This document shows, one piece after another, positions 1-64,000 of a DNA stretch of 64,000 nt. A program made the position numbers and the translations under genes. This DNA is from Sminthopsis crassicaudata (lineage: Eukaryota): positions 388,754,454 to 388,818,453 of the forward strand of contig NC_133619.1 of NCBI RefSeq assembly GCF_048593235.1, given 5' to 3'. The notes beneath the pieces are model-generated. The model had not been told where the DNA came from. It made no database searches and saw only the letters and a list, made by a program, of their open reading frames with translations. Position 1 is the stretch's first letter; each line of letters opens with the position of its first letter.

Positions 1-1530
1 AACATTTTTATATTCAAAGGTACTGATAAAGGCCTCATTTCCAAAATATATAGAGAATTGACTCTGATTTATAAGAAATCAAACCATTCTCCAATTGATA
101 AATGGTCAAAGGATATGAACAGACAATTTTCAAATGATGAAATTGAAACTATTTCTACTCATATGAAAAGGTGTTCCAAATCATTATTGATCAGAGAAAT
201 GAAAATTAAAACAAATCTAAGATACCACTACTCATCTCTCAGGTTGGCTAAGATGACAGGAAAAGGTAATGATGAATAATAGAGGGTTTGTGGGAAAACT
301 GGGACACTGATGCATTGTTGATGAAGTTGTGAATAGATCCAAATATTTTGGAGAGTAATTTGGAACTATACTCAAAAAGTTATAAAGCTGTGTATTCCCT
401 TTGATCCAGCAGTGTTACTACTAAGTTTATATCCCAAAGAGATATTAAAGAAGGGAAAGGGACCCGTATGTGCAAAAATGTTTGTGGCAGCCTTTTTCAT
501 AGTGGCTAGAACTGGAAATTGAATGGATGCCCATCAATTGGAGAATGGCTGAGTAAATTGTTGTATATGCACTTCAACAACAATACTGTATGAGGATGTA
601 TTCTGAAGGAAGTGGAAATCTTCAACATAAAGAAGATACAACTCACTTCCAATTGATCAATGATGGACAGAAATAACTACACCCAGAGAAGGAATACTGG
701 GAAGTGAATGTAAATTGTTAGCACTAATGTCTGTCTGCCCAGGTTACTTATACCTTCGAAATCCAATGCTTATTGTGCAACAAGAAAATGGTATTTACAC
801 ACATGTATTGTATCTAGGTTATATTGTAACACATGTAAAATGTATGGGATTGCCTGTCATCGGGGGGAGGAAGCAAAGGGAGGGGGGGATAATTTGGAAA
901 AATGAATACAAGGGATAATATTATAAAAATATATATATAATAAAAAAATTGTTGTATATGAATGTAATGGAATATTATTGCTCTTTAAGAAATGACCAGA
1001 AGGATGAAAACAGAGAGGCTTGGAGAGACTCACATGAACTGATGCTAAGTGAAATGAACAGAAATAGGAGATTATACACTTCAACAACAATAATACTATA
1101 TGAGGATCAATTCGATGGACATGGCTATTCTCAACAATGAGAGGATCCAAATCAGTTCCAATTGATCAGTAATGAGCAGAACCAGCTACACCCAGCTAAA
1201 GAACACTGGAAAATGAATGTGGACCCCAACATATACTCTTTCTATTATTGTTTACTTACATTTTTGTTTTTCTTTCCAGGTTATTTTTACTTTATTTCTA
1301 AATCCAATTATTTTTGTGCAGCAAAGATAACTATAAATATGTATACATATATTGTATTTCACATATACTTTAACATATTTAACATATATGGGACTACCTG
1401 CCATCTAGGATAGTTGGTGGGGGAAGGAGGGGAAAAGTTGTAACAGAAGGTTTTGCAAAGGTAAGTATTGAAAAATTACCTATGAATATGTTTGTTAAAT
1501 AAAAGACTATGATAAAAATAAAAGAAAAAA
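1..1530 (+). mobile_element. L1 LINE 3' portion (ORF2 C-terminus plus 3' UTR and A-rich tail), interrupted by a second L1 at 570-945
   Basis: Translation gives ORF2 C-terminal motifs (KGLISKIYREL...IDKWSKDMNRQFS..EIETISTHMKRCSKSLLIREMKIKTNLRYH, then GKTGTLMHC); stops and frameshifts present; typical marsupial L1 3' UTR with G-rich tract and aataaaa/A-rich end near 1500-1530. Confidence 0.93.
570..945 (+). mobile_element. 5'-truncated L1 (3' UTR only) nested in the older L1, with 15-bp TSD
   Basis: aaattgttgtatatg occurs at 555-569 and again at 946-960, bracketing an L1 3' UTR with a G-rich tract and A-rich tail; the host L1 reading resumes after 960. Confidence 0.88.
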
Positions 1531-4500
1531 ATAATTAGTTAAGGAACAAAGCCCAAACTTGGCACAGGTTTGACATACTTGCAGCATTGCCACATAATTG
1601 GGTCTTTACTGTGACATTCTTTGTGTTGAGATTCCCTATATTACCTATTTCTAACCCTACAATAAAAATGGAAGTGCTCATTAATATTCAGAAATTATAC
1701 AAAAAAGCAATATGGCAAGAAGGCAGAAATTTGAAGGAACTATGTTGATATTTTGCAAAATTTTTCAATCATTTATTTTCATGTAACAAGAAAGGATCCC
1801 GTATGTATAGCTGTTGCCTTCAGAGCTTGCATACAGTTACAAATAAATGAAGTGATAAAATTATTTCTAAATGCTTAGTATGTTCCTACCATTGTGATAA
1901 GTGTTGAAGATACAGGCACAAAAGTCAAGACAATCCAATTTTACATTTTATTGGGGAAGATAACAGACATTGGAATGTGTTGCCTGGGCAAGGGGTATTT
2001 AGGTCCTATAAGGGAGTAAACCTAGGATATTAGACTGATAGGACCCTATCCAGGAACAGTGATGTAATTGATATGATTGTGGTATATAGGTCCATAAATG
2101 GAGAGAGTTCTTTTGGATGGGGGAGATGTAGTCAGTGATTGGCAAAACTGTGGAAGAATTGATGGAAGAATATCAAATTAAATGAAGCATAGTTGATGTT
2201 CTCTTTAAAAAAAAAAAATGGCTTTAGAGAACAGTCCCCAATTAGGCAATGATGAAAGTTTTTACAAAGCCTAGCTTTTTCCAAAGTTAACAATATTACA
2301 TTAAGAAAGTGAATTATTCCCCTTTTGTTTTCAGAGTAACTTAAGTCACTGAAATAAGTAAATAAATAAGTAAAATAAAATACAAAAATCATTTGTGAAA
2401 TTGTATTGCGTAAAGTAGTGATGGTAAGCAACTTATATTTGAGGGTTTAATATGAAATTTAAAGACTTATTGTTATCCAAGAGCCCTATAAAAATAAAGA
2501 AATAAGGCTCAATATGTTCTACATAAAAGGAGGATGTAAAAAAGTCCTGGTAACATGCTGTTAGGGGAGTGAGGGTGGCTTTCAAATGTGGGAAAGAAAT
2601 GCACCATTTTTTTGTACAGACTTCATATACAAACACAGTTTTTGTTATAGAATGTCATATCTAGATTCATACTTCCTAGATTAGAGACCCTAAAGAAAGG
2701 CCATAGCCCTGGATGTCTCAGAGGTTGACCATAGGGAGTTATTCCCAGCAATGATTCTCCTTCTCATCTCATCCTAACAGTAGTGTTGGTATGTGCCTCT
2801 TCATGACCACATACTCCTAACTACTTCAAAGAAAGAATAACTTTCTTCCTCACCTGGCAGCTTGAAAACTTATTCTACTCTTTGACGAGAGTTTTGTACG
2901 TAGCAATGAGCAATATATTCTCCCTTCTCCACTCAAGAGGGTATATGGGCAAACTTTCCTCTACCTGAAGGGAAAAAACAGAACTCATAGTGTGAATACA
3001 TAGAGTAGTACCTACATCAGCTGAGTTGATAGCTGCCCTTGTAATTCAGCTTTGGTTGAAGTTAGCAAACCTGCAGGGTCTGTGGAAGTGGGGCCTCTAG
3101 TAGCAACGGTGGCCATTATTTTTCTCTTTTATGGTGTTTCCTTTTAAACTATGTTTGAGATCTTTGTTGTAGACTAGTACCCTGTGGCACCAGCCTGGCG
3201 TGATGAGACTTCAGTAAGATACAGCACATAAAAGGATGCAGTCTAAGTGTGACGAATTGCAATGACAAGGCTGAGTTGGAGGTAACTTGTGAATGATAAA
3301 GTGAATTGAAAACTGTCTTCCCACTTTATCCTGGGGCAGTGCAAAGAGGAGAGTGGGGGGGCAACCTGAGGACACAGGCTACAAGTATTTCTCTAGAAAG
3401 CTGCTGAGAGCACTCAAGGTGGCCCAATAGATTGGACTTCTATACCCCAACTGAATCGTCAAGCTTGCCATTTGTTCTTTCCAAAATAAATATCATCTAC
3501 CACCAACCCCAAATGTTATTAGTAACAGGCAATGTGAATTAATCATGCATGAAGGTGGAAAGCTTGGCATTGATCCAGCATGTGAAAGATGTGGGGGTAA
3601 GATGAAAGAACCCTACCTAGGTGTCTAGAAGAGAGACTATAAAAGCACGGTCATGCTATCAACAAAGAAATGTAGTTATGAAAGCCCTCCCATGATGAAT
3701 AAACATAAAATCACAAAAGTACTGTTTTTTAACATCTTTCCCCTGTAGCGACCTCCCTGTACCCTCCTCCTTTCTTTTTTGACTTCAAAACATAGTGTGT
3801 TGTGTTAAAAGTTAAAATATAAACCAAATCAGACCAAAAGCAATAAAAGAAATGCTTGTGATGTGCAGGAATTTTGAATGTGGGCTTCTTATTCGTGTTC
3901 ATGGGATAAGTATTGTTTGTTGCCTGTATTCATATAAAGGAAGTAGTTTATATAGTGGGAGGTGATTTTAGAGTTAAGAGAATATCAGTTCAAATCCCAT
4001 CCCTGATACTTATTATGTGACTTTGGACAAGAAAATTTAGTTCTTAGGTCTTGGTTTTCTCATTAATAAAAGGATTTAATTGGACTAGATATTGTTTGAA
4101 ATGTTTTCTAATACTATATCACTGATCCAAAGACTGTCATAAAAGATCAGCAGCATGTTATTAATTCCCAAAACAGAAGAAAAAAGTGATTTGGGAGAAA
4201 AAAAGTTTTAAGAGAAAAAATGCTGCACTTGGAATGGATATGCCTGTGTTCAAATCTAAGCTTTCATATTTACTTTCTTATTTGAAAAAAAATTATAAGG
4301 TTTATATATTATCTGTATCATCTAATTTTGATTAAAATTATAAGCAAAATGCTTTATAAAGTTTAAAGTACCATATAAATGTGACATTCATTCATAAAAT
4401 TTTATTCAAAACTTTTGTCAATTGCTATTAAAGCCTATCTCATTTAATTGCTTGGATGACCTTACTCAAGTTATTTAATCACATCAAATTGTGATTTATT

Positions 4501-5479
4501 CACATGGAAAATTCCTGGATAGCAAATACCATATCACCAGGGTTTTGACAAGAAAAACTAACATTGCCTTCATGGTATTCTTTATTCTTGACTCTTTACT
4601 CAGTTTCTTAGCATGCATAGCACTCTAGTATTTTAGAACTAACACTGGTGCTAATTTGACATTGATTGCAATCTTCTGCCAAAAAAAAAAAAAAAATGTA
4701 ACAACTACTACCTCTAAAGATCTCTTATAATTGACTAAATTCTGAAAGTCACAAATTAAAAAACAAAACAAAACAAATAAATAGCAGCAACAACAAAATT
4801 CTTCTCCTGTTCTAAAGAGGTTCTACAACTCAGGACTTTCTGCAGGCCCCCAAAATAGATGTCTCATTTGTAATGTGCGGTTATTTCTAAGGTTAATATT
4901 TCATTGACATCTTCAATTCTCGTCCCCACCACTTTGGTTTCCCAAACTACTTAATTTATATTTGATAGAAGTATGGAATACTACTTTCAGAAGGATTCAT
5001 TCTTCCTCCATTATTACTCTGCAGAAATAATTTTTTTTTTAGTGTAACTAAGACTCAGAGAAAGCACATAGGTATCATAAACCCTACTGAATATGCAATA
5101 AATCAAGAACTTAATTTTATAATCTTGTTGAAACATCTTCTACCTGACTTCAAAAAAAAAGTAATATTTATAATAATTTTTTAGGATTGGGTGACATGCA
5201 ATTGGTTGGGAAGTAAGAACATGGGAGAAATGAATCTTGTTTTTCTGTGGGAAAATATTTGGAAAAAGAATACAGTGTTTTTACTGGGTAAATGTGTGAT
5301 TAAATCACACAAATACGGAATGATAATTAGGAGCTTGAACTAGAGAAAAAAGAAAGAACTTTTACATCAATAGAGATAATTTCTTAATCAAAGAATATGA
5401 TAGGGTCACTATATACTTTGGGTTGTTTCATACAATATGTGATAATTTTTGTTCTATACCAGGTAGCAAACATTAATAG

Positions 5480-6390
5480 ACTCTTATACAAACTCAAGAG
5501 GATTATTAAAAGTCTAGAAACAATTCCCAAATCAATGAATGAAGGGTATTTATCTTGGAGAAGAAAAGCTGAAAGAGAATGTGAAATGGAGATGACTCGA
5601 TCAATAACTGTGAAGGATATTTATCCTGGAGAAGAAAAGCTGAAAGTGAAAGAGAGTAATACTGAGGGTTAGAAATGGAAACAAAAAAACACTGGGAAAG
5701 GGGAGGGAAGGAAAATGGAGGGAGGGAGAGGGAAAGAGAAAGAGAGACAGAGAGATGCAAATAGAGGAGAAAGAGAGAGAGGGGAGGAGAGNNNNNNNNN
5801 NNNNNNNNNNNNNNNNNNNNNNNNNNNNNNNNNNNNNNNNNNNNNNNNNNNNNNNNNNNNNNNNNNNNNNNNNNNNNNNNNNNNNNNNNNNNNNNNNNNN
5901 NNNNNNNNNNNNNNNNNNNNNNNNNNNNNNNNNNNNNNNNNNNNNNNNNNNNNNNNNNNNNNNNNNNNNNNNNNNNNNNNNAAATAACTTTCCCAATATT
6001 TGAAGAATTGTCATATAAAAGAATGAAAAATATATTCTATTTAATTACATAACATTGGGAAAATTGGTAGGAGGAAACAGAAAAAAAAAGGAGACATTTT
6101 CATTTGAATATAATTCACTTAAAGTCAATGTATATTTTTAAGCATCAGCTATGAATATTGCATTGTTATGGAAATTGGGCAAGATAAAAAATTAGAACAC
6201 AAAACTTCTCACTTGCCCTCATGAAACTTATAATTTAGAAAAAATATGTGGAGGACTTTCTAACAACAAGGACTGTCTAACAATGTAATGGGCTACCTTC
6301 TTAATAAATAAATATCCTGTCACTGGAAGTGTTTGAATAAAGATCTGGACTATTGTAGAACGGAGTATTGTAATCAGTCCCACTTCAAGA
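5480..6390 (+). mobile_element. Ancient L3/CR1 LINE 3' fragment, split by a purine-rich repeat and an assembly gap
   Basis: ttatcttggagaagaaaagctga resembles the CR1 C-terminal FSLEKRRL region; ggactttctaacaac...aatgggctacc...cctgtcactggaagtgttt resembles the L3 3' end. Highly diverged. Confidence 0.55.
5792..5981. other. Assembly gap (N run) following a GA-rich repeat
   Basis: Run of N. Confidence 0.99.
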
Positions 6391-7312
6391 TTTTATGAAC
6401 TTGGGAAACTGGAAAATACACATGATCATTAAAATTAAATTGGCAGTACTTTTTTTTTTCTTTTGTCAAGGAATGTACAATGTATGAAAACATACATAGT
6501 GAAATTTAAATAAGAGAATGCTTCAGTTAAGGAAAAGAACAAAAGAAAAAAGCGTTATTAAGAAAGAAATGGGGATATTGAAAAACTGAAATTTATCACA
6601 TTTGTGTGGCTATCAATTTGTTAATAAGCTACAAAGGCACTTAAAGTTAAGATTTAATTTTGAAGTTGCTTGAGAAAGTGGATGGCCAAAAAAGGGATTC
6701 AGCTAATGGAGTGAAATCATTGCAACTTAAAAACAGGGGAATAATTTCAGGTTTTATGTTTGGGAAAGATGAAGATGAATGCAAAACTGAGAAAAGTAAC
6801 AATTTATTGGCCAACATGATCATTCTCCATATTCTTCATTTACTATTTCCATTTTTTTCAAATTCTCATGATTTCTCCAAACCCTTAGCTAACTTACTTT
6901 CAAATGACACAGATTTTATCTGTCTTTCACATGCTTTTTATAAATTCCCTAAAAATAACTATTTGGATTTTTTTTGGAGCTATTACAAATATGTAAACTG
7001 TTTGCTAATTGTTACAACTAATATTAAGCAGGAAAAAGTGACCAGTGTATAAAAATAATGAATCAGAAGTGTACTGATATGTAGTCATGTATTTCTTTGT
7101 TATATAAAATTAAAATACTACTGCAAAAGAATTTGTTTAAACTGTGAAATAGCAACTAAAGCCTAGTTATAGAACTCTAAAGACTGTGCTAAACTCATCT
7201 TAACTTCTGGATGAGATGATAAACCATTTGCTTATGCAGTTTGCTTAATGTTCCTCCAAGCAAGTTTGAGTTTAAACAAAAAATTTGGAGAGGGTTTAAA
7301 TCTTTTTTTGAT

Positions 7313-7358
<46 letters not shown>
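7313..7358. repeat. (GT)n microsatellite
   Basis: Direct reading. Confidence 0.97.
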
Positions 7359-7361
<3 letters not shown>

Positions 7362-10300
7362 CGCGTGCCCATGCCTAGCAGGAATAAGGCAGAAGATATT
7401 TTTGTTAACTCCCTAACTCTATAAACTATTTATATAATATATACATGTTAATTATGTCATTCTTTCTAGTCATCAATGTAAGTCTTGAGAATTTCTACTA
7501 TATACTGCTTTGTTATGATGATTCCTGGGTCAAGCTTTTGATCCAATTTGTGTTTTGTGTTCTGACAATGGAATCAAGGAATAGCATATAAAGAGTAATT
7601 CTCTATAATACTAACCACAATAGAACAGCTATGTTACATATGTGAAAATAATACAACTGCATTTCTTTAAAGCATATCTATAATTCAGAATTTCACGAAT
7701 TTGAAATGGCCTTTCTCTAATTAGTCGGACTATAATCAGACTATAATGTAAATCATTTTTCATAGATTTCACAACTATCACCCTTGGGTTTTGAAGGGTT
7801 ATACTTATCATAGGAAAAATCATTAAATGAAAATAAGGATTATTAAGGCTATTGGACTTTAAAAAAATAATTATCCAATGCGACATGATGCATATTATCA
7901 GAAAGTTTGTCCTCTGTAATAGAGCTACACTTATTGGTGTGATTATTTCTACTATATTATTTATTATTTAGAACCCCCAACTTGCATCTTCCAAACTAAT
8001 TGCACATTTCCGAAATGCACTTTGTGTTGTTACAAAATTAAAATTGGAGGATGAAATTAAGATGTTTGGGCAAAGGGAAAAAAAAAAAAGATTCTCTAAG
8101 TAGTTTTGCTGGGGCCTCCGGAAGCTGCTGGACCCTAGGGTAGCTTCATATTAATTAATACAGCTTTATTTTAATGATATACATTTGTAATTATGCCCTA
8201 TTAAGTGTCTAAGGAACTGAATATGTTTTAGGTAGAAAAAAAACTAGGACCTAATAGCACCCTCTAGAAGTTATTTTAGTTTTCTTGTTTTTATCTACAG
8301 AGAAACTGAGTCACAAAAAACAAAGTAGCTTTCTCTAAGGCAGCTATCACTCTAATGGCTGGAAAGATTCAGTATAACTTCTGTTTGCCGTAATGCTTAT
8401 GGAAAGTGTTTTGGCATTTGACAGGTCTAGTGCATATGTAAAAAAGAGAAGCTGTCAACTGTTTTAAGAAGAAGCTTTTTCCTTGGTTTAAAAGAGACAA
8501 GGTATCCCAATGAGAGTGGAAAGAGAAAGGAAGACATGCTCTTCACTGTTCTGAGACTCTGCATTAACTCCCTGAATTAGCCACATATGGGAATTATAGA
8601 GGTAAAGGAAGGAGCAGAAGGTACACCTGAGATGTGGCCATTGGTACCATTGGATCTCTAAGCACTAAGTTGAACATATAGCTCCTTGAAGTTACACAAC
8701 AGGAGTGGGGAAAGGGAAGAACCAACTCTTGGACCCAGATTGCCAGAATTTAAATCTAAGAATAGAATGTTGGTGTTACTTTCTAATGTAGACCAAAGTG
8801 CAACAATCCTGAGAACTTGATAAATTCATTGTAAACTATAGAGAGACTGAAGTGGGAATCAACTGGCAAAAGAGTAAACAAAGGGATAAAAATAATCAAT
8901 TTAATTGTGTGTACTTAACCCATCAAACCTATACTTCTTAATGCTGTGGCTTCAGTTTGAAAATAACAAAAGCAATCATTTAAAAAACCTTAAATATGTT
9001 AGAGATTTGTTGGGCAAATTTAGATAAGCTATTTGACTAGTTTTGCCACACTTTCCTGTGTGACATATTAATATCAGAATGTTATTCATTGAAGCTAAGT
9101 AAATCTTAAAGCTTAGAAATAAAATTTCTATATGTAGCCTTATATATGATTATTTTCCCTGCATACAAGTCTGCATTATTTCTTGTTTAAGAGAGTACAC
9201 TAATTAATTTCCTACCTTAATTGCAATGATCCAATTAGCTTTGTAAACCTAATTTGGATGGAAGTTGCTGGAAGTCAGGCTGCAAGGGAAGATAGAAATG
9301 CTCAATTTTTTTTAGGAACCCATGTTTTGGGTAGCAGCAGATTCATAGGTACAAAATGAATATTTGGTACCAGCATATTTCTATATCCTTGCTATAAGCA
9401 GCATCCTATTTTTGCCTTTCTAAATAGATTTGTTAGTTGAGTTTATGCAACTCATTGTATATAATCTGTAGGAACCAGATATAATTTCTGGTTATCCCAA
9501 TTCACAACTTTTCTCCAAAGTTCTGTGTCTTTTCCAAACACAGAGCTCTGATTGTTTCACATTCATGAGAGATCTGTGGCTGTAGGCAGAGAATGATAAT
9601 TAAGCTGAATAATACTAGGAAAATAGAATGAGAAAGCAGCCCAGAGATTCTATTAGAATTATATACAATGCTAAATTGCCCAATACTGCTTACCAAACTG
9701 CAGATGCTGACTATATCTTTAAATCCATTATCATATTGAGTCTGTGTGATTTTTGAGATTGATGTACATAGACTCCAAATATCAAAAAACAAAAATAATC
9801 TTAATAATTACTCTTTTTCCCCTCAAATAATTAAATACAGCCACCAATTTTACATATTATTGATCTTATATATAAAGCTAAGAATGAATAATTCAGTATT
9901 TTTTATCTATATGCAGATTTGCTCCAACTATTTTTCCCCCAAGGGTAAAACTTTTCCCTTGCATTTCTTCAGAATCTTCTCAACTAAAAATTCCATGAAA
10001 AAAAAGTAATAAATAATTGTTCTTAACTGTTTTGAATCTCATCTTTTTGCTAGTTGTGTATTTAACCAAAGCATAGCTTTTAGATAAGTTCCACGTAGCA
10101 TTATGCCATTAATTTGCTTGAAACTACAGGCCCTGGAGGTTCTACATACCTGGACCCTGATCTTTTTCCACTCCATTTCTGATAAGTAATTCTTTAGTAT
10201 CTGTGTTTCCATCTCATTTGAGGCAAGGCCAATATTTTCTTATCTATATTCAGATGTTTATATATATATTTGATACGCATCTCATGTCTCTAGCTTTAAA

Positions 10301-11119
10301 GCAATCATATCTCCCCAGCATAATCCTTGTTTAACAATAATCTCACCAAATAACATGAATATACATATTCTGATGTGCAGATAATGAAAGAATAAATAGT
10401 TACTGATTTCTGATTCATTTAGGAACTATACATCCAGGTTCTGCCTTCAGATATGTGTGGTTTTGGGGATATAAATTAAAGGGATGCTGTTAGCTCTCAA
10501 TAATGAATTAGCAAGACAGCAGAGTTTCTGAGACATCACTATAATAATAATAGCTCCCCCTTTTGGAAATATATAGGGGAAAGCAACTGATCCAAACCTA
10601 TCATTTCATTCAGCTATTTTGGAATCTCTTTTTAGTGATAGCCATCTGCAACTTGTCTCAATGGACTTCCTAGGGCAATGAACGGTCAAGAACCAAGACC
10701 AGGATTACAAAACTTCTATGAATCAGAGACAGAATTTGAATTCAGCTTTTCCTGATTCCAAGGTAATCAGTTCCTCTAGCCACTCTACTGTGTCACCTCT
10801 GAGGTAGCCTTCAAAGAGTTCTTTATGTTTCCAGAGTTTGTGATATACACCATCTCTATGGAGAATGGAAAGTTCTCTGCTTCTATGTGATCTAAGGCAA
10901 ATCTTTTTTCTTCCCTCAATTCCTTAATTTCTCAGTTATATATGAATGAGATTGAACTAACATTTTTCAAAAATCTCTTTCAATTCTTCAATTCTAAATC
11001 CTGTGATCCCTCCCAGATTTTTTCTTATTACCTAATAGAGTAAGTTTCATTCTCTAAACATTGGGAGCCATATGGCTAACAATGCAACAGCATCAATGGT
11101 TTAAAAAATGTTTCTGATA

Positions 11120-11257
11120 GGGGTGGCTAGGTGCCTCAGTGGGTAGAGCACTAGACCTGAGTTCTCTGACCTCAGACACTTAACTTCCTAGCTGTGTGAC
11201 CCTGGCCAAGTCACTTAATCTCAATTGTCTCAGCAAAAAAAAAAAAAAAAAAAAAAA
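11120..11257 (+). mobile_element. tRNA-derived CORE SINE (WSINE1-like), internally deleted, with poly(A) tail
   Basis: ggggtggctaggtgcctcagtgggtagagcac head (A-box-like), ctagctgtgtgaccctggccaagtcacttaa CORE and a long A tail. Confidence 0.85.
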
Positions 11258-13106
11258 TATTATATCAAAAGAATAATTTCTGATATAAGAGTGGAAGAGT
11301 AGCTTCTTGGGCAGAATTGTCATCTCTGTTTTTACTATCCCAACACTACTTGCTTTGGGAACAGCGCTCCCTTTTGGTACACCTTAGCAGCAAAAGCAGA
11401 AAAATAGTATTCACTGATCATAATGTTTGACAAATTATGCTGTTCTCTTGCCCTAATAGCCATGAAAACTAAGAGCTGATTTATTATAAATTCAAATATT
11501 AATAAATTATAATTATGCATGCCAAATCTTCATTCTAAATTGAAATAAGAATGGAAACCCTCTTCAAGGAAAAAACAAAAATAAAAACCAACAAAAGAAA
11601 AAAGCAAAAGCCTTAAATGTTTGGATAATTTACTGTACCTTTGTGCTTCCTAGCAGCGACTAGAATGAAACTAAAGAGACTTCGAATAATATATTATATT
11701 TTTGATCTAGTCCCAAACCAGGAAATACTAAAAGTCTCATGAGAAAATGTGTCCCTCTAACCAAGTGATTCAGCTAAGTTTAGAAAAGAATTTGAACTCT
11801 TGGAATCTTATCTGAACCAAACATCTGGTCACTTTGAATACCATCCATTAACGCACAACATTTTCCTTGCATCTTTACTCATTCTTATAAAACAACCAGA
11901 CTTTTTCTTTTTTTATTACTCCCTTTACCTTAAATTCAGATATCTGTCTATAAAACAACTATGTTTTATCATTACTCTTCATTTTGAATGGGTTTCTGTT
12001 ACAAAGTAAGTGATAGTTTGTCTATTCTTTTGTGATGAGGAAAATGACTTGCCACTTTTATCTAAATTATCATTGCAAACGTGCCCACAACTTTAATAGA
12101 ACCTGCCAATATATGATAACTGGGCAACTGGGTTGTCTGATTTTAAGTGAGGCAGGGAAGAAGATTCAGTCTTCCTTTTTTCTCTTTGCCAAACTGATGA
12201 AAAGAAAAAATGTTTCCAGTTTTTCCATTTTTGTTTTTTTTTGCCTGTAAATTTGTCACACTGCTCTAATCATTTCTCCAAAGCATGTTTGACACTACAG
12301 TGAGAGTTTTGGGGGAAAATAACAATCCTTAAAACTATGTCTGTTATTAACTTCCCTTTGAAAAATGTTATCATTGCTGCAAATGCCTCAGTCCAACTAG
12401 TGGAGCATGGGAAGTCTGAGGATGTGAGGGAGAATCTTATCAGAGAAATGAGTGGGAGAGCATTTCCTTGTAGTCCCTGTGGTACTGATTCTGAACTAAA
12501 AGGCCAGTGAGATAACATCTACAAAATGGCACACTGTTCTCTGAAATGCAACATGAATATTCCTGAGCAGGGTGATAACCAGCTGCAAACAAAGCAAATT
12601 AATTCACAAAACCATGAAGTCTCCTTTTCCCTGCCTGAAAGAAAGATGGCCTCAGAGAGGAAAGTCATTTCAAAATAAAATATTTTTACTCTTTTCTCCT
12701 TTTCAAAGTTCTCCAAAAGTGAATTATAAGCAAGGAGGAGGACTCCAAATGTCATTAGCACAATACTTGGCACATAGTAGGCGTTTCATAGATGCTTATT
12801 CGCTGACTAATTTAAGCATAAGATTCTGCCTCTGGAAATGGCAATAAAGGAAAATGGCTAGAATGAGCAGTATTTTGGGAGGAAAAAAAGAAGCAGAGGA
12901 GGAAAGCAAAAACACAGAAAGAAATCCCTGTGTGAGCAACAAGGGGGAGACTGGCTGTAGTGTGTTAGAAACATTTGGGGACCTAATCATTTAGTGAATA
13001 AGAAAGAATTAGGAAGCTGGAGGAAGCCACAGATATTTTAAGAAGGCCAAAGGATACCTTAAAGAAAAGAAAACAAGATAACATTATAAGTAAGTAGAGA
13101 AGGTTA

Positions 13107-13542
13107 TGTGGCCATCTACATAAAGGGAACCAGGGAAGACATGGGGGAATTTCCTTCAGCTAGGCAATTCCAAATAGTCCACTCACATATGAGACATGGT
13201 GTTCAGGTCTGCTTCTGATGCCTGGGTCAGGCATGACCAGGAAAGAACCATCAATCACTCCCATTCCATTTGTGAATGGGAGTGATTGATTGTTCAAGAC
13301 TGAATTAGCCCTGCCTGACTCACTGAGAGACTTAATGGAATCTGGGGGCCCTGAACTGGAAACTTGGGTTTTGGCCTGGCAATGGACCCATAACCTTGAG
13401 GCTAAATCCAGGTGTGTCTTAGCCTAATCTTGCCATTTCCAGGAAAAGCATTCATATAGTGATTCCTATGTATTGCTTGGTCTGAAGTAAAAATTGTTTT
13501 GTTTTGTTTTGTTTTCCCTTCAGTTAGTATTGATGAAGGACA
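13107..13542 (+). mobile_element. Probable old LTR-like repeat (boundaries uncertain) containing a long hairpin
   Basis: GC-richer island bounded by tgt...aca, with an agtaaa/T-rich 3' part; no TSD found, family not identified. Confidence 0.35.
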
Positions 13543-13667
13543 TTGGAAGATTTAGTTTTCAACTTTTATTATTTCAATTTTAAACTTTTAAAGAAAACAT
13601 TTAAAGGTTTCTCTGTACATACTTTCCTAACGATTATTGCACAAAAGACTATAAACTAGACTGAGCT

Positions 13668-14790
13668 AATTTTTTTTTTTTTTACTTTCAGTAGCATTTT
13701 ATTTTTCCAAATACATGTAAAGATATTTTTCAACATTCCTTTTTTTAAGACTTTGTGTTCCAATTTTTCCTTCCTTCCCTTGGCTTCTCCATTCCCAAGA
13801 CAGCAAGTAATCTGATATAGGTTAAACATGAAATTCTTTTAAACACATTTCCATATTTGTCATATTATACCCCAAAAAATGAGACCAAAAAGGAAAAAAA
13901 AAACTCATGAGAAAAACACACACACAAATAAAAGGTGAAAATATTATGCTTTAATCCATAAGCAGCCTCCATATCTCTCTCTCTGGATGAAGATGGTATT
14001 TTCCATACCAAGTCTATTAGAAGTGCTTTAAATCACTACATTGTTGAGAAGAGTTAAATCCAGTTGACCATCACATAATCTTGTTGTTATTATGTATAAT
14101 GTCCTCTTGGTTCTGCTCATTTCACTAGGCATGTAAATTTTTTCCAAGCTTTTCAGAAATCAGCCTGGCTCATCATGTCTTACAGAAAAATAATATTCTA
14201 TTACATTTATACAGCATAACTTTTTCATCCATTCCTCAATTCATGAGCATCCACTCAATTTCCAGGTCCTTGTCACTACAAAAAATGATGCTAGAAATAT
14301 TTTTGCACTTTTGAGTCATTTTCCCTTTTTTATTATCTCTTTTGAATATAAACCCAGTAGATCCATCAGTGGATCTTTTCTTATCATGTTAGCTAATCTG
14401 AGAAGTGTCAAGTAGTACCTCAGTCTCACTTTGCATTTCTCTAATCAATAGTGATTTAGAGCATTTTTATATGACTAGAATTAGCTTTCATTTAAAAATT
14501 GTCTGTTCATATCTTTTGAGCATTTATCAATTGGGGAATGACTTCTATTCTTAGAAATTTCACTCCGTTCTCTATGTATTTTAGAAATGAGGCATTTATC
14601 AAAAACAGTGGCTGTAAATTTTCCCCTACTTTTCTGTTTTTCTTCTAATCTTAGCTGCACTGGTTTTGTTTATGAAATTTAAAAAAATGTAATCAAAATT
14701 ATCCATTTTGCATTTTAAAAGATTCTCTAGTTCTTCTTTGGTCACAAATTTGCCCCTTTCCACAGATCAACAAGTAGACTATCCTTTGTT
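13668..14790 (-). mobile_element. 5'-truncated L1 (ORF2 end plus 3' UTR)
   Basis: Starts with a T-run (antisense poly-A), followed by the reverse complement of marsupial L1 3' UTR and ORF2 C-terminal sequence (cttgcatttctctaatcaatagtgatttagagcattttt...). Confidence 0.85.
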
Positions 14791-15654
14791 GAGCTGATAT
14801 CTTTCTTTATAAAGAAAGTGTTAGAACATGTAATATACAATCAGCAATTATTTATTAATCACCTGTTATGTATCAGGTGATGAGCTATTTTTTTAAAAAA
14901 ATAAATATTTAAACAATGGTTTCAACTAAGTGTTGAATACTTACTATATGTTGGTACTATCATCATGGCATACAAAATAAAGAGTATTTAGAAAGCATAG
15001 GAATATAGAGCTATATGCTTCAGGAGTTTTGTTTTAGAGAAAAGAATACTAAGGTGAAGAGAGATCCCAGAATCATACTGATAGAAAATTCTGAGGCAAG
15101 GACTCAGGCTAGGTTGAGGACTTCAATTCCATTGTTTTTTCTATTGAACCATCTTATTTTATGCCTGGGTATTTCTGATATCTGATTCTAGGAGGGGGGA
15201 AAAGTGTGTAATATATATTCATATGGGAAATAGCATAAATTATTTTAAATGCAAATATTTAAGACACACAACATACTTAGCATTTGTTTAGACTTCTTAT
15301 CCTATTAAACAAATGTAATTAACATGTAAGAACATATTGGATGAGAAATAATTATGTCAAAGATTGTGTCTTTGTGTCAAAGGCATTTACTACCATGTCC
15401 TGAGGATTCATCTGTAAAATACATACAAGAGTAATTTTGTTTTTGAGCTGATTGGGAATGAGATGAAAAAATTTAAGACCTGAAAAAAATTCAAATTCAG
15501 GAAAATTCTAGGAAAGACATTTATTTTCAGTGATTAGCCCCTTGATCTCTAGACCAATTCCCTTCATGATCTGACAGAATCTAATCTTAAACTATTGGTT
15601 AGGAAGATATAAGATAATAACATGGGATAGACTACTCTTGTAAGCTTTCATATA

Positions 15655-15657
15655 GAT

Positions 15658-15698
<41 letters not shown>

Positions 15699-15700
15699 GA
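15655..15700. repeat. (TAGA)n tetranucleotide microsatellite
   Basis: Direct reading. Confidence 0.96.
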
Positions 15701-16373
15701 TATATAAACATTGAAAGATCTTTTACTTAGGTGTAAAATTATATCCATTTTAGGACACACTTCAAACAGTGATGTGATAAAGAAGTAGAGTTTCAGAAAC
15801 TTTTCTTGTTTAGATCAAGATATCTAAAGAGTAGCAAGGCCAGACCATTTGAAGTTACCCTAAATTTCATGTCTTTCTAGTGAGGAAATCTGAGATGACT
15901 TCCTAAAGAAGCAAATACAGAATTATAGCAGCACAAGAAGTCTTGCCTATCAAACTCAAATGCTTTGATATAGCAAAATATGCTATTTCCTACCTTCTTT
16001 ACTTCTAAAAGTAGTATTCTTAGTGTTGCAGTGTTTTTGCTTTGTTTTGTTTTTCTTAATAAAAGGCAGTTCTGAGTAAAAACATTAACCACACATCTAT
16101 GTTGTGGGAAATCAATTTAAGTAAGAATAATAGACAATGTATAGCATTTGAAAAAGTTAAAAAGTCATAGGCCATATCTTCAAGCCTGACCCTATATGTT
16201 GTTATGGAATGAGATGGAGAGGTACCATATTAACACATTACTATGGGTTAACATATTAGCTAGTTAACATTTAGCAAAGAATTTGGTGCTACTTACAGAA
16301 TAAGTAGTTATTAAATGTTTATTAAGTGAGTAAATGGTTTTGAGAGAATGGAACATAGGATAATTAACTTTTT

Positions 16374-16512
16374 TTTTTTTTTTTTTTGCTGAGGCAATTG
16401 GGATTAAGTGACTGTCCCAGGGTCACACAGCTAAGACATATTAAATGTTTAAGGTCAAATTTGAACTCAGGTCCTCCTGACTTCAGTGCTGGTGCTCTAT
16501 CCATTGTGCCAC
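16374..16512 (-). mobile_element. WSINE1-like SINE, slightly 5'-truncated, with 15-bp TSD
   Basis: T-tail, then gctgaggcaattgggattaagtgac...gtcacacagctaag...tttgaactcaggtcctcctgac...ctctatccattgtgccac; gataattaacttttt at 16359-16373 and 16513-16527. Confidence 0.92.
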
Positions 16513-18639
16513 GATAATTAACTTTTTAAGAAGAATAAAGACTGGCCACTGATTGAAAGGCCATGCTGAGTTTGTATGAGAGAGTTGAAGATCAGGATGT
16601 TTGGGGATGTAGGTGCTAAAAGAAGTGATTAAAAGCAGAAACCACTGTCCTCCTATTTCATGATTTTTTCCTATACCTATTCAAGGAGACATTGCTAAAT
16701 CCTTTGAATGTCATTTTATCAAGAATATAATTTCAATCAAGCTGTTTCTATGTATTAGGCATTGATTTAATATATTGTGATACAAAGAAAGTTAGAAAAA
16801 AAATCCTTTCCATAAAGAAGTTCACATACTAATGGAAGAAGCAACACATAAATGACTATATCTACAATAGATGCACATGATAAAATGGAGATAAAGTCTT
16901 TAACCCTATTATTTCAATGTGCTATTGAACTGATGTATTTTTCTTTATTATTAAGAATTTGATAGTACTAAATCTTTCTCCTCAAGTTGACCTTTCTGTT
17001 TTGTGTTATCTACCCAAAAATTATTGCTACCAGTCCAAGGCCTGTGCCCTCAAACTTGATATCCTTTTCATTTATATAATGTTTTCTACCAATTTTTGTC
17101 TGTTGTTTTCTTCCCAACAGATCCACTTGTCTCACAATGCTGCTGCATCAAGTACCTGACTAATTAAATGTAATACAAAAGGTATTAATGATGACTGGTC
17201 ACTATAGGAATGACACTATCCTTCTTCACTGACTTGACATTAGAGTGAGTGTTAGAGATGTATGTGGAAAAATCCTATAGATATTGGCAAATGAGATTAT
17301 ATATGAAAAAAGCTTTGGAAAATTTAAGTACTTAAATTAAAAGTACTACTGAATAGAAATGTTATTAGATAGCATGGTGTAATAAAATTTAAAGTATCCT
17401 AAAGTAAGTAGAGATGAGTTATGGGACCTATTATATTGGTATCTTCAAACTATTTCAATTATAAAGGCATCATCACTGAAAATGTTTGCTTACTTGATCT
17501 GTTTATTCTGTGTGATATACAACCAGGTAAATGTGTTACTTCTCTCTAGTGTTTACTTATAGTATCCTGATGGTCTTCCCATACTAATGTAGAATAGGAG
17601 AATTTGTGTACATGATGTTTTTAAAACAGATTTTATTTAAAGCTTTGAAATAATGCAATATAAGAGATGGGGGCAGTAAGAGTTAGGTATTTAGTACATC
17701 TAGGGATCATTTGTCATCAAGGGACAATCAATTTTAAAATGGAGGGAGGAGCTATGGGTCCGAGGGAGTACAGTTTGCAACCTTAGTAGGGAAATATGTT
17801 CTATCTGAGTTGTGTTTAAAACCTTGGAGGGGGAGATTGTTTTGCTTGGCATCTGTATAAACGCCAGAGTAGCAGACCTCTGCAATAAACAACTTTAAGA
17901 GTCTTCTACTATATCAAATGCCAAAGTTGATTTCCCAAAGCAGCACGCAGAATACATTCTGTACAAACACGAATAGTGGGCATTTCCCATCTGACAAGCC
18001 AAAAACAGGGGAGGAGGGAGAGGGAGTCAGTATTCTTTTGTTATTGAGAAATGAGTTTTACCCTTGCCCCTGAGTCAGCAGTTATCTTTGGAAAATTTAG
18101 GCTATTTGAAACCAAAGAGCCCAGCAGTTTTCTGTACAAAAATCTCCCCTTTAAGATGGAAGAATCACAGAAAAAATTAGTTGTACTCAGGAATATCTCT
18201 TTGCCACAAGATGAAGAAATGGGAGACTTTTTTCTATGACTCATTCACATTATGGAAGAAATGAATATTCTGGTGGACAGACACTTTAGAGAATACTGAG
18301 ATAATTTGCTTTTGTTTTGTTTTATTTTTCTTTACAAGGAACCACGTTGGTACCTCTTTATGATTACATAACCATAAAAAGGCACTCTTTGGTAAAAAGA
18401 TTATTTTATATAGTTTCTTTAAATACAGTCTAGAACTGAAGCACATACCTTGTGCAGAAACATCTAATAGGTAATATTTATTATCAGTTCAAATCTCACT
18501 GACTTTGCTTGACTATCGTTCAATGACAGTGATGGATATGAATTCCAAAATCTTAGTATCATGCTTTTTCCCCTTTAGCCTAAAGTAAATATCTCTTAAG
18601 TACCTTTATACTCAGGCAATGTGTTTTTCATTTGCTGTG

Positions 18640-18977
18640 NNNNNNNNNNNNNNNNNNNNNNNNNNNNNNNNNNNNNNNNNNNNNNNNNNNNNNNNNNNNN
18701 NNNNNNNNNNNNNNNNNNNNNNNNNNNNNNNNNNNNNNNNNNNNNNNNNNNNNNNNNNNNNNNNNNNNNNNNNNNNNNNNNNNNNNNNNNNNNNNNNNNN
18801 NNNNNNNNNNNNNNNNNNNNNNNNNNNNNNNNNNNNNNNNNNNNNNNNNNNNNNNNNNNNNNNNNNNNNNNNNNNNNNNNNNNNNNNNNNNNNNNNNNNN
18901 NNNNNNNNNNNNNNNNNNNNNNNNNNNNNNNNNNNNNNNNNNNNNNNNNNNNNNNNNNNNNNNNNNNNNNNNNNNNN
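18640..18977. other. Assembly gap
   Basis: Run of N. Confidence 0.99.
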
Positions 18978-19928
18978 GGCTGCTTACCAACTGGGATAAA
19001 AGTTTCAGTATGTTTCTGCTTTCAAAATTAACTGAATAAATGGTCTTTGAAATTCATTTTGAAAACATCAAAGTTAACCCAGGCTATAAAAAAAATCCAG
19101 AATTAAATTATGTTACAAATGAAAGTTCCACTAGCTGGTTTCTATTTGGGGAGGGGGAGAGTGAAGCTGTAGTCAATGAAAAATATATAGATAATGGGCT
19201 AGTTCTGTATTATATTCAATTGTTGTAGTTATATAGAAATTTATAGAATACAAATTGTCTGATTATTGTTCTCCCATTCTTATCCAACTCTTATGTTGGT
19301 TACTAGTGGTCTATATAATGTGTCTCTTTTTAGTATTAGGAAGAGGTAATACTGAATGGTTAATTTGCTTAATATACTGATGTAAAAGGAATAAGAAAAT
19401 ATATTTCTAAGTTTTAAAGCACTATTGGAGCACTAACTCTTAGATTCCCATGACTAATCCTCACTGTTAGTAAGGGCCCTCTACATTCATAAAACTTAAC
19501 TTCTATGCTTCCAAGATTTAAAAGATTGGATTTGAAAAATGCCTTGCACAAATTAATGAGAATGCTTTACAGTTTTATGCTACAAGAATGACAGGTTAAG
19601 ATACGTCATTAAAATGACTCATTTGGAGCCCAAACCAATCACATTAAAATATTTTCCCAGAAAGTAAGTCAACCTTATCTATTTTGCATACAATGTAAAT
19701 GACACATTAATGATTATGTGTACTCTGTCACATGGCTTTCATCAGAAATGTTAGTTTTCTCAAATATGGTTGGCAAATAACTGGTTTTATTTTCTCTATT
19801 TAACAAGAATGACAAATATCACACAACATGATTGAATGATACCCTAGGTTTTTCAACTTTCCTTATTCTTAAATCAGGCCTGATGCATATCTTAGTCCTT
19901 TAATTTTGTTTCTGTGTTCATAGAATTT

Positions 19929-20063
19929 NNNNNNNNNNNNNNNNNNNNNNNNNNNNNNNNNNNNNNNNNNNNNNNNNNNNNNNNNNNNNNNNNNNNNNNN
20001 NNNNNNNNNNNNNNNNNNNNNNNNNNNNNNNNNNNNNNNNNNNNNNNNNNNNNNNNNNNNNNN
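19929..20063. other. Assembly gap
   Basis: Run of N. Confidence 0.99.
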
Positions 20064-22205
20064 ATCTGTCTGGATAATAGACATATATGGAATACAAATT
20101 GTATCAGCTTTAAGACCTTCCAGAATTAGAATTCTGGGGACCATCTAATTATGCATCCCTTCAAAATCAATTCTATACTATAGAAATGTAATTTTGTTAC
20201 CTAGAACAAGGAACTTGCAGTGGTACAAAGCAAGTGACATGAATAGATACCCTCATATCATTTCTGATTCATGGTATGAAAATAGCACAGGAACTAATTA
20301 TGGACATGTATTAAATAGAGTGGGGAAGTTTTCATTATGGTTTTATATTATTGAAGGAGTATGTGTTAAATTGTTGCACTTTCTGAAACCTACTTCTTTG
20401 GCAAAAAAATTTTGGATACATACAATAGACTCTTAATAAATGTTTATTTACTTGCTTATTTGTCTTTTTCCATTCTAGTTGTAAATCTGATGGATTATCT
20501 TTCTGGGGAAGGGATAGTTATGATAAATAATACAAAACAGCAGACATTAAAGAAATAATAATTTCTATTTGGTTTGTTACATACTAAATGACATCCCCCC
20601 ATTCCAGCAGCACTAACTCTTACTCATCATCTTCTCAGTCTTTGTTGAGAGAAAAGGCTTCAACACCAGCTGTTTTCACTATGAATAGCTTGGTTTAGAT
20701 TGAAAGAGAGGGGTAGACCATGCATAAAAATAATGCCAGGAGCAACAGGATGGGTTTTAAGATATATCTCAGCACAAAAATATCCAATGAGGGGAAAAAA
20801 TAATCTTGTAATCAAAGCACTTAAAGCCCTCTCTGCTTACATGGAGAATTGGGGCAGTATATTTGTCATGCTATATTATATGGTGCATATGTAAACTAAT
20901 ACAGTATGTAGTTTCTGGAGGGATAAAATTATGTGGAACCACATGTTGCATGCAGGTATATATAAATCAATTATCTAGACTTTGCAAAAAGTAATAATAT
21001 AGCTTTCAAATCATTTTATGCCATCACATACAGGAAATTAAATAGTAACCAGCTAAGATGGGGGGGGGGGCGTAGAGAACCCATCCAAATAGTCATTGAA
21101 AATAAGCTTCCTTGGGAAGCGGTTTTACAAACTGGAAAACCAACATGGAGAGACTCATCCCAGCAACTAAGCAGATATTTTAGAAGCTCCCGATGGAAAG
21201 CTAGACCTTGATTTCCAGAATTCCATATTAATCACTAGAACCAAATTTCTTTTAAATAAATGTGGTTACTAAATGCATTATTTAATTAGTGAATTTTTGT
21301 ACTTCTTTCAATAAATTTAAAGCTTTACTTTCATTAAATGATTTGCTCTTTTTTCAAGGCTAAAAATAGCAAATTTTGAATTGATAATTAAATACTGTGT
21401 TCTATTTCCTTTAATATCTAAATATAAGTCATTTCCTGGTAGTGTCAGGTCTCTGATGAAATACTGTAAACTTCTTTAATTCTAATGGAGTTTTAAATGT
21501 GCAATACATTCCAACAGCAGCATCCATCCTCCCTCATTTGCCAATCAACCTATAATCCTTATCATAAAATCACAAAGTTGGATGTGTAGTAATTGGAGTA
21601 TTGGATTCAGGGTCTGAAAGACCTGTTTTCAAAACAATCCTCAAATACTTAGGAGTTAAATAATCTTAAGCAAGTCAGTTAATCTCTGAGCCTTAAATTT
21701 GGCATGTATAAAATGGATGGGTTTAATTAGCCAAGTTCTTAAATACTTCTCAGATTTAACATCCTATGATAATGAAAGGACAAGGTAGCAACAAACATTT
21801 ATTATGTGTTTTCTATGTATCAGGCACAATGCTAAGTACTTTACAAATATTACCTCCCTGATCCTCACAATGCCCTCTTTGAGGCAGGTACCATTATTAT
21901 CCCCATTTTATCCACTTTAAAGGTAAGGAAACTAAAGCATATGGAAATTAAGTAACTTTCCAGAATCACACAGATAATTTTCTGAGACCAAAGCTGAACT
22001 CAAATTTTCTAAAATTCAGGCTCTGAACTTGATCCACTATGATATCTCGCTACTAAAGAAAAAAAAGATGATCTTGGCCATCAACTCCATACAAAGACAA
22101 GGAAAATAATTCTATTAGCAGATCACACAGAAACACTCATTCTTGATATTTTAGGTAAAGTAATTTTCTCAAAGGAAATCATAATTTGGAACAGGAAATA
22201 TTTTC

Positions 22206-23190
22206 TTTTTTTATTATAGCTGTTTTTTTTTTTTACAAGATACATGCATGGGTAATTTTTCAGCATTGACAATTGCAAAATCTTTTGTTCCAATTTTCCC
22301 CTCTTTCCCCCCATCCCCTCCTCCATATGATATGTAAGTATATGTTAAATACAATATATGTATACATGTCTATATAGTTATTTTGCTGCACAAGAAGAAT
22401 CAGACTTTGAAATAGTGAGCAATTAACCTGTGAAGGAAATAAAAAATGCAGATGGACAAAAATAGAGGGACTGGGAATTCCATGTAGTAGTTCACACTCA
22501 TTTCCCAGACTTCTTTTGATGGGTGTAGCTGGTTCAGTTCATTACTGCTCTATTGGAACTGATTTGGTTCATCTCATTGTTGAAGAGGGCCTCATCCATC
22601 AGAATTGATCATCATACAGTATTGTTGCTGAAGTATATAATGATCTTGTGGCCATGCTCATTTCACTCAGAATCAGTTCATGTAAGTCTCTCCAGGTCTT
22701 TCTGAAATCATCCTGCTGGTCATTTCTTACAGAATAATAATATTCCATAACATTCATATACTACAATTTATTTAGCCATTCTGCAATTGATGGGCATCCA
22801 TTCAGTTTTGCTTCTGGCCACCACAAAAAGGGCTGCCACAAACATTCTTGCACATACAGGTCCCTTTCCCTTCTTTAAGATCTCTTTGGGATACAAGGCC
22901 AGTAGAAACACTGCTGTATCAAAGTTTGATAACTTTTTGAGCATAGTTCCAAATCATTCTCCAGAATGGCTGGATGTATTCACAATTCCACCAACAATGT
23001 ATCAGTGTCACAGTTTTACCACTTCCCCTCCAATATTCCACATTATCTTTCCCTGTCATTCTAGCCAACTTGACAGGTGTCAAATTGTATCAATAGTATT
23101 GTCTTAATTTGCATTTCTCTGATTAATAATGACTTGGATCATCTTTTCATATGCCTAGAAATAGTTTCAATTTCTGTCTGATAATTGTCT
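22206..23190 (-). mobile_element. 5'-truncated L1 (ORF2 end plus 3' UTR) with 18-bp TSD
   Basis: Antisense L1 3' UTR and ORF2 end; ggaacaggaaatattttc (22188-22205) vs ggaacagaaaatattttc (23191-23208), one mismatch. Confidence 0.92.
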
Positions 23191-23231
23191 GGAACAGAAA
23201 ATATTTTCAAATTTCACATATTCAAAAGGGT

Positions 23232-23238
23232 ATGTATG

Positions 23239-23282
<44 letters not shown>

Positions 23283-23360
23283 CATATATATATTTACACA
23301 CATAGACACATATGTATATATTCAAAAGTGTATATATATACATGTATATAAATATACACA
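23232..23360. repeat. (TA)n/(TATG)n low-complexity repeat
   Basis: Direct reading. Confidence 0.93.
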
Positions 23361-25922
23361 TAAAATCAGTAAATGAAACTTTCATCTTTGGTCAAAAAGA
23401 TGATGCTATCTCAACTTAGTATTTTTCTATAGCCAGCTTTGCTCCTGATTAACCTATGAAGTTGGCAGTATTTGCCTCTGATACCTTTCCATCTCCCTTT
23501 ACTTTCCTTTACTTAGTACTTTACTATCACCATAGATGACCATTTCAGGTTCCTTTTTCTCTGCTTCATTATCATCTATCATCTATCAATCACTAATATC
23601 TAATAAGCTTTTAACAAGCCAACAACTTAATTTGTTAACACTAAGAGAAAGATTTTTTTTTAGAAAATAGAATTTTTTAAACATTTTTGAACACCAAAGA
23701 ATTCATGGATATTAGAATTTCAAGACTCATTACAGGCTGATGAGAGAGGATCCTAGGGGAAGGCAGATATTCAAGGTCCCCACATCAGATTTGAGTCTGC
23801 TCTTGATTGTCTACACAGTTTTCTACTTGGTTATCTAATAGAATTTTCCTTTTGCCTCAAATCTCCATTCATTTCATCTTTTTTCTTTTTTTTTAAGAAA
23901 ATAATCTAATGTATTCGGGTTATTTTTCTCTTGTTTTCTCTCTGAGGGAGAAAAAGCTGTATTACTAGAAAAATCTAATATACCACCCAAGGAATAAAAG
24001 GAGTTCATGCTCATAACTCTACTCAGAACTCTGACGTCCAGTGTTAGTCTGAATGTTTCAGAAGTGAAACTCAGCATCTGTGATTTTCTATTTGTTTTCT
24101 TTACTGCTGCTTCATGCTGAGCTGAATGAGTTAAGACCCTCTCACAGTAAATCTGAGACCTCTTTCCTGGCCAGTATGGCAGCACCTATCCACTTAAAAA
24201 ACCATTTCTCTTTTTATTGGTGTCTGCATTGCTCATTATTCTACCTTTATCTGCATCCTGCTGCATTTCATTCCAGTCTTTGATCAGACTGTTCTTTAAC
24301 CTCTCTCCAGCTTGAAAAGGTTTTATTCATGGGCTTTCCCCACCTTTCCTAACCTCTCTTTGAGTCAGTCATTATTCCAAAGGGTCACACTTCTATGGAT
24401 TTTAGTATGCTAACTTCATATGGCAACCTCTTTGAATAAACATTGCTAAAAAGGAATTGTTCAAAGGAGATGTGGTCTAAACAGGATTGAGGTCATAAGC
24501 AAAATTGTTCAGTCTGTCTCCAGTGGCCTTTCAGTGATCCTCCTTGACTTCTTGTTGTCCCCTCCATCTAAACCTTCTCTTCAAAATGCCTTGGTGCCTC
24601 CTGCTGCCCAGATCTCTCTTCTTCACTCACTAATCAATGTCTATGCTCTTAACCTTTGCACCTACCTTTTTATGACTTATGTAGCCTGAGTTCCATTGCC
24701 TCAGGATCTCTCATTCAGTTAGTTGTCATGTTGAAAAGCAACTAGACACTCATTCATGCTAAAGAATTAATACCTGATTACTTCATGTTTTTCTCCTGAA
24801 AGAAACATTTATAATTTTAACAGAAAATTCCTGGAAATTTAATGTTTTGACTTAAAAAATGAACAGTTTTGGCACTTCAAGTCTGACAAAGAGATCATTA
24901 GCAAGTCCCAGCTATAAGAAAGAAGTAATAACTTTAGACTTCTTAATTTTGAGCCTCTTTTCTGGGGCAAGATCAGAGAATAGTCCCTCTCTGCACCATG
25001 AACATAGTAGTCTGCTCCTAGAGATTAAAATACAAGAATAGTGGTAAAGAGGTACTGTGAAAAAAGAAAATGATGATATGGTACAACCATCTCTAACTGC
25101 TTTTCTAGACTTACTATCCAAACTAGATCTGTCTAAAGTTGTCCATAGTAGATAGCTGTTATTCAAATTCTACATGGTATCATCATTGAGTTGCACTATC
25201 TATTACCAATATCTAGTGTTTATTATCCTCATCTATGCTCATCACCCCAAAAAGTTCCATCTGACCCCCATAGTTTTTAATATTTTCTCATTCCTCAAAT
25301 TATATTATATTTACTTATTAAAGAACAAAAATATATCATTACCATTTTCTTTATGTCTCTAGTATCTACAGTATCAGATACTTAATATTTACATAGTAGA
25401 TACTTAATAAATGCTTGCCAGTTGGTTAATTAAAATCAATATGCCTTCAGGAGAAACTATGTTTACCAAAAGCAGAAACTTTTGCATCCTTTTCACTTTG
25501 GACAATCTCTTGAAAATAGTGGAAACTTAATAAATGTGTACTAAATTGAGTTATCTATAATGGGTCATTACTTAGTCCATCCTTATATAATGGTAGCCTT
25601 ATGTCTACATGACAGAAATAAAAAAGCTTAAGTTGGCAGGAATAGAGAATCTGCAGTGTGACCCTAGAGGCAATGCTAAGACTGCTGCAGACATATTAAC
25701 TACTTATTAGATATTAACAATGATTATATAACTATAAGGAAAGATAGTATCATGATTGATAATCATGAAGAAGATGGAGTATAAGGTGATGCCACAATGA
25801 AACACTTAGCCTAGTGATTTATGGAAGGGGAATCAGGTATAGAGTCAGCAGAAAGGAGTTATGACAAAAGCTTACTGCCAGCTATTTTCTTCTTTTTACT
25901 AGTTCATAAAGCTCCTTCCACA

Positions 25923-25940
25923 GACATATACATATATGTG

Positions 25941-26005
<65 letters not shown>

Positions 26006-26100
26006 TCATGTATATATACATACTTATAGATATATGTATAAATACATACATATATGCCTATGCATACACACATATACACATACGCAGAAAGAGAGAGAGG
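25923..26100. repeat. Compound (TA)n(TG)n/(CA)n microsatellite
   Basis: Direct reading. Confidence 0.93.
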
Positions 26101-26744
26101 GAGTGACAAGATAAATGAGAGAAATAAAAAAATGTCTTTGGAATTATGGCAAGTGAGTTGGCTGTATTGGATCATGCCTATAGTCTGAACTGTCAGGCAG
26201 AATAAGAATGGAGGATTGATTAAACTCAAGAGTTCTAGGCTACAATGGGTTATACCAATCAAATAATTTTACTAAGTCTATTATTAGGTAAGCTACCTAG
26301 AACTGGAGGCTATCAGATACCTAAAGAGGAATTAACCAGTCCAAATCAGGAATGAGGCAGGTCAAAGTTACCATGCTACTCAGTAGAGGTATTATTAGTT
26401 CATGAGTACTTGTGTGGTATTTCCATTCTGGGTAAAATTTGAAAACATGTTTGTTTGTTTGTTTGTTGTTTTTAATTAGAGAATTGGAAATGATGCTATT
26501 TCCAAAAGATAAAAATGCTTTTTAGTGACCAAACTAGTAGTTTCTATTTCAGGATATATATCACTATATTACCAAGAAACTGAAACCCACAAAAATCCAC
26601 CTTATTATCCATAAATAGATTGTAACTATTTTCTTTCACATGCCATTAGTAATAATTCCTGATGGACTGGAATGGAAAATGGATTACCATAATATTTAAG
26701 CATACTCAAAAGCCAAATAGGAAGGCATTTTTTAAAAATGCCCC

Positions 26745-27215
26745 CATGAACTGATGCTAAGTGAAATAAGCAGAACCAGGAGATTATTATACATGGTAAA
26801 AGCAAGATTATATGATGATCAGTTCTGATAGGCATGGCTCATGTCAACAATGACATGATTCAAGCCAGTTCCATTGGTCTTGTGATGAAGAGAACCATCT
26901 TTACTCAAAGAGAGGACAATGGAAATTGAATGTAGATGACAACATGGTATTTTCACTCTTTTTGTTGTTGTTTGCTTGCATTTTGTTTTCTTTTTCATAT
27001 TTTTCCTTTTTCAGCTGATTTTTCTTGCACGCATGATATTTGTGGAAATGTGTATAGAGGAATTGTACATGTTTAATATATATTGGATTATTTGCACTAT
27101 AAGGGAAGGGATGGGGGAAAGAAGGGGAAAATTAGAACACAGGGTTTTGTAGGAGGGAATGTTGAAAATTAACCATTAATATATTTTGAAAATAAAAAGC
27201 TTTAATTTAAAAATA
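26745..27215 (+). mobile_element. L1 3' end fragment
   Basis: atgaactgatgctaagtgaaataagcagaaccagg... homologous to the L1 at 1030-1500; ends in gaaaataaaaagctttaat and an A-rich tail. Confidence 0.88.
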
Positions 27216-27597
27216 TAAATAACAAATTGGGCTCTAGATCCATGTGTCTAGATTTTAGGGAGTTATTTGGTACCAAGGGTAAGCAGCATATTACTCTTGA
27301 AGTGAATAGGAGAAGGTAAATCCAGAAAGCTAAGCCTTTTTCCCTTAAAACAATCATGTATTTTATTATAATTTATATCTATATAATTAGTTTTTTAGAA
27401 CACAGAGAAGTTCTTTGGAACATTGTTGATGAACTATAGAGTTATAACGGTGGACATGATAAATCATCTTGTTCAAAATCTTCATTTCAATGGGTTTAGA
27501 AAGAAGTGACTTATATAGATTAAAACAAATGTGAGCTACCTAATTCTTGGGAGTCTATTATTCTTATGTATAATTTAGGAATATAACGTTAAAGATG

Positions 27598-27845
27598 GAA
27601 GGACAGCTAAGTGATACAGTGGAAACAGAGCAAGTACTGAAGTCAAGAAGACTCCATCATCTTGTGTTGCCTTAGACATTTATAAGCTGTGTTACCATAG
27701 TGAAGTCACTTAAGTCTGTTTCCCTCAGCTTTCTCATCTATAAAATGAGATGGAGAAGCCACTCCAGTATCTCTGCCAATAAAACCTCAAATTGGATCAC
27801 AAATTATTGGGCATAACCAAAAACAAGTGAATAATAATAATAACA
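27598..27845 (+). mobile_element. Mar1/MIR-type CORE SINE
   Basis: ggacagctaagtgatacagtgg head, CORE, ccactccagtatctctgccaataaaacc...(aat)n tail. Confidence 0.7.
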
Positions 27846-28711
27846 AATTAGAAATGGAAGAGATTTTGGAAATAATTTAATCTAATACTTTCCTTTACAA
27901 ATGAGGAAACTGAGGCACTGACTTGATCAAAAATCACACAGGCACATATTGATAGGATGAATTCATCCTAATTTCATTGACATCAGATTCACAATTTTTT
28001 TTACTCTATCCATACTGTCTCATACTCCTTTTCTCTTCAGAAGCACATCTGTCTGGTTCTTTTGCCTTCAATTACACTGAACTGGTAACTGCATCTTTTT
28101 AATCCATAACTGAGTACTAAGAGCTTCTTCCATTTCTGACTATGGAATAACTGACCATACTAATACTGACAAATGTATTCTAGAAAGAATAAAATGTCTC
28201 ATTGATCTACACTATCTATACAACCCCTGTCTATCTGATTTCAAGAAGGAAAGAAATTATATATTTATCTTACATTGTGTTTTATTCATTTCCCCACCTC
28301 AGTAATGAGGGTTAAACCAAAGATTGAAGCACAAATATTAATGCACATCTCTTAGATACCTCTCCTTTTATTGAACTTAAGGAATTCTTAAAATATATAC
28401 ATATATAAAATACATATAGAATACATATATATACATATTTGTACAAAAATGTATATATACTTATATATATGTAGATATAAGTAAATTTGTTTTGTTTTTA
28501 TATTATAATTATTTGCAAATTTATACCCATCTATACATGAAAAAAATTAGAAACATTTGTTAAATTAAGCTTGATAAATATAATCACAGAACATTCATAA
28601 TCCTTTTTGTTTTTATTATTCTTTCTGTTTACATTGTTGGAGTCATTTTATGTAGGTTCTGATTATTCCATTCTGTATCTGTTCATCTAAGTTTCTCATA
28701 TCTCTGAATTC

Positions 28712-29001
28712 TGTTGTGATATGGGAGACAACTGCCAGTGGCTTCTGGAGATCTAATTCAGACCTGTAGAATGAATCTTTTCATGTGAGAGGACGATGAT
28801 GATATAAGGAGACTGAGAGGTAATTGCATTGTCTGACCACTTTCCTCTTCCCTGTTGCCTCCAATTTACTTCATTCCCAATCCACAAGCAACACCTGTGC
28901 CAGCAAAGGCTGCTTTGCAACTCCTTCAGATGTCATGATCCACAGCTGTGGAGGCTCTCGGAGAATTGACTTGCCCCTTCACATAGGGATGGTCCTTAAC
29001 A
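28712..29001 (-). repeat. 3' LTR of mini-provirus (~290 bp)
   Basis: Minus strand TGTTAAGG...CACAACA termini; preceded by a PPT-like tract. Confidence 0.85.
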
Positions 29002-29196
29002 ATTCCCTATTTTTTTGTTTTATGAGTGTGATTATTTTTCCCCCACAGCATGCATTGACTGTTATCTAAATCCACATGCTAAGTTATCTGAGTCCACATG
29101 CTAGAGAGTGCAAATAGCAATATAACAAGTGTTGAAGTTTGTGAGATGTCATGGAGGCAAACTTTCAAACAGAGAAGAGGATATAGTCAGAACAGG

Positions 29197-29431
29197 CACT
29201 AGGGAACTAACAAGTCAGGGCATTATGTGAGTAGGTATAATAAAGGCTTTTAAGATTACATGTGGCTGTTATTGAGTGTGCTACCGGTTATTAAACTACT
29301 ATTCAAGAAATTGTGGCCAAAGAACTTTGAAGGCCTCAGAGCAGGTGAGCCGGGTAGAGTTGACACTGCAAAGGTCAGTGGTCAAGTTACTCTGTTGGGC
29401 CTAGGACAGACTGGTAATAGTTACTTCCAAG
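29197..29431 (+). repeat. Partial LTR (R/U5 region) related to LTR-A at 34854-35437
   Basis: Aligns by eye at roughly 85-90% to 35176-35424, including gtgagtaggtataataaaggcttttaagattaca; lacks the U3 start and the terminal attaca. Confidence 0.85.
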
Positions 29432-29588
29432 AAGGATGTGTTGGCCCATTTAATTACCCTGACTAAAAAGTCTTACTGGGTCTCTTCTCCCTTTCCTTCC
29501 CCACGGGTTACCAAAGGAACTCTCCTGGGAGGATCCTACTCATGAACAGCTCTCAAGTGCTGCTGCTTCTTTATTTCTTGTGTCCATA

Positions 29589-29860
29589 TGTTGTGATATT
29601 GGAGCCACCTGCGAGTTGCTGCTGGAGGTCTAACTCAGACCTGTAGAATGGATCTCTTCATAGGAGAAGATGATGATAATACAAGGAGACTGAGAGGCAG
29701 TTGCATTTTCTGACCTCTCTCCTCTTCCCTCTTGCCTCCAATTTATTTTATTCCCAATCCAACAAGCAACTCCTGCAGCAAAGGCTGCTTTGCAACTCCT
29801 TCAAGTGTTATGATTCACAGCTGTTTGACCTGCCCCTTCACTTAGGCATGGTCCTTAATA
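29589..29860 (-). repeat. 5' LTR of mini-provirus (~272 bp)
   Basis: Homologous to 28712-29001 with an internal ~16-bp deletion; terminal TG decayed to TA on the minus strand. Confidence 0.83.
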
Positions 29861-30436
29861 GAATTCTTCATATCATGATTCCTTTAATATAGTAACAATT
29901 CCATTACATTCATATAGTATGATTTATTAGCCATTTATAACTTGAACAGACTTTTTCCAGGGTTCTTTTCCTTATGAATTTTTTGGTATAAATGGTACTT
30001 GTTCCCTTAACTCCATTTTTATCTTTCTCAGAGTGATATATAGCAGTGATTTTCCTCAATAATAGATTTTAGCAGTAACATCTAGACATTTTTTATCTCT
30101 TTTTGCAATAATTGCAAATTCCTTTCCAAAATGTTTGGAACAATTCATAGCCCCACCAATAGTATCTAAGTTACCATCTTTCATAGTCTTTTCAATATTG
30201 ACTATATTTATCTTTTGTCATCTTTGTCGATTTGTTGAGTGTAAGGGGAAAACTCTGAATTTTCATCTTAGTGATTGGGATATATTTTTCATGTACTTTT
30301 TTAATAGTGTTCAAATTTTGGAATTTTTTTCATATTCCGAACACATATCTATTGGAGGGATGAACCTTGATATTTTTAATGCTAAATTCCAATATTATTG
30401 GTTAACAAACTTCTAATAGAATAAGGGAAGGTTTCT

Positions 30437-30738
30437 TGCTGGAACTCTATCTTCCCAGAAATCAGCAGGAGTCAGGATCACTAAATGTCTTTATTCTAGA
30501 TCTTTACCGTTGCCTCCAACGCCAGGTCATGAGTGCAAGTGAGCGTGAGTTTCACCACCCAAGTTTCTCTTACTCCTCCCACACAAGTCACTTCCCCCTC
30601 TTTGTCGCACCAATCAAGTCAGCACAGAACAGCTGGGGAGGGTCAACCTTCAAACAAGTTAATAGGGTACCGTCCAATTGGCAATTAGTCTCATGTGCTT
30701 CATTATCCAAGTGCATTGCTCAGTTCTAGCCCTTTACA
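30437..30738 (-). repeat. 3' LTR of ERV element B (302 bp)
   Basis: Minus strand TGTAAAGGG...GTTCCAGCA; AATAAA at 30490-30495; directly preceded by PPT aaaagaaagcaggaga (30739-30754). Confidence 0.92.
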
Positions 30739-30754
30739 TCTCCTGCTTTCTTTT
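30739..30754 (-). promoter_or_regulatory. Polypurine tract of element B
   Basis: AAAAGAAAGCAGGAGA abutting the LTR TG. Confidence 0.88.
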
Positions 30755-30903
30755 GTTTTAGACCACAGAAGGTTGTGCCATCCCTGACTTTTCAGGGAGA
30801 TGAGAACCCCAAAAAGGAGGTTATCACGCCCCCCCTGACTTCTCAGGAAGGGAGATGAAAAGCACCAAAGAGAAGTGGGGATTTGTTAGCGGGTTTCTGG
30901 ATT

Positions 30904-31250
30904 AAAGGGCCTTATTAGAGACAAGTATGCACAAACCCATCAACATGGGAGTTATTACACAAGCACATAGCAATAACGCAGAGGCTATTAGTGGTGACTC
31001 TCCCCACAGTCAGTGAAGACTCGATGTGGTGTAACAAACAGGAATTGTACATGCAAGTAGTGATATAACAAACAATATAAATCAACATGGTCTTGTAAGA
31101 GATTTCCAGAAGTCCTAGAAGGAGGGTATGTAAACACCAGACACACATACCCCTTCTTCAGCAACCAAGAGATAGTCCAAAACCAATCTATTGTCCATTG
31201 CTTCACTGTTAGGGAATCCAATGATCCCCACAAGTTTTTGAAGTCCCACA
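30904..31250 (-). pseudogene. env: env TM remnant of element B with immunosuppressive-domain-like motif
   Basis: Frame reads ...EAMDNRLVLDYLLVAEEGVC..., matching the ISD consensus (NRxxLDxLL..GGxC), followed by hydrophobic stretches with in-frame stops; no SU and no CX6CC seen. Confidence 0.7.
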
Positions 31251-31420
31251 TCAGTCTTTTTATATGTTAGGGAATCCAATGATCCCCACAAGGTTTTGAA
31301 GTCCAGCAACAATCTTATGATGCCTCAGAGAATCCAATGATTCCTGAGGATTTTCAAGTCCTACAATAGTCTTATGATGCCTCAGAGAATCCAATGATTC
31401 CTGAAGATTTTCAAGTCCAA
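31207..31420. repeat. Tandem repeat, ~57-58 bp x ~4, inside element B env region
   Basis: gaatccaatgat recurs at 31214, 31272, 31330 and 31387. Confidence 0.93.
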
Positions 31421-31621
31421 CAGTTTTTGATGTTCATGGGTCAAACGCCATAACTGCCAGGTTCTTTCAGTGGTGGGCACAGTCAGCAATGGAACCACCC
31501 GATGTTTCTTGGGTCTTCTCCTTCGTTTCAAGAGTCTGCTCTGTCTCTCTCCGATGGACAAGGCAAATACGGCTCGTTGGCACCCATCTGATTCCTTCTC
31601 CATCTGTAGAGATACAAGCAA
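31382..31621 (-). pseudogene. env signal-peptide (Rec/Rem-like) remnant of element B overlapping the IN C-terminus
   Basis: ORF ...LLKRRRRPKKHRVVPLLTVPTTERTWQLWRLTHEHQKLL; Arg-rich patch followed by TW-QL--LT, as in class II env leaders. Confidence 0.55.
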
Positions 31622-33100
31622 ACCCTTTCCCCCAAGCAGTTAACCTATCTGGTCCCTTCCATTCACCACTTTCTGGGTCTCTCCACATCACTTGGCGATT
31701 ATCTAAAGACAGTGGAGCTGCTCGCACTGGACACTGCCCTTCCGGTGGGTTATAAAACCTGGAGCCAGTGCATCTTTGTCAAAAATTAAAAAATTAATGG
31801 TATAGAGAACTAAATTTAGAAGTTCTCTAGGGTTACCCGTGGCTCCCCCTTTCTTTTGTTTTTGGAGGAGTGTCTTAATATCTCTGTTTCTTCTCTCTAC
31901 TATTGCCTGCCCTTGAGGATTAAAGGGTATGCCCGTGGTATGTAAAATCTTATACTGTGCACAAAAGTGTGTAAAATGTTTAGAAGTATATGCAGGTCCA
32001 TTGTCTGTTTTTATTGCTTGTGGCACACCCATAATTGCAAATGCTTGTATAAGGAATTCAGTTACCACTCGGGCTGTCTCTTTTGCTGCTGGCATTGCAA
32101 ATGTGAATCCCGAAAAGGTGTCTACCACGATATGGATAAAAGATAGACGACCAAAAGATTTATAATGGGTCACATCCATTTGCCAAATTTCATTAGGTCT
32201 CAAACCATGAGGGTTCTTCCCTGGAGGGAGTGTAGGAGCATGGAAAGGAAGGCAAGCCGTACAGGCTTTTACTATGCTCCTAGCTTCTTCTCTTGTTATT
32301 CCAAACTGCAAACATAAAGCTCGGGCAGCCTGATGATATTTAGAATGAGATTCTTATGCTTCTTGAAATAAAGGAGTACTGGCCAGCATGGTTAGAAGGC
32401 TATCTGCCTTTGAATTACCATCAAAAATAGGACCTGGAAGTCCACTATGGGAGTGGACATGCAAAATATAAATCTTGCCTGCATGCTTTCTCACTTGCTC
32501 TTGAAGCTCTTTAAAGAGCTGATATATATTGGAGGCTACAAATTTTATTTGGGCTATGGAAATTCTTTGTACCATACCTACTGAATAGGCCGAATCAGAT
32601 ATTATATTTATATCTCCCGGATAATAAGCAAGAGCTAGAATGATTGCATATAATTCATTCTGCTGAGTGGACTGAAAAGGAGTTCTGATTACTCTCTTTA
32701 TAGTTAAGCCACGAGAATACACAGTGCAAATATTATGTTTGGATGCATCTGTAAAGATAGTTGGTCCTTTAAGAGGAACTTTAGAAACCTTTTCTTCAAG
32801 AATCCATTGCCAATTGTCTGGTTATCTTTAATGGAGACCCGTGTGCAAAATTTGGAGCCATGGTTAATAAAATTTGCCACTCTGGGATGGTTTTGCAGCA
32901 CACATTAACTTGTGCATTAGTATAAAAGGTCTTGTCAGGTCTTATCCCAGATAATTGTACTGCTCATTTAATGGTCTTTAATAAAATTCTAGCCACAAGC
33001 ACTGGGCAAGGAATAAGGCTTTGTTCTGGTTGTGCTGGGAGGTTCACCCACTCTATCACACTGTCTCCTTGTTGAAGGACTGCTGTGGGTGCCTGCATGT
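31467..33100 (-). pseudogene. pol: Betaretrovirus-like pol remnant of element B (RT connection, RNase H, integrase); 5'-truncated at ~33100
   Basis: RNase H: IFTDAS..QQNELYAIILAL..NIISDSAY..HVHSHSGLPGPIFDGNSKAD. IN: H..H..C..C zinc finger, WQMDVTH, VDTFSG, KTDNGPAY, GIPFNPQGQAIVERRN, C-terminal VMWRDPESGEWKGPD..WGKGFAC. A few stops and frameshifts (stop near 32354, frameshift near 31750). Confidence 0.96.
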
Positions 33101-33930
33101 CCATTTTCAGAGTGGACCTTCAAATCATTTATAATCAGGCTGCTAGAATCTTATATTTGCAAATTGTAATAACTAAAGAGGAAGCTAGAGCATGGCAGAA
33201 GGCTACACAGCTTATCTTTCTTTCACTCTCCTATACTCCCTATAGCACAAAACCCTTATGGTTTGAAATTTAATGTTTTAAGACCAATGGACATTATGGC
33301 TTCATTCCAATCTGGAGAAGAAGCTAGACATGTGATCAACCATTTTTCCATTGTAGAAATTTCACATGCATTTAAGACAGTTATGGATTGGCTTACAAAT
33401 ATTTTGCCTTTCGGTGTTTTTGCATTGAATTTGACTTTGCCCATTCCATTGGCATTTCTTATAATCCTACTAGTAAAGTCATTACTGTACAGACTATATC
33501 CCCAAGATCTTCTCTTCTAAACAAGAGAAGGGAATTTTGGGATATGTACAAGATGTGGCAATACATATATGTGGTTGCTTGCAATTTTAAAATTTTGATT
33601 TTATATTTTTAAACACTTTTGATTTTACATCTTCAAAGTATTTTGATTTTACATTTTTAAATTATTTTGGTTTTACATTTTTAAATTCTTTGCCTTTTAC
33701 CTTAGCAATGCACTTTGGGCATACACAGAAAGTGAAGCTAAGTGACAGACTGACTAACTTTTGTCTGACTTTTTGTTAATCTTTTTGACAACAACTTTGT
33801 TTCCACTGTGATGTGGAAAGGCCTGGATGGCATTTGGAAAGGCCCAAGTTGGGCCCCGGGGACATTCCTTCCTAGGTGCAGATCCAGCAGCAGAGTTCAT
33901 CCCCACCAGAGACATTTGTAACCTGGGGAT
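33101..33930 (+). pseudogene. pol: Heavily decayed integrase of element A
   Basis: Across frameshifts: QAARILYLQIVITKEEARA (cf. B QAARALCLQFGITREEARS), NPYGLKFNVLRPMD (cf. NPHGLRPNEIWQMD), GEEARHVINH, AYKYF..FC..F..HSIGISYNP (cf. AYTSKHF..FC..YKILHTTGIPFNP), then VMWKGLDGIWKGP and FIPTRDI (cf. VMWRDPESGEWKGP, WVPTSRI). Confidence 0.8.
33585..33690. repeat. Degenerate AT-rich ~22-bp tandem repeat (ttttgattttacatttttaaa) inside element A IN
   Basis: ttttgatttta(c/t)at recurs about five times. Confidence 0.75.
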
Positions 33931-34292
33931 CCAAGAGAAGGACCAGACAACAGCCCAGAGGGACCAACTAGATGTCAGCAGCCCTCCAGACACTGATGAC
34001 AGCAATGTCCCTCCTGACCGTGACACCAGAGACAGCAGACACAGTTCCAGTGTTGCAGCTGAAATGGACTGTCTTGGGTGATATGCAATATAAAGACTGT
34101 GAATGGACAGTGGGCCTGCTTGCTTCTCCCGTGGCTATTTGCCGTATGGTGGCCTGGGAAGAGGCTTTGCCCTATGCTTTCTATTGAAGGACTATGCTTT
34201 TAAATTAGTGGGTGAAAAACAAACGCATCCACCTGCCATTGTTATTGAGACAATGTTACTGGACATGACTTTGCTTATGTGCACCTGTGAAT

Positions 34293-34535
34293 CTAGAATT
34301 GTTCTAGAATTGTGAAAAGTGCAATAGAGAATTGTGATAAACTAGAATTGCTCTAGGATTGTGAAAAGTGCAATTGAGAATTGTGATAAGCTAGAATTGT
34401 TCTAGGATTGTGAAAAGTGCAATTGAGAATTGTGATAAGCTAGAATTGCTCTAGAATTGTGAAAAGTGCAACCGAATTGTAAGAAACTAGAATTGGTCTA
34501 GGATTGTGATAAATGTAACTAGAATTGTGACAACC
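34293..34535. repeat. Tandem repeat, 49 bp x ~4.5, inside element A env region
   Basis: Unit ctagaattgttctaggattgtgaaaagtgcaattgagaattgtgataag starts at 34293, 34342, 34391 and 34440; built of (a)gaattgtga sub-units. Confidence 0.95.
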
Positions 34536-34639
34536 TTCCTCACTGATATTTAATTGTTAACTAGAATTGTGATGTTTTATCTTGTTGACTTCCCACCTCA
34601 GTGTTGACATCCTACCTCATTGGCATCCAACCTCTTTGG

Positions 34640-34853
34640 CTTATTATCTCGAGTATGACTTTGATGAATGGGTTGAACACTTGGGCCACTGTTGAGTCTG
34701 GTTCTTATTGTCATACTTCTGTTTACTGATCTGCTGCTTTGTACCTCCTTGGACATAACACTCTGTCATCTCATGGATCAAGTGAACTATAGCTGGTGCT
34801 AAAAGTTTAGCTTGGTGAGATGTGTGGTTCCTGCAAAACAAGAGAAAGGAAAT
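34640..34853 (+). pseudogene. env: env TM C-terminal remnant of element A (beta-type)
   Basis: LMNGLNTW..., then in a shifted frame LLSLVLIVILLFTDLLLC..., ending ...AKQEKGN across the PPT; this layout parallels the HERV-K TM end (GLANLNPVTW...LILILVCLFCLLLVC...KRKGGN). Confidence 0.55.
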
Positions 34854-35437
34854 TGTAAGAGCCCTTTAAATGGGCGCCACAGTGCATCGGGAGATTGAGT
34901 GGCCCGGAAGTAATTTCTGTGGATATTAGAACTGCCTTGTAGGTGGAATCCTGTCCATTTTGAGATAGCTTCATAATGGGTGACTCTCTCACTGATTGGC
35001 TGTGTGTGTGACCTCACAGGCCCTATGTAAGCCCACTGCAGGCAGCAGTCGCTACCCTAACCCTAAATGCGCGTTCTTCACCCTGGCTCCCTAGCCTGGG
35101 TGGCCAAGCCGAGATGGGTAGCCAAAAGAGGTAAGGATTTTGGTAGTGAACACGTGGGTCTTCTGACCAGGTGTTCACTCGGGAACCAACAAGTCAGGGC
35201 ATCAGTCAGGGCATTAGGTGAGTAGGTATAATAAAGGCTTTTAAGATTACACGTGGTTGTTCTTGAGTGCGCTACCGGTTATTAAGCTATAGATTCAAGA
35301 GATTGTGACCAGAGACCTTTGAAGGCCTCAGAGGAGGCGAGCTGGGTAGAGTTCACACTGCTAAGGACAGTGGTCAAAGGTACTCTGGTGGGTCTAGGAC
35401 AGACTAGTAATAGTAACTGCCAGGAGAGCACATTACA
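34854..35437 (+). repeat. 3' LTR of element A (584 bp), CpG-rich
   Basis: TGTAA...TTACA inverted termini, PPT immediately upstream, reverse CCAAT (attgg) near 34995, AATAAA at 35230-35235. Confidence 0.92.
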
Positions 35438-36559
35438 GTTTCCGATAATTCTTTCTACTTTTTCATAGTTTCATAAATTTAAATCTAGAAGGATACTCCT
35501 CTGCTATCATCATCCAGTTTGTTTTCTTAACGTACAGAGGATAAATTTGGATCTGGAGAGCTTGTAGGACTTGCTACAAGTCACAGAAAGTAAAGAATAG
35601 AGCTGGGATTTGAATGCAGCTCTTTTGAACCTATATTTGACATATTTTCCACTAAATTACAACACCATTCATCTACCTATCTTGTTTAGTCTAGCCTGAA
35701 CTAGAGGCAGGACATGTGATATGGGATAGACAAAATTGTTTATAGAAAGGTGATTGATAATATTACCAGCATAAAGAAGCTAAAAGAATTAGAGGTAAAA
35801 ATGGAATCTTTAGTAGAGGATCAACAATATATTATCAAAACAAAGTTTCAAAAGAGACCAGAAGCAAAGGGTCAGCCTATACCAAAACAGTTATTGACAA
35901 TGTAGCAAGTAAGAATTAGAAGATGGATGCAAAAGTAGAATCAGATACTACAGAAAATTTTAGCCAAATCTATAACAAGGCAAATCACAGATGAAGTCTG
36001 TGACATATATAAATAGCTTGTTGAAACTGATTGCAAGCTGTGGACTCCCTAAGGGTTCATTGCTATGATAAGTAATGGTTCTTACACTCTCATGAATGGG
36101 AAGTAGTCATTTTAGAACTGCTGATAACTAAGGCGCTATAATAATCAAGTTAGTCAGGGATGATAACACCTTTTTTAATCCCATAACTATTTAATATTTT
36201 AATGAAATATTTTTCTTTATTAATAATTTAAGACTCAGATTTCTTAGGCACTAAATGTTGGAAAAACAAATATAATTCCTTCTTCTAGATAAGAGAAATT
36301 TAGAAATTATGGAAGGAAGGAGCTTGAGAAGTTGTTTTCTTTCTTAATAATAAGTTTATATTTATATAGGAATTTTAAGATTTGTAAGGTATTTGAATAT
36401 ATTATCTCATTTGATCTTTACAGCAACACTGTGAAGTATGTTCTATTATGATTATATACAGGAAGTCTTTTTTCAAATTCAGCCTCATATAGTTACAAAC
36501 CCCCCAAAAAATATTTATTTACTTTTAAAAATTAACACAATATTGGGTATAACCATAAT

Positions 36560-37350
36560 AGATTTTGCTTTTACTTTTTTTAATCTTTCCTTTAATGCCC
36601 ACAATTTCTATGTTGGGCTTTAACTGGGGAATTTTAATTTGTTGCTTTTCTAGTTGTTATTATTGTTGTTATTTTAATTTCTTGTCCAATTCATTGATCT
36701 GCTATTTCTCTTTTATTGATGAAAATGTTTAAATATATAAACATTCTTTAGGATTATTATTTAGTCTCCAAGTTAACATTTTATTCCATGGTCCTTTAAT
36801 GAATAAATTTATATTGCATCATGTTTTACATACTACTTTTCTGCATGTGTTTTGCATCCAGAGCCATCTCCAGTCATTTGATGCTTACTGGACAGAAATG
36901 GATCTGGAGAGGAAAGTAAGACATTTAAGTCCAATTCACTTGTACATCATGGCATGATCTCCCTGATGACATGGTCCTTTTCTAACCAAAGGACAAACAA
37001 AAGAAATATGTATTAATGAAGTTTTTATGCTCTGATAAACAGTTTATTTCTATAAAGGTAATATGTACAGCTGTGAAACGTGCACTTCTTCAATATTCTC
37101 CAAAAGTTTTTCATTTCTGACTTCTTAAAATTCTTTCCAGGTTTTAAACTTCTTTGTTTTTGTCAGATTTAAGTAGGTCTAAAAAGTCCCTCACTATTAT
37201 CCTTTCACTCTCTATTTCTCCCTGAAACTCATTTTATTTTTTTTCTTTAGGCTTTAAATTGTATATCATTTGTTGCATATATATTATTGATACAAACTCA
37301 GAAACTTTCAATAAAATGTAGTTTATTTCTTTATCTCTTTCACAATAGAT
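36560..37350 (-). mobile_element. Old degraded L1 fragment with an RTE-tailed SINE (Mar1/WALLSI-like) inserted at ~36845-36990
   Basis: T-rich antisense L1-like sequence; the insert ends catggtccttttctaaccaaaggacaaacaa, resembling an RTE-derived SINE tail. Confidence 0.45.
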
Positions 37351-39049
37351 ACTGAATTACCTAATGGATACACATAGTTGCTGCTTCTTCATTTGTAGCA
37401 AAAAGGAGACCAGTTCCAAGATAAATAGTGATGCTCATTAGTGTCCTAATTGGACACTGGCATATGTGCAGAACTTGGAGTAAGAAGACCTAGGTTCAAA
37501 TGGCAAATTTGCCCTTTGGTATCTATGTGACCTTGAATGAATCAGCTAAACTTTCTAAGCCTTTGTTTCCTCAACTATAAAATAAGGGGGCTGGACAAGA
37601 TAGCTTTTAAGTTATCTTTTAAATTTATGTAGTTCCCTCTTTGTTATAAATCTATAATAGTCCTATGAAACATTCTATAGGTCATCATTTCAACTGTTAT
37701 AAAATTCAGTTGCTCATCTAATTATTTTTTTCAAATTCATCTTAATTAAACATAATCAGTACAACAGAGATATAGAAGCAAACATAGAATATATTCAATT
37801 AAAGATACTAAAGTTAGATTTATATGAAATTAATTATCTGGATGAAACCATTAAAAGGTAAATTATCTGTATTATTCCATTTATCCCCTCTTTTTTAAGC
37901 TAAAATTTGACATTGGCTAGATGCAGCCTATGAAAATACAGATCTGAGCTGCCATTAAGATAGCATAAATGTCACTCCCAACATGATCACCACTAATATT
38001 TTGCTTTTATTGTACCAAAAATATACCCTTTGAAAAGCAGATGTAACTAAAAGGAGATTCAGAGAAATGAAGAAGGGTGATGACAGTTCTCTAGGCATCC
38101 AGTAATATGCCCAACTAAGGTATGTATCTGTCACTCATTAGAGAAATAAGACTAGGTATGCGCTATGATAGTGACAAGAGATATGAATATACTTATTAGA
38201 AAGAAAAACATCTATACAGCTAGCCATAATGTGCATATTTTTTCTCTTCCTTTCTCCTTCCCTCCCTCTTCCATTTCTTTTTCTGTCTTTCTCATACTGT
38301 TTGTCTGTCTCTTATTCCCCCTCACATTTTCTCCTATTTCTCTTAAACTGACTGTCTCCCTCATTCTCACTTTTTCTCTCTTCCTTCCTTATTTCCTTTC
38401 TTTCTTTCCTTCCTCTCCTATGTTTCTCTTGTATATTTTTGCTTTTTTCTTTGTAACTATAGAGGTGTTCTCATTTATCTTTATGGTTTGCTCCATTTAT
38501 AATGACAATACTGTTTATTTAGTTTTTACTCTTATTGATGTTTTAGAAAATGGTGAAGTAGCTGTCTTGCACTGTGGTCTGCCTCTAGAAATGTGACATC
38601 TGCCTCAGTCTTTATATTTACTTTATATCAGAGTACTTGTGTTTCTCTATAATTTAAGACTTTCTAAGCTTTCCATAGCTGAGTAATTTTTTCCTGCTTT
38701 TGTTCTTTGAGTCAATCACATTTCTCATAGATTATTTTTTTTACTACTGAATTTCCTTTTTCTTACTCAATTCCAACAATTTATTTTATCTTTAAATCTA
38801 CAATCTTCTTTCTATTCTAATATAATTATGTTGTAGTTTTTATTCATTCACTTCTCCTTTAAGTTAGTATCTGAATGACTGCTATATCTTGGAATCATAT
38901 AACATTTTGTTTATAAGAATTTTTAGATGAAGTCATCAACATCCCTTTACTTCACAGATGAGAAAGCTTGGGACTACCTGGAGATTAAAATTAGAATAAA
39001 CAGTAATTTAGATTGTACTTAAGACACTTAATCTAGTCTTGATATTTAT

Positions 39050-39300
39050 TTTTTGTTGTTCAATTATTTCAGTTCTTTCTGACTTTTCTTATTCCCATTT
39101 GGGGTTTTCTGGATAAATATTGTAGAGTGGGTTGTCATTTTATTCTCTATTAGTTGATAGAGGAGGAAATGAGCTGAACAGTGACTTGCCCAAGGTCACA
39201 CAGCTAGCTAAATATCTGAGGCCATATAGGAATTCAAAATTATAAATCTTCTGACTGAAGGTCTGACATTCTATACACTGTATCACTGAGCTGTCCATAA
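39050..39300 (-). mobile_element. Mar1-type CORE SINE
   Basis: gttgttcaattatttcag...ccatttggggttttctgg...gtgacttgcccaaggtcacacagctag...cactgtatcactgagctgtcc. Confidence 0.75.
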
Positions 39301-41784
39301 TATCTATTTCTCTTCTGCTAAAATACATATTTGTAGCCACACTTAGAATTTCTAAGACACAAAATTAATTTAGCCAATATTCTAAATATTATTAAATATC
39401 TATAACATACAGACCATGATGCTAGATGAGTAATGGGGACCATACAAAATTTTGGTAAGGCATGACCCATTCCCTTCATGGAATTCACAATCTAGTAGAG
39501 GAGAAAAAATAAAATAGTATAAATAATGGGTTCAAATGGATTTGCACATTTTAATACCACTTCTGACACTTTGCAGGGAGTCCTCTTTGCAGAGGGCAAC
39601 AATGTTAATGAAATAGATGATGAAACCATGAAAAAAGAAGTGTTATGAAAGGAAAGGAAGAAAAATATATTGAGTAAAAAGACAGAGTACTCAAAGCTAT
39701 CAATAGCTACAAGGAAGACAAGAGAATAAAAATTGAGAAAAAGTCATTCAATTGAATTCACTTACTATATGCATGTTATTGTATTAGATTTTTGGAATAA
39801 AAAATGGCAATTGCAGTTTCTTGTCCTCATCTTACCAGGATATTCCTGTATGTAAAAAAGATAAACATAAAGCAAGTAGGCAGTGAAGGAGAATGAGACA
39901 AAAAACATAAACAAAATTTTAAAAAGTAGAAAAAACTATCAGGTAAATCTAATATGTTGCACCTAAGCTGAGCTTAGGGAGATGAAGAGTATGTGCCACA
40001 TAAAAATAACCTTAATAGACCATAAAGCTCAAGGCCTTTCCTAGTCTCTAAGAAATTATTGTCATCTCACAATCTCATTTATTATATACAATTATATATA
40101 AATCCACTTATTTAATTATATTAAGAGACACATTTAATTTTGTCCTGTATCTTTTGACTATAGGCACTAAATACCAATATTATGAGGTTAATCAGAGAAA
40201 AACATATTGACCAAAACAAAAAGAAAGAAAACAATTCATCTATTAGCTCTATTTAATGAAAAACAAAACAAATTAATTAAGGCACATTTGTGTCTTGATT
40301 CAGATCAACAAACCCATAGATGTGTATATTATTCCTAACAGTGAGAATTGTAGCCTATCCATTTCTTGTTATCCTGTGTCCTTTTATTCTTCTCAAAATC
40401 TTCTATAGAGGAGCAATTCAATTCCCTGTAATTTTGATTTTTCAAAGTTTTGGGAATTACATGTATTGTAACCATATAATATCACTCACAGTAAAGCACA
40501 ATCTAAATGACACTGATTCTCTATTATTGAATGAATTAACTAGCTTAAATGGGGAGGAGTTATGTATAAAGATCTAACTTTTAAAGGGAAAAATATAGAT
40601 TATGATCAAAGAAAATGAGATTGATATTTCTTGTATAAATGATGATCTCATTAATATTTTGACATTGACACTTTTTGAGAATAACCTCTGCAACCTTTGC
40701 CCACAAAGGATTTACCACAAACTTCAAAATCAAAATTAAGACTAAAGAAATAATGAATTTAGATTTCAGGAGCTATTGCTTTATCATCTCTCCTGTCTTT
40801 TGTATATGTTTTTCATATCTCTCTTTATTCCTCAGGCCCTAAACTACTTGGACAAAGTGTACTTTGTAATTTAAGAAATAAAATGAGTGAACTTTGGTTC
40901 ACATTCTATTAAAAAACTCAGTGCTATAAAGTTAACAAAGTGTTTAGTTCACAATACTGAATGGCACTTATACTATGTGCCTTTCATTATGCCTATTTTA
41001 TAGATGATAAAGCTCAGTTTCCAAAAGATTATGTGACTAAATCCAAATCAAATAATTAGTAGTTGTCACAGCTCTAAATATTGGTCACAATTACTCTTGA
41101 ATTAATCCATGAAGTAAAATACTCATGTTTTTTGTTGCCATTTCTTCCTAAACAGAACTCCACATTTTGAAATGAAAATTTTAATTTCTAAGAAGAAATT
41201 TTTTTCTTACTCCTCAATAAATAGAAAGCTAATGTTAAGACCCATATCAAATTATAAATATAAACATTAGGAGACATTCTTCATATTTTTGAGACACTTT
41301 AGAACTAAAAAAAATACTAGATCTGTAGCAAGAAGAACTGGGTTTGAATCTTGTTTCTGTCATTTGTTGTCTATGTAATCTTTCATAAGTCATATATATT
41401 TCTCTGGGCTTGGCTTTCTAATCTGTTAATGAAGGTTTTGAATTAAATGACTTTTAAAGTCAATAGCACTTCTAAATATAAATTTAAAAGATAGTTTGTG
41501 GGAAAATCTTGTGATAGATTTGAGAGAAACTGCTTCCTCAGATTAATTCTGCTGATTTATAGCAACTTGGACAAAGAATCTAAACTTCCCTGGCCCTTAG
41601 TCTTCCTCATTTGCAAAGTGAAAGGGCTGAACTGTCTGGTTTCTGATGTTCTTTGTAACTCTAGAGGATTGCTTCTACAATCTTCTTAACATTTTTGATG
41701 GAAACTCACAATAAAAAAGCTACATAGGAAGCGATTATTCCTAATTGTATTAGTTATATTCTGGCTTTCCTGAAGAAGAGGCAG

Positions 41785-42000
41785 CTAGTTAGGTGGCTCA
41801 GTGGATAAAGTTCTGAGCTTGGAGTCAGGAAGATCGATCTTCCAATTCAGTCTCACACATTAATTAGCTGTGTGACCCTGGGCAAGTCAGTTAACCCTGT
41901 TTGCCTCAGTTTTATCATTTGTATAATGAACTGAAGAAGGAAATGGCAAATCACTCCAGCAGTTTCAATTTCACAGCTGAAATTACTGAACTATAACAAG
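41785..42000 (+). mobile_element. Mar1-type CORE SINE
   Basis: ggtggctcagtggataaag...ggagtcaggaag...tagctgtgtgaccctgggcaagtcagttaacc...gaaggaaatggcaaatcactccag. Confidence 0.78.
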
Positions 42001-43712
42001 AGTCCTGAAGAAGATCTTGTTTTCAAGGCTATTGGAAAATGCTGTGGAATTTTGCTGCAAGACTGGGTTTGTTTCTATCTCCCTCTAGTGACAGTTTTAT
42101 TACTTACTGTATTAGCATCTAAGGTCTTGAAATTTGCACTTGCCCAGAATTCAGTCTTTATCTCAATGGGAAAAGAACTTTAATGCCTCAGCTCTCAAAT
42201 GCTGCCCTCTTTTCAGCAACTGTCTAAAAGAGCAGCTCTGATTAGACCGCCACAACTAGAAATAATGTGGAGCAAAGATGTTGCATTGACTTGACCAAGA
42301 GAATAACTTTGCTGGTCTTCCTCTGCATTGTCTTCATGGTATGCCTTTTATCATTTTATTTGAAATTAGCTCTCAGAATATCTCAGACATCCATATTCTT
42401 ATCTATCTTCCACTCAGATTTAGAATAATAATGCCAAAATAAATTACTTGTGGGTTATCTACTGCCTTGGATTAATCATATCCCTGTTCTCCTTCAGTTT
42501 TTTAAGTGATTGAGAGCTAGCTTACTACACTCCAAAGCAGTTAGGAAGGTTTTTAATTCAATAGGAGCAGAAACCCAATCTTCATTGAAACCTTAAATAT
42601 TAACATTTTATTATTCCCAGATGATATGCTGTCACCATTATGAGTTAGTACGGCTTCCACTGGATAATCATTCATACCATAAACTGAAAGAGCAGAGAAA
42701 CAAAGTTTTTTGAGGCTACAAAATAGTGATAGTAAGTAGCAAGAGGGATTTTAAAAAAAATTCTCACTTAACTTTACTGTTTGATCAAAATAGTGCTGAG
42801 TATCAATGGCAAAAGTTCTCACTTTGGGGGAGGCGGGGATACACTGAATGAAATCATTTATGATATTATGAACTTTATTATAAATATACTCTTAGAGAAA
42901 AAGAGATCCTAAATATGAATATATTGATGTTGGAATTTTTGATAAGAAATCAATAGTGGATTCCTTTCCAGTTCTATTCATATTCAAAATACTATCTACT
43001 TTGGTTTGTTGAAAAGATAGTATGACAGAGCTTATTGATTCCTCAGGAGAATCAAATCTGAATAGAATGTTAAGTGGAAAATTAATAGAAACTAGACATT
43101 TTCATTGTTTTTTTGTTTGACCAAATCCCAATAAACTTTGATTTCACACTCTTTCCTTCAAACAAATAAAACATTATTCTTGACTAATTTTAAGAGAAGA
43201 ATACAGAGATTTCCCTTTGCTATCTTCTTTGGCCTTCTATTCCATTCAGTGGCACTGACTTTAACCAGATTTTACCAGGGGAAGCAGGAAGAAGTAGGAT
43301 ATTGCATAATATGATTTGCACTGGGCCTTTACAACCTTTTTTAGGACAACACTATTGGGGAAATTTTTTCTGGCATATTTACCTTCCAAATAAGGAGATT
43401 GATTTCCCTGTTTTGCTTCTTCAGGGCACAATAATATGTCCTCTGTCGTCAAGAAAGGAAATCATCCATTTGTTCTCTATATGGAAGGGAGATTAATTAT
43501 TTTACCCTCATGTTTATGCTACATTGGCCTCAGATCTGTTGGGAAGCAGATTAAGTGATACATTTTATTTATTCTGAAATGAAAATAAATGTATATTTCC
43601 TTAGCACTAACTAACTGGGAAGAAATATGACTTCTTTCCGCTATTTAACATTTTTTTTGAGCCCCAACTATGTATATATAGTCTCTTCTACCTTTAAATC
43701 TGTGATCAAGAT

Positions 43713-43920
43713 TAGAGGTTCTGAATCTGAGATGCCTGAATTTGTTTGTTTGTTTTTACTTTTGATAGATATTTCAATATAATTATTTTCCATTGTTGTC
43801 CTGTGTATTTTATTTTGTCCATTTGTGTATATAAATATACATATTATAATAAATGAAATATATATATTCCCCCCTCAGAAGGAATCTTTAGGTTCACCAG
43901 ACTTCCAAAGGGGTCTGTCA
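43713..43920 (+). mobile_element. hAT-Charlie-like MITE, partial
   Basis: Homologous to the copy at 45866-46068 (gaggttctgaatct...ttcaccagacttccaaaggggtc); right end lost. Confidence 0.6.
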
Positions 43921-43921
43921 T

Positions 43922-43952
<31 letters not shown>

Positions 43953-45865
43953 AACATATCCAGAGACAGATAAGTTGTAAAATGAAAAGAACAATGGTCT
44001 TAGAATCAGGAATACCTGAGTTCAAATTCTACTTCAGACACTTAATGCCTTATGACATTGGCTTTGCCCTTCTTTGCCTCAGTTTCTTCATCTGAAAAAC
44101 AAAGGGGTCAAACTCCCTAACCTCTGAGGTCTCTAACACTCCAAATTTACAATCCTTGGTGGCTTAGGGAAAATGAGGTGGAGCTGAAAGTAATCTAGAC
44201 CACCTAGAAAAAATGACTCAAGCAGATAATAGAGTCGACTACATTTTAACATTCTAAACATTTTACATTTTGGAAGGAAGAAACTAAGAAAAAGTTAGCT
44301 TTACGAATACTTAAAAGCTTTCCAATATTATGATTTACATGTAATTTTTGTCATGTTGTTATTTTGTCTGTCCCTCACACTTTCTGAATATATTAGGAAA
44401 CATATGGCAAAATCCCACCCTTTTACTGGGGAGCTAGCAATCGATTCTAAAAAGCAGAGAAAATGAAGCAAATTCCCTCAGTGGGTAAGCTTCTCTTTGT
44501 AAGGAAATGGTCATTTTGGGGCCCCAAAGTGTTCTCTTAGAACATCAGGGCACCATTTGTTTGTTCATAAATTATCTGTGAAGATCTCCAGGCTGGTGAC
44601 CTACAGAGAGCTTAGTGTCAGCCAGAGTGTTTTAAGTGGGTGTTTCATTGATCCAGCATATGCTGAACATTTTTGCTTCTATTTATGGTTTTTATTCAAT
44701 TATTATTCCTTTGCACTTGTACCCTGAGGTGATTTTAATATGAAGACTCAAGTTTGACTTAAAAAAAGAAAAAAAACATAATATTTTCCTGAAAAAGTAA
44801 TTGTGCATCCTCAATGACTGATTTCTACTTATTTCTATGGTTTAATTTGTGCTCTTGAAAGACTTGAAGGAAGGGAACAAGAGTTTAGTAAGCATCTATC
44901 ATGTGCTAAGCACTCTACAAATATTCTCTGATTAGATACTCATAACAGTCCTGGGAGTAAGTACTATTATCATTCCCATTTTATAGTTGAGAAAACTAAC
45001 AGAGAGATTTGCCTAGGATCACACAGCGAGTAAGTACCTGAGTCTGGATTTGAGTTTAGGTCTTCCTGAGTTCAAGTATAGTAAGACTATCCATTGCACT
45101 ATCTGGTTGCTTCACTTGGATTGTCTACCATCTTATTTAATAGTCTCCTAAGAAGCCAGTCCAAAGATGGATGGCATAGATAGAGGCTGCTGATATAAAG
45201 GCCGTCTTAAAAAGTGAGATTGTGCACAGGGAGTAAGCTGTTGATCATTAATGAAGTGATCTAAAAGTCTGTCATTATCTACTTTCATTTCTAAACTTCC
45301 TCTTATGGAGGTGATGAATCCTTACTGTTTTCCTAACTGCAAAATCACTCATTAACATACAAGTGACCATTTCATTTATCATAGTATTATCATTTTTAAG
45401 TTTATTAAATAAAGGATTTGAAAATATAAGAAAAAATAATTTTGAAAAAATGTGTTACTAAATAAAGAACATTGCGTTTACCTTCCTTTCTCTTTTAGAG
45501 TTTTATCTTTTTATCATCTCCCATCTTCTTTTAATTTTCAATCTTTCCTCAAATATTGACTATTTCCTGATAGCTTATATTCAGGACCTTCTGCTATGCA
45601 AAAAAAAAAAAAAAAAAAAAAGAAATAAAGCAAACAAAAAAAAAAATTGTTGATTTGAGCTTGAGCTATTGTCCTATCTTTTCCTTTTATAGTTTATGTT
45701 CTAGGAAAAGTAGATCCTTAACCTCTTATAATCTGTGTTATGTCTCTACCACTCAACTGAACAGTTCATTCCAAGATCACCAGTGATCTTTTTATTGTTG
45801 AATTGAATAATCCTGCTTGTTCAATTTGCAGAATTAATCATTACTGATCACCAGTTCTTCTAGGC

Positions 45866-46068
45866 CAGGGGTTATTAACTTGGAGGTATTAAACATTTTA
45901 AAAATATTTTATAAATGTTTCATCAATATAAGTGATTTCCTTTGTAAGTCTATGTATTTTATTTCATGAATTTAAAAAACAGCATTCTTAAAAGAGAGTA
46001 TGGGAGCTTTACCAGACTTCCAAAGAGGTCCATAACAAAACAAAGAAAAAAAAGGTGAAGAACCTATG
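45866..46068 (+). mobile_element. hAT-Charlie-like non-autonomous DNA transposon (MITE, ~200 bp)
   Basis: Imperfect TIRs caggggttattaac / gtgaagaacctatg; 8-bp flanks ttctaggc / ttctaagt (6/8), fitting the TCTAG target preference. Confidence 0.72.
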
Positions 46069-46199
46069 TTCTAAGTATTTCATCCTCTCTGGGTTTTGTA
46101 AAGTTTTTGTAGTAATTCTTTTAATACCCTCTGACTATTCTTCCTCAATCTCCAATGATTTATTCTGTATCCTTCTCATTTCTTTCACATGTCTCTATG

Positions 46200-47035
46200 A
46201 ATTATCTCCAATGAGCATAGCTACCATCCTCACACACAGATAATTCCTAAGAATCTGTTTTGCAATGCTCATAGTTTGCTGGAGCTCCAATTCCCATCAC
46301 CAACTTCCAAATGGACATTTCCATCTTGATGTTGCATAGACATTTTAAATTCAATATGTCCAAAATTGAATGTATCCCATCCCCCCAAGTCCTGACTCTC
46401 TATATTCCTTCTAACTTTCCCATTTCTGCCAATGACATCATAATACTTCCAGTCACACAAATTTGGAACTCTTTATTCATCTCACTTTCCTTTCCCTTAC
46501 AGTGCTTAAACAGTTGTTAATTCATGCCAAATAGACTTCCACAATATAGCTTGTATCTCTACCCTTTACACTCACAAAGCCTTACCCTAAATGAGACCTT
46601 CTTTATCCCTGTATGGGATATTGTCATAGTTTCTTTGCATGCAATATCTTATCTTTCTAATCCATTTTCAGAAACAGTTTAAAAAGCTGCCATATATCAC
46701 TATTGCTTTTATGATAAAATATACATCCTTGTTTGACATTTAAAATTTCTCATGATCTATCTCAACTATCTTTCCAGGATATTTTCATATTCTTCCTCCT
46801 ATATTCAAGTATAATTGATTAACTTGTTCTTAAATGACATTTTTCTTCCTTTGCAAATGCTTACTCTATGGATGCCTAGAATATCCTTTATTCCTGTGGG
46901 TATTAGTATCCCAAACTCATTTAAAGCCTCAATTCAAGTTGTACCTCTGAAATCCTCCATATTTTTTTTATTTCCTCAGCTATCTTCCCCTAATTATATA
47001 TGTGTTTTTTAATACAGTATCTCTCTCTCTCTCTT

Positions 47036-47084
<49 letters not shown>

Positions 47085-47220
47085 GTTCCCTGTCAAGAAA
47101 ATATAAGCTCTTTGAGGATAGGAACTTGAGTTTATTTTAGTTTTGTTTTTCCTTTGAACTCATTGCACACAGCATAGGGCTTGGCATAGCAGAAGCATTT
47201 AATAAATTCTTCCTGAATTG
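46200..47220 (+). mobile_element. L2 LINE 3' remnant containing a (TA)n microsatellite at ~47035-47085
   Basis: tggacatttccatcttgatg...aaattcaatatgtccaaaattgaa and the terminal gcatagggcttggcatagcagaagcatttaataaatt typical of L2 3' ends. Confidence 0.6.
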
Positions 47221-49929
47221 GATTTTGTTATTTTGAAAGTCCTTCTCCAGAATGTAGTGATATAGGCTGTGATTTTAACATAAAAACAATATGATCCATG
47301 AACTTCCCTACAACAAAGGTCATGGAGCATTGCCTGAGTCACTGAGAGGATAAGTTTCTTTCTGCTTTGCATAGATTCATTTATCCTTGATATTAAGTAT
47401 ACTACTCTGATTTTAGTATAATTGTCAACTTAAAGTTGTTAGTCAACTCTAAATTTCCTAGAATATATTTTATATCAAGAGAAAAGAAGGTTGTCTGACT
47501 ATCTTTCTTATTTTGTTCTATTTTTGTAGTTGTCAAATTGTAAAAATATGATTCTCATCTTGGCATATCCAGGAATGGAATTTTATCAAGTATTAAAAGC
47601 CCAGTCAAGATCTAGGGGAATCTTTCATGTTATCCCAAATCAGAAGAGTGTCGTAGGGCAGTAGGTTCAGATTTTATCAGATATATGGATCTTTTGAGTT
47701 TTATTTAATCCAACTAACTCATTTTACAGATGTGAAATCCAAGGTTCAGATGATCATCAATTTGCATAAGGTCACAGCGATATTCAGTGGTAGAGCTGAG
47801 ATTCAAACCCAGGTCCTCCTACTCCAAAATTCCTCTACATTATGATGACTCTTTTTATAAATCAATGTATTAATTTGCTCAAGAAGAAAAAAATAACTGT
47901 CAAATCTATCAGAATAATTCTTTGAAGCTGGTTAGTTCATTTGTTTCCCAGTAGAGAAGTCTACTTGGGAAACCAAATTAAAATTAGACAGCTGCTGGGT
48001 AAGCAGTATCTAAGCAAGGAAAGCAAAATGATCTTAAAGAATATTGTCATCAAGTGGCAATAGACTGGTGCACTCTTCTCTACTACAGGGAAATATGCCA
48101 AATGAATGGGAATATTCATTTCAGCCCATCAGGCTACACTCTCCCTTAGACGATTCTTGATACATACTGACAAATAATCTTTTACTATCTCTGTTTTTGT
48201 AGTATTGCTTATAAGTTGCCAAAAGCTTCCATCATTATACTATTAACTCTTGCTGTTATGCCATTTCACTGTAGCTTATCTTATACAAGTTACAATTTAG
48301 ATTGATGTTGTTCCTGACTAAATTTCAGGAAGACTCCTTGTTGAATCTTAACAGATACCTTCTTTTCATTAGACAAACATAAGATTATGATTAATCATCT
48401 CTCAGGTTATGTGTTTGGAAATGATTTAATCCAACTACCAGAAGGAGTGAGAATTAGCTAACACTATTATATCACAGACATGTTTTTATTCCTAATTGGA
48501 TAAAAACAAATGTTCCTAATGGAAACTCCCTCTCCTTCATCACTACATCCCAGGGACTGAACTGCATCCTGACTCAGAATACTGAGTCATGATTGTATTC
48601 TTAATTGGCAGCTGGCCTTTATTGGTGTTAAAATGTATCTATCAGGAGCAAGTATCTAGACCTGAACCTACCTGTGAATGGAAGATTGAAATTAGATAAT
48701 ATAGTGTTCTTGGACAAGTAGTCATGTACTGAAGGATATAGAGGCCCAGGTTCAGAGAGTCCATGGGGTCTGTGACTTTCATGGTATAGATAAAAAACAT
48801 AATTTGATCATCAATGGTTAAATTGATGAAAAAAACTTGTAATCAAATCTCCCTCAGAGAATCAGAGAGGCATCAGAGATAATAGAAAATAGAGGTATTT
48901 AGAGAAAGGTCAAAACATGTAATCACACAGAAGAAAGAAGGTGATGAGAGGACAAAACTCATAGTCCTTCAGCTAGTAGTCGTGGCATTCAGATAAAGAA
49001 GAGTTCTTTCTTATGAGGAGTTTGAAGAAATAATAGGTATTTTTCCTGGAATTTGGTCTAAAGCCTTGGTACCTATTTTAATCTGTTTTTTTTTAAATTT
49101 ATGAATATTTTATGTTGCCTCTAAGAATATATACTGAGGAAAAAACTGTTTTTTTTTCTTTGTATCCCACTTATTAACAAGTTTAATAAAAGCATGACTG
49201 ATCTGAATCAGGATGAGTTACCTCTTAGAATGATTCTGAATTCTAGGAAGATTCTAAGAAAAATTTACCTAGATCCTAGACCTCTACCCCTGTGTCTGAT
49301 GGCTAGAGAAATAAATTTCAGAGGGCTGAGACTTAGTTATTTTGAGGAAGTTGGGGTATGTGAAAAGAAGTTTAAAAAGAAGAGAAGTAGATGACCCTAA
49401 TATCCTGTTTGTTTTGAACCATAACTAAACTATAAGTTTTTTCTTTGTGACTGAAGCTTCTTCACTCTGCATGTTCACCTCTACTACTTTGTAGAATATA
49501 ACTTTTTTTTAATGGGATATTATAATATTATCAAGGAGCAGGAAATGATTAGATAAATCTTGTGCCAACTAAGTTTCCACAGGAAATTTCAACCCCAGGA
49601 ATTCTGATTATCAAGAAACCAAGAAAGTAGGAATCAGAGGAAAGCACATAGACACAGTAACTAGCAAGTTAAAACCTCTAAGTCTATGTCTCCAAAACTC
49701 ATCATAAAAAGGGATTTCCTTTGAAACGACTGGATAACCAATTTTTAAAATTTTCCTACTCTCAGTTCACTGATATTGGTTGAACTAAACTGAAAGTCAT
49801 GCCCTGCAATTAATAAAGACAAGAAACTTTTTCTTGCCTGTTGCCAGGAATCTAAACATTTTCCTACTTCACAATTTTGAGCCATAGACCCAACTTTTGG
49901 GTTGGGGTCTGGACAAATAATTGTAATGT

Positions 49930-64000: not shown

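What the first reader, a model, noticed from the sequence alone, without database searches (positions are those of the whole stretch)
30431..35443. Two different 5'-truncated proviruses fused back to back, ending in two U5 termini and bounded by one apparent 6-bp TSD
Seen: element B (minus) and element A (plus) have unrelated LTRs, each preceded by its own PPT, so both are 3' LTRs. Both lack the 5' LTR, gag, pro and most or all of RT, and they meet at one junction near 33100. The outer flanks are gtttct (30431-30436) and gtttcc (35438-35443), a 5/6 match whose mismatched C sits in a CpG on the right side. Established: betaretroviral integrases make ~6-bp TSDs and normally pair one U3 end with one U5 end of the same cDNA; in vitro, intasomes can pair ends from two donor molecules. 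Inference: this may be a germ-line fossil of bimolecular concerted integration, in which the U5 ends of two different cDNAs (a helper-type B and a non-autonomous A) were inserted at one site and the free 5' ends were resected and joined. Alternative: two independent neighbouring insertions, with a later deletion of their inverted homologous gag-pol halves and a chance flank match (roughly 1% for a 5/6 match).
Basis: partly seen in the sequence, partly recalled or inferred. Interest (0 to 1): 0.75.

Follow-up and report, generated by a model that had tools for sequence, protein, structure and literature searches.

The report
Retrotransposon insertions with two tail ends
A marsupial genome holds at least 18 places where the tail halves of two retrovirus-like elements sit back to back inside one insertion scar, likely because two half-finished DNA copies primed on each other inside one particle and were then inserted as a single molecule.

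Summary
Window 30437-35437 is the 3' half of an env-less betaretrovirus-like element (B, minus strand; MEBrv 3-like) joined at 33092-33094 to the 3' half of a non-autonomous relative (A, plus strand). Both outer ends are U5 termini, inside a 5/6 flank match. Sampling the same genome gave 18 such U5-U5 composites, each with its own junction; 17 have a 6-bp duplication of 5/6 or better (14 perfect; chance about 0.9% each). So these are single integrations. Ten further loci carry the same inverted joint inside a molecule finished by a primer-site (PBS) joint and a 98.8-100% copy of its far LTR, so there the joint was made during reverse transcription. Best reading (0.7): one minus strand switches onto the other genome's minus strand. 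Joining by host repair after integration remains open (0.2). The scan earlier reported the related PBS-fused two-LTR form (e1-9002883); the U5-U5 class was not found in nine paper searches that ran.

The parts
30431..30436 (.). left copy of the 6-bp target duplication (gtttct)
   Evidence: 5/6 match
30437..30738 (-). LTR-B, 302 bp, a 3' LTR whose U5 end faces outward
   Evidence: 94-97% to other young B LTRs
30739..30759 (-). polypurine tract of B
   Evidence: same motif before B 3' LTRs genome-wide
31207..31422 (-). 57-58 bp tandem repeats in the B 3' untranslated region; copy number varies between B copies
31467..32353 (-). B integrase in two frames (Zn, core and C-terminal domains)
   Evidence: Pfam PF02022, PF00665, PF00552; best PDB E 4e-59
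32354..32821 (-). B RNase H, separated from integrase by a stop
   Evidence: Pfam PF00075
32822..33094 (-). broken remnant of the end of RT (connection region); B is cut here
   Evidence: maps to B internal position about 3625 of 6052; translation; domain label is recalled
33092..33094 (.). inverted B/A joint, 3-nt overlap CCT; not at homologous positions of A and B
   Evidence: the A break corresponds to B near 32460, about 630 bp away
33092..34853 (+). 3' part of non-autonomous element A: decayed RNase H/integrase pieces, 24-bp and 49-bp tandem repeats, PPT at 34835-34853
34854..35437 (+). LTR-A, 584 bp, a 3' LTR whose U5 end faces outward
35438..35443 (.). right copy of the 6-bp target duplication (gtttcc)
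   Evidence: (X5 identical)

Best explanation
This is one integrase-made insertion with two U5 ends, and the molecule was likely built during reverse transcription when two unfinished minus strands from two co-packaged genomes primed on each other. Steps: (1) a B RNA and an A RNA share a particle (inferred from A/B chimeras; both use the same 18-nt primer site); (2) both start minus-strand synthesis and make the first jump normally, so each carries U5-R-U3-PPT (inferred from intact 3' LTR plus PPT on both sides); (3) one strand stalls and, lacking a homologous rescue template, continues on the other genome's minus-strand DNA through 0-5 nt of overlap or a few added bases (joint shown; maker inferred); (4) copying to the far end gives double-stranded DNA with a U5 att site at each end (inferred); (5) integrase inserts it with a 6-bp duplication (duplication shown). 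The displaced plus-strand strong-stop DNAs would either anneal to each other by their self-complementary primer sites (short U3-U3 two-LTR inserts) or anneal to the composite and add a third LTR; both forms are in the genome.
For: 18 U5-U5 composites with different junctions, 17 with a duplication of 5/6 or better, 14 perfect; null 0.9% per locus, 15 of 684 cross-pairs. Canonical B and A copies also carry 6-bp duplications. Ten loci (L074, L104, L106, L218, L220, L222, L223, L229, L230, L233) are a U5-U5 unit plus a PBS joint plus a copy of the far LTR; LTR pairs 98.8-100% against means of 96.7% (B) and 93.8% (A) between elements; duplications 6/6 in nine, 5/6 in one. In L222 the two outer LTRs share a deletion and match at 99.5% while the middle one is at 95%. 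79 PBS-to-PBS joints genome-wide, control 0; of the 50 listed, 44 are A/B, 1 A/A, 0 B/B, 5 another family (counted by hand). The last 14 nt of the PBS pair with themselves at 12 positions, both registers occur and one locus has a mixed one. No long U3-U3 composite in 30 B 5' ends. Three joints fall at the 5' edge of the A PPT (L142, L157, L185). Overlap of 3 nt or more in 7 of 18 joints against 5.8% expected.
Against: Joint signatures (0-5 nt overlap; 2-24 nt inserts in 5 of 18, one templated, L121) fit host end-joining equally well. The pre-integration argument is shown for the ten extended loci and carried over to the plain U5-U5 loci by parsimony. L163 (a copy with no 5' LTR, ending at its PBS, 6/6 duplication) shows unfinished intermediates can be integrated, which helps the rival. 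This locus has 5/6, not 6/6, and L154 has 3/6. The window's overlap is 3 nt with the best-matching references but scores as a 2-nt insert by the median method. The empty allele was not seen: the orthologous right flank in organism B runs on into 70 and 622 letters unlike LTR-A, but the letters were not shown. Samples were not random, and the 5' sample left out known PBS-joint loci.
Confidence: 0.7

Rival explanations
1. Bimolecular integration: integrase pairs the U5 ends of two separate DNAs (complete, or more plausibly two stalled intermediates of one particle), inserts them at one site, and host end-joining links the free inner ends.
For: Explains one duplication with two U5 ends. Overlaps of 0-5 nt and inserts, one templated (L121), resemble end-joining. 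PPT-edge joints could be single-stranded tails trimmed back to the duplex. L163 and L162 show truncated intermediates inserted with flush duplications. Two-donor integration in vitro is recalled; the search for it returned no paper or only listings not read.
Against: No long U3-U3 composite in 30 B 5' ends and none by eye among the listed PBS sites. No composite with two full-length partners and an intact U3-U3 joint. The same inverted joint occurs in ten molecules whose matched LTR pair and PBS joint place it before integration.
Confidence: 0.2
2. Integrase-made joint inside the particle (one cDNA end attacks the other cDNA), leaving two U5 ends for the genomic insertion.
For: Autointegration makes inversion products in LTR-retrotransposon particles (PMC7197481, passages). 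A few joints lie close to an LTR start (L079, L122).
Against: Such a joint should sit exactly at a U3 terminus. None of the 18 does; they are internal, inside an LTR, or at the far edge of the PPT with the PPT kept.
Confidence: 0.04
3. Two independent neighbouring insertions, a later deletion between them, and a chance flank match.
For: This locus is 5/6, which has about 0.9% chance. An older LTR-A-like piece lies 1 kb upstream, so the region collects such elements.
Against: 17 of 18 composites match at 5/6 or better, P about 3e-34. The A and B breaks are not at homologous positions.
Confidence: 0.04
4. Assembly artefact that fuses two repeat copies.
For: Both families are high-copy. The 33092 joint itself was not seen in reads of another sample (one search was swamped by other copies).
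Against: A misjoin of two loci would not give matching flanks; 17 of 18 do. X5 has both outer junctions, and the flanks lie in one window.
Confidence: 0.02

Closest known systems
MEBrv 3, env-less betaretrovirus-like clade of dasyurids (PMC11334065; abstract, first part, passages and supplement passages read)
   Same: B's RNase H/integrase DNA matches the MEBrv 3 record closely by eye; complete-length B copies show gag, pro-like and pol frames and no long frame after pol; high copy number.
   Different: B copies are about 6.6-6.8 kb with 300-bp LTRs against 7.3 kb and 469 nt; the word 'inverted' does not occur in the paper's main text or supplement; no non-autonomous partner is named ('non-autonomous' 0 occurrences).
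Aberrant strand-transfer proviruses of HIV-1 and HTLV-1 (PMC9278108, PMC12657518, PMC13427564; passages read)
   Same: Template switches at RT landmarks; plus-strand strong-stop DNA moving to the other co-packaged genome; inversions in about 1-2% of proviruses.
   Different: Those passages describe proviruses with a 5' and a 3' LTR of one virus. Here both ends are U5, from two families, fixed in the germ line.
RT clamp activity (PMC3035444; abstract and outline read)
   Same: RT can start synthesis from 2-nt duplexes and from non-templated additions, matching 0-5 nt overlaps and short inserts.
   Different: An in vitro activity needing an adjacent annealed segment; not shown for this RT or for minus-to-minus switches.
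L1 twin priming (PMC2837659; search listing only)
   Same: Inverted, truncated insert inside one target duplication.
   Different: Target-primed, one RNA, poly(A) end; here two RNAs, LTR att ends and an integrase-type 6-bp duplication.
Autointegration inversion circles (PMC7197481; passages read)
   Same: Inverted element segments made in the particle.
   Different: Those are circular dead ends with joints at LTR termini; these are integrated and joined internally.

Membership tests
Single integrase-made insertion | TG...CA att ends flush with a family-typical 6-bp duplication | tested here: met
   Window 5/6; class 17 of 18 at 5/6 or better; canonical copies mostly 6/6
Single integrase-made insertion | Contiguous empty allele with one hexamer | tested here: inconclusive
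   Organism B's right flank does not continue into LTR-A, letters not shown
Canonical provirus | Two LTRs of one family in direct orientation, one U3 end and one U5 end | tested here: not met
   Two unrelated 3' LTRs, opposite strands
Class II (beta-like) ERV, element B | RNase H and three-domain integrase closest to betaretroviral integrase | tested here: met
   that the top PDB chains (5cz2, 3jca, 7usf) are MMTV integrase is recalled, the output does not name the virus
MEBrv 3 | pol sequence in the clade | tested here: met
   By-eye match over about 700 bp of RNase H/integrase to the supplement's MEBrv 3 record; no tree was built
MEBrv 3 | 7.3 kb length and 469-nt LTR of the published representative | tested here: not met
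   B is 6.6-6.8 kb with a 300-bp LTR: same pol clade, different LTR subfamily
MEBrv 3 | Degraded env remnant (ISD) after pol | not tested
   Only the lack of a long frame after pol was seen
Bimolecular integration of complete cDNAs | U3-U3 products of like size and number as U5-U5 | tested here: not met
   0 of 30 B 5' ends; U3-U3 forms seen are two-LTR PBS joints of about 0.9 kb
RT-made template-switch product | Joint present before plus-strand transfer (matched LTR pair around it) | tested here: met
   Met for ten extended loci; cannot be read from the window's own two-LTR form
RT-made template-switch product | Molecule present in unintegrated particle DNA | not testable with these tools
   Needs particle cDNA

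The most novel reading that the evidence does not exclude
An LTR-element counterpart of twin priming: in particles holding a helper and a non-autonomous genome, both are copied at once and the nascent DNAs cross-prime, giving a matched series of integrated products (long U5-U5, short PBS-fused U3-U3, three-LTR intermediates). Integrase accepts U5/U5 and U3/U3 end pairs in the germ line, often enough to make up about a fifth of sampled young helper 3' ends.
Probability: 0.6. Interest if true: 0.75.

Novelty: new variant of a known kind. Interest (0 to 1): 0.66.

Why it matters
The loci are an in vivo record of steps that are hard to see: which genomes share a particle, that both are reverse transcribed at the same time, and that integrase does not need one U3 and one U5 end. 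They would be missed by LTR-pair finders and by primers placed in a 5' and a 3' LTR, so the class may be under-counted elsewhere. Each insert has two outward-facing LTRs, which could affect transcription on both sides (untested). The class can be counted in any genome with a helper/non-autonomous pair.

Tried and rejected
Composite as its own amplifying family: rejected, no other listed hit spans the 33092 joint (top 40 only) and all 18 joints differ. The LTR-A-like piece at 29213-29432 as A's missing 5' LTR: rejected, it is an 88% fragment inside an older element with unique DNA between. Homologous inverted recombination between A and B: rejected, breaks are about 630 bp apart in homologous terms. 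Empty allele by reads: one search was swamped by other copies and showed no joint that skips the insert among the rows listed; one search did not show the loose letters; organism C's contigs did not cover the flank, which proves nothing. Rows dropped: L077 was fetched on the wrong side (so 38 of 39 hits are informative); L068 was not counted because its full B has its own 6/6 duplication and the outer flanks match 3/6; L126 is old and has no clear far end; L063, L073, L087, L097 have internal inversions but not two U5 ends. Homotypic pairs: two A/A composites found (L157, L185); no plain B/B one among the 78 B 3' loci read, which could reflect loss or poor assembly of palindromes as well as a real bias. 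Paper searches for prior description listed nothing that describes integrated U5-U5 composites by title or abstract; most hits were seen as listings only, and the library lacks most older subscription papers.
Full report
Observation. The sequence matches the description. Element B runs on the minus strand from a U5 end at 30437 through LTR (302 bp), PPT, tandem repeats, integrase and RNase H (Pfam) to 33094. Element A runs on the plus strand from 33092 through decayed RNase H/integrase pieces, repeats, PPT and a 584-bp LTR ending at 35437. The flanks are gtttct and gtttcc. Other copies fix both termini to the base. The joint shares CCT with both parents. A second sample has both outer junctions letter for letter, with 25 and 27 element bases.

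The two families. Complete-length B copies are about 6.6-6.8 kb with gag- and pol-type frames and no long frame after pol. B's RNase H/integrase DNA matches the published MEBrv 3 record by eye (PMC11334065 supplement passages; window text), but B has a different, shorter LTR. A copies are about 3.2-4.3 kb, with only 74-75% remnants of RNase H/integrase, so A is non-autonomous (inference). Exact-motif counts are lower bounds: 160 B PPT sites, 471 B PBS sites, 801 A PPT sites, 569 A PBS sites.

The structure recurs. Of the 39 other top hits for B's 3' end, 38 were informative and 8 are U5-U5 composites (L021, L071, L075, L079, L085, L089, L092, L095). Of the first 40 of 160 B-PPT matches, 5 are (L121, L122, L139, L142, L154). 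Of 30 A-PPT sites picked by eye from the first 100 because no listed PBS partner lay upstream, 4 are (L157, L177, L179, L185). With the window that is 18: 16 A/B and 2 A/A, 1.7-7.9 kb long. Fourteen have perfect 6-bp duplications, three 5/6, one 3/6. Chance of 5/6 or better is 0.9% from flank composition and 15 of 684 in cross-pairs; 17 of 18 has P near 3e-34. Each joint is different. These are therefore independent single integrations, not neighbours plus deletion and not an amplifying chimera. The samples are not random, so 8 of 38 is a rough rate for young B only.

How the joint was made. If integrase paired ends of two complete cDNAs, long U3-U3 composites should also exist. None appeared in 30 B 5' ends (known PBS-joint loci were left out of that sample). 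U3-U3 inserts do exist, but as two LTRs fused at their primer sites with a duplication (L105, L109, L112, L114, L115, L232, L235). A genome-wide pattern finds 79 such PBS joints, control 0; 44 of the 50 listed are A/B. The PBS 3' end pairs with itself at 12 of 14 positions; both registers and one mixed register occur. The scan had reported this two-LTR form before (e1-9002883); I reached it before that look-up and confirmed it only in this genome.

The linking evidence is a three-LTR form. Ten loci are a U5-U5 unit plus a PBS joint plus a copy of the far-end LTR, inside one duplication (L074, L104, L106, L218, L220, L222, L223, L229, L230, L233). L229 is the clearest: LTR-B, PBS, then an inverted A 3' part joined to a B 3' part, as in the window. 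The outer LTR pairs are 98.8-100% identical, like canonical B pairs (mean 99.0%) and above the between-element means (96.7% for B, 93.8% for A). By the standard scheme of reverse transcription, a matched pair means plus-strand strong-stop DNA was transferred within that molecule, so the inverted joint existed before integration. The plain U5-U5 form is most simply the same intermediate without that transfer (inference). L034 fits too: after the PBS it carries a 7-nt piece of a U3 end and then a 6/6 duplication, which reads as a further short switch that rebuilt an att site.

Junctions. Overlap is 3-5 nt in 7 of 18 (5.8% expected per joint; the window counts as 3 only with its best-matching references), 0-1 nt in others, and 5 have inserts of 2-24 nt under both measures. 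Three sit at the 5' edge of the A PPT. Four of the extended loci that were measured fall in the same range. RT can prime from 2-nt duplexes and added bases in vitro (PMC3035444, abstract), but host end-joining leaves similar marks (recalled), so joints do not decide the question.

What stays open. The rival in which two stalled intermediates are integrated together and joined afterwards keeps 0.2; L163 shows that an unfinished intermediate can be integrated. The empty allele was not read: in organism B the orthologous right flank continues into letters unlike LTR-A, which suggests the insert is absent there, but they were not shown. The excess of A/B over same-family pairs may reflect failed homologous rescue in mixed particles or loss of palindromic inserts; not tested.

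Comparison with print. Passages read on HIV-1 and HTLV-1 describe intermolecular plus-strand transfer, deletions at PPT and R landmarks, and inversions in about 1-2% of proviruses (PMC9278108, PMC12657518, PMC13427564). Passages on plant particles describe autointegration inversion circles (PMC7197481). The dasyurid ERV paper has no occurrence of 'inverted' in text or supplement. A review's only 'U5-U5' concerns RNA structure (PMC12789967). Searches listed no description of integrated two-U5 composites; most hits were seen as listings, and older subscription papers are not in the library, so prior report cannot be excluded.

Verdict. Real, recurrent, and a single-integration class. It works like aberrant strand transfer, a known kind of event, but the product (two U5 ends from two families, with matching U3-U3 and three-LTR forms) appears to be a new variant. 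Interest 0.66.

Noticed in passing
window 28712-29858: Older LTR-like element: two 82% repeats of about 290 bp (28712-28999, 29589-29858) around an 88% LTR-A fragment (29213-29432).
   Followed up: partly
G000 genome-wide; L101-L115, L216-L235: 79 head-to-head PBS joints; 5 of the 50 listed belong to a third LTR family, so the accident is not limited to A and B.
   Followed up: partly
G000:C2:151788026: PBS joint with a mixed register, as expected if two mismatches of a heteroduplex were fixed separately.
   Followed up: no
L163:261-3558: A copy with no 5' LTR that ends at the start of its PBS, flush with a 6/6 duplication.
   Followed up: partly
L162:6892-7738: 5'-truncated A copy that appears to begin at an internal TG with a flush duplication.
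   Followed up: partly
L034:4097-4480: After the PBS, a 7-nt piece of a U3 end precedes the 6/6 duplication; looks like a short switch that rebuilt an att site.
   Followed up: partly
L061, L039, L110, L216, L219, L221, L224: Single insertions with one outer LTR from A and the other from B (U3/U5 ends) and 6/6 duplications.
   Followed up: partly
L024, L027, L028, L038, L040; G000:C1:12873885-12880349: A copies whose upstream LTR is itself preceded by a PPT, and three A PPT sites 3.2 kb apart: tandem A arrays sharing LTRs.
   Followed up: no
L063, L073, L087, L097, L129, L176: Internal inversions within single B or A copies, several starting at the PBS.
   Followed up: no
L063, L113/L221, L223, L224: Breaks recur at LTR-B positions about 145-163, possibly the R start (end of minus-strand strong-stop DNA).
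   Followed up: no
window 30437, 34854, 35437: A's U5 end read inward resembles B's U3 end at 8 of 10 bases in most copies, so an A-U5/B-U5 pair may look to integrase like a normal B pair; could favour A/B composites.
   Followed up: no
table 2: Organisms B and C have abundant B-like internal sequence but little of LTR-B or family A at 85%, so this A/B pair seems lineage-restricted.
   Followed up: no
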